Counted from the first letter of the stretch, positions 1 to 64,000 are shown. The stretch is 64,000 bases of DNA from Spirochaetota bacterium (GCA_050298055.1 JBNKTL010000026.1:1-64000); one strand, 5' to 3'. A program made the numbers and translations. The notes: a model not told the origin generated them from the sequence alone.

Positions 1-275
1 GGGGGGGTTTTTCGCGGCCGCGCGGGGGTCGCAAGGGGGTGTCCGCGCTGACACCCCTTTGCACTCTTCAAAGTCCGGGGCCCCGGACAAATCCCCGCGG
101 GTGAAACCTGCGAAAACCATGTTCTCATTCAAAAAGGGAAAAACAGATCTCTATTCAGAAAAACCAATTTATCAGAAATCTGATAAATTCACTCCCCCCT
201 GTTATCATCTCTAGGAAATTGAAAAATAAGTCTGAAGCAATAAAACCCCCCGGTCGCACCGAAAAATGCGGCCCC

Positions 276-1982
276 TCAATTCTTCTCCGCCAACAAAACC
301 ATCTCCTCCGCATGCTTCAGGGAGAGCTCCGTAACTGTCTCTCCCGCAAGGAGCCGGGCCACTTCGTTGATCTTGCCCCTGCCGTCCAGTTTCTCCAGCC
401 TGGTGGTGACCCTCTCATCCACCTTCCCCTTGGACACCGAGTAGTTGGTATCCCCCATGGCCGCGATCTGCGGCAGGTGGGTGATAACCAGGACCTGCCT
501 GTCCCCGGCCAGGGCCTTGAGCTTCTTCCCCACCATCTCCGCAACCTTCCCGCTGATCCCCGCGTCAACCTCGTCAAAGACAAGGCTCTCCACAATATCC
601 GCGGAAAGGATCACGTTCTTCAGGGCCAGCATGATCCGCGACATCTCGCCCCCGGAGGCCACCTTCTTCAGCTGGCGGAGCTCTTCACCCCTGTTGGCCG
701 AAAGCATAAACTCCACCTTATCCAGGCCATGGGGATAGAGGACATAGGTCTTATTATCAGCCTCAATCTCCCCCTGGGGGCTCACCTCCCTCTCCAGGGA
801 CACCTTGAAGACCGTACCGGACATGCCCAGGTAGTTAAGCTCTTTCATGACCTTCTCTTCAAGGGTGAGCGCCGCCCTGCTCCTTTTTTCCGAAAGGTCC
901 AGTGCCTTTACCTTGGCCGCCTTTAAGCCTTCATTGTACCGGGAATTGAACTTCTCGCGCTGGTCCTCGCTGGAAGAGATTGCTTCTATCTCGTTCCGGG
1001 CCTTTTCGGCAAAGTCCAGGACCTCCTCTATGGTGTCCCCGTATTTCTTTTTCAGGGTGGAGATCAGGGCCAGCCTCTCCTCCACCTGGTTTATTCTCTC
1101 GGGAGAAAAATCCATGCTCCTCTCATACTCCTTTAAGAACCGGGACACGTCCTCCAGGGTATAGAGAGATTCCCTCACAGAGTCAACAATGTCGGATATA
1201 TTGGAATCATATTCGGAAACGGCGGATATCCCGCGCTCGATCTTTTTCAGGTTCTCCAGGACCCCCCCGTCCCTGTTCATGAGCTGTGATGATACATTTA
1301 TTTCATTGAAGAGCTTTTCCGCGTTGGAGAGTATCATCGATTCCTGTTTCAGCTGTTCCTCTTCATTGGGGACAAGGGCCGCCGCCTCGATCTCCTTCAG
1401 GGCAAAGGTGTTGTACTCGATCCTCCGGGCCTTCTCCCTTTCATCAATGTTAAATGAATTGAGTTTGTCCCTGAGCATCTGGAGCCGGGAGTGTATCTCC
1501 CTCATCTGTGCGACCTCGTTTCCGGTCCCCGCGTAGTTGTCCAGCAATTCCCTGTGCCGGGCAACCCTGACAATGTTCTGGTGCTCGTTTTGCCCGTGAA
1601 TATCCACGAGGTTGTCCGATATTTCTTTCAGCTTTGAGACGGGGATATTCACCGAGTTGGCAAAGCACCGTCCCCTGCCGCTGGCGTAGAGTTCCCTCCT
1701 GAGGACCAGCCTGTTCTCTTCGGTGTCAATTCCCGCTTCATCAAGGATTTTCAGAACATCCCCCGCGTGTGATATATCAAAGATCCCTTCCAGTGTTGCC
1801 TTTTCACACCCGGTACGTATCATATCCGTGGTCATCTTCTCCCCCAGGACACCGGAAAGTGCGTCGATGAGGATCGATTTCCCCGCCCCGGTCTCCCCGG
1901 TGAGAATGTTGAGCCCCCTGCTGAAAGAGACAGTGAGATTTTCTATAATGGCAAAGTTCCTGATGATCAGTTCGTTTAACAT
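276..1982 (-). CDS. recN: DNA repair protein RecN
   Basis: Walker A TGETGAGKS, DIHGQNEH, signature ASGGEMSR, Walker B VFDEVDAG, ITHLPQIAA. Confidence 0.97.
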   Translation of the reverse strand: MLNELIIRNFAIIENLTVSFSRGLNILTGETGAGKSILIDALSGVLGEKMTTDMIRTGCEKATLEGIFDISHAGDVLKILDEAGIDTEENRLVLRRELYASGRGRCFANSVNIPVSKLKEISDNLVDIHGQNEHQNIVRVARHRELLDNYAGTGNEVAQMREIHSRLQMLRDKLNSFNIDEREKARRIEYNTFALKEIEAAALVPNEEEQLKQESMILSNAEKLFNEINVSSQLMNRDGGVLENLKKIERGISAVSEYDSNISDIVDSVRESLYTLEDVSRFLKEYERSMDFSPERINQVEERLALISTLKKKYGDTIEEVLDFAEKARNEIEAISSSEDQREKFNSRYNEGLKAAKVKALDLSEKRSRAALTLEEKVMKELNYLGMSGTVFKVSLEREVSPQGEIEADNKTYVLYPHGLDKVEFMLSANRGEELRQLKKVASGGEMSRIMLALKNVILSADIVESLVFDEVDAGISGKVAEMVGKKLKALAGDRQVLVITHLPQIAAMGDTNYSVSKGKVDERVTTRLEKLDGRGKINEVARLLAGETVTELSLKHAEEMVLLAEKN

Positions 1983-1997
1983 ATTCCGGTCCCCGGA

Positions 1998-2870
1998 TCA
2001 ACCCCAGTTGAGTTTTTCCTTTAATATCGCGTAGTAGTTCTTTTCGGGGTGAAGGACAACCCGTATCTTCTTATCGGTTTTTCTGAAGAGGACCTCGTCA
2101 TCGCCTTCAACCTCTGTTCCTTCCTGCCCGTCAATGGTGAGTGAGAGGTTGGTAAAATCGGAAATGACCCTTACCTTTAATACGGAAGAAGCCGGGAGCA
2201 CCATGGGCCGTGCGGAGAGTGAGTGGGGACAGATAGGGTTCAGGATAAAGACATTCCCCGACGACGGCGTAATGATCGGTCCCCCCGCGGAGAGCGAGTA
2301 TGCCGTGGAGCCCGTTGCCGTGGCGATGATCAGGCCGTCACCGGTATAGGAATTCAGGAAGTAACCGTCAACATCCATCTCCAGGCCTATTGCCCGGGAG
2401 AACCCCCCCTTTGAAACAACCGCATCATTGATAAAGCATGAACTGTATACCTGTTTCTCTCCCCTCATATGAACGGCCTCAAGGACAAGCCTCTCTCCCG
2501 TCACAAAGTTTCCCCCGATTATCTCCGGAAGAAATTTTTTGTACTCGTCGGGATTGAATTCCGTGAGAAAACCGAGCCTCCCCTTGTTGATCCCGAAGAT
2601 GGGTTTCCCGGTGTCGATAAAAAGCCGCGCCGTTCTTAAAAAAGTCCCGTCGCCTCCGACCACAATGACCATATCCGTATTGTAGATAAAGTCCGGATCT
2701 TCGGCGATATTCCGGGAAATAAAATCTTCATCTATTCCCGTATCGTTGCGAAAACTGACACTGACACCGGACTCCTCCAGGAACCCCGTAAGCTCCTTCA
2801 GCAGGGGAAGTGAACTCCTGTCATTTGGCCTGAAATTTACTGCCGCTCTTTTTATCATTATGCTTTTCAA
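1998..2870 (-). CDS. nadK: NAD(+) kinase
   Basis: GGDGTFL, GRLGFL, ND motif, [15 protein letters not shown]; usual nadK-recN order. Confidence 0.96.
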
Positions 2871-2971
2871 TTGTGAGAAATTTAAATATTCGGATTATTC
2901 TCTTAATAACAACACCTCATATTTATGAGCCGCCGGTGTTCGTCAATAAAAAATCAATATTTATTCCCCGG

Positions 2972-4324
2972 TCACCGAAGTTCCAGCCACTTTTTATGAA
3001 AGAACCTTCGTGTAAGAAGAAGGGACTGTATCAGAATGGAGGCGTTCATGCTCCACCAGATAAAGACCTGTCCCATTTCAAGATAAATCCCCAGGAGAAA
3101 GCTCAGGGGGATCCTCACCACCCATAAGCTGAAGAGGATGATCTTCATGATCCCCTTTGTATCCCCCGCCCCCGAAAGACCTCCCCCGAGGATGACACCC
3201 CAGGCCATGAAGGGTTCGCTTATCATGCTGATATAGATATACCACCTGCACTCATGGACCACACTGCCGTCATGGGAAAGAAGACCCGAGATCCGGCCCG
3301 CGTTGAGAACCACCAGGAGAGTCAAAAGAACAACAATCACCGTCCCCAGAAGGGCCGTTGTCCGGCCGCACCTCAGCGCCTCATCCTTCTTCTCCTCACC
3401 TAAAAGGTTTCCCACGATCACCGCATTGGACATATTAAACGCGAAGGCGGGAAGAAAAATCGCCGATTCTATTCTCAGACCGTTTGTAAAGGCCGCCATG
3501 ACCTCAATGGCCTTTTCCGGGAGGCGGCTTAAAATGAGGAAGAGGATGGTGCTCGATGCCTGCCAGTTCAGTTGTGTAAATCCCGAGGGCCAGCCGATGG
3601 AAATGACTTTCTTTAGCATCTCCGGGGAGATTTTCTTTGGTCCCGCAAAAAATCCCCTGAGGATGTAAAGGTTGATCAGGCTCCCGGCCAGAACGCTCAC
3701 AGCCGTAGAGAGGGCAATGCCCCGGAATGCCAGCCCCGTATAAAAGACAAAGGTGAAGTTCAGGAGGATATTGACCAGGCAGACAACCGACATTGTCCCA
3801 AGGGACTTTCTCACCATCTTCACCGCCCGGAGGACCCCGTTGCTGTTGATGAGCAGATAGTGAAAGGGAAGGCCCAGGGCATAGAACCTCATGAGCTCCG
3901 ACGCAAAGGGACGAAGCTCCCCCGGGACGTTCAGGAACCCGATAATAAGGGGGGAAAGAAAATATCCCGAAACACCGAGAACAATACCCGCAAAAAAGGA
4001 GAGAACAGTAGTAGAGAAGATCGCCGGGACCAGAGGGTCCGCGTCCCCTTTCCCTTTAACAGAGGTAAAGAGCCGGGATACCACGGCAACCGTCCCGATG
4101 GTCAGGGCGTTGGCAATGACAATAAACATGAAGTAGACCTGTGTTGAAAAACCCACAGAGGCCTGGACCTCTTTCCCGATCTTCCCGGCAATAAAAACAT
4201 CGGTAAGGCCTATGAGAAACTCAAAGAGCATAATGAAGACCATGGGCCAGCTCACCGACCAGCTCCTGAGGAGGTATTCCCTCATTTCCCGGATTCTTTG
4301 ACTTCTTTCACTGTTCACTGGCAT
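2972..4324 (-). CDS. MATE-family efflux transporter/flippase
   Basis: About 12 hydrophobic helices in two repeats; TDVFIAGKIG and GAGDTK motifs typical of MATE. Confidence 0.9.
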   Translation of the reverse strand: MPVNSERSQRIREMREYLLRSWSVSWPMVFIMLFEFLIGLTDVFIAGKIGKEVQASVGFSTQVYFMFIVIANALTIGTVAVVSRLFTSVKGKGDADPLVPAIFSTTVLSFFAGIVLGVSGYFLSPLIIGFLNVPGELRPFASELMRFYALGLPFHYLLINSNGVLRAVKMVRKSLGTMSVVCLVNILLNFTFVFYTGLAFRGIALSTAVSVLAGSLINLYILRGFFAGPKKISPEMLKKVISIGWPSGFTQLNWQASSTILFLILSRLPEKAIEVMAAFTNGLRIESAIFLPAFAFNMSNAVIVGNLLGEEKKDEALRCGRTTALLGTVIVVLLTLLVVLNAGRISGLLSHDGSVVHECRWYIYISMISEPFMAWGVILGGGLSGAGDTKGIMKIILFSLWVVRIPLSFLLGIYLEMGQVFIWWSMNASILIQSLLLTRRFFHKKWLELR

Positions 4325-4423
4325 CTCTCCACTCTTCTGTTCATCTTAACAGAATCTTTACAGGAGACAACGACAAATTTCTTGACAACCGGGACTTTAT
4401 TGCATCTACTCCGTAAAAATAAT

Positions 4424-4456
4424 AACTGACGTGTCCCCGCCGCCTTCGGCGGGACA
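4424..4456. repeat. Palindromic intergenic repeat family B (TGTCCCCGCCG...CGGCGGGACA), copy 1
   Basis: aactgacgtgtccccgccgccttcggcgggaca; related copies at 21021-21066, 30199-30226 and 37662-37700. Confidence 0.75.
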
Positions 4457-4468
4457 AAGGATAGACCC

Positions 4469-4849
4469 ATGGGAAAAAAGCAGAAAGCCGATATCAGCCG
4501 CCTCTTCAGGGCATTTATCTATACAATGAAGGGGATAAAGGCCGTCTGGGAACATGAGGCGGCATTCAGGCAGGAAGTCTACCTCTTTATATTCCTGGTA
4601 CCCGCCGGCCTCTTCCTGGGTGAGAACTGGGTGGAACGGTCACTGCTTATCGGTTCATGTCTCATAGTGCTTATCACGGAACTCCTTAACTCGGCAGTTG
4701 AGGCTGTTGTAGACAGGTTCGGCGGGGAGCAGCATGAGCTCTCGGGAAGGGCAAAGGACATGGGATCGGCTGCGGTCTTTTTCAGCCTGCTGCTGGTGGT
4801 TTTTATCTGGGTTTCGTACATCATCAGCAGGTTTTTCTTCAATAAATAA
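4469..4849 (+). CDS. dgkA: Diacylglycerol kinase (prokaryotic DgkA)
   Basis: EAAFRQE, ELLNSAVEAVVD, AKDMGSAAV motifs. Confidence 0.95.
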   Translation: MGKKQKADISRLFRAFIYTMKGIKAVWEHEAAFRQEVYLFIFLVPAGLFLGENWVERSLLIGSCLIVLITELLNSAVEAVVDRFGGEQHELSGRAKDMGSAAVFFSLLLVVFIWVSYIISRFFFNK

Positions 4850-4905
4850 CAGTATAACACATATTTACATTTCGTAACATTTGTTAAAAAAAATTTTTTT
4901 ATACA

Positions 4906-4934
4906 TTGACAGCCTCCTGTCTCATCCTTATATT
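4906..4934 (+). promoter_or_regulatory. Sigma70-type promoter for the small peptide gene
   Basis: TTGACA (4906-4911), 17-nt spacer, TATATT (4929-4934). Confidence 0.7.
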
Positions 4935-4966
4935 AATAGAGAATTTAAGGTACCGGAGGTGAAGAT

Positions 4967-5029
4967 ATGAAGATCAAAAAAGTTAAAAAATCAGATAAGG
5001 GACTCTGCAAGTGCGGCAGCTCCTGTTAA
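4967..5029 (+). CDS. 20-aa Cys-rich peptide MKIKKVKKSDKGLCKCGSSC, candidate RiPP precursor (not in ORF track)
   Basis: Translated by hand; GGAGGT RBS at 4955-4960, 6 nt before the ATG; promoter upstream, terminator downstream, radical SAM/SPASM gene next in the operon. Confidence 0.8.
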   Translation: MKIKKVKKSDKGLCKCGSSC

Positions 5030-5057
5030 TAAGAAATAAACCTTTTTAAGATTTACC

Positions 5058-5085
5058 GGTCGAAAATATTTCGGCCTTTTTTTTT
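5058..5085 (+). terminator. Intrinsic terminator/attenuator after the peptide gene
   Basis: ggtcgaaa-ata-tttcggcc hairpin followed by a T9 run. Confidence 0.7.
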
Positions 5086-5104
5086 GCACACAGAAGGGAT
5101 CATT

Positions 5105-5467
5105 ATGTCCAAGATTGATGTTCAGGATTTTCTCTGCCGGCCATTCTGCCGCTTTTTTAAAGAGGGTGAAAAAGAGGAGATGGAGTGCGGGGGAGCACGG
5201 GTCATTGAGGAACTCATCAGGAGCGGCAAGCTCAGGACCGGCCTGGTCCCCTCCGGGGGAAAAGATTTTTCTCTCTGGAAGAAGCGCAACCCTCTCCTTG
5301 CAAAGATGGTATGTGACAGGTGCGAATTCAGGATCGACGGGTGTGACTATATGTCCCTTAACCCTCCGCCCGATGCCGAACCCTGCGGGGGAAATATCCT
5401 GCTCTCCCTCCTTCTGAAAAACAGAATAATCAGGGCAGAGGACTTTGAAGACCTCAATGACCGATAA
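5105..5467 (+). CDS. Small Cys-rich hypothetical protein (7 Cys), probable metal-binding partner of the radical SAM enzyme
   Basis: CRPFC..ECGG..CDRC..GCD..PCGG; likely start MSKID at 5105; overlaps the radical SAM start. Confidence 0.75.
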   Translation: MSKIDVQDFLCRPFCRFFKEGEKEEMECGGARVIEELIRSGKLRTGLVPSGGKDFSLWKKRNPLLAKMVCDRCEFRIDGCDYMSLNPPPDAEPCGGNILLSLLLKNRIIRAEDFEDLNDR

Positions 5468-6626
5468 GAAGAACTGGAAAGAACTCTACCTGCGCCTGCG
5501 GAGGGAAGCCGCCCTGAAAAGACTTGAGAAAGACTTTATCTACCATACGGGAAGAGATGAGCTCTACGAGATAGACGGGAAAGCGGCATCCTTCCTGGCT
5601 TCATGCAACGGGACAAAAAAGGGGAAAGACCTCACAAACGAATCGGATTTTGTAGAGTACTGCCTTGAAGAGGGGATACTGGAAGCCCTGGAGAAACCGG
5701 GTGAGATCAACACCGAAGTTACTCTCTCCCCTGTTCCCTCCCTGAGATACCTTGAACTTCAGCTTACAGAGAGGTGCAACCTCATGTGCAGGCACTGCTA
5801 TCTCGGCAGCTCCGGGAAAAATGATATGGAGCTGGAAACGGCCCTGGGAATAACCGGTGAGTTCCATTCAATGGGGGGACTGAGGCTCCTTATCTCAGGA
5901 GGGGAGCCCCTGCTCTATCCCCCTCTCGCCGACTTCCTGAGAGAGATATCCCCGCTTAAAATACGAAGGGTCCTCCTCACAAACGGGACGCTTTTAGACA
6001 GAAAGAACATCGGGATGATCAACGTGGAGGAAATTCAGTTCAGCCTGGACGGATGGGAAAAGGGGCATGAGATGATCCGGGGGAGGGGTTCATTCGCGAA
6101 AACCCTTAAAGGAATTGAAACAGCCGCGGCCGCGGGCAAGCAGGTTTCACTGGCCACAATGATTCACCGGGGAAACCTCCATGATTTTGAGAAGGTGAAA
6201 GAGTTCGCAATGAAGATAGACGCCGTAGAATGGGGTATAGATATCATGTGTATTGCCGGGAACCTCAGGGAAAATCCCGGCCTTATTGTTCCCTATGAAG
6301 AAGCTGCAAAATACATGAAATACTCATACGGAGGGGGATACCACGGCTCATCGGACGGTTACGCCTGCGGCAGGCATCTCATGACAGTCCTTCCCGGCGG
6401 GACCGCCGTTAAGTGCGGGTTCTACGACAGGTCCCTGGGCAACGCGGCCGAAAGCCTCGAAAAGTGCTGGCTCAATCTTGAACATATTAAACTGGAAGAC
6501 ATGAAGTGCAAAACGTGCCCCGTGGTAAACGAATGCTGCGGAGGCTGCAGGTTCAGGGCCGCGGGCTTATATGAAGTCGATCCCGCAATGTGTGCGGTTC
6601 ACGGGATTGATCCCGAGCTTCTTTAA
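5457..6626 (+). CDS. Radical SAM/SPASM-domain protein, putative peptide maturase
   Basis: CNLMCRHC (CX3CX2C), SGGEP; C-terminal ACG..KCG..CKTC-x5-CCGGC..C SPASM pattern; about 90-aa N-terminal extension. Confidence 0.92.
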   Translation: MTDKKNWKELYLRLRREAALKRLEKDFIYHTGRDELYEIDGKAASFLASCNGTKKGKDLTNESDFVEYCLEEGILEALEKPGEINTEVTLSPVPSLRYLELQLTERCNLMCRHCYLGSSGKNDMELETALGITGEFHSMGGLRLLISGGEPLLYPPLADFLREISPLKIRRVLLTNGTLLDRKNIGMINVEEIQFSLDGWEKGHEMIRGRGSFAKTLKGIETAAAAGKQVSLATMIHRGNLHDFEKVKEFAMKIDAVEWGIDIMCIAGNLRENPGLIVPYEEAAKYMKYSYGGGYHGSSDGYACGRHLMTVLPGGTAVKCGFYDRSLGNAAESLEKCWLNLEHIKLEDMKCKTCPVVNECCGGCRFRAAGLYEVDPAMCAVHGIDPELL

Positions 6627-6732
6627 TAAACAAATATTTTTAAAATTAATCTTTACCAATAAGAAAAAAAGTATTATGAACTGTATCAGGAGAGGGACAG
6701 ATACCACACCATAAAATAATTGGAGGCAGAAT

Positions 6733-7386
6733 ATGAAAAGAACAGGCATACTGGTGATTGTGCTTTTACTCTCGGCTCTCCCTGAAAGCTGCGGTAAAAA
6801 ACAGGATGGAAAAGGCGAATTAACGGGAAAAATTATCCACTCCCTGGGTACGGTTACAATCAATGGGAAAAATCCGGGTGCAGATAAATCTGTTAAATAC
6901 GGAGATGTCATTGAAACCGGAAAAGACGGGACCTGCTCTATCCAGGTGGGGGAGAAATCAATCTTCAGGATCAATACGGGCTCAAAGCTGACATTTAACA
7001 TCTCAAGGAAGCGTAATGATCTTGTTCTGGAAAGAGGATGGTTTACGGGAATTACAAGGAAGATTTTTACAACCCGGGGAAAATATTTTCTTAAAACTCC
7101 AACAGTCACTGCGGCAATCAGGGGGACCTCATACTGCGTAAAGGTCGAAAATCCGAAAAGCACCTATTTCTGTGTCTGCAACGGGACCATAGCCCTTGCC
7201 GGTCCCGGAGAAAGAAAGGGAAGAGATGTATCGGCGGCACACCACATTGCCCGGAGATTTAAAATTGATAAAGAAGGAAAACTCGAGATAGATAAATCAC
7301 CCGGCATGCTCTATCATGAAGATAAGACTCTTGAAGACCTTGCGGCAAAGATATCTGAAAAAATAGACTGGAAAAAGGCGTTCTGA
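6733..7386 (+). CDS. FecR-domain lipoprotein
   Basis: Lipobox-like ESC; GDVIETG and KTPTVTAAIRGTSY motifs of the FecR domain. Confidence 0.8.
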   Translation: MKRTGILVIVLLLSALPESCGKKQDGKGELTGKIIHSLGTVTINGKNPGADKSVKYGDVIETGKDGTCSIQVGEKSIFRINTGSKLTFNISRKRNDLVLERGWFTGITRKIFTTRGKYFLKTPTVTAAIRGTSYCVKVENPKSTYFCVCNGTIALAGPGERKGRDVSAAHHIARRFKIDKEGKLEIDKSPGMLYHEDKTLEDLAAKISEKIDWKKAF

Positions 7387-7389
7387 GTT

Positions 7390-8013
7390 CTATCCCTCAT
7401 GCTTCATGGTCTTTTTGAGAACCTCAAGTTCAACATTAAGGTCAAGAAGATCGTCTTCAAGGAGACTGGCAAGCTGCCTGTCAAAGGTCTTTTTTATTTC
7501 GTCCAGGAGACCCTCGACCTTTGCCAGTGACTCCCGGACGTCAGGTGTTACGTCTGTCCTGCCGGAAAGGTCCACATACTGGTTTATGATCTTCTCCGTG
7601 GAATCCAGGTAGTAATTGATAAAGGTCTTTATTTTTCTTAAGTCCGAAGGGTTCTTTTTTATATCATCAAATATTTCAATCCCGACCTTGCAGATCTCCT
7701 GGATCTTCTTTGCCGCGTCGTTGTTCCTGATCATCCTGGTTTTGTTACGGATCCGTGTAAGGACTTTCATCCCTTCATCATACGCCTTTTGCGCCTTTTC
7801 TCCCTCCGGGGTTTTTACCCGGGACTCATCCTTTTCACCCTTCTCAAATGTACTTTTGAGAAACCTTCTCGCAATAATAAACGCCGCAAGACCAAGAAGA
7901 AATGCCACAAGAAACGCGCTGAATCCGCTGAAAAAGAGGTACTTGAACAGGACCCCTCTCAGCAGGGCATAGGCACCGATACCGGCAACAACTGAAAAAA
8001 TAAACTTTAACAT
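7390..8013 (-). CDS. XpaC-like (5-bromo-4-chloroindolyl phosphate hydrolysis family) membrane protein
   Basis: Two N-terminal TM helices; FINYYLDST..IINQY and DDLLDLNVELEVL motifs. Confidence 0.8.
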   Translation of the reverse strand: MLKFIFSVVAGIGAYALLRGVLFKYLFFSGFSAFLVAFLLGLAAFIIARRFLKSTFEKGEKDESRVKTPEGEKAQKAYDEGMKVLTRIRNKTRMIRNNDAAKKIQEICKVGIEIFDDIKKNPSDLRKIKTFINYYLDSTEKIINQYVDLSGRTDVTPDVRESLAKVEGLLDEIKKTFDRQLASLLEDDLLDLNVELEVLKKTMKHEG

Positions 8014-8082
8014 TCCCCGATCACCTTATCTGTACTCCTTTATTATTCTTCCTTTGTTTCGCGGTTCAATGTTCTTCTCTTC

Positions 8083-8106
8083 TGAACTTGGAACTTGGAA
8101 CTAAAC
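8083..8106 (-). repeat. Short GTTCCAA heptamer tandem
   Basis: tgaac-ttggaac-ttggaac-taaac; same heptamer as at 20659-20696. Confidence 0.5.
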
Positions 8107-8170
8107 TAACCATCTCCCTCCCATATGACAAGAAAAAAATGAAATAATGTCATTTATCAGGATTCTGTTA

Positions 8171-8716
8171 TTAATTAATACTCCTCTCAACCTTCAGGAG
8201 CTCTTTTATCAGGTTGAATATATTTTCCCTATTCCCCTCCATACTGCTGAACTCCTCTGCCGTGAAGTTTGAAAGCACAAAATCCGCAACGCTGATATTC
8301 GGATTGTCAGGTCTCCCCACACCGTATCTTACCCTGAAAAAATCCCTTGAACCGGTTTTTTCAACTATTGACCTTAAGCCGTTATGCCCCCTGTGACCTC
8401 CGCCGAATTTCGAATCGAATTCCCCGGAGGGCATCTCAATTTCATCATGGATAACGATAAGGTTTTCGGTAACTTCCCGGTAGTAGGAGAGGGCCTGCTG
8501 AACAGCTACTCCGCTGCTGTTCATATAGGTCTGGGGAAAGATCATCAGAATGTCACTCCCCTCATATTTACCTGTACCTGCCACCGAAGAAAATGATTTC
8601 CTGGAGAGGTCAAGACCGATGTGCGTGGCAAAGCTCCCCCCGATTAAAAAACCGGCATTATGACGATTTTTAGAATACTGTTTGCCGGGATTCCCCAGGC
8701 ATGCAATTATCTTCAT
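8171..8716 (-). CDS. pth: Peptidyl-tRNA hydrolase
   Basis: LGNPG, NRHNAG, PQTYMNSSG, GHNGLRS. Confidence 0.96.
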   Translation of the reverse strand: MKIIACLGNPGKQYSKNRHNAGFLIGGSFATHIGLDLSRKSFSSVAGTGKYEGSDILMIFPQTYMNSSGVAVQQALSYYREVTENLIVIHDEIEMPSGEFDSKFGGGHRGHNGLRSIVEKTGSRDFFRVRYGVGRPDNPNISVADFVLSNFTAEEFSSMEGNRENIFNLIKELLKVERSIN

Positions 8717-8812
8717 TAATAGATTGAATCCTTACAGAATATTTAGTGTTATTTTTTTTGAAAAATTGAAACTGGCAAGAAGATTTATATGCAGCAGGTG
8801 AATATTTTAATA

Positions 8813-9148
8813 TTATATACCAATAAATTTCAGGGCCTCATCCAGGGAGTTGTACATTTTCAGCAATTTATTTACACCGGTAATGGTGAACATCTCCTGT
8901 ATCTCATTTTTTACATTTATCAGGACGATCTGGAGATCATTCTTTTCAAGCCGTGTAAGATAGAGGACCATGATTCCCAGGGAAGCACTATCGATAAAGG
9001 ACACATTATAGAGATCGAGAAGGATATGTTTCTTCTCCACATAAAAGCGATTTAATGTGTTTTCAAATGTCCTCAGGTTATCCACAGAAAGAACACCCTC
9101 AATGGACAATACCACATATTTTTCACTATTGTTTTCAGATATTTTCAT
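8813..9148 (-). CDS. STAS-domain anti-sigma factor antagonist
   Basis: LDLYNVSFIDSASLG motif, 111 aa. Confidence 0.9.
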   Translation of the reverse strand: MKISENNSEKYVVLSIEGVLSVDNLRTFENTLNRFYVEKKHILLDLYNVSFIDSASLGIMVLYLTRLEKNDLQIVLINVKNEIQEMFTITGVNKLLKMYNSLDEALKFIGI

Positions 9149-9408
9149 AACCGTTCATTTAAGATATTATACACTTATTTTCAGATAAATATCAAGCAAT
9201 AATTTTAAAAACTAAGGTAACTGCTCTGCCAGATAATAAAAAAATACAGAATTTCTTTTCACATGTGTAATTAAAAAAATAACCCATATGTTATCAATTT
9301 TAAAGATGATTCCTAAACATTAAAAGTAAAGATGTTGACAAAACGGAGGCATGACTAAAATTTGAGAAGATTATTCTGACAAAAAATAACTATTCTTCAG
9401 GTTTTATA

Positions 9409-9882
9409 ATGCCAAGAGCTAAAATCTGGGGCTTTTTCGCTGTTTTAGTATCATCAGCAGCAGCCCTGTTTAATTTCTATTCAATTTTTATTGCCGAAAA
9501 AATCGGTTTATCGGCCCAAAACCAGCCGGGACTGGAAAGCCTGGGAAATTTAACATACTATTCAATGGCCGTTCCCGTAACAGCTGTATCTCTTTTTGTA
9601 CTGGGTACAGGCTTCTGGATAGGATATACCATATTAACAATAAAGGTGGTCGCTCCAATGCCGGAATTACATGAAAAAAAGGACAATTCAAAGTTTAAAG
9701 CATTTCTGCTCTGTGCCATTACCCTTGCTTCAGGGACAATGCTGATCTATGGAGTAGTAAAAAGAAATTTCTGGTCACTGGCTATCCCTTCACTTGTTAT
9801 CTCACTTGTAATACTCGGCGCGATATTCTGGGTGGGCTTGGCAATAATAACCACACGGTCCACGTTAAAGGAGAGAGAGTAA
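9409..9882 (+). CDS. Hypothetical 4-TM membrane protein
   Basis: Hydrophobic helices; internal repeat GFWIGYTILT / IFWVGLAIIT. Confidence 0.7.
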   Translation: MPRAKIWGFFAVLVSSAAALFNFYSIFIAEKIGLSAQNQPGLESLGNLTYYSMAVPVTAVSLFVLGTGFWIGYTILTIKVVAPMPELHEKKDNSKFKAFLLCAITLASGTMLIYGVVKRNFWSLAIPSLVISLVILGAIFWVGLAIITTRSTLKERE

Positions 9883-9914
9883 ATCTCTCCACCCATAAAC
9901 AATCAGACGGAAAA

Positions 9915-11156
9915 GTGAAAGTTCTATTTTTATTATACAGGGGCAATCCCTACTGTGGAGGGCAGGGAATCTATCTCTACTACCTGAGCAGAGAACTGGC
10001 AAAACTGGGCGCGGAAATTGACGTGATTGTGGGCCCCCCCTATCCCGATTCCCTTGATGAATGGTCAACAGTCCATAAAGTAGAGAACCTTAACATCTGG
10101 GCGGTAAAATCAAGGGATTTCAGCGCGGATAAAAGAAAGAGACTTCTCTCCCCGTGGAATTTTATGGACTTTTTTCTTACCCGGCTCCATATCTTTCCTG
10201 AAATGCAGACATTCAGTATGAGAGCGTTTTTTCTACTCAAAAAACTCCTGGAAAAGAAGAAGTATGATATCATTCACGATATCAATACACTGGGCTGGGG
10301 AAATCTCCCCATAAAGGGATACGGCATACCGGTCATTTCAACCATCCACCATCCCCTGACAAGGGACAGGGACGCGGACCTTATGCTTGAAAATACCCTC
10401 TGGGGAAAACTTACAACAATACTTTTCTACCCCCTGATGATGCAAAAAACCGTGATCAACAGGCTGGACAGGATTATTACATCCTTTTACGGCGGTGTGG
10501 AGGAGCTGAAAAGCGCGTACGGTCTGAAAAACCATAAAATCTCCGTTGTGTATAACGGCCTTGATACCGAAAAGTTCGTAAACAGCGGCAGCAAAAGAGA
10601 GGAGAACTCCCTGCTCTTCGTGGGGAATACCGAGGACTATAAGAAGGGCCTTGTCTACCTTTTGCAGGCAATGACCATGTTGCCGGAGAGGATCACACTC
10701 ACCATTGTTGATGAAGGCCCCCCCTTGAAGCTTCACGCCACAAAACTCACGGAAAAATATCATTTAACAGACCGTGTCACATTTACCGGGAAAGTGGACA
10801 GTGAAAGACTTGTGAAGCTTTACTCGGAAAAAACCCTCCTGGTCATGCCGTCTCTCTATGAAGGGTTTGGTCTTCCCGCAGTTGAAGCAATGTCCTGCTC
10901 AACCCCTGTGGTCACCACAAATGCGGGCGCGTTGAAAGAGGTGGTTGATAATTCATGCGGTATAACGGTACCCCCGGAAGACCCCGAAGCCCTGAAGGAC
11001 GCGGTAATGAGAATCATCGATGATAAAAAACTGAGAGACCGCATGGGAAAGGCCGGCAGGAAGAGAGCAGTGGATATGTTCTCATGGCCGGTTGCGGCAA
11101 AGAATACATATAATGTCTATCTCGATGTTATTGATCAATACGGGGGACGGAAATGA
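9915..11156 (+). CDS. Glycosyltransferase family 4 (GT-B)
   Basis: YRGNPYCGGQG N-terminus; PSLYEGFGLPAVEAM. Confidence 0.92.
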   Translation: MKVLFLLYRGNPYCGGQGIYLYYLSRELAKLGAEIDVIVGPPYPDSLDEWSTVHKVENLNIWAVKSRDFSADKRKRLLSPWNFMDFFLTRLHIFPEMQTFSMRAFFLLKKLLEKKKYDIIHDINTLGWGNLPIKGYGIPVISTIHHPLTRDRDADLMLENTLWGKLTTILFYPLMMQKTVINRLDRIITSFYGGVEELKSAYGLKNHKISVVYNGLDTEKFVNSGSKREENSLLFVGNTEDYKKGLVYLLQAMTMLPERITLTIVDEGPPLKLHATKLTEKYHLTDRVTFTGKVDSERLVKLYSEKTLLVMPSLYEGFGLPAVEAMSCSTPVVTTNAGALKEVVDNSCGITVPPEDPEALKDAVMRIIDDKKLRDRMGKAGRKRAVDMFSWPVAAKNTYNVYLDVIDQYGGRK

Positions 11157-12391
11157 AAATATGCCTCCTCAGCTACAGAGGCAACCCCTACTGCGGCGGA
11201 CAGGGGATCTATGTCAGCTACCTGGCCAGGCAGCTTGTTAAGATGGGGCATGAGGTCCACCTGGTCATAGGCCCTCCCTATCCCCATGAAATAGAGGGGG
11301 TCCATCTTCATAAAATTTTCAACCATAACTATTTTAACAGAAGAAAAGACTTTATCGATAAAACAAATCCCTTCTCCACCCTGAAACCGCTTAACTTCTA
11401 TGAATTTATCTCATCGAAGTTCGGTGTATTTCCCGAGATGGAGACCTTCTCGATCAGGGCGGCCAGGCTCATAAACAGGCTTCAGAGTAAGCACCGGTTT
11501 GATGTGATTCACGACAACCAGTGCCTGGGTTACGGATATCTTCTCCTCAAAAACAGCGGAGTTCCCCTTATCTCCACAATCCATCATCCCCTGACCATAG
11601 ACAGGTCAATATGGTTTGAGTTCCCTACCGGGTTCAGCCTGAAGGTAAAGAGGATGCTCTACTATCCGCTGATCATGCAGAAGTTCGTGGCCAACAGAAT
11701 GGAGAGGATTGTGACCGTTTCAGAAGATTCCGCAAAGACAATAACCGAGGCTTTCGGTGTACCGGAAAAGAAGATCAGCGTTGTCTACAACGGAATGGAC
11801 ACGAATCTCTTCTATCCTGAAAAAAACGTAAAGAAGAAAAAGAACAGCCTCATCTTCGTGGGGAACATAGAGGACAGGAAGAAGGGTGTAGCCTATCTCC
11901 TGAAAGCCCTGAAGATGACGCAAAACCGGGTACACCTCACCATTGTGGACGGAGGCGCGCCCACCAGGAGCGTTATACCCGGTCTTATAGACAGGCTGGG
12001 AATAAACCACCTGGTAACATTTACCGGAAAGATACCCATCGAAAGGCTCAACCGTCTCTACTCCGAAACCGAGATTGCCGTTGCCCCCTCTCTCTATGAA
12101 GGCTTTGGATTTCCCGCCGCGGAAGCAATGGCATGCCAGCTCCCGGTCATAGCTGCCCGTTCGGGAGCCCTACCCGAGGTTGTGGGTGAGCATAGGGAAA
12201 CAGGTTACCTTGTTCCTCCCCGGGATCCGGAAGCCATTGCAAGGGGAATAGATTTCCTTATAGACAATCCCAATGTAAGGAAGAAACTCGCTCTAAACGG
12301 CAGGAAAAGGGTAATGGGCGAATTCAGGTGGGAAAAAGCGGCAGAAGAGATGATACGGATATACAGAGAGACAAAAGATGCTCACAGTTGA
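11153..12391 (+). CDS. Glycosyltransferase family 4 (GT-B), paralog of the upstream gene
   Basis: SYRGNPYCGGQG; PSLYEGFGFPAAEAM; ATGA overlap with the upstream gene. Confidence 0.92.
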   Translation: MKICLLSYRGNPYCGGQGIYVSYLARQLVKMGHEVHLVIGPPYPHEIEGVHLHKIFNHNYFNRRKDFIDKTNPFSTLKPLNFYEFISSKFGVFPEMETFSIRAARLINRLQSKHRFDVIHDNQCLGYGYLLLKNSGVPLISTIHHPLTIDRSIWFEFPTGFSLKVKRMLYYPLIMQKFVANRMERIVTVSEDSAKTITEAFGVPEKKISVVYNGMDTNLFYPEKNVKKKKNSLIFVGNIEDRKKGVAYLLKALKMTQNRVHLTIVDGGAPTRSVIPGLIDRLGINHLVTFTGKIPIERLNRLYSETEIAVAPSLYEGFGFPAAEAMACQLPVIAARSGALPEVVGEHRETGYLVPPRDPEAIARGIDFLIDNPNVRKKLALNGRKRVMGEFRWEKAAEEMIRIYRETKDAHS

Positions 12392-13079
12392 TTTTGACAG
12401 GCTTGATATAAAGGAGGGGGATACCGTTCTGGACGCGGGATGCGGTTTCGGGAGGCACTCCCTGGAGTTCATGAACCGGGGCGCTGATATCTTCAGCATG
12501 GATATTGATTTTGAGTCCCTCAAAAAAACAAAGTACGCCCTGGCGCTTCTCAATAAAGACAGGGATAAAAACAGAAACAGGTACATGGTACACCTGGGTG
12601 ATGCCCTGAAACTCCCTTTCAGGGACGAAACATTTCACAGGATCATCTGTTCCGAGGTCATGGAACATGTTGACGATGATTTTCTCGCCTGCAGCGAACT
12701 TGCGCGGGTTTTAAAAAAAAACGGCAGGATCGCCATAACCGTCCCCACATTTTTCAGTGAAGCCATATACGATCTTCTCACATACGAATATTTTTCAACT
12801 CCCGGCGGCCATGTAAGGAAATACCTGCCGGGAAGACTTGCCGAAATAATGAGAAAAAACGGCCTCGAGATTTACTCAATCGGTTTTAAGCACTCTTTTC
12901 ACACAATCTGGTGGATCATACGGTGCGTTGTGGGACTCCACAGGGCAAATCATCCCCTGACCCGGGCCTATCATGGCTTTCTGAACTTATGCCTCAGGAC
13001 GCCTTTCCTCCGAAAGGCCGAAAGCTTCTTCGATAATTTCTTCCCCAAGAGCCTTGTTCTTTACGCCTGGAAAAAATAA
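12378..13079 (+). CDS. Class I SAM-dependent methyltransferase
   Basis: VLDAGCGFGRH, GDALKLPF, SEVMEH. Confidence 0.92.
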   Translation: MLTVDFDRLDIKEGDTVLDAGCGFGRHSLEFMNRGADIFSMDIDFESLKKTKYALALLNKDRDKNRNRYMVHLGDALKLPFRDETFHRIICSEVMEHVDDDFLACSELARVLKKNGRIAITVPTFFSEAIYDLLTYEYFSTPGGHVRKYLPGRLAEIMRKNGLEIYSIGFKHSFHTIWWIIRCVVGLHRANHPLTRAYHGFLNLCLRTPFLRKAESFFDNFFPKSLVLYAWKK

Positions 13080-13090
13080 GGTGATTTTAG

Positions 13091-13261
13091 GCTCTGACCC
13101 CCTTTTTCTCGCGGAGCTGTTCTTTGGAGCTCTGACCCCTTTTCCAGCGGAGCTGTTTTTCGGGGCTCTGACCCTTTTTTTTATCCCAAAAACCGGATAT
13201 CTAACTATAAAAATTGCTCTGACCCCGTAATTGACCCGAAAATTACATTTTGCTCTGACCC
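13091..13261 (-). repeat. Array of 5 direct copies of GCTCTGACCC (family A, RAYT-associated)
   Basis: Copies start at 13091, 13129, 13165, 13216 and 13252. Confidence 0.9.
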
Positions 13262-13432
13262 CGTTTTTTTGCTTCAAGCCAAACATGCAATTGAAATTTA
13301 TGAAGATATTCATAAAGAAAGAATTGACTATTATAAACAGAGGAATGATTTTTTGAAAAAACAGGGATTACTACACATCGATTGAACAGGATTTCCCATT
13401 AACTGAATTTATTCATAAAAATTGTTTATTCT

Positions 13433-16084
13433 ATGACATTAAAACATTTCCTGAAATACACCCTTCTTTTACTTGTCCTTGTGGCTGATTTGCAGGCAGC
13501 GGAAAAGATCAGCATGGAAGATATCCTCTTTCTCGGGGTTCCCGCGTCATCACTGGGAAGGGGAAGCACTTTTGCAACCGGAAAGGGGTCAGAGCACTTT
13601 TTTTATAATCCCGCAGCAGTGGCTGAATGTGAAAAAACTTCATTCTCACTCAACTACAGCAGCCTCCCCTACCAGCTGGAGTATTCATATCCTGATCTAT
13701 CCGCAGGTTTTCCAACATCCTATGGTGTCATCGGGGTATCAGCAAGGACAATAATGATACCCGGTTCTGAAGAGAAAGAATATGGCACAGGGCTTGCCTT
13801 TGGAATAGGAAAACATCTCACACCGGTTTTCAGTTTCGGGGCAGCGCTGAACGGCTTTTATGGAAAAAATGAAACAGGGATGATCTATTCAGGTATTACA
13901 CTGGGAGGTCTCCTGAGAAGTGAAGGTTCCCTCTCGGGACGTAGGTTCGGTTTTTTTAATCCCGCGCTGGGAATAAGTCTCAATGCCGGGATATCCAGAG
14001 ATGAAGAGAGTGAGAGAATAGACCAGAACAGCCTTAACGTCGGGTACAGCTTCGGCTTTCTCCGGGGAAGCGGTGTGGAAGTATCCTTCTTCAACGATTT
14101 CACTGCTCTTCAACAATATACCGAGTTCCCGGTCAAAGCGGGACTGGAAGTTCTCATAAATAAAAGCCTGGTAGTGAGAACCGGGATGATCTATCCCGAT
14201 TACAACGGGATACGGGCGGTAAGCATGGGCCTCGGGTACAGGTTCTCGGGACCGACCTTATCAGGCAGCTTCAACTACTCCGCCGTCCACTACAGGGACT
14301 ATAACTTTATACACAGCATCGGCTTTACCATGGACTACAGTTCTGTTGATACCAGCCCTCCCGAAACAGAAATTAAACCCGATTACAGGAATTTTTCTCC
14401 CGGAAATGACGGGAGCCGTGATTATGTAACTTTCAATATCAGTGTTACTGATGAAAGCCGTATAAAGGGATGGAAGCTCCAGGTCATGGACAGGGAAAAT
14501 AACCTCATACGTGAATATCATTCTTCCGTAAGGGAATTTTCCCGAAGGATCACCCCGGGGGAGCTTTTTTCGCGGATCTTCCGTAAAAAGGAAGCCGCAG
14601 TCATACCCGAAGAAATCACATGGGACGGGAAGGACAGGAGAGGGATACAGGTACAGGACGGGATATACCACTACAGGTTTCATTCCTGGGACATAAAGGA
14701 CAATATATCTGTGATAAAAAGCGGCAGAATAACTGTGGATACCGTTTCTCCCGAGATTACAGTCTCTGCCGGGAAAAAGCTTCTCCCCCTCTTACACTCC
14801 GCCGGGGAAAACAGGATAGAGATCACACACAGGTTTAAGTCGGGTGAGGAAGATACCTGGACTGCCGGTTTCAGGAACAATGAAGGGATTGTCATGAAAT
14901 CGTACAGGTGGAAGGGAAACATCCCGGACAAAATCTCCTGGAACGGGACCGGTGTGAACGGGAAACCGGTACCTGACGGGATGTATACCTATTTTATCCA
15001 ATCAACCGATCTCGCGGGGAACAGGGCATACGCGGAAATAAGGGAGATAGCAGTCACCGGCAGCCCGGTAGTCCCTGATATAAGGCTCAGCAGCAGTATA
15101 ATATCACCTCATAAAACCGGGGAGATAACACTCTATCCCTCCCTGCTAAAAAGTGAGGGCCTGCTCAGGTGGAGCATCCATATACAGACAGGGGGAAGTC
15201 CGGTCAGGGAATTCAGCGGCAGCGGTCCTCTTCCTCCATCCATGAAATTCAATCTCACTGACAGTAACGGCAAATTACTCAAAGACGGTCTTTACAGAAT
15301 ATACCTTACAGCATATTTCGGAAAGGAGAAGATATACAGGTCCTTTGGAAGAGAACTGAGGATCGATTCGGAACCTCCGCATCTTTCAATAAAGTATACA
15401 CCGGGGCTTTTTTCACCCGATAACGACAGTTTTGACGATATTTTAGAGATCAGGCCGGGATATGATGATGTCTCATACCCGAAAAGATGGGTCATTACCC
15501 TGTATGCTCCATCGGGAAAGATATTTAAAACATTCACCGGCGAGGGAAAGCTTCCTGAAAAAATATTGTGGAACGGAAAAAATTATAAAAATGAACTTGT
15601 AGAATCAGCATCAGATTATTTCATTGAACTGAGCGCAGAGGACAGTGCGGGAAATATCTCCCGGTCAAAAATGGCAAGGGTCCCTGTGGATGTTCTGGTC
15701 CTGGAAACAGAGAACGGCTATAAAATTGAGGTGAGCAGGATCGACTTCAGGTACAGGACAGACATACTCAAACCCGAAGGCAGGAAAAACCTGGAGAGGA
15801 TCTACGAAAAGATCGAAAAGTACGGAGAATACACTATCCACGTAACGGCGCATACGGACGACAGGGGGAGTGAAGGGGAAAACCTCGCACTTTCTGAAAA
15901 ACGGGCAGAGTGTGTCATGCATTTCCTGGTGAAAAAGGGAATTTCCCCTGAAAAGATAAAATTTACCGGTATGGGAGAAACCATGCCCCTCTTCCCGGGC
16001 TCCGGGGAAGAGATAAGGAGAAGAAACAGGAGGATAGTCATCACTCTGGAAAAAAAAGAAAGGGAGAGATACGGTGACAGATAG
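13433..16084 (+). CDS. Large OmpA-family outer-membrane protein with N-terminal beta-barrel-like region and repeated FlgD/Ig-like modules
   Basis: Signal peptide; repeated FSP.ND and W(D/N)G.d..G...DG.Y modules; C-terminal HTDDRG..NLALSEKRA..NRRI. Confidence 0.85.
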   Translation: MTLKHFLKYTLLLLVLVADLQAAEKISMEDILFLGVPASSLGRGSTFATGKGSEHFFYNPAAVAECEKTSFSLNYSSLPYQLEYSYPDLSAGFPTSYGVIGVSARTIMIPGSEEKEYGTGLAFGIGKHLTPVFSFGAALNGFYGKNETGMIYSGITLGGLLRSEGSLSGRRFGFFNPALGISLNAGISRDEESERIDQNSLNVGYSFGFLRGSGVEVSFFNDFTALQQYTEFPVKAGLEVLINKSLVVRTGMIYPDYNGIRAVSMGLGYRFSGPTLSGSFNYSAVHYRDYNFIHSIGFTMDYSSVDTSPPETEIKPDYRNFSPGNDGSRDYVTFNISVTDESRIKGWKLQVMDRENNLIREYHSSVREFSRRITPGELFSRIFRKKEAAVIPEEITWDGKDRRGIQVQDGIYHYRFHSWDIKDNISVIKSGRITVDTVSPEITVSAGKKLLPLLHSAGENRIEITHRFKSGEEDTWTAGFRNNEGIVMKSYRWKGNIPDKISWNGTGVNGKPVPDGMYTYFIQSTDLAGNRAYAEIREIAVTGSPVVPDIRLSSSIISPHKTGEITLYPSLLKSEGLLRWSIHIQTGGSPVREFSGSGPLPPSMKFNLTDSNGKLLKDGLYRIYLTAYFGKEKIYRSFGRELRIDSEPPHLSIKYTPGLFSPDNDSFDDILEIRPGYDDVSYPKRWVITLYAPSGKIFKTFTGEGKLPEKILWNGKNYKNELVESASDYFIELSAEDSAGNISRSKMARVPVDVLVLETENGYKIEVSRIDFRYRTDILKPEGRKNLERIYEKIEKYGEYTIHVTAHTDDRGSEGENLALSEKRAECVMHFLVKKGISPEKIKFTGMGETMPLFPGSGEEIRRRNRRIVITLEKKERERYGDR

Positions 16085-16085
16085 C

Positions 16086-16895
16086 ATGAAGATAGTGTTT
16101 ACAGATCTTGACGGTACCTTGCTTGACCATTACACCTACAGCTATGAGAAATCCATGCCGGGGATCACGCTCCTTAAAAAAGAGCGAATACCCCTGGTGC
16201 TGGTATCAAGCAAAACCCGGCCGGAAATGGAGGCCCTTCACACGGAGCTTCATCTCGATTCTCCCTTTATCTTTGAAAACGGCGCGGGCATATACTACCC
16301 CATGAATGGGAACGGGAAATATAAGACAGAGCTCAACGGACAGAGCATAGAAGAGCTTTCAGATAATATCGACCTGTTAAAAAATCTTCTGGGTTTTAAG
16401 ATAAAGACAATTCTTGAGATGGATATTGACGAAATTGTCAGCTTCACAGGGCTTTCGGAAGAGAAGGCGAAATACTCAACCATGAGAGTGGCCTCCCTTC
16501 CCTTTATCATTCCTCAAAAGATTGAAATCGACCTGAAAAAAATCAATGATATTAATGACGAACTGTCCGGCAACAACCTGAGGCTTACCCGGGGGGGCAG
16601 GTTTTACCACTTTTCATCGGTAAATGCCAACAAGGGATTCGCGGTAAACAGGGTAAAGGAGTATTTCAGAAAGTTAAAACAGACCGAAAAACTCATGACC
16701 TCCTGCATGGGTGACAGCGAAAATGATATTTCCATGATGCGGCATGTTGACAGCCCCTTTCTCATAAAAAAACATGACGGTTCGCATATCAATACGGGAA
16801 CGGTCAAAACACGGATAACCGAAGGTATCGGCCCTGAGGGATTTACAGAGGCCGTGAGGTTGTTTATAGGAGAATTAAATATATGCAGGCACTGA
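16086..16895 (+). CDS. HAD-IIB phosphatase, mannosyl-3-phosphoglycerate phosphatase-like
   Basis: FTDLDGTLLDH, SSKT, ENG, GGRFYH, GDSENDISM. Confidence 0.88.
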   Translation: MKIVFTDLDGTLLDHYTYSYEKSMPGITLLKKERIPLVLVSSKTRPEMEALHTELHLDSPFIFENGAGIYYPMNGNGKYKTELNGQSIEELSDNIDLLKNLLGFKIKTILEMDIDEIVSFTGLSEEKAKYSTMRVASLPFIIPQKIEIDLKKINDINDELSGNNLRLTRGGRFYHFSSVNANKGFAVNRVKEYFRKLKQTEKLMTSCMGDSENDISMMRHVDSPFLIKKHDGSHINTGTVKTRITEGIGPEGFTEAVRLFIGELNICRH

Positions 16896-17329
16896 TTGAC
16901 ATTCTTAAATCACTACTCAACTTTTTTCTCAGGATCGTATCAGCCCTCATTGACAGGTTCATGGAGCTCAATCTTTTTGAGAAGATCAATGTGATCAATA
17001 CTCCCGGGGCTTTTTTAGCCATTATACTGCCCATGGCAGACTACTATATATTCGAGACCTGGTTTATGATCAATAATCCACTGGCGGTATACATGATAGG
17101 GATCGTTCTGGTCATGTTTGTGACCTTCGCCTTTCACGGAAAGATCAAAATGGGAATAAGGGTGGCCCTGAACCTCTACTACCTTTTCTGGGTATTCTAT
17201 ATCCACCTCTCCGGAACCCTCTCAAAGGCCCCCTACGAGCTGAAAGCAGGATACTATCTGAATATTGCCGTTCCGATCATCTACATGGCAGCATCACTTC
17301 TCTGTTACCGGTTCGCTGAAAGTGACTAA
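16883..17329 (+). CDS. Hypothetical membrane protein
   Basis: Four hydrophobic segments; overlaps the upstream gene. Confidence 0.65.
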   Translation: MQALIDILKSLLNFFLRIVSALIDRFMELNLFEKINVINTPGAFLAIILPMADYYIFETWFMINNPLAVYMIGIVLVMFVTFAFHGKIKMGIRVALNLYYLFWVFYIHLSGTLSKAPYELKAGYYLNIAVPIIYMAASLLCYRFAESD

Positions 17330-17334
17330 TCCTG

Positions 17335-18321
17335 TTACCGGTAAAATATCTTCAGACCCGAAAGCCTCTTTCTCACAAGGGGATTCTTCATTGGCTCCAG
17401 CCTGTAAACCGGCTTGTTGTCTTTGTACACATTGATAACAAAGGGTCTTTTCATCTTTTCGGTTATATGATAAAATGTCATGAGCTCTACAACGTCCTCT
17501 GCCCAGTTGAGGGTGGAATAGAGTGACACAAAAGGACTTCCCGAAAGCTCCCTGTAAATATCCGCCGCTTCAGAGATATTGATCTTTGGTCCCTTGCTGA
17601 AACCGTAAAAAGTCACCCTCTTCATAAACCGGTAATTCCCTGCCGCTTTTTTATAATCTTTCCAGATCCCCTCCGTAAAGAGCCCTGAACCGTGGTTTTT
17701 CCCCTTTATCTTCACCATATCAGGTTCTACAGAGGGGCTTATTCCCACAATATAATCCACAACATGCCCCGATTCATGAAGCAATATATAGAAAAAACCG
17801 CTGCTTCCCTTGCCGCAGTCAAGCTCAACCCTGAATCTCCTATCGTTTCGGATGAAGCAGGTCTCCTCTTTATCTGTAATCATCTTTGACAGGCCCTTCT
17901 TCAATACCGTGGGATTGAATATCAGGTAAGTATATATTTTCTTCTCTCTGTTAATCACCCAGTCGGCAAACCCGCTCCCCCAGAGATTGTTGATAAAATA
18001 GATCCCGATAAGGCTTTTCTTCATGACTCTTTTCGTAAGGGGAGGAAGCTCCTTCAGAGACCGGGCAATAACCTTCATGTCTTCTTTATCGGGAACATAC
18101 GCGGTATAATCCCTGCCATCCAGGTCTTTCATAAAGGCAATCACCATAGGAGGCGCTTTTTTAACCCGTGATATAAGGGAACTCCTGTCATTAAAACTGT
18201 AGTTTCTGAAGTGCTTGGAAGGATATTTTAAGACCGGCAGCTCATCCCTGGTTGAGCAGAAGCAAAGGAAAGCCAACAGGATAAGAAAGGATAATTTTAT
18301 GTTTTTTACAGATCTATTCAT
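17335..18321 (-). CDS. Hypothetical lipoprotein with HExxH zincin motif
   Basis: Signal/lipobox FLCFCS; LHESGHVVD and downstream WAEDVVE. Confidence 0.65.
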   Translation of the reverse strand: MNRSVKNIKLSFLILLAFLCFCSTRDELPVLKYPSKHFRNYSFNDRSSLISRVKKAPPMVIAFMKDLDGRDYTAYVPDKEDMKVIARSLKELPPLTKRVMKKSLIGIYFINNLWGSGFADWVINREKKIYTYLIFNPTVLKKGLSKMITDKEETCFIRNDRRFRVELDCGKGSSGFFYILLHESGHVVDYIVGISPSVEPDMVKIKGKNHGSGLFTEGIWKDYKKAAGNYRFMKRVTFYGFSKGPKINISEAADIYRELSGSPFVSLYSTLNWAEDVVELMTFYHITEKMKRPFVINVYKDNKPVYRLEPMKNPLVRKRLSGLKIFYR

Positions 18322-18420
18322 TGCTCTAAACAGTGGACTTTCATCTAGCACAATATAATCTGTATGAGAGTAAAATCAATTAAAATATGGAAGAAAAATT
18401 TTTTCTCTGGAATATTCGTT

Positions 18421-18488
18421 GCTCTGACCCCTTAATTCATTTCACCTCATTTTTAGTGCTCTGACCCTCATTTTTTCAGCTCTGACTC
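18421..18488 (-). repeat. Array of 3 copies of GCTCTGACCC (family A)
   Basis: Exact copies at 18421 and 18458; gctctgactc at 18479. Confidence 0.85.
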
Positions 18489-18787
18489 CCTGTCACATGG
18501 CAACAAAAGCCAGTGTCTAAAAATAAACTTGATTTCCTTCTCCTCTGTAATTTTATTGCCTTTTAAAAAACAGGGTAATTTGTAACATTTTTATTCAGAA
18601 GTAACAATTAATATTAATAATATTTTTACACTGACATTCCCACGAAACATATCCCAGTGAAAATGGACAGTGGGAATTATTTATCAACAAATAAATATAT
18701 TTGAACATAAAAAATTTTAATCCCGGCTTTCCGGACGGGATAACAACAAATGATATATTAAATATGATACCATAAAGGAGATTTAAA

Positions 18788-20659
18788 ATGGCAAAGCACA
18801 AATTTCAGACAGAAGTCAACCAACTGCTTCATCTTATCATCCATTCACTCTACTCTCACAGGGAAATATTCCTCAGGGAGCTGATATCCAACGCGTCGGA
18901 CGCCCTGGACAAGCTAAAATATCTCACTCTAACCGATGATAACTACAAATCCATAGATTTTGATCCCCGGGTGGATATCTATTTTGACAGCGAAAGCAGC
19001 ATTCTCTCAATCGCCGATACAGGCATTGGTATGAGCGAACAGGAACTGGAAGAGAACCTGGGCACAATTGCGAAATCGGGAACCCGGAACTTTATCGAAA
19101 AGATGACCGGAGACGACAAAAAGGACTCCAACCTCATCGGCCAGTTCGGAATGGGTTTTTATTCATCATTCATGGTGGCTGATAAGGTAGAGGTCATATC
19201 CCGCCGGGCGGGAGAAGAGAAGGCCCATAAATGGACCAGCGACGGCAAGGGTGAGTATGATATTGAAGATGCCGTGAGGGACGCCACGGGAACAACCATC
19301 ACCCTCTTCCTCAATGACGACGGCAAAGAGTATGCGAATAAGTGGCAGATCGAATCGGTCATTAAAAAATACTCCAACCATGTTCCATTCCCCATCTTCC
19401 TTCACTACGAGGAGACCAAACATGAGGGTGAGGGGGATAAAAAAAAGGAGATCAAGGAGCCAAAAACCGACCAGATAAACCTGGCATCAGCCATCTGGAA
19501 GAGGTCCAAGAGCGAACTCAAGGATGAGGACTACAACGAGTTCTATAAGTCCATATCCCATGAAAACGCCGACCCCCTTCACCATGTCCATACCCACGCG
19601 GAGGGAGTCCTGGACTATACAACCCTTTTTTATTTCCCCGAAAAGGCCCCCATGGACCTCTACAGGGCGGATTACACCCCGGGGGTAAAGCTCTACGTCA
19701 AGCGCGTCTTCATAACTGATGACGACAAGGAGCTTTTGCCCACATATTTAAGGTTTGTCAGGGGGATAATCGACTCGGAGGACCTACCCCTCAACGTCAG
19801 CAGGGAAATATTGCAGCAGAACAGGGTCATGGCCAAGATCAGAAGTTCATCGGTGAAAAAGATACTGGGCGAACTTGAGGACTTAAAGAAAAATGACAGG
19901 GAGAAGTATAATAAATTCTACGGTGAATTCGGGGTCCCGGTGAAGGAAGGGCTCTACCAGGACTTTGAAAACAGGGAGAAGCTCCTGGGTCTGGTCATGT
20001 TCAAGTCCACCAAAGCGGATGGATATACAACACTTGATGAGTATGTGGAACGATTTGAACCGGACCAGAACGCCATCTACTACATAACCGGCGGAAAGGA
20101 GGAGGCCCTGAAGAACTCACCCCTCCTGGAGATGTACAGGAAGAAGAACATCGAGGTCCTCATCATGGACCATGAGATCGACGAGATCGTCATATCCTCC
20201 ATCCCCAAGTACAAAGACTACGACATGAAATCGGTAAACAGGACCGATTCCGCCGAAGACCTGAAGACAGAGGCCGATAAGGAGAAGGAGAAGGAGGTCA
20301 AGCCCCTTATCAAAAAGATAAAGAAGGTCCTGGGAGACAGGGTAAAGGATGTCAAGGCCAGCACACGGCTCAGCGACTCCCCCTCATGCATCGTTGCCGA
20401 TGAGAACGACCCCACGGTGCAGATGCAGCATATCCTGAAGGCCATGGGACAGGACGCCATGCAGGAATTTAAGCCGGTCCTGGAGATAAACCCGGAACAT
20501 GAGATCGTCCGGAAGCTCATGGACGCATCCGATGATTCCCTGATCTCGGATATCAGCTTTCTCCTCCTGGAGCAGGCTATGCTCATCGAAGGAGTGGAGA
20601 TAAAATCCACCGCGGATTTTGTCAAAAGGCTCAACAGGGTCATGGGGAAGGCCATTTAG
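18788..20659 (+). CDS. htpG: Chaperone HtpG (Hsp90)
   Basis: FQTEV, LRELISNASDA, IGQFGMGFYS, LPLNVSRE. Confidence 0.98.
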   Translation: MAKHKFQTEVNQLLHLIIHSLYSHREIFLRELISNASDALDKLKYLTLTDDNYKSIDFDPRVDIYFDSESSILSIADTGIGMSEQELEENLGTIAKSGTRNFIEKMTGDDKKDSNLIGQFGMGFYSSFMVADKVEVISRRAGEEKAHKWTSDGKGEYDIEDAVRDATGTTITLFLNDDGKEYANKWQIESVIKKYSNHVPFPIFLHYEETKHEGEGDKKKEIKEPKTDQINLASAIWKRSKSELKDEDYNEFYKSISHENADPLHHVHTHAEGVLDYTTLFYFPEKAPMDLYRADYTPGVKLYVKRVFITDDDKELLPTYLRFVRGIIDSEDLPLNVSREILQQNRVMAKIRSSSVKKILGELEDLKKNDREKYNKFYGEFGVPVKEGLYQDFENREKLLGLVMFKSTKADGYTTLDEYVERFEPDQNAIYYITGGKEEALKNSPLLEMYRKKNIEVLIMDHEIDEIVISSIPKYKDYDMKSVNRTDSAEDLKTEADKEKEKEVKPLIKKIKKVLGDRVKDVKASTRLSDSPSCIVADENDPTVQMQHILKAMGQDAMQEFKPVLEINPEHEIVRKLMDASDDSLISDISFLLLEQAMLIEGVEIKSTADFVKRLNRVMGKAI

Positions 20660-20696
20660 TTTCAGGTTTCAGGTTTCAAGTTCCAAGTTATAAGTT
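20659..20696 (+). repeat. Degenerate heptamer tandem GTTTCAG/GTTCCAA, 5 units
   Basis: gtttcag gtttcag gtttcaa gttccaa gttataa. Confidence 0.7.
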
Positions 20697-20905
20697 GAAA
20701 GATGGCAGGTACAATCAGGATATAGGTAACGGAATTTTTGAACCGCAGATTAACGCGGATAAACACGGGTGTTTAAGAATTTTAGAGTTTGCGAAAATTC
20801 AGGGGTTCGTGTTATTATTCATTAAACATGAAACCTTTAACTCAATAGAAAATTACGACACAGTTATATGACTAAAAACTGTCATTTTGGCAAATTGTTA
20901 GTAAT

Positions 20906-20983
20906 GGCATTCCCGCGAAAGCGGGAATCTTTTTTTTAGGGGAAAAATGGATCCCGGAAGAAGCAGGTCGCTTCGGGATGACA
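20906..20983. repeat. Palindromic repeat family C (ATTCCC-N8-GGGAAT core with a second ATCCCG..CGGGAT arm)
   Basis: attcccgcgaaagcgggaat ... ggatcccgg..cgggatgaca; second copy at 25921-26001. Confidence 0.75.
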
Positions 20984-21020
20984 GACTTATCAGTTGTCAT
21001 GATAGCTGAAAAGTTACGTC

Positions 21021-21066
21021 TCAACAATATGTTCCCGCCGCCTAAGGCGGTGGGGACATATCAGTT
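21021..21066. repeat. Palindromic repeat family B, copy 2
   Basis: atatgttcccgccgcctaaggcggtggggacatatcagtt; reverse complement matches copies 1 and 4. Confidence 0.75.
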
Positions 21067-21193
21067 CATTTTATGAATCTGGTTATTCTTAAACACTGCT
21101 GGCAAAAAAAGTCATAAATAAACCACACCCTTTTTTTTCAACATATTCTTAATTTTCAAAAAAAATATGTAACATTAATTATAAAATTTTCTC

Positions 21194-21222
21194 TTGACAG
21201 ATTTTTTTCACTGCGTTGTAAT
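21194..21222 (+). promoter_or_regulatory. Sigma70-type promoter for the porin
   Basis: TTGACA, 17 nt, TGTAAT; AAGGAG RBS downstream. Confidence 0.55.
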
Positions 21223-21264
21223 GCCAAAAAATTATTATTAAAAAAATTATAAGGAGAAAATTGT

Positions 21265-22446
21265 ATGAAGTTAAGAACTTTCTTACTGGCTCTTATTTTG
21301 GCCACAGCTTCAATCGGCTTTATCTCTCTTAATGCCCAGGCAGAAGAAGGTGACAGCCAGACAATTTACGGCGCTATAGTCTACAACGTAGCGTTTAACA
21401 GTTACTCACCAGGTGATTCTTCCGCAGACTCTGACTTTGACGCTATTGAAGATGAGATCGGAGTCAACAAGATCGGTATCAAAGGCAAGAAGGGAAATAC
21501 CTCTTACCAGTTTGAGTTCGGTTTCAGGGATGAAAACGAAAGAGCAGGCGGTTATAATGAGGCAAGCGAAGTAATGTTCCTTCGAATAGGTACTGTTGCC
21601 GTTGACGTCGGCGGGATCAACATCAAGGTTGGACAGGACTACAATCCTTACACACAACTTGGCAGCTGTCTTGTTGCATCACCAGTTTTCTCAGCTGAAA
21701 AACTGGCCGGTGGATACGACAAAAGAACACCCCAGGTGATGATTTCAATGAGCGGTATCTACCTCTCATTAATTCAGCCTGCCGGAAGAGACAGTCTCGC
21801 AGAGCAAGAACTTGCAGAGATAGAAGAATTCGGTGCACCGACAACAATTTATGTTGCTACTGTAAAGGAATCATTAGTATACGGAGGCGGGTATTTCGAT
21901 GTTACACTTCCGAAGATAGCCGTAGGTTACATGGGTAAAATTGCCGGCATAGATCTTGGTGCAGGTTTTGCATACCAGACTATGAAGATTGATGATGAAG
22001 GTGGTCCAAATGACGGAGAATCAGTTGATGCATGGGCAGCAAACCTTAAAGCATCCGGACAAATGGGCGCTATTGGCTTCAAGTTCAGCTTTATCTACTC
22101 ATCCAATCCTTTTGAGTTTGGTTTTGTAACATCTACTATCAATACTAAAAGAACAATAGATGGTACTGATCCCGTTGATACAACAGGTATGGGCGGATTC
22201 CTTGAAGTGAGCTACAACTTCGGTATGGGTACAGTCCAGGCCGGTATCGCATACCAGCAGACAAGCAACGATGGATGGTCAGACGATGACAAAGAAATGT
22301 CATACTTCGTCCAGATTCCCATCGCGCTTTCTCCTAACTTCAAAGTTGCTCCCGGACTCATGGTTCAGGATCTCATGACAGGTATTGCTGGAGAAGATGA
22401 AGATAAAAATACTTACTTCGGTCTTGCTTTCGTAGGTTCTTTCTAA
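21265..22446 (+). CDS. Outer-membrane porin (beta-barrel)
   Basis: Signal peptide ending AQA, alternating beta strands, C-terminal Phe, strong RBS and terminator. Confidence 0.8.
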   Translation: MKLRTFLLALILATASIGFISLNAQAEEGDSQTIYGAIVYNVAFNSYSPGDSSADSDFDAIEDEIGVNKIGIKGKKGNTSYQFEFGFRDENERAGGYNEASEVMFLRIGTVAVDVGGINIKVGQDYNPYTQLGSCLVASPVFSAEKLAGGYDKRTPQVMISMSGIYLSLIQPAGRDSLAEQELAEIEEFGAPTTIYVATVKESLVYGGGYFDVTLPKIAVGYMGKIAGIDLGAGFAYQTMKIDDEGGPNDGESVDAWAANLKASGQMGAIGFKFSFIYSSNPFEFGFVTSTINTKRTIDGTDPVDTTGMGGFLEVSYNFGMGTVQAGIAYQQTSNDGWSDDDKEMSYFVQIPIALSPNFKVAPGLMVQDLMTGIAGEDEDKNTYFGLAFVGSF

Positions 22447-22467
22447 GTTTCGTTTAAAGAATTTTGC

Positions 22468-22499
22468 AAAAAGGCGCGGTTTTCCGCGCCTTTTTTTTT
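22468..22499 (+). terminator. Intrinsic terminator of the porin gene
   Basis: aaaaaggcgcgg-tttt-ccgcgcc followed by a T run. Confidence 0.9.
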
Positions 22500-22561
22500 G
22501 GTTTTGGTTTTTTGTTTTTTCTTTAGTTTATGGCTCAGGTTTTGGGCCGCTGGAAATAACG

Positions 22562-22698
22562 GGGTCAGAGCAATTTAATTTTTTTGTGATGGTTTTGGGG
22601 TCAGAGCTAGTTTCATTTGATTTAGGGTCAGAGCAGGATTTTTCTTCGATCGCGGATATTAGGTCAGAGCGGATTTTTAGGAATAAAGGGGTCATAAC
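22562..22698 (+). repeat. Array of 5 copies of GGGTCAGAGC (family A) downstream of the RAYT
   Basis: Exact at 22562, 22598 and 22625; one mismatch at 22661; two mismatches at 22689. Confidence 0.9.
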
Positions 22699-22824
22699 AT
22701 TTTTTTTAACATGAAACCCAGAAAAAAATATACAGAATCACAATATTAACCGGATTATTACACATTTATAATAAAATATACTTAATACAATGAACTGAAC
22801 CTGATTCTTCTGTACATTCCTCTA

Positions 22825-22886
22825 TTATCCATCGTCATCCTGTAAATCCTGTCTAAAAAATCTTTTCCCATGTTTTCGGAAAGAGT
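22825..22886 (+). repeat. Dispersed ~60-bp repeat family D, copy 1
   Basis: ttatccatcgtcatcctgtaaatcctgtctaaaaaatcttttcccatgttttcggaaagagt; close copy at 30350-30410. Confidence 0.8.
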
Positions 22887-22987
22887 TATAAATATTATCT
22901 TTTACAACATTCTAATCTTTCCTGATAAATTATGTAATTTACTGATAAGTAGAAGAAGTACAATGATAAAAAGAGATTTTTTACTTA

Positions 22988-23587
22988 TTAAATAATTCCA
23001 TAGACAATCGAAAGCCTTTTCCTATACGCATCCTCATAATAGAGAAACTTCTGGACCCTCTCTTTAAATGAATTTCCTAACTGGAGAAAATAATCATGCA
23101 ATGTAATTTTTACCGGGGACTTATATTTTTTATCCAGATAGACATTAATACTTCCATATTTCGATTTTCTCGGATCTCTGACAATTTTTTTTCGAACAGG
23201 ATTAAATCCCAGATACCATAATAGCCAAAATAAATATTTTTTTGGATTTTTAGTATATTCAATAATCTTACTCACAAATCTTTCGCTCCAGAATGCGCCT
23301 TCTCTTTTATTTATTCTATTGTATGTTTGCGCAAATCGGGACTTTATATATTGCATTATTCTTGAAATGGCCTCTCCTCCATCTACTGTTCTTATAATAA
23401 AATGGAAATGGTTGTGGAGTATTTCATACGCTATAAGCTCAAATTTATATTTTTCCAGTGCTGATTTTAATATCTCAATCATTATGTCTTTGAAATATTC
23501 ATTTTGAATCAGATCACGGCTTTCAACGCATCTTGAACACACATGGTATGTTAAGTTTGGTTTGCATTCTCTTAATGGTCTGGGCAT
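22988..23587 (-). mobile_element. REP-associated tyrosine transposase (RAYT-like, Y1/HUH, IS200-like fold)
   Basis: MPRPLR..TYHVCSR, HUH motif NHFH, GAFWSERF, catalytic Tyr in YLGFNPVR; flanked by short repeats; no tnpB. Confidence 0.88.
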
Positions 23588-23680
23588 GTTTTTCTCCTTA
23601 TTCTTGCTTTATGTATTAATACGATTGTAAATGAAAAAAATTAAAACTTTTTGAGAAATTCAGGCATTTTTTTTGAAATT

Positions 23681-23724
23681 GGGTCAGAGCTTTTTTTTTG
23701 AGCTTAAAATAGGGTCAGAGCAAA
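23681..23724 (+). repeat. Two copies of GGGTCAGAGC (family A) upstream of the RAYT
   Basis: Copies at 23681 and 23712. Confidence 0.9.
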
Positions 23725-23788
23725 TGGGTTCTGAAAACCGGACACTCAGTTAAGCTTATTGCCGATAATAAGTTTAATGGAGTTTACA

Positions 23789-24076
23789 ATGAATACAAGA
23801 AGAAAATACGACAAGCAGTTTAAAATTGATGCAGTGAACCTGGCAAATAACACTAATAAGAGTGCATCAGATGTTGCCAGAGATCTCGGGATCCGTCCAG
23901 ATTTAGTATCCAGGTGGAAAAGAGAATTGGAGCAGGAAAATATTAAAGCATTTCCAGGTCAGGGCAATCCTCGTGATGAGGAATTAGCACGATTAAAAAG
24001 GGAAAATGCAGAACTCAAGATGGAGCGTGATATCTTAAAAAAGGCAATGGCCATTTTCTCCACACCAGAGAAATGA
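23789..24076 (+). CDS. IS3 transposase OrfA (HTH + leucine zipper)
   Basis: [39 protein letters not shown] before the ATG at 23789; A-AAA-AAG slippery site at 24037-24043. Confidence 0.93.
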
Positions 24077-24945
24077 AATACCGGTTCATGAAAGATTATA
24101 GCGTTATTTTTCCGGTGCTGAAAATGGCCAGAATATTCAATATCTCAAAAAGCAGCTATTACGCCTGGTTGAAAAGAAAGCCAAGCGCTCATGAACAAAG
24201 AGATAAAGAATTACTGACAGAAATAAAGCGTGTTTTTAAAGAAAAACATAAACGATATGGCAGTCCTAGAATATATAAGGAACTGCATGGAACCGGCTAT
24301 TCCAGTGGCAGAGACCGAATTGCACGTCTGATGCGTGAAAATGGACTTGTAGCACATCCTAAAAAGCGTTTTAAGGTCACAACAGACTCAAAGCATGATT
24401 ATCCGATTTCACCCAATTTGTTGAATCGAGATTTCTCTGTAATGAGTATCAATGAATGCTGGGTAAGCGATATTACTTACATTGATACATTTGAAGGATG
24501 GCTTTATCTCTGTTCCATTCTTGATCTTTCTTCCAAGAGAGTTGTGGGCTGGTCAATGGCTGACCATATGCGTGCTGAACTTGCTATAAACGCTTTGGAT
24601 ATGGCTGTATTGCATCGTAATCCTCCGGAAGGAATAATCTTTCATTCTGATCGTGGGGTTCAGTATGCCTCAACGTCTTTCAGAGAGAAATTAAAATGTT
24701 ACAAGATGACTCAGAGCATGAGTCGCAAAGGGAACTGCTGGGACAATGCTCCAGCTGAAAGTTTTTTCTCAACACTAAAGATGGAAGAGGTCTATACTCG
24801 CAGAAAATATCAAACAATAAAGGAGGCAAGAAGAGCAATATTTGAGTATATTGAAATATTTTATAATAGGCAGAGAAGTCATTCTTCGCTTGACTATATG
24901 TGCCCTGTAGAATATGAAGAGTTTAGTTTGCAAAAAGTTGCTTAA
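24073..24945 (+). CDS. IS3 transposase OrfB (DDE integrase core)
   Basis: [29 protein letters not shown]. Confidence 0.96.
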
Positions 24946-24993
24946 CTGAGTGTCCGGAAAAGACGGGCAATCACACAAATTTGTTCCCATAAT

Positions 24994-25007
24994 TTTGCTC
25001 TGACCCT
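24994..25007 (-). repeat. Inverted copy of the family A motif, partner arm of 23711-23724
   Basis: tttgctctgaccct is the exact reverse complement of agggtcagagcaaa. Confidence 0.85.
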
Positions 25008-25125
25008 GAAATTACATCACAACAGCAAACCATTTTTATCTTGACTTATATCTTTTGTAACAATCATATATTCTGATATAAATACTGGAACATAACACAA
25101 ATTTTAACCGGGAAGTTAAATTATT

Positions 25126-25875
25126 ATGATTAATAATATTTTCAGACCACTAATATTAACTGCTCTTACATTCCTTCTCTCATTTAATTTATCCTGTAAA
25201 ACCTGGAACCAGAAAGACTGGGAAAATCTTAAAGACAGGAACTTTACCCTGTATAAAGTCGAAGTATTCAGCAAAGGGATAAATAAAAAAATCTCGTTTA
25301 GCTATATGAAAAAAATGCAGGTTTTTAAAATTTTACAGATAATATCAAATAAATACAATATTGAAATTGATTCCTCATTTTATGAAGATTTTTTAGCTTC
25401 AGGTGATTATGAATCGATAAAATCATCCGGCATTTTGTCTAATACGACTTTTGTATGGGAAAATCCATCAAAAGTAAATAATGAAGTTTTAATTGAATAT
25501 AAAGTAGAGGAACAGGAATTTTCCTCCGGTAACACTAAGAGCTATAAAATTTCTCTTAAATCAGGAAATGAAACAAGGGCATACTTTATAGGAGGCATCG
25601 CAAAAATTGAAGAAATGTTACCAAGTTTTGCTGGAAAGTTGGGATATGTACATGCACCGGGTAAGGGGCCAAATGTATATAATTATGAGGACACCGGCAA
25701 AGAACTGGTCCTTACAGATAAAAAACTTAAAGTTATAAAAAAAGAAAAAAACCTTGAAATGACAAAATCTGAATTACTCATAATTAATATGATAGAAAAC
25801 TATATTAAACTGCTCCCATCAAACGAAAAAAAGGCCTTCAAGAAAAAATTGATCCGGTATCTGCAAAAAAAATAG
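25126..25875 (+). CDS. Hypothetical lipoprotein
   Basis: Signal peptide with LSC lipobox; 249-aa ORF. Confidence 0.65.
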   Translation: MINNIFRPLILTALTFLLSFNLSCKTWNQKDWENLKDRNFTLYKVEVFSKGINKKISFSYMKKMQVFKILQIISNKYNIEIDSSFYEDFLASGDYESIKSSGILSNTTFVWENPSKVNNEVLIEYKVEEQEFSSGNTKSYKISLKSGNETRAYFIGGIAKIEEMLPSFAGKLGYVHAPGKGPNVYNYEDTGKELVLTDKKLKVIKKEKNLEMTKSELLIINMIENYIKLLPSNEKKAFKKKLIRYLQKK

Positions 25876-25920
25876 AATCTATTTTAACTACTCAGCTATA
25901 TCTTAACAAGTAACAAGTTT

Positions 25921-26001
25921 GTTATCCCGGCCGAAGTGAAACGTAGAGCCGGGATCCACTCTTTTCTAAAAGAATAGATTCCCGCTTCCGCGGGAATGAC
26001 A
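25921..26001. repeat. Palindromic repeat family C, copy 2
   Basis: gttatcccggc..gccgggatcc ... attcccgcttccgcgggaatgaca. Confidence 0.75.
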
Positions 26002-26190
26002 ATATCAATTTCAATTCAAAAATATAACAAGTTTAAACAAATTCCAGAGTAATTAAATTTAACTTCTAAATGACTATAAAATTAATTATGTTTCATGAAA
26101 ATCAAACTGTTGTAATTAATTTTATCTTGACGGATATTAGCCTTCTGTATTTCTATTAAATCCTTAATTTTTTAGAGCAAAAACCAGAAA

Positions 26191-26649
26191 ATGTCAGACC
26201 ATATTATTGAAATAATAAATAATAAAAAGGCTAGGTTTAACTATGAAATTCTGGATACTTTTGAGGCCGGAATTGTTCTCAAAGGAACTGAAGTGAAGTC
26301 ATTGAGACAAAAAAAGGTAAGCATCCAGGAGTCCTATGCGAAGATTATAAACGGCGAAGTTTACATAACCGGGCTTACAATATCAGCATACGAAATGGGG
26401 AACCGCTTTAACCATGAACCAGACAGGGAGAGAAAACTTCTTCTTCATAAACATGAAATAAAGAGACTTACCGGGAAACTGCAGGAGAAGGGACTCACTC
26501 TTATTCCTCTCAAAATTTATTTTAAGAATGGAAAAGCCAAGCTGCTTCTGGGACTGGGAAAGGGAAAAGCCAGCTATGATAAAAGAAAAGCCATCCGCGA
26601 CCGTGACTCAAAAAGAGACATGGAACGGGAAATGAAGAAATATGTTTAA
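26191..26649 (+). CDS. smpB: SsrA-binding protein SmpB
   Basis: NKKARFNY, EAGIVLKGTEVKSLR, RKLLLHKHEI, YDKR. Confidence 0.98.
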   Translation: MSDHIIEIINNKKARFNYEILDTFEAGIVLKGTEVKSLRQKKVSIQESYAKIINGEVYITGLTISAYEMGNRFNHEPDRERKLLLHKHEIKRLTGKLQEKGLTLIPLKIYFKNGKAKLLLGLGKGKASYDKRKAIRDRDSKRDMEREMKKYV

Positions 26650-26746
26650 GAAACTTGTTGACAATAAGAGGGTTGTTCTTAAATTTCTAAAAACTTTATA
26701 ACTAGCTGAGTAATAACTGGAAAACACATTTTTATAGGAGTTGTAT

Positions 26747-27046
26747 ATGTCAGAAGAGACAAAAGAAGAAATAACAGAAGAGACCGCTGCGGAAGAGAAA
26801 CCCAAAGCATCTGATGCAGGAGAGGAAGCTGCAGAAGAAAACGCGGAAGCAAAGCCAGAAGAAGGAAAGGAAGAGCCTTCAGCACAGTCAGTCGAAGCAA
26901 AAAAGAAAAAAATAAACAAGTTCACGCCGGAAGAGCTCGACGCCAAAATAAATGAGATAACTGAAAAAAAACTTACACAGTCTGTCTACTACAAGCACCT
27001 GATCAATAGAAAAAACGAACTGGAAGCGCTTAAACAGCAGGGATAA
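26747..27046 (+). CDS. Small hypothetical protein with acidic disordered N-terminus and basic helical C-terminus
   Basis: AGGAG RBS before the ATG at 26747; Glu/Ala-rich then KKKKINK..SVYYKHL. Confidence 0.7.
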   Translation: MSEETKEEITEETAAEEKPKASDAGEEAAEENAEAKPEEGKEEPSAQSVEAKKKKINKFTPEELDAKINEITEKKLTQSVYYKHLINRKNELEALKQQG

Positions 27047-27057
27047 ATTATATATAA

Positions 27058-27077
27058 GCGCGGTTATCAAACCGCGC
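27058..27077. terminator. Hairpin between convergent genes
   Basis: gcgcggtt-atca-aaccgcgc. Confidence 0.55.
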
Positions 27078-27080
27078 CAG

Positions 27081-28010
27081 TTATGCTTTTAAGATCAGGT
27101 ACTCATACCTGTAGAGATCATGAATAAAATGCTGAATAATTTCGGTTTTATCCCCTGCGATACTCGATCTTAAAAGAGTGATCAGTTCATCTGTTAACTC
27201 CGGTTGGATGATATCCGCGAAACTGCCTCTCTCAATCCTGTAATGAAATTTTTCTGCTACTGCAATAAGATCAGAAAACTTTATTGTATATTCATCATGT
27301 CCTTTGAGCATAATCCTTTCCGGATTTTCTGTTCGCGTAATGCCGAGAATTTCTTCAAGTTCTCCAGGAACCTCAGGTTCACAGCTGTGTTCCCCCAGAT
27401 ATATAAGCTCAATACCCGCACTACAGAGTTTTTCCACAGCCTTAATCGCCCCAGTGTTGAGAGAAATCTCCCTCTCCATATCTCTTTTCAGTTTATACTT
27501 CTCAATAAAATTTATTACTCTCTCCCTGGTCTTCCTGTTAACATCATTACCTGCATTATCCTCGGAAAGCCCTGCCACTGTCTCAAAATCACCCATATTT
27601 TCATTTAAAATGACAGTATCAAAACCGGAGAGGAAATCGCTATCCGTTTCAAAAAAATCTTTTTCAACAAAATCTACATCAAAATCCCAAAGGGTTTCTT
27701 TCTGTTTTCGTATAAGATAAGAAGATATATCAAGCATTACTGCTTCTGCAGAAGGATATCTCATGAGAAGATCTCTCATGATGTATCCATAACCTCCTCC
27801 CACCTCCAGGGCCCGCCTGATTGAATGCTGGATGTAATTTTTTTCAATATGATCAAAAAGCAGAGTTCCGAAAGTACTTTTCTTTTTAAGAATATTCTGG
27901 ACAATGGAATCACTCTGTTCCAACATGTTGCAGACTGTCACTTCCCATCCGAGAGAATCTATCTCACTTTTATGATATTCCCTTGTGTCATTTATGACTG
28001 GCTTTTTCAT
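27081..28010 (-). CDS. Class I SAM-dependent methyltransferase
   Basis: ALEVGGGYG motif I, MLDIS motif II, ILNENMGDF; likely start MKKPV at 28010. Confidence 0.8.
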   Translation of the reverse strand: MKKPVINDTREYHKSEIDSLGWEVTVCNMLEQSDSIVQNILKKKSTFGTLLFDHIEKNYIQHSIRRALEVGGGYGYIMRDLLMRYPSAEAVMLDISSYLIRKQKETLWDFDVDFVEKDFFETDSDFLSGFDTVILNENMGDFETVAGLSEDNAGNDVNRKTRERVINFIEKYKLKRDMEREISLNTGAIKAVEKLCSAGIELIYLGEHSCEPEVPGELEEILGITRTENPERIMLKGHDEYTIKFSDLIAVAEKFHYRIERGSFADIIQPELTDELITLLRSSIAGDKTEIIQHFIHDLYRYEYLILKA

Positions 28011-28177
28011 TTTGTTTAAGTAACTATACAGTAAAGAAAGAGAAATACTCGTTTTTTCCTGAAATAAAATATCTGCCACAGAGGCACTGAGACACAGAGG
28101 TTAAGAAATTTTTAATTTTTTTAAATAATCTTTTGGAAAAAATGCAAATCAAGTTTATAAATTAAAACTGAATATAT

Positions 28178-28597
28178 TTAATAACAAATAACGACATTTT
28201 CCCCGGGTTTCTTTAAGATTGATGTAATAACAAGTATCACTGCAATTAAAATTATTATCACAACAAGGATAATAGTAAATATTTTTTTCTGTTCTGAGGT
28301 CGGCAAAAACCTGAAATTCTGGAGCTTGTATTTTGCATTTAAAATACTGTTTATAATATGGTTCCAGCTCATTTTTTCCCTGGATGAAGAATTAAAGAGC
28401 TTCCCGATCCATGAGAAGAGCCCCTGTCTTGAGCTTATTTTATTCTTTAAGTCAAACTCACCGTTTTTATAAATTCTTGTATCATCGGGATCTGCTACAA
28501 AGCTATATCCGCATGTACATTTCACCTTTATTTTTCCCTTATCAAGAGGAAACCGTATCTTTTTGCCGCATGATGGACATTTTTTTATCAGATTCAT
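28178..28597 (-). CDS. Zinc-ribbon protein with C-terminal TM helix
   Basis: CPSC..CTC; hydrophobic C-terminus. Confidence 0.7.
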   Translation of the reverse strand: MNLIKKCPSCGKKIRFPLDKGKIKVKCTCGYSFVADPDDTRIYKNGEFDLKNKISSRQGLFSWIGKLFNSSSREKMSWNHIINSILNAKYKLQNFRFLPTSEQKKIFTIILVVIIILIAVILVITSILKKPGENVVICY

Positions 28598-28679
28598 ATT
28601 GCCATAATAAATAATTTTTTTTAAAGATCAAGTTCAAATACTGATTATTTGATAAAAGGGAGGGATATGAGCGCGGAGC

Positions 28680-29546
28680 TTAAATGAGTTCCCTGAGTTG
28701 TTTTATCGTGTTGGGCACTTTAGAGAAAATATCCTCTACCTCTTCACTGTTCAGGCCGACTTTTTTAATTGCTGAATCTTTGAACTCATGATAGAGACCG
28801 TCACTCCCAATACCTACTCCGGCCATGAGACTTATATTGTGGGCAATATGGACAATTGAAACTTCTGTTTTATATTCATCCGGAGCATTGTCCGGTTCCT
28901 TGTAGTACCTGACAATGGACTTTAATACCGGGGGAAACTTCCACTTATCAAGTATTTTTTCCCCGATCTCCTGGTGATCAAATCCCATAATCTCCCTTTC
29001 CGCGTTGCTGAAGGGTATATTCTTTGATTCCACTGCTTCAAGAATCTCCTTGAATGTATTCTGAACATAGAGAGCAAGAACGACTTTACCCACGTTGTGT
29101 ATCAGCCCCCCAGTAAAAACAACATCGGCTATATCCTTTCTCTTTTTCATAAGCGCGATATTTTTTGATATGGTGGCGACAACAAGACCCTGGAGCCAGA
29201 GATCCCCCTTTGCGAGATCGTATCCGATAACCGGTTTGTCAAGAACCGGTTTCGCGGCAATAACAATAACAATATCTTTTACCTCTTTCAGGCCAAGAGT
29301 TACAATTGCCCTGTCAATTGAAGTAATCTCCTTCCCCTTGCTGAAATATGCCGAATTGCAGAGCTTCAGGATATTCGTGGTCATTGACTGGTCCTGGGAA
29401 ATCTCTTCGGCAATTTTTTTAAATGATACATCAGGATCATTGACCATATTCATGACTTTACTGGCAACTTCCGGTATTGAGGGCAGCTGGTCAATATTAG
29501 ATATTACAGATTCAATCCGCTGTTTTATATTCGCATGCATCTTCAA
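28680..29546 (-). CDS. HDOD-domain protein
   Basis: LPSIPEVA, ILKLCNSAYF, GLIHNVGK, GFDH.EIG..ILDKWKFP. Confidence 0.92.
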   Translation of the reverse strand: MKMHANIKQRIESVISNIDQLPSIPEVASKVMNMVNDPDVSFKKIAEEISQDQSMTTNILKLCNSAYFSKGKEITSIDRAIVTLGLKEVKDIVIVIAAKPVLDKPVIGYDLAKGDLWLQGLVVATISKNIALMKKRKDIADVVFTGGLIHNVGKVVLALYVQNTFKEILEAVESKNIPFSNAEREIMGFDHQEIGEKILDKWKFPPVLKSIVRYYKEPDNAPDEYKTEVSIVHIAHNISLMAGVGIGSDGLYHEFKDSAIKKVGLNSEEVEDIFSKVPNTIKQLRELI

Positions 29547-29561
29547 TTCTCCGGGTAATGA

Positions 29562-30047
29562 TCAGATCTTATAATAGACTTTTTCCCTTCCGGCGGCCCT
29601 GACCTTCAGATGCCCGTCATCAAGAAAAAAGTTTATGACTCTCCCGGTATTTCCTCCTGTATCTTCTTCAAGGACCGGTATTCCTTCCTTTTCAAGAAAC
29701 TTCTTTGTTTCTTCAATATTTCTCTCACCTATCTGCCCGAGGCTGATATTAGACTCGAACTTGAACATAGAAGCACCACCGGCAATTTTTGCAGACATGA
29801 ATTCCTTTTTTGCCCCCTCTTTTACAAGCCTGTTAATAAGGAGGGGTATCGCCGTGTCCGCATACTTTTCAGGATTTGAACCTCCGGAAGTATCTCTGGG
29901 TAAAAGAATATGCGCCATACCTCCGATCTTTTTCATGCGATCATATATACATATTCCAATACAACTGCCGAGAATTGTTCTCAGGACTGTCGGCTTTGTG
30001 CCGGTTTTGACCTGAGCAACTCCTACATTTACTAATCCGCTATCCAT
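29562..30047 (-). CDS. cheD: Chemoreceptor glutamine deamidase CheD
   Basis: TILGSCIG, GGMAHILLP, AKIAGGASMF, EDTGG..GR. Confidence 0.95.
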   Translation of the reverse strand: MDSGLVNVGVAQVKTGTKPTVLRTILGSCIGICIYDRMKKIGGMAHILLPRDTSGGSNPEKYADTAIPLLINRLVKEGAKKEFMSAKIAGGASMFKFESNISLGQIGERNIEETKKFLEKEGIPVLEEDTGGNTGRVINFFLDDGHLKVRAAGREKVYYKI

Positions 30048-30198
30048 AATTTATTCTCTGTAAAATCCCGAAATGTTTACTGTATTGTAAAACTGATGTG
30101 TATATTAACCACTTTTTTTCCTTTTGTCAAGAGCAATAGATTTATAATAATTATTTTTTGCCATTACTCAGCTTCAAGGCAAAAATTTGAATATCTTC

Positions 30199-30226
30199 TG
30201 TCCTCACCGTCAAAACGGCGGGGACA
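30199..30226. repeat. Palindromic repeat family B, degenerate copy 3
   Basis: tgtcctcaccgt-caaa-acggcggggaca. Confidence 0.6.
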
Positions 30227-30349
30227 CATCATTTATGCTTCTTTTTATAATTGATTATTCTTATACACAACCGAATAATTAAAAATTTGACTCACTTCGA
30301 AATGTTGAAATTGATAAAATGAAATCAAGAAAAGAAACAGGCAGGTTCT

Positions 30350-30410
30350 TTATCCATCTTCATCCAGTAAATCCTGTCTAAAAATCTTTTCTCAAGATTT
30401 CGGAAAGAGT
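30350..30410 (+). repeat. Dispersed ~60-bp repeat family D, copy 2
   Basis: ttatccatcttcatccagtaaatcctgtctaaaaatcttttctcaagatttcggaaagagt. Confidence 0.8.
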
Positions 30411-30542
30411 CAAAATTTTTATAAAATCACACAACCTGAATTCAATATCTTCTTGACGTAAGCAGTATTATCTAATACCTATTAAATTATAGATTCAATC
30501 TCAACTCCTTGTTATTATATATACAGAAGCTGGTGGATTACT

Positions 30543-31484
30543 ATGGACTCAATCGATATAATACAATCATCAATATCTTCCATCGATACCAATACATCAA
30601 ATATCACATCCGATATATACCTGAATGTAATAAATAACGAATTTATCACTATCAACGAGACTTTTACCATTCCAAAAATACCCGTATCAGAACTGGATTA
30701 TAAAACCGCGGAAAGTATTGTTTCTTCTGCTCTGAAACAGATACCGGAATTCCTCATTAATCACAAACTTCTCTCCAAGAGAAAACCTTCTTCCGAACAG
30801 CATTACCTTCATTTTATACAGTCTCTGAGAGGAAAGCATATCTACTTTCTTCATATATTCAAACTTGATATGGAATTCAGCGGTAATCCTGAAACAATTA
30901 TCGAAATGGGTGACAGTGATAACTATCCCTCTTTCAAAACAGACAGGTACTATTATAAGTCCAAACTTTTACCCGTTAACAGCTCCCTGAAAAAAGACGA
31001 TTCTATAATCGACTTCACAACAATAAGACTTGTCCAGAAGGAAAAGCACGAAACTGACCAGTATTTTCACACTTTTGCGATCTTTGATGAAGCCGATACA
31101 AGGAAAAACTCATTGGAATTGAGTCAACTGGCAGGACTTGACAGGTATAAAGTCTCACATAAACTCTATCCTTTTATCTCCTACGACTATTTTACCGCTG
31201 CTTTCAACGTTATTTACCCGACACAGGATGAAATCAGCACCGGTCTGGAGATATTTGAGCCTCTTTTTATCTTTCTCTACAGCAGGACATTTAACTGGAA
31301 AGATCTAATTAACGAGGAATCATTAAACGAAAAATTTTCTGAAAGTCTTGCTGTTGAGGATAATCAGCTTGTTATTACAAAACCGTTCAGGGAAAAAATG
31401 GACAGCTACTTTAACCGTTTCTCTCTTTTCAGGGATGATGAACTGGCTCTCAAAGGTTGGAGAAGATTTGACATTTCAGATTAA
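30543..31484 (+). CDS. Hypothetical protein
   Basis: 313-aa ORF; no motif recognised. Confidence 0.65.
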   Translation: MDSIDIIQSSISSIDTNTSNITSDIYLNVINNEFITINETFTIPKIPVSELDYKTAESIVSSALKQIPEFLINHKLLSKRKPSSEQHYLHFIQSLRGKHIYFLHIFKLDMEFSGNPETIIEMGDSDNYPSFKTDRYYYKSKLLPVNSSLKKDDSIIDFTTIRLVQKEKHETDQYFHTFAIFDEADTRKNSLELSQLAGLDRYKVSHKLYPFISYDYFTAAFNVIYPTQDEISTGLEIFEPLFIFLYSRTFNWKDLINEESLNEKFSESLAVEDNQLVITKPFREKMDSYFNRFSLFRDDELALKGWRRFDISD

Positions 31485-31501
31485 CCCTTCAGAATATTAC
31501 G

Positions 31502-32026
31502 ATGAACTCTTTCACTTTCTTCAGACTGTGCCTTTTAACACTTTTTCTTCTCTCCTGTACGGGGAAAACAGAGGGGATATCAGATTTTCAAACAGGACAG
31601 ACTTTTAATCCCTCAAATGGGAAAATAACAGATACCAGTCTTGCATTCAGGATTAAAAAGTATAGAAAAGGAGGTAAAAATCAAGATCTTTTTGATTATA
31701 TATATTTCCAGGGAGATAATCTCTGCTTTAGCTTCAAATTTTCTCAAAGGACCGATCCTGAAAAAATTACTGTAAAGTTTTCTCATCCGGTCAGCGGTTT
31801 GACCTTTCCTGCAGAGAGAATTGATATCATTGACAACAGGTGTTTCGGGTTTTCACTCCTCGGGAGTCTCCTTGAAAAACTTTATGAAGATCTGCTGGAT
31901 AACAAAGTCAGCATCGAGATGTTCTGCTGCAGAAAGATTAAGTTTGATATAATCGTTGAAGTTGTAAAAGATAATAAACCCAGAACATACAGGTTTCCCG
32001 AAAGTTTCAGTATTAAATATTTTTAG
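31502..32026 (+). CDS. Hypothetical lipoprotein
   Basis: LLSC lipobox after a hydrophobic stretch. Confidence 0.65.
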   Translation: MNSFTFFRLCLLTLFLLSCTGKTEGISDFQTGQTFNPSNGKITDTSLAFRIKKYRKGGKNQDLFDYIYFQGDNLCFSFKFSQRTDPEKITVKFSHPVSGLTFPAERIDIIDNRCFGFSLLGSLLEKLYEDLLDNKVSIEMFCCRKIKFDIIVEVVKDNKPRTYRFPESFSIKYF

Positions 32027-33119
32027 GACTTTTCCCCTTTTTCTCTGTAAATATTTCCGGTATCACCATCTTAAAATGTTTAATTTTACCGTAAATCTTT
32101 TCCCAGTTAATGACAAACAGACATTTTTGATATTTTAAAACTGCATGATTATTTAATATGCCGGAGATCCTGTATTTGAAAGGAAACCTTGTCTTATTAC
32201 CTTGAAAATCCTTATACCAAAGTGTATCGTCAATATGATAAAGATATCCTTCCGGGATCAGTTCAATATCCGATATATTACTAAATTCATCGAGAACATC
32301 TTCTTTTTTGCTGATAATATTCATCTTTACCAGCTTCCAGTTCCCTGCATTTCCTTTTATCAGGAAGAGCTTGTTCTCCGAATAAAGAAGTTTTGGTGTT
32401 GAGACCGTATACTTATTAAGCCGGAGATCACCTGCTGCACTGTTATATATGTACAAATAGTATACACCTCCGGCACCGGCAACAACTGAAATATTGTCCG
32501 TGCCTGCCCTGCTTAGACTTACCGTATAATACTTATTATAGGGGGGAGAAAGTTTTTCATTGTAGATAATTCCTGTTTCACCGGTCATGTAATCATAATA
32601 ACAAAGCTTCTCATCCAGGTAGTAGATTATTCTCGTTTCAATGAGAAGAATATCTTTAATGAGAGAATCTTTGTTACCCGGTTTTACTCTTTTGACGATC
32701 TTTCCGTCTTTTTCTGTAATGAATATCCTCATGCCGTCACTGAGAACAACTATTGTATTATTGTAATCTGCCATCCTGATGTTCATTTTTGTTTTACTGA
32801 TTTTAAAATTCAGAGGATAGATTGCTTCATAATTTTCTTTGTCCTGCGTCAATGCAAGTTTACTTATTATTGGTTTTTTCTTCACCTGGATTTTGAGAAT
32901 TGATGACGAATTAACAAGGTTTTCCTCAATATCATTAAAGGAATTTTTATCACCACTGATATACCTTCGGATGGAGTTCTCCAGAGCTATTTTATAGTTT
33001 TTTTTACATGAAATGAAACAGGCGGGTACTATCAGTAAAAAAGCGTTTATGAAAAATAAATATCTTCTCTTCAATTTATTTAATAGCGCTCCTCTTGGTG
33101 TTGATCTTTTCAATGGCAT
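32013..33119 (-). CDS. Hypothetical lipoprotein, possibly beta-propeller (start uncertain)
   Basis: FISC lipobox; beta-rich repeats. Confidence 0.6.
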   Translation of the reverse strand: MPLKRSTPRGALLNKLKRRYLFFINAFLLIVPACFISCKKNYKIALENSIRRYISGDKNSFNDIEENLVNSSSILKIQVKKKPIISKLALTQDKENYEAIYPLNFKISKTKMNIRMADYNNTIVVLSDGMRIFITEKDGKIVKRVKPGNKDSLIKDILLIETRIIYYLDEKLCYYDYMTGETGIIYNEKLSPPYNKYYTVSLSRAGTDNISVVAGAGGVYYLYIYNSAAGDLRLNKYTVSTPKLLYSENKLFLIKGNAGNWKLVKMNIISKKEDVLDEFSNISDIELIPEGYLYHIDDTLWYKDFQGNKTRFPFKYRISGILNNHAVLKYQKCLFVINWEKIYGKIKHFKMVIPEIFTEKKGKSPKNI

Positions 33120-34431
33120 TAATTACAAAATCTGAATCATAGAGCTCAATCATTTTTGATACGGAACTCGATTTAGCCTTGAGACTGAACCTTGATGTGG
33201 TAATATACATACCGGTTTTACATTTTTCAACATTTACCTGTTTCTGAAAATCAGTTATCTGACCTTCTGTAATCTCCCTTGTTGTCCTGTTGAAATAGAT
33301 CAAAACAGGGGGTTCATTAATTCTCTTAATATTAAAGGCTTTATATTGAAATTCATTAGGAGAAACTTTTTTCTTGTTTATTATGTTATAATTCAAACCG
33401 GATATAAGCTCTACAATAACAGGCTGTAACTCCTCCAGAGATGATGTGAAGAGTGTCATAAGGCTTGTGTCCCGTATTATTTCTTTATATGATCTGAGCT
33501 TATGCGTAGTGCTTCTGAAATTTGGATTAACTGCTGCGATCTCTTCCCAGATCCTCACCGCATCGGCAATCCTGTTTTCCTGCTCATAGCATTCCGCAAG
33601 AAGATACTTGTACTCATCCATGATTCCCGATTTTTCATCAAGCAGTTTCATCCCTGGTTCAAGAATTTCAATCCCTTTCATATAATCATTGTTTTCAAAA
33701 TAGATCTCGCCCAGCCTGAAAACACTATGAAGATAATATAAGCTGTTTTCTTTTGAACCTTCCAGCATTATCACCGCATTATCATAATCTTTTTTCATCT
33801 TATAAATTGAACCGAGAAAAAACTGTGCTTCAGTATTATCACCGGTTACTTTCAATGATTTCAAAAGGTATTCCTCCGCGCGTGTAAAGTCAGATATTTT
33901 AAAACATGAAACGCCAAGGGGTAAGAATATATCATCAAGATGATCATCAAGTGAGATTGCCTTAATCAGGTGTTCCCGGGCTTTCTTGAAGTTTTTCTGT
34001 TTATAATAGGTGTGCCCGACCCTGTGATTGGCCTTAATATCTTCAGGATTAAATGTAAGAATTATCCTGTACTCCTCAATCTCCTTGGGCCAGTTCTGTG
34101 TTAAATTATAAAGTTCCGCAAGCTGATAATGAATATCGATCTCCCTTATATGTTTTTTGAAATCAGTAATTGTAAGGATGCTGTTAAATTCCGATATTGC
34201 CAGGAGGTATTGTCCCTGGTTCTTCAGTATCTTCGACTTGAGGAATCTTGCGGGAACATAATCCCTTTTCCGGTCAAGAATCTTTTTTACGATAGTCATG
34301 GCCTTTCCCGGTTCACCATCATCAAGATGTTCTTCAGCTTTTCTTATCAAAACCGGAAATTGAAAAGATTTAAATGCCAGAAATATTACTACAACAAAGA
34401 CAAGAATTACTATAAAAAATATATAACGCAT
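33076..34431 (-). CDS. Membrane-anchored TPR protein with C-terminal Mrr-like restriction-endonuclease fold
   Basis: N-terminal TM helix, TPR repeats, C-terminal GMYITTSRFS..IELYD. Confidence 0.75.
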   Translation of the reverse strand: MRYIFFIVILVFVVVIFLAFKSFQFPVLIRKAEEHLDDGEPGKAMTIVKKILDRKRDYVPARFLKSKILKNQGQYLLAISEFNSILTITDFKKHIREIDIHYQLAELYNLTQNWPKEIEEYRIILTFNPEDIKANHRVGHTYYKQKNFKKAREHLIKAISLDDHLDDIFLPLGVSCFKISDFTRAEEYLLKSLKVTGDNTEAQFFLGSIYKMKKDYDNAVIMLEGSKENSLYYLHSVFRLGEIYFENNDYMKGIEILEPGMKLLDEKSGIMDEYKYLLAECYEQENRIADAVRIWEEIAAVNPNFRSTTHKLRSYKEIIRDTSLMTLFTSSLEELQPVIVELISGLNYNIINKKKVSPNEFQYKAFNIKRINEPPVLIYFNRTTREITEGQITDFQKQVNVEKCKTGMYITTSRFSLKAKSSSVSKMIELYDSDFVINAIEKINTKRSAIK

Positions 34432-34463
34432 AATTATTTACTTTTAATGAACCCCTTCTTTTT

Positions 34464-37400
34464 TTATTTCTTTTCCGTATCTTTGTCAGAGAGCCTCCAA
34501 TCAAAGGCCGATTTATTGATTGGAAGGGGGAAATTTTCACCATGCTCTTCTTCTGTTTCGTTCTTCTGTGGACCTGTTTTCCATTTCATCATTTCCTCTT
34601 TCATCTTTATCTTGATCTTATCAAGACGATTCCTGATATTATCATCGTTAGGGTCAAGCAACAGGGCCCTTGAGTAATTGCTTTCAGCTTCCCTCAATTT
34701 ACCCAGCTTTTCATATGACAACCCGAGGTAGAGATAAAGAGACGCGTTCTCCTCCTTTTCCGCAATTGCATTTTGAAAGTATGTGATTGCATCATTTATT
34801 TTTCCGTTTGAAAAAAGGAGAACGCCCATCTGGTAGAGAACCTTCGGATGTTTTCTGTTAATTTTCATGGCATTCTGAAGGTATTTAAAAGCATTATCGA
34901 TATCCTGCACCGTAATACTGAGGAGCCCGAGCCTGTAATTTGTATTAAAATTCTTTTCATTTATTCTGAGACTTGCCATGTAGAGAGTCCTTGCGGCTTC
35001 CCATCTCTTATCAGCTTCAAGCCTTATGGCTGTATTATAATAGTATTCCTCCTTATACGAAAGAATAAAATCAAGATATTCTTTAAAACGGGTTTTGTAT
35101 TCAGTATATTTTTTTAGTTGAAAAAGCTGTCTTGTTTCATCTTCATAATTATCTGTGGATTCGGCATATTCTGTCTTTTTAATCAATGTATAAATATCGT
35201 TATCATTCTTAATATGCCTTCTCAGATTATCTTTCATTTTTCCATTTTCACCACTGTCATCAATAATTTCCAGGACTGAATTATTGTTCTCAGTATAACT
35301 GTCATAAAAACTTCTGTTGAATTCCGATTTGACCGGCACATCAATTAAATATCCGGGTCCTGTCTCTTTCTCCGAAATTCCGGAAATCAGGTAATCGATA
35401 TCTGTAGTAACAAGATGAGTAAAAAGATGAAATTCATTATAAAAAAGAAGTTTAAGTTCTTCCTTTTTATTAAGAAACTCAATAATCCTTTTATACTTAT
35501 CAGTGTTCATCTTCATATTATCACTACTGTTGGAGGAAACCACTGTGAGAATATTTGAAAAGAGGTAGATATTATGGAACTTGAAGTTCTCTTTGAGGTT
35601 TTTCAAAGCTTCTGATATAAATTCTTTCCTGATATTGTTGAAAGAAAAAACCTGGATAAAAACTCCCTTCTCCTTAATTTTTTTTCTGAGGAGCCTGTAA
35701 TATTCCCCTGTGAACCTGAACCTGTTTCTGTTCTGGTCAAGTATATTCGTTATATCGACTATTGCGTCATATTTTTTTTCATTGTTCCTCAGGTAAATAA
35801 GGAGATTCTCCTTCTCCGGAATATATCCCGACTTTCCTGAGACCGGAAGCCTGTTAAAATCAACGGCCTCTTCCGGTATAATATCCAGGGGGACTGATCG
35901 TTTATAATAACCAATTACAGGATTTTTAAAAAACTTCTGATTGCTGTCGATAAAAAGCAACCTGCTGTTTTCATCGGGAAGATAGAGATAAACCGGAACC
36001 AGCGATCTTTTCATGTTTCTTATGATACTGTCAGAGAGCTCAAAAACAGGTTCAAAGTCTAACATCACTGTTCCCCTGTTTTTAATAAAGTGCGCATTAA
36101 AATTTGTTCTGCTGAGGGTGCCGAAATTCAGAGTTCTTTTTACATAGATATTTCCGGTAAGCCTGATAGTAAAATACTGATGTGAAAAGATAACGGAGAT
36201 TATAAGAAGAAACGCTGATATTACGTAGAAGAGTTTTTTATAGCCGCTTATTTTTCTACTGAGAATATTCAGACCCGGGACAATAATATTGAAAAGGGCT
36301 GTCAGGTAGAGTAATCCGAAGTAGAGGATATAAGTAAATTTTATAAAGCTGAGAGCGATAACAAGCGGTGCGGGAAGAATCAACAGGGAAAAATTAATAA
36401 CAGAAAATCTTCTCCCGTGATCAAACTTTTTCAAAACATTTGTAATTGTATGGGTAAGAGAATATCCGAAAACAATAATCGCAGGCATTGCCAGAAGCAT
36501 TCCGTAATATAGAGGAAGTCGGTCATGGAAGAGGTTTAAAAGATGTATAAAGGGCACAAAGAAAACCGGGAAGAGGATCTCTGTATAAATATGGGAAAGT
36601 TTCCCCTTAATCAGTATCCCTAAAATTAATCCGATGAAAAGACCGAATATTACTATTGCGAGAAATGTCAGTTTTACATGAAATGTCGCACCATAATACT
36701 TAATGATTGTCTCAAGACCGAGATAGATATAGATAATAGTATAAGAAAAATTCAGATAGGTAAAAACCAGGCTGTCCCTGATCTCGTTGTCGGAGTCACT
36801 CCTTTCCTCTTCTTCCGGAAAATGCTGGGCATATTTTATTTCAGGACTGAACTGCAATTTCAGCATAAAAAGTGAGGGAATGAGCAGAATAACTAAAAAT
36901 AAGATAAATAGGCTAAACTGTTCTCTTCCAAAGGTTATGACTCCGTAAAATCGTAGAGTGGATAATAAAACTCCTCCTGCAATCCCTAAAAGTACTGCGC
37001 CAATAAAATTAATGGTTCCCTGTTTATCATCCAGGAAGGTCCCGCAGGATATTTTCAGAAAATAGTTGACCTTTATTCCCACAGTAAAACCGGTCAGAGT
37101 GACAAGAAGTGGAATTGATAAGAACCAGCTGTTAAACAAGAAAAGTACCGGGGAACTTTCACCTGGAATGATAAAATTTCTTGCGGCAAAGAAAAATGAA
37201 AGAAGGATAAACACCACTTCTGATGAGATATAGATGACTCTGTACCTGGGACTCTTATCAAAGAGTCCCCTGCCGGACAGATTTCCCGCAAAAATACCTG
37301 CAAGAAATGAAATAAATACAACTTTCATCACAGGGAAGTAGAAAAAATAGTATACCAGGTCCAATAAAAGGTCAGAAAAAATATAACCTGAAATAACAAA

Positions 37401-37475
37401 TGTCAGAAAACTGTTTATATAGATAATTCTTCTTTGCAGTATGTCAGAATAACTGAATTCCTTCAGGTTACTCAT
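34464..37475 (-). CDS. Large polytopic membrane protein with degenerate spermidine-synthase-like domain and C-terminal TPRs
   Basis: About 13 TM helices, then KKYDAIVD..FTGEYY..KGVFIQ, then TPR repeats. Confidence 0.65.
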   Translation of the reverse strand: MSNLKEFSYSDILQRRIIYINSFLTFVISGYIFSDLLLDLVYYFFYFPVMKVVFISFLAGIFAGNLSGRGLFDKSPRYRVIYISSEVVFILLSFFFAARNFIIPGESSPVLFLFNSWFLSIPLLVTLTGFTVGIKVNYFLKISCGTFLDDKQGTINFIGAVLLGIAGGVLLSTLRFYGVITFGREQFSLFILFLVILLIPSLFMLKLQFSPEIKYAQHFPEEEERSDSDNEIRDSLVFTYLNFSYTIIYIYLGLETIIKYYGATFHVKLTFLAIVIFGLFIGLILGILIKGKLSHIYTEILFPVFFVPFIHLLNLFHDRLPLYYGMLLAMPAIIVFGYSLTHTITNVLKKFDHGRRFSVINFSLLILPAPLVIALSFIKFTYILYFGLLYLTALFNIIVPGLNILSRKISGYKKLFYVISAFLLIISVIFSHQYFTIRLTGNIYVKRTLNFGTLSRTNFNAHFIKNRGTVMLDFEPVFELSDSIIRNMKRSLVPVYLYLPDENSRLLFIDSNQKFFKNPVIGYYKRSVPLDIIPEEAVDFNRLPVSGKSGYIPEKENLLIYLRNNEKKYDAIVDITNILDQNRNRFRFTGEYYRLLRKKIKEKGVFIQVFSFNNIRKEFISEALKNLKENFKFHNIYLFSNILTVVSSNSSDNMKMNTDKYKRIIEFLNKKEELKLLFYNEFHLFTHLVTTDIDYLISGISEKETGPGYLIDVPVKSEFNRSFYDSYTENNNSVLEIIDDSGENGKMKDNLRRHIKNDNDIYTLIKKTEYAESTDNYEDETRQLFQLKKYTEYKTRFKEYLDFILSYKEEYYYNTAIRLEADKRWEAARTLYMASLRINEKNFNTNYRLGLLSITVQDIDNAFKYLQNAMKINRKHPKVLYQMGVLLFSNGKINDAITYFQNAIAEKEENASLYLYLGLSYEKLGKLREAESNYSRALLLDPNDDNIRNRLDKIKIKMKEEMMKWKTGPQKNETEEEHGENFPLPINKSAFDWRLSDKDTEKK

Positions 37476-37661
37476 AAAAAGAAACTCCTGGAAATTAAAG
37501 GCTTTTTGATCTGTAATCTTAATTAAATAGTAATAAGTTGTCCCCGTTTAAAAAAAACAACTATTTTTTCTCTGAATTGAGGTCTTACTTAATAAAATGA
37601 TATATTAAATTTATCAATTGATAGTTATCCATACCGATATTAAAAAGGAAAAGATTACTTG

Positions 37662-37700
37662 TATGTCCCCGCCGCATTCGGCGGCAGGGACATATTGTTA
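37662..37700. repeat. Palindromic repeat family B, copy 4
   Basis: tatgtccccgccgcattcggcggcagggacatattgtta. Confidence 0.75.
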
Positions 37701-37790
37701 ATATATTAATAAACAGGATAATTATAGCCATATAGAGTAGTAACAGGAAAAGACAATTAATGATCAAAATATGTCGGATCTTTTATTATT

Positions 37791-39101
37791 ATGCATAAAT
37801 ATAAAATGAACATAACGGGTCTCTTCCTTGCGTTATTTTTGATTTTTACGGGGAAATCCCTCTATTCACAGGAAAAAAAAGGGGAGGAGGATAATTATAT
37901 TAAGCTCTTTAATAAAGGAAATTACAGGAGTTCCCTTGATAAAATTAACTCTCTTCTTCATGAGAAATACAGCAAAAGAATCAAATACAGGGCTGTTCCC
38001 ACCGGTTTTATATCAACCAGGGATACGGGAAGCAGAGTTGATTTAAAAAAAGTTTTTCGTGAACGAAAAGCAGAAGGATTTTTCATTGAAGAAAACAGCG
38101 AATTCCATACTCTTCATCTCACTGCTGCCAGGATCTATGACAAACAGAAAAAATACTTTGATTCCCTGAACCACTATTTTCAGTCTCTACGATTTAAAAA
38201 ACTGGAATACAAAAAAGATGATGCGATCTTTTTTGAAATTTCCCGGGTCTATAAAAAAATGAAGCATTTTAACGCATATATTAATTCTCTGGAAACAGCA
38301 TACTCACTTAATACGGATAATATCAGCTACTCTCTTGAATTGGGCACAGAACTCTCAAAAACATCTAAAAAAAAGAGGGCCATACACTATCTGAAGAGAT
38401 ACCTGAAACTTGAAGACAATACGCCAAAACCTGAAATTTATATTCTCCTGGGAAACCTCAACGAGGATATTGGGAAATATCTTGAAACCGAAAAGTACTA
38501 CAGAGAATACCTTAAAAAGAAACCTGGTGACCCGGACATAAACTTCGCTCTTGCTTATATCACGTACAGCAAAACGGGAAATCAAACTCTGGCACTGAGG
38601 CTTTTTAACAGGTCTCTGGAGCTTCTTCCGGAAAAAGATCACTACAGGAGATCCAAGTCTTATGAGTATATTGCCGATATCTCCCTCAGCAATCTGAATT
38701 ATAAGCTTGCCATTGAGGGATACCTCAATTGCATCGCTTACCAGAACCGGGTTGACCGGGAAGTACAAAAATCGAAAAAGAAACTGGATGAAATTAATAC
38801 AAGAATAAATGAATTAAAAAAATCTCTTCTCGAGACAAGGGATTTTGATGATTATAATACTTACGAATTCCTTCTGGACGACAGAGGAAAAATTGAACTA
38901 AAACTGAGGAGAATAAAAAGCAATTACTTCAGGCTCAATCCCGGAAAGGTGAGATGGAACATTGCGTCTGCTTATGAAAAATCGGGAAAGCTGCATGAAG
39001 CGATTAAATACTACAGAAATTCCATTACCTTTAACTTCAATCCGGTTAAATCAAGAAAAAAAATTGAAAAATTACAGTTGATATTAAAACGTGGCTATTA
39101 G
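37791..39101 (+). CDS. Exported TPR protein
   Basis: Signal peptide (LYSQE), multiple TPR motifs, coiled-coil insertion. Confidence 0.75.
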   Translation: MHKYKMNITGLFLALFLIFTGKSLYSQEKKGEEDNYIKLFNKGNYRSSLDKINSLLHEKYSKRIKYRAVPTGFISTRDTGSRVDLKKVFRERKAEGFFIEENSEFHTLHLTAARIYDKQKKYFDSLNHYFQSLRFKKLEYKKDDAIFFEISRVYKKMKHFNAYINSLETAYSLNTDNISYSLELGTELSKTSKKKRAIHYLKRYLKLEDNTPKPEIYILLGNLNEDIGKYLETEKYYREYLKKKPGDPDINFALAYITYSKTGNQTLALRLFNRSLELLPEKDHYRRSKSYEYIADISLSNLNYKLAIEGYLNCIAYQNRVDREVQKSKKKLDEINTRINELKKSLLETRDFDDYNTYEFLLDDRGKIELKLRRIKSNYFRLNPGKVRWNIASAYEKSGKLHEAIKYYRNSITFNFNPVKSRKKIEKLQLILKRGY

Positions 39102-39171
39102 ATTGTGAAGTTATAAAAATATTATTTTTACTTCAACACAAAATATCATCACCAGTATCGAGGTAACAGAA

Positions 39172-39924
39172 ATGTCAGGTCATTCCAAATGGTCAACAAT
39201 TAAGAGAAAGAAAGGGGCTGCCGATGCCAAGAGAGGCGCACTCTTTACAAAGCTTATCAGGGAGATAACCGTTGCCGCAAAGGAAGGGGGAGGAGATATT
39301 GAGGCGAATCCACGGCTCAGGACAGCGGTCATGAAAGCCCGGGCAAGCAACATGCCCAACGATAATATTGAAAGAGGAATAAAAAAGGGTACGGGAGACC
39401 TTGAGGGAGTCACCTATGAAGAGATACGCTATGAGGGATATGGTCCCGGCGGAGTGGCCATCATGGTGGATTGCCTGACCGATAACAGGAACAGAACAAT
39501 GCCCGAAGTAAGAACAGCCTTTAATAAAAACGGCGGTAACCTGGGAGAAACCGGATCAGTCAATTATCTCTTTGACAGGAAGGGCCTTATCATCATCGAA
39601 GAGGAACAGACCTCTGAGGATGAAATATTCGAACTGCTCATAGATTTTGATGTTGAAGATATTAAAAGCGAAGACAATAACATTGTTGTTACAACATCTC
39701 CCCAGGGTTTTAACGAGGTATCAGACTTTCTCGTTTCAAAGGAGCTGAATCTCTTAATGAACGAAATTACTTATGTTCCAAAAACAACTGTGGAACTTGA
39801 TGAGAAAAAAGCCGAGCAGTGTATGAGACTCATAACGACTCTCGATGACCTCGACGATACGCAGAATGTCTACTCAAACTATGATATCTCTGACGAAATC
39901 ATGATAAAGCTAAGTGCCGATTAG
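39172..39924 (+). CDS. yebC: YebC/PmpR-family protein
   Basis: MSGHSKWSTIKRKK, YEGYGPGGVA, TDNRNRT. Confidence 0.96.
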   Translation: MSGHSKWSTIKRKKGAADAKRGALFTKLIREITVAAKEGGGDIEANPRLRTAVMKARASNMPNDNIERGIKKGTGDLEGVTYEEIRYEGYGPGGVAIMVDCLTDNRNRTMPEVRTAFNKNGGNLGETGSVNYLFDRKGLIIIEEEQTSEDEIFELLIDFDVEDIKSEDNNIVVTTSPQGFNEVSDFLVSKELNLLMNEITYVPKTTVELDEKKAEQCMRLITTLDDLDDTQNVYSNYDISDEIMIKLSAD

Positions 39925-40415
39925 TGAGAATACTGGGAATAGATCCCGGGTACAATATCCTCGGGTGGTCGGCAATTGATGATAAACTGAAAATCCATGG
40001 ATATGGTGTTATTACAACACCTTCAGGAGAACCGCTGGATACACGGCTTCTGAGTATTCATAAAAGCCTTCATGAAATAATACGGGAATTCGGACCGGAT
40101 GTTGTGGCAGTTGAAAAGCTCTTTTTCAATAAAAACACCAAAACCGTCATGGATGTGGCAAAAGCAATTGGTGTTATTCTGCTGACCATCAGGCTTTCCC
40201 CTGCGGAGCTGGCCGAGTACACCCCCACTGAGATAAAACAGGCAATTACCGGTTACGGGAGGGCAACCAAGCAGCAGGTCCAGTTCATGGTCAAGAAGAT
40301 CTTTAATATCAAAGAACTTCCAAAACCTGATGATGCCGCCGACGCCCTCGCAATAGCCCTCTGCCATTCGCTCAAAGCAAAAATCATGAAGAGGACCTAT
40401 CGCGCTGAAGGATAA
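39924..40415 (+). CDS. ruvC: Holliday junction resolvase RuvC
   Basis: ILGIDPG, VAVEKLFF, GYGRATKQQV, DDAADALAIA. Confidence 0.96.
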   Translation: MRILGIDPGYNILGWSAIDDKLKIHGYGVITTPSGEPLDTRLLSIHKSLHEIIREFGPDVVAVEKLFFNKNTKTVMDVAKAIGVILLTIRLSPAELAEYTPTEIKQAITGYGRATKQQVQFMVKKIFNIKELPKPDDAADALAIALCHSLKAKIMKRTYRAEG

Positions 40416-41965
40416 CCGGTAATATCCATGATGTCGTCATAAAAGGGTTTCAGCTTTTTATATAACCTCAGGTAGACCCTTTCATAAAGATCACTGTAAA
40501 TTTCACTGTTCTCCCTGACCGGTTCAAAAACTTCACTTACTCCGGTCATTTCTTTCACTGCTGTTCTGAAATCAGTGTGAAGTTTGAGACCCACTGCCGC
40601 GTCAATTGCCGCTCCCAGGGCCGATGTTTCATATGTTGACGGTCTTTCCGCCGGCATATTAAAAATATCCGCAGTAAGCTGCATGGCAACATTACTCTGT
40701 GATCCTCCCCCGGAGACTTTGACCTTTTCTATCTTAATCCCGTTTCTCTTTTCGGTCCTCATTGCCCCTTCTTTTAAGGCATACGCAAGACCTTCAAGGA
40801 TCGCCCGGTAGAAATGCGCCCGTGTATGCACATCGCCGAAGCCTATTACGGCGCCCTTTGCCTCCACACCGGGTATTTTGATGCCGGGAGACCAGTATGG
40901 CTGAAGGGTTAGCCCCAGTGACCCGGGAGGAATATCACGGACCATATCATCGAAGAGTTTTTCCGGCGCGATCTTCCTTTTCTCTGCTATCTGTCTCTCT
41001 TTGAGACCAAACTCCCGCTTAAACCAGCTTACAAGCCAGAACCCCCTGTATACCATGACCTCCGTATTATATGAACCGGGAATTGCGCTGGGGAAAGGGG
41101 GAAGAAAAGGGATGATCTCAACGTATTTTTCATTTGTTGTTTCCACAGTGGCGGTGGTCCCGTAACTGAGGCATGCAATTTCAGGTGTAAGGCAGCCGGA
41201 ACCCAGCACTTCACAGGCCTTGTCTGTTGCCGCGGCAACCAGGGGCAGTCCTTCGGGTATTCCCGTATCCTCCGAAGCCCGGGCTGTTATGGTCCCGATA
41301 ATATCACCCGGTTTCACAAGCTCCGGGAGAACTTTTTCCGGAACATCCAGCATCTTCCAGTAGTGATGCTTCTTTCCAGCCCACTTCTGTTTTTTGTAAT
41401 CAAAAGGAACAAATCCAACCTGGTTGGCTGAAGAATCACGGTACTCGCCGGTTAACCTGAAATTGAGGTATCCTGAAAGGAAGAGGAACTTATCGGTTTT
41501 TTCCCATACCTTTTCCTGGTTCTGCTTTATCCAGTTCATTTCAGCCTCAGTAATGGTATAGAGTACGGCATCCAGCAGGTTCATCATTCTGAGAAGAATT
41601 TTAAGAGGCAAAGGGGGCCATTTACCTGCCTTCGCTCTTCTCTGGTCGAGCCATACAATTGCGGGCCGGAGAGGTTTCCCTTTTGAATCGAGGTTAATGA
41701 CCGTGTCCCTCTGTGTTGTGAGCGTAACGCCCGCAAGAGATTTCCTGAATGACGTTTTTTTCAGGAGTTTTTTACAGGAATGCGAGAGGTTTTTCCAGAA
41801 ATATTCCGGGTCCTGTTCCGCCCAGCCGGGCTTCACAGAGTAGTAAGGCTCAATCTCGGTTTTCACAATATCAAGAATTTTTCCCCGGGCATCTATCAGG
41901 CATGCCCTTACTGACTGTGTACCTACATCCAGTGATAGTATTGTTTCAGTTGAACTTTTTTTCAT
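40397..41965 (-). CDS. FGGY-family carbohydrate kinase
   Basis: LDVGTQSVR, PGWAEQD, IVWLDQR, GGGSQS, ETSALGAA. Confidence 0.93.
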   Translation of the reverse strand: MKKSSTETILSLDVGTQSVRACLIDARGKILDIVKTEIEPYYSVKPGWAEQDPEYFWKNLSHSCKKLLKKTSFRKSLAGVTLTTQRDTVINLDSKGKPLRPAIVWLDQRRAKAGKWPPLPLKILLRMMNLLDAVLYTITEAEMNWIKQNQEKVWEKTDKFLFLSGYLNFRLTGEYRDSSANQVGFVPFDYKKQKWAGKKHHYWKMLDVPEKVLPELVKPGDIIGTITARASEDTGIPEGLPLVAAATDKACEVLGSGCLTPEIACLSYGTTATVETTNEKYVEIIPFLPPFPSAIPGSYNTEVMVYRGFWLVSWFKREFGLKERQIAEKRKIAPEKLFDDMVRDIPPGSLGLTLQPYWSPGIKIPGVEAKGAVIGFGDVHTRAHFYRAILEGLAYALKEGAMRTEKRNGIKIEKVKVSGGGSQSNVAMQLTADIFNMPAERPSTYETSALGAAIDAAVGLKLHTDFRTAVKEMTGVSEVFEPVRENSEIYSDLYERVYLRLYKKLKPFYDDIMDITGYPSAR

Positions 41966-41969
41966 TCTT

Positions 41970-42671
41970 TTAGTCTTCTTTTAGTTTTTTTATCAATTCA
42001 TAGTGCTCTACAATCTCAGGGGAAAAGGGACTTAAACTGTAAGCCTCTGTTATCAGTTCTCCTGCAGTATGGAGATCACCTCTTTTCAGGTGAATTAAAC
42101 CTGCCGTATCAATATAAGCGGGATTTTTTCTGTTTTTCTGAAGTACCCTCTCCACAAGTTCCATCGCCCTGTCAAGGTCACTCCCTTTCAGGGCATAAAT
42201 GTAGGCAAGGGAATTACAGGCTGTCAGGTTATCACTTTCCAGTTCTACAACACGCTCATATGCTTCAATGGATTCTCTGTAGTTTCCCTCCTTTTCCAGA
42301 CAGTACCCTTTCATGTTCAGGGCTTCCGTATCATTTTCGGTATATTTAAGCACATGGTTGAGAAGCTTATTGCCTTTTGAAAACCTGTTTAACTTGATAT
42401 AAATGAACGCAAGGATTTTATAAACCGTCAGGATCTCAACATAGGTTGACGGCAGTTGTATTATTTTCTCAAAATAATTTACAGCGGTATTGAAGAGACC
42501 CATTCTCGAATAGCAAATCCCGAGGTTGTAGAGAATTTCAGGATTATCACTGTCCAGGGCCTCTGCGGCTTTCAACTCCCTTACAGCGTCATCATAATTG
42601 CCCACCACAAGCTTCCCGAGACTTGAGCTCAGGTAGTCATCAATCTGCTGCTGTATATCGCTTACAGTCAT
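41970..42671 (-). CDS. TPR protein
   Basis: TPR repeats; NSLAYIYA..PAYIDT; GGGAG RBS before the ATG at 42671. Confidence 0.85.
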   Translation of the reverse strand: MTVSDIQQQIDDYLSSSLGKLVVGNYDDAVRELKAAEALDSDNPEILYNLGICYSRMGLFNTAVNYFEKIIQLPSTYVEILTVYKILAFIYIKLNRFSKGNKLLNHVLKYTENDTEALNMKGYCLEKEGNYRESIEAYERVVELESDNLTACNSLAYIYALKGSDLDRAMELVERVLQKNRKNPAYIDTAGLIHLKRGDLHTAGELITEAYSLSPFSPEIVEHYELIKKLKED

Positions 42672-42678
42672 CTCCCAA

Positions 42679-43473
42679 TCAGGCAATATCCGAACGATCC
42701 GACTCCTCATCATGAGCAAAAAGCTTATTACTCTTCAATGTTTCAAGAAGCTGAAAATCTGTAGAGTTGATTGTGAGAGGCGTTATTGATATATACCCCT
42801 TTTCCAGCTCTGTAATATCACTTCCCTCTATAGGTATACTTCCTATTTCTCCAATGAGCTCCATACGATAGCTGTTATTCCCAGGCATCTCAATTTTATA
42901 TTTATCTTTGTAAGTCCTTCTCCCTGCAGAGGTGTATTTCATTCCCGCAATTTTTTCTTTTGGCAGATCCGGATAATTAATGTTAAAGAAAAAACAATCC
43001 TTTAACAGCGTAGAGGAGAAATCATCGATAAATTCCAGCAGAAACTCCGATGCATCGGAAAAATACCGGGAAGGTTTATGGTAGCTGTCCAGGGAAAGTG
43101 CCAGACTCGATTTTCCGAAGATAAATCCTGTTCTGGCCCCCGCAACGGTCCCTGAAAAGAAGAGGTCATCTCCCATGTTAGGTCCGTGGTTAATACCGGA
43201 AAGAATTATATCAGGATCAAAACATATATCACTGTGAAGAGCAATACTCACGCAATCCGATGGGTACCCTGAAACGGCAAACCTGTTTTCCGATTCTTTT
43301 TTTACTATAAGGCTCCTGTTTATGGTAAAGGCGTTTGAACAGGCACTCTTCTCTTCATCGGGAGCAATTACAACGACCTGATGGTGTTTTGAGATTACAT
43401 CCGCGAGTATACTCAGACCTTCGGCCCTTATCCCGTCATCATTGGTTATAAGTATTTTCATGTTTTCACTCAT
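42679..43473 (-). CDS. surE: 5'/3'-nucleotidase SurE
   Basis: LITNDDGI, SGINHGPNMG, SGTVAGA, ISITPL. Confidence 0.96.
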   Translation of the reverse strand: MSENMKILITNDDGIRAEGLSILADVISKHHQVVVIAPDEEKSACSNAFTINRSLIVKKESENRFAVSGYPSDCVSIALHSDICFDPDIILSGINHGPNMGDDLFFSGTVAGARTGFIFGKSSLALSLDSYHKPSRYFSDASEFLLEFIDDFSSTLLKDCFFFNINYPDLPKEKIAGMKYTSAGRRTYKDKYKIEMPGNNSYRMELIGEIGSIPIEGSDITELEKGYISITPLTINSTDFQLLETLKSNKLFAHDEESDRSDIA

Positions 43474-43543
43474 TTCCCGGTTGTGTATGATGTAAATTTA
43501 CTTAATAGAATGTATTATGTCAAATACTACTGGGTTTGCTCAT

Positions 43544-45277
43544 TTACTTTATATCCTTAACCTTATTAAATGCATCCTTCAATTTGTTCAAAATTTCCCT
43601 TTTTTCACCTGGACTGATGAGACTGAGATCAGCCGAGATGGAAAATCCTTCCACATGTTCTTCTATATGGGTCTGGGACCTGTCTATCCTTTCCATAAAA
43701 TCCACAACCTGGTAGGTCTGGACATCATAGTGGATCCCCTTTACCTTAATTTCCTCCATTTTTTTACAATAGATTGAATCCTTTATGTAAGAGTATGTTT
43801 CATGGGAAATCAGGATCTGGTCCGGTTCCGCTGAACTCTCCAGCCGGGAAGCAAGGTTGACCTGTGAACCGATGATTGTATAATCCATCCTTTCGTTACT
43901 TCCGAAATTTCCCACAGTACAGTAACCGGTGTTGATTCCCATCCGTATATGAAACGGCTCTGATACCCCCCTGTCGAGCCAGATCTTCTGCAATTCACGG
44001 ATCCTCTCTCTCATTTCAAGCGCCATGGATACGCATGCCACCGCATCCTCCTTTTCACCCCTGGATTCCGGATCACCGAAAAAGAGCATGATGGCGTCAC
44101 CGATAAACTTATCAATTGTGGCCCCATGCTTCAGGGCTATCTGCGACATCTCCTCCAGGTAATTGTTGAGAAGGGCGGTAAGTTCCTCTGTTTCCAGCCT
44201 GTCTGTAGTAGCAGTAAAATTTCGAATATCCGAAAAAAAGACAGTCAGTTTCTTTCTTCTTGCCTCGATAACCACGTCCTGTTTTCCGGTAAAAATACTC
44301 TCTCTTATCTGCGGCGAAAGATATTTTGAAAGCTTTTGTGACAGCCCTTCAAGAATTTCATTGGATTTATTGAGAAGTTCCATGGCGTTCTGGAGCTCAT
44401 GTGTTCTGTCATCAACCTTCTTTTCCAGGTTTTCAGTATAATCCTTCAGTTTTACAGTCATCCTGTTAAAGGCTTCAGCCAGCTGCCCGATCTCATCATG
44501 GGTTTTCGATATAATTGTCACATCATAGTTCCCATTGGTGATCTCCTGGCTGGAAACAATCATATTCTTTATTGGATTTACCAGGCTTCTTGCCATGATC
44601 ACAATGATCAGGAAGGCAATGATTCCGATAACAGCAAAACTTATGATTATTTTTATATTTGTATTAAAGATAATTGATTGAAGATCTTCATGCAATGCCT
44701 CTTTTTCATTTTCAATATTATCGATATAAGCCCCGGTCCCCACCCACATGTTGCTCCCGGGGACCGTCATGGCAGTACCCAGCTTCGGATACTGGCCTTC
44801 GGCTCCCGGTTTTGACCAGAAATATTTGTGAAAGATCCTTTGCTCATGAGCAACCCTGTCCAGATTACGTATGATATATTTTTTATCCGATCCCTGGAGG
44901 TCCCAGAGATTTTGACCCTCAAGTTTTTTTGTGGCGCCATGGATAAGGTTCCTGCCCGTACCCGATTCATAGACAAAGAAATATCCGTCACTGCCGAATT
45001 TCATATTTCCAACAAGTTTTCTGGCTAAAGCGATTTTTTCACTCTCTTTGAGATTTTTCATGTCATATATTGTCTTCAACAGGGTTACCGCGTTTTCTGT
45101 TGTGGACCTTAACTCTTTTTTATACCGCTCCATAAAGAGTTCATCGGATTTTTTCAAAACATAGTCATTGTATTTTCCGAAGGTCATAGAGAAGACCCCG
45201 TAGATCAAAGCAAAGGTGATAATCGTCATGAAGATGGAAAAGGTAAGCAGTTTGGCAAGAATACTGAATTTTTTCAT
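43544..45277 (-). CDS. Cache-HAMP class III adenylate/guanylate cyclase
   Basis: TM-Cache(DGYFFVY..YFWSKPG)-TM-HAMP; FSDIRNFT, DKFIGDAIM, GNFGS..DYT..VNLASRLE. Confidence 0.93.
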   Translation of the reverse strand: MKKFSILAKLLTFSIFMTIITFALIYGVFSMTFGKYNDYVLKKSDELFMERYKKELRSTTENAVTLLKTIYDMKNLKESEKIALARKLVGNMKFGSDGYFFVYESGTGRNLIHGATKKLEGQNLWDLQGSDKKYIIRNLDRVAHEQRIFHKYFWSKPGAEGQYPKLGTAMTVPGSNMWVGTGAYIDNIENEKEALHEDLQSIIFNTNIKIIISFAVIGIIAFLIIVIMARSLVNPIKNMIVSSQEITNGNYDVTIISKTHDEIGQLAEAFNRMTVKLKDYTENLEKKVDDRTHELQNAMELLNKSNEILEGLSQKLSKYLSPQIRESIFTGKQDVVIEARRKKLTVFFSDIRNFTATTDRLETEELTALLNNYLEEMSQIALKHGATIDKFIGDAIMLFFGDPESRGEKEDAVACVSMALEMRERIRELQKIWLDRGVSEPFHIRMGINTGYCTVGNFGSNERMDYTIIGSQVNLASRLESSAEPDQILISHETYSYIKDSIYCKKMEEIKVKGIHYDVQTYQVVDFMERIDRSQTHIEEHVEGFSISADLSLISPGEKREILNKLKDAFNKVKDIK

Positions 45278-45714
45278 ATTATACTGGTCCCATAATAAAT
45301 TAAGCCATCATAAATATTTTGAGATTACCTTATAATAGACAGCTTTAAATAGTATACAATATTTTTCTTAAAAATTGTATTTGTTGAAAAATTTAATTCT
45401 TCAATCTTATTGGAAGCTAATTAAAAATCAATGAAAAGTTCTAATTCTTCAGCTATGCATATGAATAATTTTTTTATTGTAAAAATACCTGATATACAGA
45501 CACCTGTTATATTACCTTTCATAAAAAATTTATTGTTTTTATTAAAACCAATTCTAATATATAATGTTTATACAGGAGAATTAAAATATTTAACAACTTC
45601 CCTTAAGGAATTATCAGAAAAAGGCAGTAAAAGAATATTATCCCATTTAAAGATATTGTTGCTGATGATTTTAATAGGCAAGTTGTTTATACTATACTGA
45701 CCAGGGATAAAGAT

Positions 45715-47001
45715 ATGAGTATATTTAAAAGCAAGAGTGTTATTGGAAAATTCAGAAATTATTCAATCCTCTTTGGGATTTTCATGGGATTTGTTTTCCC
45801 TTTCTATGCAAACTTCTTTGTAGGAACATGGAAAAGTTCACAACATGAAATCCTTTTCCTGGCAGGTTGTATTACTGCAGGAATAATGGTTGGCATTACG
45901 AGTTATATAATTTTCAGAATAACCATATTCAGAATACTGAAAGATCTGTCACAACAACTCCAGAACGTTGCTGAAGGAGAAGGAGACCTCACCGTAAAAG
46001 TCATATGTGATTCAAAGGATGATATTGGAGATCTTACCGATTATTTCAACAAATTTGTCAACAAGATCCGGCTTGTGATTAATGAAGTCATGAAATCCAC
46101 ACAGCAACTGGTTCAATATGCCGGAGAAATATCAATATCCGCCAAAACCCTTTCAGATAATGCTCAGGGACAGACAGCTTCAATTGAGGAGATAATGGCA
46201 TCCATTGAAGAGATATCAGCCGGCAACGACACAATAAACTCTAACATTGAAATGCAGTACAACAAGCTGGTTCTTCTTATTTCCAGAATGACTGAACTGC
46301 GAAATATCATCATGGAAGTAAACCTGAGTGTTAATAATACTCTGTCACTGACCCAAACTATGACATCAGAGGCAGAATCGGGGAACAAGTCACTTAATCT
46401 TATGAACTCCAGCATGTCAAAGATAACTGAAAGTTCAAGGGAGATGACAAACATTATCGAAATGATAAACACTATCTCAGAACAGATAAACCTTCTTTCA
46501 CTTAATGCAGCAATTGAAGCTGCCAGGGCAGGTGAAAAAGGAAGGGGTTTCGCTGTTGTTGCAGACGAGATATCAAAACTTGCTGACCGGACTTCTGAGA
46601 GCCTCAAACAGATAGATTCTCTGGTAAAAATCAATGAAAATGAAATAAATGCGGGAATGAAAAATGCCAACGATACAGTTAATATTATTGAGAGGATTAT
46701 AACCGGTGTCAATAGTATGATAGAAATGATAAACTCTGTCTCTAAAAATGTAGGAAAAGAGATTCAGATAGATAACCTGGTGGAAGAAGAGGCAAAAAAT
46801 GTTCAACAGATCTTCGAGGAAACAAAAATATCAACAAATGAACAGAAAGATGCCTTTGACGAAATTATTAAATCAATACAGAATATAAATGAACTCTCAC
46901 AGGTTAATGCCGGAACATCCGAAGAACTGGCAGGTAATTCTGAAAACCTGGCAACCATGTCGCAAAAACTCAACAACAAAGTGCGCTACTTTCAGGTCTG
47001 A
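45715..47001 (+). CDS. Methyl-accepting chemotaxis protein
   Basis: Two TM helices, [37 protein letters not shown]. Confidence 0.95.
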
Positions 47002-47003
47002 TA

Positions 47004-47348
47004 CTAAGCGTCCAGTTCCAGGCTCATGAGTATGAGCTCTTCCCCGTCTATTATCTCAACGTCTACACTTCCGCATTGCGGACAGGCAATATAATAGTCC
47101 TCAATTTGATAATCTTTACTGCATTTATCACAACGGGCAACAACATCCTGGTGAATATACTCAAGCTCCGCATTTGCCGCTACCGTATCCGTTTTAATGA
47201 CATCGAAAGCGCTGGTCAAAAAATGGGGTTCCACACCGCTGAGCTTCCCTATCTTTATAATTATTTTACTGATACTCTTCGCAGAGTTCATCTCCGCATT
47301 CTCGATACAGAGATTAAGAAGATGTGTGGCTACGGACATTTCGTGCAT
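47004..47348 (-). CDS. hypA: Hydrogenase nickel chaperone HypA
   Basis: MHEMS, two CxxC. Confidence 0.95.
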   Translation of the reverse strand: MHEMSVATHLLNLCIENAEMNSAKSISKIIIKIGKLSGVEPHFLTSAFDVIKTDTVAANAELEYIHQDVVARCDKCSKDYQIEDYYIACPQCGSVDVEIIDGEELILMSLELDA

Positions 47349-48346
47349 TAACAGATCCTCGGTAACAGAACTCCCGCCGGTGTGTCCAGAATTCTCTTCG
47401 TACCAATACCTGTCTCCAATATGACCTTCCCCGGATACTCCCTGTCAACTTCACCGATAACCGCGGCGTCTTTCCCCAGTTCATGTTTTTGTAAAATATG
47501 AACAGCCCTGTCTGCTTCACTCCTCTCCACTGCCATAACAAAAGTTCCCTCACAGGCCAGGAAGTACGGCTCAAATCCGAGGATCTCACAAACCCCCTTG
47601 ACCTCGGGAATAACGGGAATCTCATTTTCCCTGATCTTGATGCAGACCCCGGACTGGTCCGACCATTCGTTTAAAACAGCGCTCACGCCTCCCCGTGTTG
47701 CGTCTCTCAAAGCTTTGACCCTTATACTGTTTTCTGCCAGAAGCTGCACAAGGGGCCAGAGACTGGCACAGTCACTTTTCAGGTCACTTTTAATATTGAT
47801 CCCCTTCCTGTTTACAAAGATATGGGCGCCGTGTTCGCCGACACTTCCCGATACAATTATCGTATCACCTTCCCTCAGACTTCCCGCTGATATCCCCTCA
47901 ATCACGATTTCACCCACACCTGTGGTGTTAATAAATATCCCGTCAGCCGCTCCCTTTGGAACAACCTTCGTGTCCCCGGTAATTATTAACGCGTCGTTTT
48001 TCTCCAGCTCCACCTTCATGGAATGTGTAATCTTTTTAAGATCATTGATGCTGAAGCCTTCTTCGATAATAAAACCGCAGCTTAAATATTTCGGCTTTGC
48101 TCCCATCATGGCTACATCATTACATGTCCCGCAAATGGCAAGCTTCCCGATATCACCGCCGTTGAAAAAAATCGGCTTAACAGTAAAACTGTCTGTTGAC
48201 AGGGCCATTTTCCCCGAACCGGTAAAGGGTGACGCGTCCTCCAGTCTCTCAAGAATCGAGTTGGAAAAACTTGAAAGGAAAATATCATTTATCAGCTTTC
48301 CCGACTTTTCCCCGCCTCCCCCATGTTCCAGCAGTATCTGTGTCAT
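47348..48346 (-). CDS. hypE: Hydrogenase maturation carbamoyl dehydratase HypE
   Basis: HGGGG, TDSFTV, GDTKVV, C-terminal LPRIC. Confidence 0.97.
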   Translation of the reverse strand: MTQILLEHGGGGEKSGKLINDIFLSSFSNSILERLEDASPFTGSGKMALSTDSFTVKPIFFNGGDIGKLAICGTCNDVAMMGAKPKYLSCGFIIEEGFSINDLKKITHSMKVELEKNDALIITGDTKVVPKGAADGIFINTTGVGEIVIEGISAGSLREGDTIIVSGSVGEHGAHIFVNRKGINIKSDLKSDCASLWPLVQLLAENSIRVKALRDATRGGVSAVLNEWSDQSGVCIKIRENEIPVIPEVKGVCEILGFEPYFLACEGTFVMAVERSEADRAVHILQKHELGKDAAVIGEVDREYPGKVILETGIGTKRILDTPAGVLLPRIC

Positions 48347-48349
48347 TTA

Positions 48350-49474
48350 TTACTCCGAAAATCTTCCGTACCTGTAGTATGCGGAGCATGACCCTTCACT
48401 GGAGACCATGCATGCGCCCAGCGGGTTCTGAGGTGTGCAGCTTTTCCCGAAAGCCCCGCACTGAAAGGGCTTTGCCTTACCTTTGAGTATTGCACCGCAG
48501 ATGCATCCCTTGTGGTCATCAATAGATTCATCGGGCAGGTCGTAGATCAGTTCCGCGTCAAGATGCGAATACTTTTTGCGGAGTTTCAGTGAACTTTCCG
48601 GGATTTCTCCGATCCCCCTCCAGGTGAAAAAGGGGGCTTTCTCGAAAAATTCTTCGATCATTTCCTGCGCGTTTGTATTTCCTTCAAAGGTAACACCTCT
48701 TTTGTATTCAATTTCCAGTTCACTTCGTTTTTCTACAAACTGTCTCACCGTCATAAGTACGGATTCCATGATATCAACAGGTTCAAAACCCGCCACTACG
48801 ACGGGAAGACGGTATTTTCCCACCAGGGGTTTATATATCTTTGCACCGGTTATAACACTGACGTGTGACGGAGCTATAAAGGCATCGATATTGCTGTCAT
48901 CTTCGCTTATTACGGCCTCCATGGGCTCAGGGACTGTTACATGGTTTATATGGTAAAAAATATTGGACAGTCCTTCTGTTTCCTGCCGCTTGATCAGTGC
49001 GGCTGTCATAGGTGTTGTGGTTTCAAAACCGATTGCAAAGAAGATGATTTTTTTCTCACTGTTTTCACGGGCAATCTCCAGTACATCAACAGGTGAATAG
49101 ACAAACCTGATATCAGCGCCCTCGGCCCGGGCATCGAAAAGACTCCCCATGCTCCCCGGGACTTTCATCATATCACCCAGGGTCACAAGAATGACATCCT
49201 GTTCACGGGACAGGAGATATGCGTGGTCAATCCTCTCCCGGGGCATGATACAGACCGGGCAACCGGGACCATGGATAAACTCTATGGTATCGGGAATTAT
49301 CTGCTCCAGACCATACTTCGCGATAATATGTGTATGCCCCCCGCAGACTTCCATCAATCTTATTTTTTTTTCAAGTGATCCGGAGAGCCTGTGGATCTCC
49401 TTCGAGAGATATTTTATGGTATCGGCGTCCCTGTAACCGTCAAGAAGCTCATTCAGTGTTAACTTTCTGCTCAT
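48350..49474 (-). CDS. hypD: Hydrogenase maturation protein HypD
   Basis: MEVCGGHTH, GPGCPVC, GFETT, GACMVSSEGSC; start MSRK at 49474. Confidence 0.96.
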   Translation of the reverse strand: MSRKLTLNELLDGYRDADTIKYLSKEIHRLSGSLEKKIRLMEVCGGHTHIIAKYGLEQIIPDTIEFIHGPGCPVCIMPRERIDHAYLLSREQDVILVTLGDMMKVPGSMGSLFDARAEGADIRFVYSPVDVLEIARENSEKKIIFFAIGFETTTPMTAALIKRQETEGLSNIFYHINHVTVPEPMEAVISEDDSNIDAFIAPSHVSVITGAKIYKPLVGKYRLPVVVAGFEPVDIMESVLMTVRQFVEKRSELEIEYKRGVTFEGNTNAQEMIEEFFEKAPFFTWRGIGEIPESSLKLRKKYSHLDAELIYDLPDESIDDHKGCICGAILKGKAKPFQCGAFGKSCTPQNPLGACMVSSEGSCSAYYRYGRFSE

Positions 49475-49697
49475 CGTCCTCCAGGTACTGCTTATAGAGT
49501 TCCAGTGCTTCCAGCGCAGACTCTTCATCAACTTTACTGATAGCAAAACCCACATGAAGAAGAACATAGTCCCCCACCTCAACCGGTTCGGGCATCAGGT
49601 CGAGAAGAGCAGTCCGCGTGGCGCCGAATGTATCAACAGTTACCATGTTCTCTTCTTCACTTATCTCAACGACTTTTGATGGTATGGCCAGGCACAT
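49449..49697 (-). CDS. hypC: Hydrogenase chaperone HypC
   Basis: MCLAIP, VGDYVLLHVGFA. Confidence 0.96.
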   Translation of the reverse strand: MCLAIPSKVVEISEEENMVTVDTFGATRTALLDLMPEPVEVGDYVLLHVGFAISKVDEESALEALELYKQYLEDDEQKVNTE

Positions 49698-49788
49698 TAT
49701 GATCCTCTTATGAATAATCTCTTATTGAACATTCCAGATATTTCTCAATTATTTTTAACTACATAGCCGGGCAGTCATAATTATTTAA

Positions 49789-50574
49789 TTAACCCCAAAT
49801 CGATTGAGACCGTTTCTCTTTTAAAAACTCTATCCACCTGTTAACCGAATCCTCATCCTTTACGGATATTTCAAGTATTTCCGCTTTCCTGTTCAGCTTT
49901 CTCACATCATTTATCACATTTTCGGTGGAAAACTCAAAATGTTCAATGAGGTCGATCTTGGAGATGATAACACAATCGGCATTCCTGAACATAACAGGAT
50001 ACTTGGCCACCTTATCATCACCTTCAGGTGTTGAAATAAGAACTACATTCAGGTGTGTGCCAATATCATAGCTTGCGGGGCAGACAAGGTTTCCCACATT
50101 CTCAATAAAGAGGTAATCAACCGGTTCATCGGGAAGATGATGAAGACCGTGATGGACCATAAACGCGTCCAGGTGACATGATTGTCCCGTTGTAATCTGG
50201 TATGCGCTTACGCCTTTAGCCTTTATCCTCTCGGCATCTTTGTTGGTTTCAAGATCACCTTCAAGCACTGCCATCTTTTTCCCCAGGATCTCGGCTGTTT
50301 TTTCCAGGAGAGATGTTTTCCCGCTTCCGGGAGAACTCATCATGTTAACGGCAAGAACGCTCTTTTCCCTGAGATGTTCCCTTATATGATCAGCCTCATG
50401 ATTGTTCTTTGCCATGATATCAGTAAGGATTGTTACTGTTTTTTTCTCGTCAAGAAGAGGGTTCGCTGATTCCTGGTGATCATGGTGATGGGAATGTCCC
50501 GAATGCTCATGGGAGTGTTCTGATTTATCATCTTTCAGCCAGTCCGGCACGGCGCAGCCGCAGTTTTCACACAT
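49789..50574 (-). CDS. hypB: Nickel-insertion GTPase HypB
   Basis: MCENCGC, His-rich linker, SSPGSGKT, CHLDA, ENVGNLVCPA. Confidence 0.97.
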   Translation of the reverse strand: MCENCGCAVPDWLKDDKSEHSHEHSGHSHHHDHQESANPLLDEKKTVTILTDIMAKNNHEADHIREHLREKSVLAVNMMSSPGSGKTSLLEKTAEILGKKMAVLEGDLETNKDAERIKAKGVSAYQITTGQSCHLDAFMVHHGLHHLPDEPVDYLFIENVGNLVCPASYDIGTHLNVVLISTPEGDDKVAKYPVMFRNADCVIISKIDLIEHFEFSTENVINDVRKLNRKAEILEISVKDEDSVNRWIEFLKEKRSQSIWG

Positions 50575-50759
50575 TGCTCTGTCTCCTGTAAGTAAATTGT
50601 CTGCTCATGTTAAAATATATCAATACTGTCCAGAAGTTTCAAAAAATAATAAATAACAAATGCGGCATATCTTCTCCGCATCTGTTATTCTAAAAATGTC
50701 TGCTAATAATATTAAGCGATTGTATTTAATCAAGAGAAAAATGAGAAAGTTCTTCTTAG

Positions 50760-51242
50760 TTAATCGGAAAGTGCTTCCTTAATTTTTTCAACAAGTAAAT
50801 CCTTAACCACAGGCATCATCTTTTCCATATCCCCTGTCATCTCCATTCCCCCGGAGAAATCCCAGGGGATAACGCCTATGAGAAGAATATTTTCCGGAAT
50901 CGTCGATTCAAATTCAGCTGCAGCCAGGAGTTCATGTATCCCTCCTGAATGAGATGTTATCTTGATCCGGCTTTCTACCTGATTCATAATATCCTCCCGC
51001 GTAAAGAAGAGGATATCCCCAGGTTTCTGGTCATCTTTAAATCTGTTTACAGCATCAATAATGAACAGGTGTTTTGAATACTCAATTAAATGAAGGAGAG
51101 GTAGTGTCTGGGTCCCCCCTTCCACTACCTCTACCCTGTTTTCAAACTGTTTTTCCAGTTCTTCCTGATACTTTTCTACAAACCTGACGCCGAAACCTTC
51201 ATCTTTAAAGAGAATGTTTCCTACACCTAAAACCCTTATCAT
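50760..51242 (-). CDS. hybD: Hydrogenase maturation endopeptidase (HyaD/HybD family)
   Basis: VLGVGNILFKDEGFG, IIDAV, TSH. Confidence 0.9.
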   Translation of the reverse strand: MIRVLGVGNILFKDEGFGVRFVEKYQEELEKQFENRVEVVEGGTQTLPLLHLIEYSKHLFIIDAVNRFKDDQKPGDILFFTREDIMNQVESRIKITSHSGGIHELLAAAEFESTIPENILLIGVIPWDFSGGMEMTGDMEKMMPVVKDLLVEKIKEALSD

Positions 51243-51275
51243 AAAATCTCTAAACCGAAACAGTCACTGTAACCA

Positions 51276-53012
51276 TTACAGAACTTTCACCTTATTGATT
51301 TCATGACCATTGGGGTCAAAGAGGTGTATCGCGCACGCAAGACAGGGATCAAATGAATGAACTGTCCTGAGTACCTCAAGGGGTCTTTTCTCATCAGCAA
51401 TGGGATTGTTGATGAGGGCCTCCTCGTAAGGTCCTCGCATATTGTTTTCATCTCTCGGTCCCGCGTTCCATGTAGAAGGAACAACCGCCTGGTATTTCTT
51501 GATCTTGCCTTTCTCAAGGATACACCAGTGAGAGAGAAGTCCCCGGGGTGCTTCGTGGAAACCCACACCCTGGACTTCCTTATCGGGATACTCGAAATCC
51601 GCGCAGACAGAGTGATCCCCTTTACCGATATTGTTAACAAGAAGCTCCCACTGCTTGAGCGCTATGTCTCCCAGCATGGCACATCTTACCGCCCGGGAAC
51701 CGATCCTTCCCAGTGTTGACATAAGAATTGTGGGTTTGATGTCCTTCTTCTTGATAACTCCCACGGAATCTACGGCATTGATGAGGTTGGTAACCCATTT
51801 CACCGTAAGGGGGTGCTTCTGTGCAAAACCGACGATTACCTGTGCCGCGGGACCAACCTGGAAGGGGAGGTATTTCCCGTCAACCTTGAATCTCGGGGCC
51901 TTTACATATGAGTATTTGCCCTTTTCATCAACTTTTGCAGGGTCGTAACCTCCCGTCATGACCAGGGTGTCCTCCTTCCACGGATGGGTTACTTTCCCGT
52001 CGCCCTGGTACCAGGAATGAAAAGTCGACTCGGCAACATTGTTTCTCCAGTAGGGATCATTTGCGTTCCTGATAGTCTTTACGTTAGCAAGACTTCCCAC
52101 AACTGTTCCACCGGGCAGATCACTTTTCGAGTGATTATTATCCAGGTAGATATCAGGTGCTGCGAGATAGTTGGTCACTCCGCCGCCGATTCCAAACCAT
52201 TCTGGATAGAATGACGCCACTGCCGCAACATCGGGGACGTGAACATTATTGATAAAGCTAATGGCTTTTTCAAAAAGAGTCTTAATATTAAGAAGCTTCT
52301 CCATGTTCAAAGCGGAATCATCATCCGGGTTGATGGCGGTGGAAACACCCCCAACGGCCAGGTTCTGCACATGGGGATTTTTCCCTCCCAGTATAGCATA
52401 AACCTGGGTGGCATATCTCTGGAATTCCAGCGCCTGGAGGTAGTGAACAACGGCAATGAGATTGACTTCGGGAGGAAGTTTCATTGCCTTGTGTCCCCAG
52501 TAACCGTTGGCGAAAATTCCAAGCCGTCCTTTCTGGACAAAACCCTTGATCTTGTCCTGGACTGCCTTGAACTCCTGGTCGCTGTTCCTGTTCCATGCCG
52601 AGAGTGAACGGGCTAGCTTTGCGGCTTTTTTGTAGTCTGCCTTAAGCGCGGATACCACGTCAACCCAATCAAGGGCGGCCAGGTGATAGAAGTGCACAAT
52701 ATGGTCATGGATCCCGTGCGCAATAAGTATCAGGTTCCTGACATATTCAGCATTCATGGGAATTCTCAGTCCTAAAGCGTTTTCAACGGTTCTCACGGAA
52801 GCAATCGCATGAACAGTGGTACAGACACCGCAGAAACGCTGCGTTATAAACCACGCATCATTGGGATGCTTCCCCTCTAATATTTTTTCTATACCCCGGA
52901 ACATCTGCCCGGAAGACCAGGCATTCTTGACCTTGCCCCCCTCTACATCAACATCGATCCTCAGATGTCCTTCTATGCGGGTAATCGGATCAATTGTAAT
53001 TTTCTTTGCCAT
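51276..53012 (-). CDS. hybC: [NiFe]-hydrogenase large subunit, Hyb/group 1c-like
   Basis: DPITRIEGH, L1 QRFCGVCTTVH, L2 SFDPCLACAIH plus a 15-aa cleavable tail. Confidence 0.93.
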   Translation of the reverse strand: MAKKITIDPITRIEGHLRIDVDVEGGKVKNAWSSGQMFRGIEKILEGKHPNDAWFITQRFCGVCTTVHAIASVRTVENALGLRIPMNAEYVRNLILIAHGIHDHIVHFYHLAALDWVDVVSALKADYKKAAKLARSLSAWNRNSDQEFKAVQDKIKGFVQKGRLGIFANGYWGHKAMKLPPEVNLIAVVHYLQALEFQRYATQVYAILGGKNPHVQNLAVGGVSTAINPDDDSALNMEKLLNIKTLFEKAISFINNVHVPDVAAVASFYPEWFGIGGGVTNYLAAPDIYLDNNHSKSDLPGGTVVGSLANVKTIRNANDPYWRNNVAESTFHSWYQGDGKVTHPWKEDTLVMTGGYDPAKVDEKGKYSYVKAPRFKVDGKYLPFQVGPAAQVIVGFAQKHPLTVKWVTNLINAVDSVGVIKKKDIKPTILMSTLGRIGSRAVRCAMLGDIALKQWELLVNNIGKGDHSVCADFEYPDKEVQGVGFHEAPRGLLSHWCILEKGKIKKYQAVVPSTWNAGPRDENNMRGPYEEALINNPIADEKRPLEVLRTVHSFDPCLACAIHLFDPNGHEINKVKVL

Positions 53013-53069
53013 TTTTATTTCCTTTCCCTTAATAAATTATAATAAGGATTAAATCAATTCTCCTTTTAT

Positions 53070-54239
53070 TTATTCTTCATCCGGTAATATCGGTAGTTCT
53101 CTTAAAAACCAGTGATAGAGAACAAATTCAGTCGCAACAAATGCAAGAGTAATTAGTGTCTCCCACACTGACGGTATGTAGCTGAAATTCCGAAAAGGAG
53201 CATACCCGATAAGGTACGTGTCTATCCTGTATATAACCGCGGAAAATACAAGGATAACAGCACTTATGAACATGAGCTTTGGTGAAGATGAGGTTCTTGA
53301 AATAAGAACCATGACGGAACCGAGAATGGCCGCAACCATCTCAATCCAAAAGAAGATTGAGTATGTTCCGCTTGTTGTAAGAAGCCCCATCTTCCCTTCA
53401 CTTGCAAGTCCATAAAACCTCAGGGCCACCCATATCACTCCAAGAGCAAATACCAGCGGTGCAAGCTTTTTCAGGATATCCGTTTCATATTTCCTCTTGA
53501 GATAAAATGATGAATATATTGCTTCTATCACCACCATACAATAACCCATAAAACCTATGGATAAAATGAACAGGAGGGGAAGAAACGGTGTATGCCACAG
53601 ACCATGAAGCTTGGTCTTGGCAATTGCCATAACCGACCCAAGTGAAGACTGGTGCATTAACGGGAGAAGTATACCAACCGTAACAAGAAATATGAGGACC
53701 TTGTTTGCGCCGCCCTTTTTCTCGTTTATCTTATTGACGATGCTCCTGATAAAACCAATCTTCATGACCCCCGATTCACCCTTCTCATGGAGAACCGGGG
53801 TGAATTCAAGCCAGAGAACCACAACATAAGCCATAATGCATATTGCTACTTCAAAGAGTACAGAATTTGTATTCCATCTCCAGGGAAGAAGCAACGAATA
53901 AAAATTCCACCATCTGCCTATGTCAACAATGACCGATATACCGGCTATTGAATATCCAAACGCAGATGTCATTATTGCCGAACGAATTAAGGGAGAATAT
54001 TCCCATTTGTTGAACATGTAAATGAGAATAGCCATAAGAAAACCACCGGTACCCAGGGCCGTTCCGACTACCACGTCAATAGTAATCCATATACCCCAGG
54101 GGTACCCGTCGCTCATATTGGTCATCCCCAGTCCGGCAACAAACCTGTATAATATTACGACAATGCCCAGAGCCATAACCATCAAGACAGACTTAATGAA
54201 CATTGACTGCTGGGAAAAGCTCTCCTGTAATTTTTTCAT
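53070..54239 (-). CDS. hybB: HybB/NrfD-type integral membrane subunit
   Basis: GYPWGIWI..DVV, DIGRWW, NSVLFEV, MHQSSLG. Confidence 0.92.
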   Translation of the reverse strand: MKKLQESFSQQSMFIKSVLMVMALGIVVILYRFVAGLGMTNMSDGYPWGIWITIDVVVGTALGTGGFLMAILIYMFNKWEYSPLIRSAIMTSAFGYSIAGISVIVDIGRWWNFYSLLLPWRWNTNSVLFEVAICIMAYVVVLWLEFTPVLHEKGESGVMKIGFIRSIVNKINEKKGGANKVLIFLVTVGILLPLMHQSSLGSVMAIAKTKLHGLWHTPFLPLLFILSIGFMGYCMVVIEAIYSSFYLKRKYETDILKKLAPLVFALGVIWVALRFYGLASEGKMGLLTTSGTYSIFFWIEMVAAILGSVMVLISRTSSSPKLMFISAVILVFSAVIYRIDTYLIGYAPFRNFSYIPSVWETLITLAFVATEFVLYHWFLRELPILPDEE

Positions 54240-54251
54240 AAGCCTACCCCT

Positions 54252-55148
54252 CTATCCTTCTTTCCCTTCTGATTTTTTGCCGTAATTCTTTGAAATGGGA
54301 ATCAACAGCAGGAAGAAGGCAACAACCGGGGCAATAAACCAGGTATAGAAAGCCTGGATAGTCTCTGTTATCACTGCAGGAGATTCATTACCGAGGTTTT
54401 TGGGAAATCCCAGTTCATTAAAGTCCTTTCCGGCAAGGTAGAGGATGTTTGTTCCTCCACCGTCTTTTTCACCATAGACTTTATTAAAGTACCTTTTGGG
54501 ATTTTCCTTTATCCTTTTCTTCGCTTCTTTAAGAAGCACCTTCCTGTTACCAAAAATCAGCGCACCTGCAGAACAAAAGTCAACACACGCAGTGATTCCC
54601 CTTCTTGGAAGATACGATTCCCTGCAGAGCGTACACTTGACTATTTTCGGCGCCGCCTGACTCCATTCAAAACTGACAATATCAAAGGGACAGGCCACCA
54701 TGCAGTAGCGGCACCCGATGCATTTTGAGGGGTCGTTGTAAACCATCCCTTTCTTTTTATCAACCATCATAGCCGAAACCGGACAGGCTGACACACAGGC
54801 GGGATCGAGACAATGCATACACTGCCTCTTTACATAGGCCCTGTTTTCCTTTTTGTCCCTGAACATCCTGATGGTTGTCCGGGACTTTTCCGAAAGATCT
54901 ATAGGTTTCTCATGAGAGACCGGAGGCATATCATTTGCCTTGTGACAGGCGCTTGTACATGCTCTACAGCCTATGCATATTGTTGAATCGTACAGAAAAC
55001 CAAGATTCTTATCCGGATTTTCAGAGAGTTTGGATGATTTTGCTTCCGCTATCTCAGGCAGCCCTGAGACCACCAGCGGAGCGGCAACCATCCCCTTGAG
55101 AAAATCCTGTCTCTTGATTTGGACCGGCTTTTTTGAAGTTTTACTCAT
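54252..55148 (-). CDS. hybA: HybA ferredoxin-type 4x[4Fe-4S] subunit
   Basis: CIGCRAC, CMHC..PACVSACP, CIGCRYC, KCTLC; Tat-like leader and C-terminal TM; start at 55148. Confidence 0.92.
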   Translation of the reverse strand: MSKTSKKPVQIKRQDFLKGMVAAPLVVSGLPEIAEAKSSKLSENPDKNLGFLYDSTICIGCRACTSACHKANDMPPVSHEKPIDLSEKSRTTIRMFRDKKENRAYVKRQCMHCLDPACVSACPVSAMMVDKKKGMVYNDPSKCIGCRYCMVACPFDIVSFEWSQAAPKIVKCTLCRESYLPRRGITACVDFCSAGALIFGNRKVLLKEAKKRIKENPKRYFNKVYGEKDGGGTNILYLAGKDFNELGFPKNLGNESPAVITETIQAFYTWFIAPVVAFFLLLIPISKNYGKKSEGKEG

Positions 55149-56274
55149 TTTCACTATCTTCTTTACCCGGAAGTTTTCCGGCAACGGCTCCGGCATAACC
55201 GGCAATCGCGCCGATTGCCGCACCGGCAATGGCTGCTCCGACCATACTGCCGCCGCCCCTTTCCTGTTCCTCAGCGGGATCGGGAAATGTCTTCACAAGG
55301 TTCATATCAAGACATTTTGGAGCCTGTGAAGGGAGAATCTTTGGTGATTTGTAGAGTGACACTTCAAAAGCGATATTCTTTTCTGTACAACCAACGCACG
55401 GATGGCCTGTTGAAACCGGCCATATACCCATATCATTAAATCCAAGTGAAGGACAGTTCGCATATGTTCTGGGTCCTTTACATCCCATAACGTACATGCA
55501 GTATCCCTTCTGATGACCTTCATCACCGTACTTTTTTACGAAACGGCCCGCATCGAAATGAGACCTTCTCTCACAGTGATCGTGTATTTTTCTACCATAT
55601 GCAAAGAGGGGTCTTCCTTTTGCATCAAGCTTCGGCAGCTTCTTGAATGTCAGCAGGTACATAACAGCCGAGAGAAAATTGTAAGGGCTCGGCGGACATC
55701 CGGGCAGAGTGAGAACAGTTTTTCCCTTAAGGATATCACCAGCTCCTACGGCCCCTGTGGGGTTGGGTTTGGCTGATGGAACACCTCCCCATGAAGCACA
55801 GCTTCCGATAGCAATAATCGCGGCAGCTCCACCGGCTACCTCAATCAGCATATCCTTCGCTGTTTTACCTCCAATCATACAGTACTTTCCGTCGTTTTTT
55901 GTGGGGATCGCTCCCTCAACAACCAGAACATACTTGCCTTTGTTCTTCCTCATAGCCTCCTTCAGGGCTTCATGAGCCTGTTTACCGGCTGCTGCCATAA
56001 GTGTCTCATGATAGTCAAGTGATACCAGGTCCAGGATCAACTCACCGATTTCGGGATGTGTTGCTCTGAGCAGTCCCTCGGTACATCCGGTGCACTCCTG
56101 AAAGTGGAGCCAGATTACCGGCGGACGGGTATCCTTCTTGCTTACCTCCGCGGCAATAACTTTCGCCATGGAGGGGGGCAAACCTAAAGTGGCTGCGGCA
56201 ATAGAACAATACTTTAAGAAGTTTTTACGTGAGACTTTACTTAAACCATTTGTTATCCCATCACCATCCAGCAT
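55141..56274 (-). CDS. hybO: [NiFe]-hydrogenase small subunit
   Basis: Tat-like leader, QECTGCTE, GSCASWGG, PGCPP, HDHC, GCKGP, HPCVGC; C-terminal anchor. Confidence 0.92.
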   Translation of the reverse strand: MLDGDGITNGLSKVSRKNFLKYCSIAAATLGLPPSMAKVIAAEVSKKDTRPPVIWLHFQECTGCTEGLLRATHPEIGELILDLVSLDYHETLMAAAGKQAHEALKEAMRKNKGKYVLVVEGAIPTKNDGKYCMIGGKTAKDMLIEVAGGAAAIIAIGSCASWGGVPSAKPNPTGAVGAGDILKGKTVLTLPGCPPSPYNFLSAVMYLLTFKKLPKLDAKGRPLFAYGRKIHDHCERRSHFDAGRFVKKYGDEGHQKGYCMYVMGCKGPRTYANCPSLGFNDMGIWPVSTGHPCVGCTEKNIAFEVSLYKSPKILPSQAPKCLDMNLVKTFPDPAEEQERGGGSMVGAAIAGAAIGAIAGYAGAVAGKLPGKEDSENE

Positions 56275-56471
56275 GCTTTATCTCCTTAATTTTTTTATTA
56301 AATATATTATTGGGTACTTTAAGGTCAAATTTTTCTCCACCCTCTCACTCCCTCTAATTAAGGGAGAATTAATGAGGGGGTAAATTTAATTCCCTTTCTA
56401 AAATTATACCCCAAAGGAACTTCATAAAAAATATTCTTTATTGAGGTTCCCTCCAATTATATAAGAAAAAA

Positions 56472-56499
56472 ATTGTAACAAAACAGGATTATTTGTCAA
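56472..56499 (-). promoter_or_regulatory. Sigma70-type promoter of the hyb operon
   Basis: Minus strand TTGACA, 16 nt, TACAAT preceded by TGn. Confidence 0.55.
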
Positions 56500-56592
56500 G
56501 AACTTTCTATTCAAAATTATATATTATGGATTAAGTATTTGTTTAAATTCTAATATACTTTACTACGACGGGCGAGTTTCTTTGCAGACTCT

Positions 56593-57801
56593 TTATTCCA
56601 GGTCCTGGAACGACTTGAATACCCGGAACGGGTCAGTGACCCCGGTATCATCAAGTTCACTGTAGAGAAATCCCGAAGAGGCGGCACTCTCATGGTACGC
56701 GCAGGCACCGTTGAAACTCCCCTCTGTCCCTGTTACGGTCTTAATGATATCGGGAGCTCCGAAAATAACCCCTGTATCAATATCTGAAAACCTGTAAACC
56801 AGGCACCCGTTATATGAACCGGTATAAGGAGAATTTGTAACAGGACTTACCATGAGGTAGTTAATTCCCCCCGAAACAAAGAGATCGGAACCTGAGAAAC
56901 TCAGGTAACCCAGGGCAACCGCATCTGATGAGTTAAAAATCGTGCCTAAATATGTCCAGTTGCCCTCTATTGTGAGATCGCTGTCCGAGTTTGCTTTCAG
57001 GAGAATGAGGCGGTTGTTCACAACCGGTGTCACTTCATAACAGAAGAGGCTGAGATAGAGAGCGGAAGCATCGGCATATGCTCCCGGTTCGCTGAATGCG
57101 AAACAGTTATTCAGGTCTGCATGAAGGGTATTGAGCATTATTGACGGGGCCCCTCCAAGAGGAGACCTGCTGGTGCTGTTATCCAATATATTGTTAACGG
57201 TATCATAACCCGATGCACCGAAGAGCTTCACCTCTGTGGCTGCCCCCAGTCCCCCGGGGGTTGCAGCAACCTTATATGCTATCCATCCGTGGTGGAACTT
57301 ACGGTAATGTTCAGGATCGCCCAACTGGTTCTGGATGAGGTAATGGTGCCAGAAGAGTTTCCACTCCTCACCGGCCCGGGCCCCGGGGTCATTGACAAGC
57401 TTTGAGACCTCGTTGTGCCAGGTCCCCGCGTCATCTTCCCAGGGAATGACTCCATCTCCCAGGATAACGTCAAGGGCTTCATTTATCACAGCTCCCGAAT
57501 CGGAAAAGCTCTTCCCGTTATCATCGGAGTAAGCTATCCGGGTGGACACCGTGTGGTAATTAATGGGGCCCCACCATGTAGGTGCCGGATCAATTGCAGA
57601 GTAGCTCATATAGATCCTGCCGGTAGAGGGATCACTGGTCAGGGAGGGATCGAACACCCCCTTTGATCCGAAACCTGTTCCCGCTCCGGGGATGGTAAGC
57701 TTCTCAGGGGTGGGGACGGATTGTGAATTATCGGTATTGTTGCAGGAAACCGTTATCAAAAGAAACAGGAAAGGGATGATATTTATAATCTTCACGGTCA
57801 T
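56593..57801 (-). CDS. Lipoprotein with Asp-box (sialidase/beta-propeller-like)
   Basis: VSC lipobox; GVFDPS, AYSDDNGKSF Asp-box, FSEPG. Confidence 0.7.
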   Translation of the reverse strand: MTVKIINIIPFLFLLITVSCNNTDNSQSVPTPEKLTIPGAGTGFGSKGVFDPSLTSDPSTGRIYMSYSAIDPAPTWWGPINYHTVSTRIAYSDDNGKSFSDSGAVINEALDVILGDGVIPWEDDAGTWHNEVSKLVNDPGARAGEEWKLFWHHYLIQNQLGDPEHYRKFHHGWIAYKVAATPGGLGAATEVKLFGASGYDTVNNILDNSTSRSPLGGAPSIMLNTLHADLNNCFAFSEPGAYADASALYLSLFCYEVTPVVNNRLILLKANSDSDLTIEGNWTYLGTIFNSSDAVALGYLSFSGSDLFVSGGINYLMVSPVTNSPYTGSYNGCLVYRFSDIDTGVIFGAPDIIKTVTGTEGSFNGACAYHESAASSGFLYSELDDTGVTDPFRVFKSFQDLE

Positions 57802-58018
57802 TTATCGTTTAAAACTCATATCTTTACTTTTAGTTATATACAGAATTTTTTGGGGAAAGTGTAATTTTTATTTTCATGACCTGCCATACATGGAAGAGAA
57901 TAGCAAGTTACTTCCTTGAGCTGTGGACAGAGTCTCCCGGTAAATTCAAAAATATATTATTGTATTTGTATAAAATGTAGTTTATTTATTATGATAAATT
58001 CTGATTATTGAAAAGAAT

Positions 58019-60292
58019 ATGAAAACAGTAAAAAAAATACGTATCAAAGGGATCGTCCAGGGCGTGGGATTCAGGCCGTTTATTTTCAAACTTGCAAAGA
58101 AGCACCGGATTACCGGGTATGTCCTTAACGATACAGAGGGTGTCTTTATTCATGCAGAAGGGAAAGTGCCGGATATTAAGACATTCATCATGAACATCCG
58201 CGCAGAAAAACCGGAAATTGCCCGTATAGAGTCCATTGACCAATTTAACGCGGAACGAAAAAATTATACCGATTTTACCATTAAAGAAAGCCTGATAACC
58301 CCGGAAAAATCAACCTTTCTGCCTCCCGATTTTTCCATCTGCAATGACTGCCTTGAAGAATTCTTCTCTCCCGGCAACAGGAGAGAGGGCTATCCCTTTA
58401 TTACATGCACAAATTGCGGTCCCCGGTTCAGTATAATATCCGACCTCCCCTACGACAGGAAAAACACCGCAATGTCAGGATTCACCCTGTGTCAGGAATG
58501 CGCCAATGAATACTCCGATCCCGGGAACAGGAGGTTTCATACCCAGCCCAATGCATGTCCCCGCTGCGGCCCCCGGATTGCACTGCGGGACAACAAAGGC
58601 AACGCCCTCAGGGAAAATGATGCCCATGAAATCGCAGCCCGGACAGTTGAACTTCTTCTCCATGAAAAACGTATCGTGGCAATAAAGGGTATCGGCGGAT
58701 ATCTTCTCGCCTGTGACGCGGAATCCGACGAAGCGGTAAAACGTCTCAGGGAACTGAAAAACCGTCCCTTTAAGCCCCTGGCCCTCATGGCGGGAAACAC
58801 CGGGACCATAGAGAGTTTCCTGCACCTGTCTCAGAGCGAAAGGAAACTCCTCCGGTCAATAGAGCGGCCGGTCCTCCTCCTGAAGAAGAAACAAAAAAGA
58901 GTAAGCGAATATGTCGCGCCGGGCCTAACATATATCGGCATCATGCTCCCCTATACTCCTTTCCTCCACCAGATCTTTTCCCTGAGGGAGAACATGGTCC
59001 TGGTCATGACCAGCGGCAATCTCTCGGAGGAACCCATTGCCTTCAGCGATGATGATGCCTTCAACAGGCTCGGTCATATCGCGGACTACTTTGTGACCTT
59101 CAACAGGGATATCATCGCCCATACCGACGACAGCGTCATTTTTGTTGAGGATGAAAAACCGAATTTCATCAGGAGGTCCCGGGGATATGTCCCCGTTCCT
59201 TTCAGGACTAAGCTCCATGGCAGTCATCTCATGGCAACCGGGGGCGACCTGAAAAACTGTTTCGCCCTGGGCCGGGATGACATCATCATACTCTCCCAGC
59301 ACATGGGTGACCTGGGAAGCCCCGGGGGTTACGATCTCTTCAGGAAGAGTTTTTCCCATTTTTGCAGGGTTTTCAACTTCTCCCCGGAGACTGTCATTAC
59401 GGATATGCATCCGGGATATTTCACCGCTTCAATTGCCCGTGAGCTGGAAGAAGCGGGCATGAAGAAGATCACTGTACAGCACCACCATTCCCACATAGCA
59501 TCTGTTATGGAAGAACACGGCCTTGAAGAAAATGTCATGGGCATTGCTTTCGACGGCACGGGCTACGGACCCGATGAAAAACTCTGGGGAAGCGAGTTCC
59601 TTATCGCCAACAGGAGGGAGTTCCGGCGGGCGGCGCACTTCTCATACTTTAAGCTTCCCGGGGGCGAAAAGGCCATACGCCATGTCTGGAAAATCGGCCT
59701 CTCCCTGCTCCACCTGGCTTATGGAGACGATCATCCTGTTATGGAAAAGAGTGATGAGTCTGATATTATCCTGCAAATGATACGGGAAGATATCAACTCA
59801 CCGGAAACCTGCTCCATCGGCAGACTCTTTGACGGTGTTTCGGCACTGCTGGGGATATCCCGAACCATCTCAACGGAGGCAGAAGCCGCCATGCTCCTCG
59901 AGGAGAGGGCGGCGGCATTTTCCGGGAGATCAAAGTATTCGGGCTACACCATACCGGCCATCGAGGGTGAAAACATGGTCCTGGACACCGCCTCATTTAT
60001 CCGGCATATTACAAAACTTCTCATAAAGGGAGTGGATGTCACTGAAATCGCATATCTCTTTCACAGGGCAATTGCGGATACAGCGGTACAAACGGCAGAA
60101 CTCCTCAGGGAGAAGCATTCCCTTGAAAAGGTTGCTCTCAGCGGCGGTGTATTCCAGAACAGGCTTCTCCTTAACATGATAAGCAGAGGGCTTGAGGAAT
60201 CAGGATTCAGGGTTTTCACAAACAGGAAGGTCCCGGCCAACGACGGCTGTATCGCCCTTGGGCAGATCGCGGTGGGAAAAGAGTCGGGGTGA
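58019..60292 (+). CDS. hypF: Carbamoyltransferase HypF
   Basis: GIVQGVGFRPF, zinc fingers CTNCGPRF/CPRCGP, QHHHSH, DGTGYG, NDGCIALGQ. Confidence 0.97.
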   Translation: MKTVKKIRIKGIVQGVGFRPFIFKLAKKHRITGYVLNDTEGVFIHAEGKVPDIKTFIMNIRAEKPEIARIESIDQFNAERKNYTDFTIKESLITPEKSTFLPPDFSICNDCLEEFFSPGNRREGYPFITCTNCGPRFSIISDLPYDRKNTAMSGFTLCQECANEYSDPGNRRFHTQPNACPRCGPRIALRDNKGNALRENDAHEIAARTVELLLHEKRIVAIKGIGGYLLACDAESDEAVKRLRELKNRPFKPLALMAGNTGTIESFLHLSQSERKLLRSIERPVLLLKKKQKRVSEYVAPGLTYIGIMLPYTPFLHQIFSLRENMVLVMTSGNLSEEPIAFSDDDAFNRLGHIADYFVTFNRDIIAHTDDSVIFVEDEKPNFIRRSRGYVPVPFRTKLHGSHLMATGGDLKNCFALGRDDIIILSQHMGDLGSPGGYDLFRKSFSHFCRVFNFSPETVITDMHPGYFTASIARELEEAGMKKITVQHHHSHIASVMEEHGLEENVMGIAFDGTGYGPDEKLWGSEFLIANRREFRRAAHFSYFKLPGGEKAIRHVWKIGLSLLHLAYGDDHPVMEKSDESDIILQMIREDINSPETCSIGRLFDGVSALLGISRTISTEAEAAMLLEERAAAFSGRSKYSGYTIPAIEGENMVLDTASFIRHITKLLIKGVDVTEIAYLFHRAIADTAVQTAELLREKHSLEKVALSGGVFQNRLLLNMISRGLEESGFRVFTNRKVPANDGCIALGQIAVGKESG

Positions 60293-60367
60293 ACACCTGG
60301 TAGAGCAGATAATTATTAAAGGCGGCTAGACACCAGATAAATATTTAATCCTCATTTTTATTAACCC

Positions 60368-61105
60368 ATGAAACGAATTTTAATATTAATTTATACATTA
60401 ATTTTATCTGTATTTTCATTAATTTCAAAAAAGCAATTAAGTGCAAAGATAACAAGTACCGTTATTATTCTTTCTAATGTTTTTGCCCTTTTTGGAATTT
60501 ACTTTTTCAACTGGCACCCCATACTATTAATTATTTTATACTGGTGCGAAGCGGTTTTTATCGGAGTATTTAATGTTTTTAAAATTATGCTTTGTGGAAT
60601 ATATGATAAAAATAATCAAACATCTATATGGAATATCAGGACATCATTAATAATTTCAATAATATTTATTATTACCTTCGGGTTTTTTCTGATATTTTAC
60701 GGTTTATTTATTCTTGATCTTTTTTCAGAACAATTTTTTGAAAAAGATGTTATCCGTATTACGGAAATATGGAAATACAAATTTGATCTATTTTCCTACA
60801 TCGTTCCATTAAAAATTACCAGATCTAAAAGCATACTTGAAAGTGAATTAATCGCAATCATTGCAATATTTATAAGCCATTCTATGGTTTTTTTCTTTAA
60901 TTTTGTCGGGGAAAAAAAGTTTATCCCGGCAGGTCCTTTTCACTATCTATTTAAACCTTATTACAGATTATTTGTGATACACATGACTGTACTATTAGGA
61001 GGTTTGGTAATGGATAAGATTGGTTGGGACAATAGAATATTCATTAATTTCTGGGTTTTTGCAAAAATTATTGCAGATCAGTATATTCACAATAAGGGTC
61101 TTTAA
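60368..61105 (+). CDS. Hypothetical membrane protein (DUF6498-like)
   Basis: GIYFFNW..LYWCE..IG.FNV.K and PYYRLFVIHMTVLLGG; AT-rich. Confidence 0.65.
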   Translation: MKRILILIYTLILSVFSLISKKQLSAKITSTVIILSNVFALFGIYFFNWHPILLIILYWCEAVFIGVFNVFKIMLCGIYDKNNQTSIWNIRTSLIISIIFIITFGFFLIFYGLFILDLFSEQFFEKDVIRITEIWKYKFDLFSYIVPLKITRSKSILESELIAIIAIFISHSMVFFFNFVGEKKFIPAGPFHYLFKPYYRLFVIHMTVLLGGLVMDKIGWDNRIFINFWVFAKIIADQYIHNKGL

Positions 61106-61257
61106 TAATTAAATTTTCCTATTACTTTCTTTAGTTTTCCAATAAACTGCTCCATAGTAACCGGTGCATGCAAACACCGGTTCAATAAGACACACTGCCT
61201 CCAACATGGGAGAGTAATCAAAATTTTCAAGAGGAAATCAAGATCATTGTCAGGAGC

Positions 61258-61872
61258 CTAAAGGTTTTTTAGATTTTTAAGAACCTTATTAATTTTTTGC
61301 CTTATCTTTTGTTTGTCCGGATATAAACCGAATTTGAGATTACCGTAGAAGACACCGTTTTGAGAATACTGGCCGTCGGTAATAAAGATATAGGACCTGC
61401 CGGACTCAATGGATCCGGCTGCCTCGGGGCAGTAATAATAATAGAATATTTTATGCCTTTCTTCCACATAGTATATGACGGAATAATTAATGTCCTGATA
61501 ATCCATGATGTAAATGACGTCATTCTCTGACAGATCAGTTTTTTTTATTTTTCTCTCTTTTGCTTCTTTTTTTTCTGATTCCGGGAAACTGACATGCCAT
61601 CGGTCTTTTGTCTCTGATGATCTGCTGCTTTTACTGATCACCTCTGTAATCACGGCCTGATAAACTTTTTTACGAGAGACCGCAGGATTGACTTTATCCA
61701 GCTCATCAATAACAGCCTCAAACTCTTTGATTATTTTGACAGCAAAGATATTATCATTGAGAGAAAAAAGGTCGTCAAAGGGAACTTTCTTTAAACTTCC
61801 TGACGGAGAAGCTCCCCGGGTTGAGAGTATGAAAAAGAGTAAAATAATTTTTATTTTCATATCATAGTTCAT
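61258..61872 (-). CDS. Hypothetical exported protein
   Basis: N-terminal signal-like stretch, 204 aa. Confidence 0.55.
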   Translation of the reverse strand: MNYDMKIKIILLFFILSTRGASPSGSLKKVPFDDLFSLNDNIFAVKIIKEFEAVIDELDKVNPAVSRKKVYQAVITEVISKSSRSSETKDRWHVSFPESEKKEAKERKIKKTDLSENDVIYIMDYQDINYSVIYYVEERHKIFYYYYCPEAAGSIESGRSYIFITDGQYSQNGVFYGNLKFGLYPDKQKIRQKINKVLKNLKNL

Positions 61873-61922
61873 TTTCTCGTAATAACAATTTTATATTACC
61901 AGTAATTTTGATGAAGATAAAA

Positions 61923-61990
61923 TTTCGTGCCGAGTGCGGACACGATATTCGCCTGCAGGCACGAAACAGGATGTTTCAATAGTGCCTGCA
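61923..61990. repeat. Nested palindromic element
   Basis: tttcgtgcc/ggcacgaaa, tgcaggcac/gtgcctgca and gaaaca-gga-tgtttc. Confidence 0.55.
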
Positions 61991-62198
61991 AAATATGAAC
62001 CAAACATTCCACAATTGCCAAATAATATTGAATAATTCATAAAAATGTCAATAAATAATTTTTGCTTAATCTTGATTACTGGTGAATATCAAGCTTGTGT
62101 CGTTACGAACAGACATATTAAAATATTGACAGATAATCTCATATTATTTAGACTAAAAATAAATTGAAATAATCCGTAGAGAAGGAACACACTGGCCC

Positions 62199-62579
62199 AT
62201 GTCAATGCATCTGGAAATACTCAACCTTGTAAAAAAGAATAAATCGGATATAAACCCGAAGATGACTGTCTTTAAAATGAAGGTGGCCGATCTGCTGGAC
62301 AATGACAGGACAAAGGACACATGGGATGTTCTCAAGACATTCATAAATGGCGGTATAAAATATATACTCATAGACATGGAGGACCTGGAATTTGTTGACA
62401 GCCTGGGAATAAATATGCTCATTAATACAGCCAAGCTCGTCCGGTCAAATAGCGGAGATATGGCACTTGTTAATGTACCTCAGAAGATTGAGACTATCCT
62501 GCAGCCTATAAAAATTGAGCGGTTTATGAAAATCTTCAAAACAGCGGATGAATCTATCAAGTATTTCAGGATGATATGA
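62199..62579 (+). CDS. STAS-domain anti-sigma factor antagonist
   Basis: IDMEDLEFVDSLGI. Confidence 0.88.
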   Translation: MSMHLEILNLVKKNKSDINPKMTVFKMKVADLLDNDRTKDTWDVLKTFINGGIKYILIDMEDLEFVDSLGINMLINTAKLVRSNSGDMALVNVPQKIETILQPIKIERFMKIFKTADESIKYFRMI

Positions 62580-62956
62580 ATATTAAATTTGACCTCATAA
62601 AAGTGAGTCCTCTTGATCATAACAATGTTGACTACACTACAACGGTTTTCAAGCTTTTTCCCCCCCATGAGTTTATCATTGATAATTCCGTACTTTATGA
62701 AGTCTTTCTCAACACCCTGATCACCGGCGGCGCCTTGAAAATCTATGTTAACATGTATGATGTTAATTATATTGACAGCTCGGGAATCGGGGTCCTTATC
62801 AATGCCACAAAAAAAATCAGGGACAACAAAGGGGAACTGATTCTTTCCAACATTTCCAGTGAAGTTAAAAAGATTTTCAACCTGGTGAACCTGGAGTCTT
62901 TTTTTAAGATCTTTAACTCCGAACCGGAAGCGATTAATTACTTCCGTTATCTCTGA
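62576..62956 (+). CDS. STAS-domain anti-sigma factor antagonist
   Basis: NMYDVNYIDSSGIG; ATGA overlap with the upstream gene. Confidence 0.88.
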   Translation: MNIKFDLIKVSPLDHNNVDYTTTVFKLFPPHEFIIDNSVLYEVFLNTLITGGALKIYVNMYDVNYIDSSGIGVLINATKKIRDNKGELILSNISSEVKKIFNLVNLESFFKIFNSEPEAINYFRYL

Positions 62957-63551
62957 TTACCTCCTTCAGCTCCTTCCCGCACCGGCTGCAGAATTCGCCT
63001 GTTTCACTATCAACAGTGACTATTGTGCCCCGGGCATCCTGCATCAGACAGTTTTTTACCGGACAGTGGCCGAGACCAAAGGTATGGCCCAGTTCATGGT
63101 TGACAACCTTAACCAGCCTGTCTGTAAATTTTCTCCTGCCCCCTCTTCCGCTCCTGAGCCTGAATGTTGAGACAACACAGCTCTTTCCGCCCATACTTCC
63201 CAGCCCGAAAATCCCCCAGTCATAAAACTTTCCCTTGGTGGTTGAAATATCCCTTGTGGTTATTCCAACAACCTTAGTATATTTACCTGCTGTAATTCTC
63301 TCAAGGTACCGGAGAAGTTTATCAGCCCGGTACCTTCTTCTCGGTCTATAGTAGGCATGTGGCGGAAGCTCTTTTTCCTTCAAAATAACCACATCTGCAT
63401 TGTACAATCGGGAAATACCTCTTTTTATCCGTGATAATATCCCTGTTTCAACATGACCCAGCGGCTGGACTGCAATAGTCGTATCTCTATCAGGATAGAC
63501 AGACTGTTGAAATATCAGAAAAAGTGTGATAATGATGCATGACAATCTCAT
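62934..63551 (-). CDS. Archaemetzincin-like Zn protease (peptidase M54), exported
   Basis: HELGHTFGLGHC-x3-CLM, FCSRC; signal peptide from the ATG at 63551. Confidence 0.88.
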   Translation of the reverse strand: MRLSCIIITLFLIFQQSVYPDRDTTIAVQPLGHVETGILSRIKRGISRLYNADVVILKEKELPPHAYYRPRRRYRADKLLRYLERITAGKYTKVVGITTRDISTTKGKFYDWGIFGLGSMGGKSCVVSTFRLRSGRGGRRKFTDRLVKVVNHELGHTFGLGHCPVKNCLMQDARGTIVTVDSETGEFCSRCGKELKEVIRDNGSN

Positions 63552-63813
63552 AATGATAACCCGAACAAATTTTATTAATAGTAAATAAGCCTCTCTGCAT
63601 AATTTCAAGGAATTAATGCCGGCTAAATTTAATTTTCCTTAGATCTCCATTTAAAAGAAAAAAATAGTTGTATTTTAATTATTCGGTTTGCATAATAAAG
63701 TGATTTGTAACGACTCAGCTATGTTCAGGAATAATGATATTCATTGAGAACATAACTGTACCCTACCCATGAGGCGGGGATAAAACTGTTAATATAATAA
63801 ATCTCTATCTGAA

Positions 63814-64000
63814 ATGGCTGATATTCTTGTAATTGGAATGGGAAATCTTATACTGGGTGACGATGCTGTGGGTCCCCTTGTTGTGAGGGAACTCTCCCGG
63901 CGGTTAAGCGAATACTCCCCCGTAATTCGCTTCATTGAAAACTACACCTGTGGCCTGGACCTTCTTAATGAGATCGACGGCTACAGAACAGTCCTGATAA
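63814..64000 (+). CDS. Second hydrogenase maturation protease, 5' part (runs off the window; not in ORF track)
   Basis: MADILVIGMGNLILGDDAVGPLVV...GLDLLNEIDGYRTVLI, no stop before the window end. Confidence 0.85.
   Translation, partial: MADILVIGMGNLILGDDAVGPLVVRELSRRLSEYSPVIRFIENYTCGLDLLNEIDGYRTVLI

Follow-up and report, generated by a model that had tools for sequence, protein, structure and literature searches.

A conserved, apparently unnamed trio for probable peptide maturation in anaerobes, with a 20-residue cysteine peptide as its likely substrate

Three adjacent genes of a Spirochaetota bacterium, encoding a 20-residue peptide, a 120-residue protein with seven cysteines and a radical SAM enzyme, belong to a real and conserved trio of anaerobes that is very probably a peptide-maturation system and that apparently has no name. 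Radical SAM peptide maturases are a main source of new enzyme chemistry. The case for peptide maturation is made by the conservation of the peptide and the selection acting on it, by its tracking of the enzyme, by the SkfB/SuiB-like fold predicted for the enzyme, by the seven cysteines and by natural gene fusions.

We analysed a 64,000-nt stretch of the genome (the window), in which the trio and its signals are arranged as follows.

4906..6626, + strand: the whole trio region in the 64,000-nt window of the Spirochaetota bacterium
4906..4934, + strand: putative sigma-70-type promoter-like site, TTGACA-17-TATATT, with an 11/12 match to the consensus
4955..4960, + strand: ribosome-binding site GGAGGT, 6 nt ahead of the ATG
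4967..5029, + strand: putative precursor peptide gene, 20 aa, with a basic leader-like N terminus and a C-K-C-x-x-S-C core
5058..5085, + strand: intrinsic-terminator-like hairpin and T9, between the peptide gene and the two downstream genes
5105..5467, + strand: seven-cysteine protein gene, 120 aa, a tandem of two ~55-residue cysteine modules; putative enzyme partner
5457..6626, + strand: radical SAM enzyme gene, 389 aa, with a predicted RRE-like N-terminal domain, CxxxCxxC and a seven-cysteine SPASM-type C terminus

The original prediction had read a promoter, a GGAGGT site, a micro-ORF, a hairpin with nine T, a cysteine-rich gene of ~120 codons and an overlapping radical SAM gene in this region, and all of them are where it placed them. 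The hairpin has 8 pairs (5058–5076) and is followed directly by the nine T. The seven-cysteine gene and the enzyme gene (ATG at 5457) share an overlap of 11 nt; enzyme residue numbers given here start at the codon at 5460, and one is added for numbering from Met.

The promoter-like site is the best of 5 in positions 4000–8000, where 4.1 are expected by chance, and the region holds 7 terminator-like sites against 5.8 in shuffled sequences. Both signals thus carry weight only together with comparative data. Judged by eye, TTGACA-type sites lie upstream of many peptide genes of the same layout, and a hairpin with a T-run lies 3' of most related peptide genes; purine-rich sites precede related peptide genes.

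Several further candidates were considered and dropped. A structured-RNA reading of the peptide transcript gave no Rfam match and a folding z of −0.85, which is not unusual. The dgkA-like gene (4469–4849), the MATE transporter gene (2972–4324, opposite strand) and the gene for a FecR-domain lipoprotein (6733–7386) all fall outside the 45 neighbour groups shared by the most loci. Elsewhere in the window (9409–13079) lies an operon, unrelated to the trio, of a small membrane protein gene, two similar glycosyltransferase-like genes and a methyltransferase-like gene (labels by eye).

The 20-codon peptide gene

We aligned 34 homologues of the seven-cysteine protein, used the alignment to retrieve 46 genome loci and searched these with a pattern that fixed only C-x-C-x3-C-stop. 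The matches were only to the 20-residue peptide, with its start always equally distant. A complete peptide of the same length, M-x-I-[KRQ]-K...C-K-C-x-x-S-C, preceded by a ribosome-binding site, is present in 37 of the 46 loci; the check proposed in the original prediction, a conserved micro-ORF beside or co-occurring with homologous enzymes, thus came out in its favour. In another locus (L019) the peptide is truncated by the contig end, in three (L021, L034, L043) the upstream sequence is only 9–225 nt long and the peptide is not in view, and for the remaining five it was located at another site of the genome, weakly in the archaeal case (E 0.03).

Conservation extends to positions outside the search pattern: Ile3 and Lys15 are kept in all 38 peptide copies, Lys5 in 37 and Ser19 in 35. 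The core had originally been given as CKCGSSC; C-K-C-x-x-S-C is conserved, and Gly17 and Ser18 are not. Over 34 distinct peptide genes synonymous codons vary freely, and pN/pS is 0.21/0.76 = 0.28 (uncorrected). By these codon-level comparisons, the 20-codon ORF at 4967–5029 is a real gene under purifying selection. In the window's own 4.7-Mb genome, C-x-C-x3-C-stop occurs eight times in six frames, and a Lys-rich basic leader accompanies just one of the eight, the peptide of the trio.

A survey of peptide length, with a pattern that required C-[KR]-C and covered all loci gathered by then, found that 85 distinct peptides from outside the archaeal set stop at Cys20; the archaeal peptides have one further residue after Cys20 in 27 of 28 cases. 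We dropped the idea of selenocysteine read-through because all three stop codons are in use after Cys20 (TGA 17, TAA 12 and TAG 9 in 38 copies).

The micro-ORF had been described as lying below gene-calling cut-offs, and this holds for its relatives: none of the eight peptides looked up is present in a collection of 15 billion proteins. Since a putative substrate of 20 codons falls under gene-calling limits, the peptide-enzyme family has been overlooked so far. Pfam models matched none of 20 peptides, a search with little power at 20 residues.

Extra peptide copies, in tandem or standing alone, are seen in L077 (3157–3437), on contig C80 of G686 (20614–20839), on three contigs of the Syntrophaceae record G003 and in several archaeal genomes. 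These carry promoter-like and ribosome-binding signals of their own.

The enzyme and its seven-cysteine partner

The enzyme matches the Pfam Radical_SAM model (PF04055) at 71.4 bits against a cut-off of 29.5, and the three cysteines of the CxxxCxxC SAM-cluster motif are present in all 356 distinct homologues. Its seven C-terminal cysteines, C303-x15-C319 and C350-x2-C353-x5-C359-x3-C363-x14-C378, are each found in 351–356 of the 356, which bears out the original assignment to the SPASM type. His306 is likewise kept in 356 of the 356 homologues, His295 in 353 and Cys264 in 255. The Pfam models for SPASM (PF13186) and PqqD gave no match to the window's enzyme, and Pfam gave none on its residues 1–97.

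In the AlphaFold2 model of the enzyme (pLDDT 93.7) the N-terminal domain consists of three strands and then helices. The best structural match is SkfB (Z 26.7, rmsd 4.9, 332 aligned, model residues 15–372), and SuiB matches over a similar span (Z 25.1, rmsd 4.6, 354 aligned, model residues 11–385); the N-terminal strands and helices of this whole-chain predicted model lie inside both aligned ranges. The next matches, CteB and anSME, align only from residue 91–94 onward. Foldseek gives a similar order. An RRE-like N-terminal domain is accordingly a predicted feature of the modelled enzyme.

Homologues of the enzyme carry only generic names in the source databases. There are 72 NCBIfam families that match it, and the best 25 of the 72 all lie far under their cut-offs (the top one at 86 bits against 650). 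The top matches are the AhbC/AhbD/NirJ models, and they speak for a reading in which the ORF arose by chance and the enzyme is a SPASM protein of that kind that does not act on peptides. These matches span the radical SAM core only, with scores for TIGR04546, TIGR04545, TIGR04051, TIGR04054 and TIGR04055 of 70–86 bits against cut-offs of 500–650. Membership of these families had been named at the outset as fatal to a peptide maturase; the scores place the enzyme outside them, and in the N-terminal domain its predicted model resembles peptide maturases that carry an RRE. Codon-level conservation of the peptide and its co-occurrence with the enzyme make a chance frame hardly conceivable, and we regard that reading as refuted by the peptide conservation data.

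The profile of the seven-cysteine protein matches 247 representatives at 50% identity, and in 130 aligned members six of the cysteines never vary and the seventh hardly does. A profile built from 51 one-module proteins matches the 120-residue proteins twice, which indicates that these are tandem duplications of a ~55-residue module; in the window's own protein the match to the second module is weak and in two pieces. The predicted model is compactly folded (pLDDT 84.8). Its best match in a fold search of 48,161 chains reaches Z 4.5 (rmsd 2.5, 57 aligned), Foldseek finds no match at E 0.001, the ESM Atlas has only unnamed clusters for it, and Pfam gives no family common to more than two of the 130 members. 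A complex prediction of the enzyme with this protein scored 0.00, which gives no verdict and weighs neither way.

Nature has also joined the two proteins. In six sequences (P0196, P0245, G679, G553, G619 and G587) the cysteine module is fused in frame to the N terminus of the enzyme, and in the last four the peptide gene lies directly upstream. All 30 archaeal loci that we examined have a one-module copy upstream of the enzyme. Because of the natural fusions, the seven-cysteine protein is more likely a helper than a substrate; from its linkage we infer a helper that serves this enzyme and, by its cysteine pattern, may bind metal or an Fe-S cluster, and such a putative helper would be a new kind of maturase partner. 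A separate sequence, P0296, joins the module and the N-terminal half of the enzyme to an NrdG2-like C terminus and is possibly an assembly chimera.

The reverse assignment, in which the enzyme modifies the seven-cysteine protein (like CrpC with CrpA and QhpD with QhpC) and the peptide is a leader-like activator in trans, is very improbable. It has a precedent in CrpA/CrpC, as given in the available text of PMC13692751, and it would suit both the tight translational overlap of the two genes and the presence of the protein in 75 of the 83 Nitrospirota genomes that have the enzyme (it is also present in 5 enzyme-negative ones). It is opposed by the compact predicted fold, which has no leader-like segment, by the existence of a one-module 55-residue form and by the fusions to the enzyme, and it leaves the invariant cysteine core of the peptide unexplained.

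Co-occurrence, distribution and neighbouring genes

With the enzyme alignment we fetched 80 metagenome loci, the best 80 of 460 confirmed. They show the layout of the window (peptide, 120-residue cysteine gene, enzyme), a second layout with the cysteine gene divergent and then the enzyme and the peptide, and a third with a 55-residue one-module cysteine gene, the enzyme and the peptide. A fourth arrangement was observed in L100 and L128 (5147–5221 in both), where the peptide gene lies on the other strand and converges with the enzyme gene.

Among 102 distinct full-length enzymes with enough flanking sequence, 78 have the peptide within the fetched stretch. Those that do not are 18 archaeal enzymes and L200/L201, whose genomes carry the peptide elsewhere, and four metagenome loci (L090, L110, L127 and L129) seen over the fetched stretch only.

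Whole genomes were searched on even samples; as relatives are not independent observations and many of the genomes are incomplete, counts are given without a statistic. In Nitrospirota, the phylum of our Thermodesulfovibrio record (G002), 83 of 201 genomes have the enzyme, 82 the peptide and 80 both. In Desulfobacterota, the phylum of the Syntrophaceae record, the figures for 251 genomes are 31, 29 and 29, and in the two genomes with the enzyme but without the peptide the enzymes lie at contig ends. In Methanosarcinales, the order of the Methanoperedenaceae record (G001), 43 of 201 genomes have the enzyme, 50 the peptide (at E 0.1) and 42 both; four of the eight peptide-only genomes are weak matches. 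The genes can be far apart: in G327 the enzyme lies at 855 kb, the peptide at 1,000 kb and the cysteine gene at 1,056 kb of the same contig. In these surveys the peptide is found to track the enzyme across three gene orders and when unlinked, and the trio recurs in many anaerobic bacteria and in methane-oxidising archaea.

The trio is sparse in the window's own lineage, with the peptide in 2 of 60 relatives and the enzyme in none of 200 other genomes in a sample of the phylum Spirochaetota. In a FastTree tree, used for grouping only, the window's enzyme groups with two Spirochaetota loci in a mainly Desulfobacterota clade (local support 88), a placement that suggests gene transfer.

Among the 45 commonest neighbour groups there is no exporter, transporter or protease that forms a fixed part of the system, and we saw no conserved client oxidoreductase beside the genes. 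Four kinds of accessory gene are found in related loci, with counts that include some near-duplicate loci. A cupin-like protein of ~110 residues with a His-rich tail occurs in 25 loci (for example L013:4078–4416 and L027:2481–2804). A second radical SAM/SPASM protein (~320 residues, 27 sequences) is without the N-terminal domain, and no named family fits it. An ATP-grasp-like protein of ~303 residues (PF02655, E 2.9e-5) is conserved in 20 loci and is a candidate for an extra tailoring ligase acting on the Lys-rich peptide. A class I methyltransferase gene lies 3' of the core enzyme gene in 8 loci (L012, L027, L049/L053, L063, L068, L075 and L082). All four types are absent from the window, and close homologues of them are missing from the rest of its genome too, which reduces the core to three genes.

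Some particulars of these neighbours deserve recording. By eye, P0290 seems to be a fusion of the His-tailed cupin to the cysteine module, linking the cupin to the trio. The second radical SAM/SPASM gene adjoins the core enzyme gene in many Desulfobacterota and Nitrospirota loci (for example L060:5196–6146 and L123:7049–8026), and the ATP-grasp-like gene lies directly 3' of the peptide gene in L048, L089, L092 and L101 (for example L101:4300–5211) and in 16 further loci, all of the third layout. In several loci the methyltransferase is accompanied by the cupin, and in G004 its gene is flanked by two identical copies of the peptide gene. Loci of the second and third layouts (for example L039, L090, L095, L101, L139 and L208) have recurring ferritin/rubrerythrin-, superoxide dismutase- and thiol peroxidase-like neighbours, and NifS/NifU-like and 2-oxoacid:ferredoxin oxidoreductase-like ones also recur; these labels are readings of the sequences, and the recurrence may reflect shared ancestry only.

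Neighbours of this kind, beside some loci, would suit a peptide that is a minimal metallothionein-like or metal- or sulfur-carrying molecule with its three thiols free, the enzyme tuning its backbone or using it as a carrier. His-tailed cupins and the ferritin-, superoxide dismutase- and NifS/NifU-like genes (the non-cupin labels again being sequence readings) fit such a role, and C-x-C-x3-C is discussed for metallothioneins in the available text of the literature. We nevertheless consider it unlikely. None of the 20 peptides has a Pfam match (a search of little power at this length), inspection by eye showed no conserved motif resembling an operator upstream of the peptide genes, and the neighbours vary by lineage among kin that are not independent.

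Proposed chemistry and described systems

If the trio is a peptide-maturation system, its chemistry is probably thioether crosslinking. The full reading to which we incline, with some reserve, is a three-component intracellular RiPP-type maturation system that places thioether rings on the peptide core with the aid of a cysteine helper. The peptide would be transcribed from its own promoter and probably, because of the terminator 3' of its gene, at a higher level than the two downstream proteins. The basic strand at its N terminus, M-x-I-K-K-V, may dock on the RRE-like domain, as the fold suggests. The enzyme would cleave SAM and abstract hydrogen from one residue of the C-K-C-x-x-S-C core, the acceptor, for which the invariant Lys15 and the near-invariant Ser19 are the likeliest candidates by analogy. 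The acceptor carbon would then be joined to a core cysteine held at the three-cysteine AuxI cluster, giving at least one thioether ring, with the seven-cysteine protein as the putative metal- or Fe-S-binding helper. Since there is no conserved exporter or protease and retention is near lineage-wide in some anaerobes, the mature product would most likely remain intracellular.

The division of the peptide into leader and core is one that we infer. The thioether precursors known to us are all far longer than this peptide, with its three cysteines in seven residues and its 13-residue leader. SuiB forms a C–C bond, not a C–S bond, and scores nearly as high as SkfB, so that the fold does not fix the chemistry. 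The available text of PMC13692751 describes the same 3+4 arrangement of SPASM cysteines in the thioether-forming CrpC and proposes that an open AuxI iron binds the substrate cysteine; in the trio enzyme His295 or Cys264 could fill the fourth AuxI site. In the part of PMC12395415 available, the enteropeptin ring joins N-methylornithine to the next cysteine, so ring closure between a basic residue and the cysteine after it has been seen before.

The same precursor and enzyme might instead stand at the start of the synthesis of a small cofactor derived from the peptide, as in mycofactocin and PQQ, by decarboxylation, desulfuration or a C–C or C–N crosslink at Lys15, with the cupin, the second radical SAM enzyme, the methyltransferase and the ATP-grasp protein completing lineage-specific forms. 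This is possible, if on the doubtful side. Fixed peptide length, a near-invariant core, a promoter of its own, stand-alone and multi-copy peptide genes, recurrent accessory enzymes in related loci, the lack of an exporter and occurrence in about 40% of the sampled Nitrospirota genomes would all agree with it. By contrast, three invariant cysteines and a three-cysteine AuxI site fit C–S chemistry, the extra archaeal residue after Cys20 (27 of 28) disfavours any reaction that needs a C-terminal cysteine carboxylate, a conserved client oxidoreductase was not seen beside the genes, and the window's own genome is without close homologues of the accessory genes.

By sequence and model, the trio has the testable features of RRE-dependent radical SAM/SPASM RiPP systems: a short gene for a putative precursor that is conserved with the enzyme, CxxxCxxC, the seven-cysteine motif and a predicted RRE. 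Like the thioether maturases SkfB/SkfA (PDB 6efn) and CteB/SCIFF (PDB 5wgg, 5why; TIGR03973/TIGR03974), it combines an RRE-like domain, a radical SAM core and an auxiliary-cluster domain with a short cysteine-bearing peptide gene as partner. Sequence identity of the enzyme to SkfB and CteB over the structural alignments is only 18–21%. SCIFF is a longer peptide with six cysteines, whereas the trio precursor has 20 residues and three, and the trio has a dedicated cysteine-module partner. The SCIFF precursor model matches none of 20 peptides, and the SCIFF maturase model (cut-off 425) is outside the best 25 of the 72 NCBIfam families, the lowest of which scores 48.9 bits.

SuiB (PDB 5v1q/5v1t; streptide-type Lys-Trp crosslinking) resembles the trio enzyme along the whole chain, N-terminal domain included, and also has a short precursor with an invariant Lys; the trio peptide has no Trp or other conserved aromatic residue and has three invariant cysteines instead. 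With enteropeptin, as far as the available text of PMC12395415 describes it, the trio shares a basic residue just before a cysteine (K15-C16), a very short core and, in 8 related loci, an accompanying methyltransferase. It differs in having Lys in place of an Arg-derived residue and in having three cysteines; the maturases are set side by side here by description. CrpA/CrpC of Methanococcus voltae (TIGR04463), according to the available text of PMC13692751, likewise has an RRE-bearing, seven-cysteine SPASM enzyme beside cysteine-rich genes in an anaerobic archaeon. CrpA is large and built of repeats, with C-x-x-Q/D motifs, whereas the small protein of the trio is a putative helper folded from two modules, and a separate 20-residue peptide is present.

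Mycofactocin (MftA/MftC) and PQQ (PqqA/PqqE) share with the trio a short conserved intracellular precursor, a radical SAM/SPASM enzyme and lineage-wide retention. The enzyme scores 61.6 bits with the MftC model (cut-off 265) and 60.1 with PqqE (cut-off 381), and the trio peptide has a cysteine-rich core without the C-terminal Val-Tyr that the available part of PMC10288494 describes as essential for MftC. For StsA/StsB (NF045574) the enzyme reaches 62.3 bits against 625, and the StsA core CxCxCx4GxGxG, as given in the same part of PMC10288494, is missing from the trio peptides. For the thio(seleno)oxazole pair SbtA/SbtM, the precursor model TIGR04081 picked up a single one of 20 peptides, at E 0.14, and the enzyme scores 61.1 bits against 350 with the maturase model TIGR04082. 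By the models tested, the trio is not a member of the SCIFF/CteB, StsA/B, SbtA/M, mycofactocin, PQQ or Ahb/NirJ families.

The original remark that the precursor is not a recognised family also agrees with what we found: no description in the literature searched, and scores below cut-off for each of the 25 best-matching NCBIfam families out of 72. Literature on peptide motifs and radical SAM RiPPs in these lineages yielded no description, and a listing in a subscription-journal atlas is possible. In the spreadsheet of RRE-associated radical SAM precursors (PMC10288494) no entry contains any of five trio core strings; two matches to a four-letter string are unrelated peptides.

The trio is retained by about 40% of sampled Nitrospirota and a fifth of sampled Methanosarcinales, even with its three genes scattered. 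Such lineage retention does not suit a sporadic antibiotic cluster and suggests that the trio serves anaerobes in some basic function that has gone unrecognised. The enzyme is present in the cultured organisms Thermodesulfovibrio aggregans and Dissulfurispira thermophila; with cultured hosts for the enzyme and an easily synthesised 20-mer, the chemistry is directly testable. It is a rather speculative prospect that the product is an undescribed intracellular peptide-derived cofactor or metal ligand, made by new Cys/Lys radical chemistry with an obligatory helper of a new metal- or Fe-S-binding fold. If that were true, the cofactor or ligand would be shared by Thermodesulfovibrionia, Desulfobacterota, some Spirochaetota and methane-oxidising archaea, and would derive from one of the shortest precursors known.
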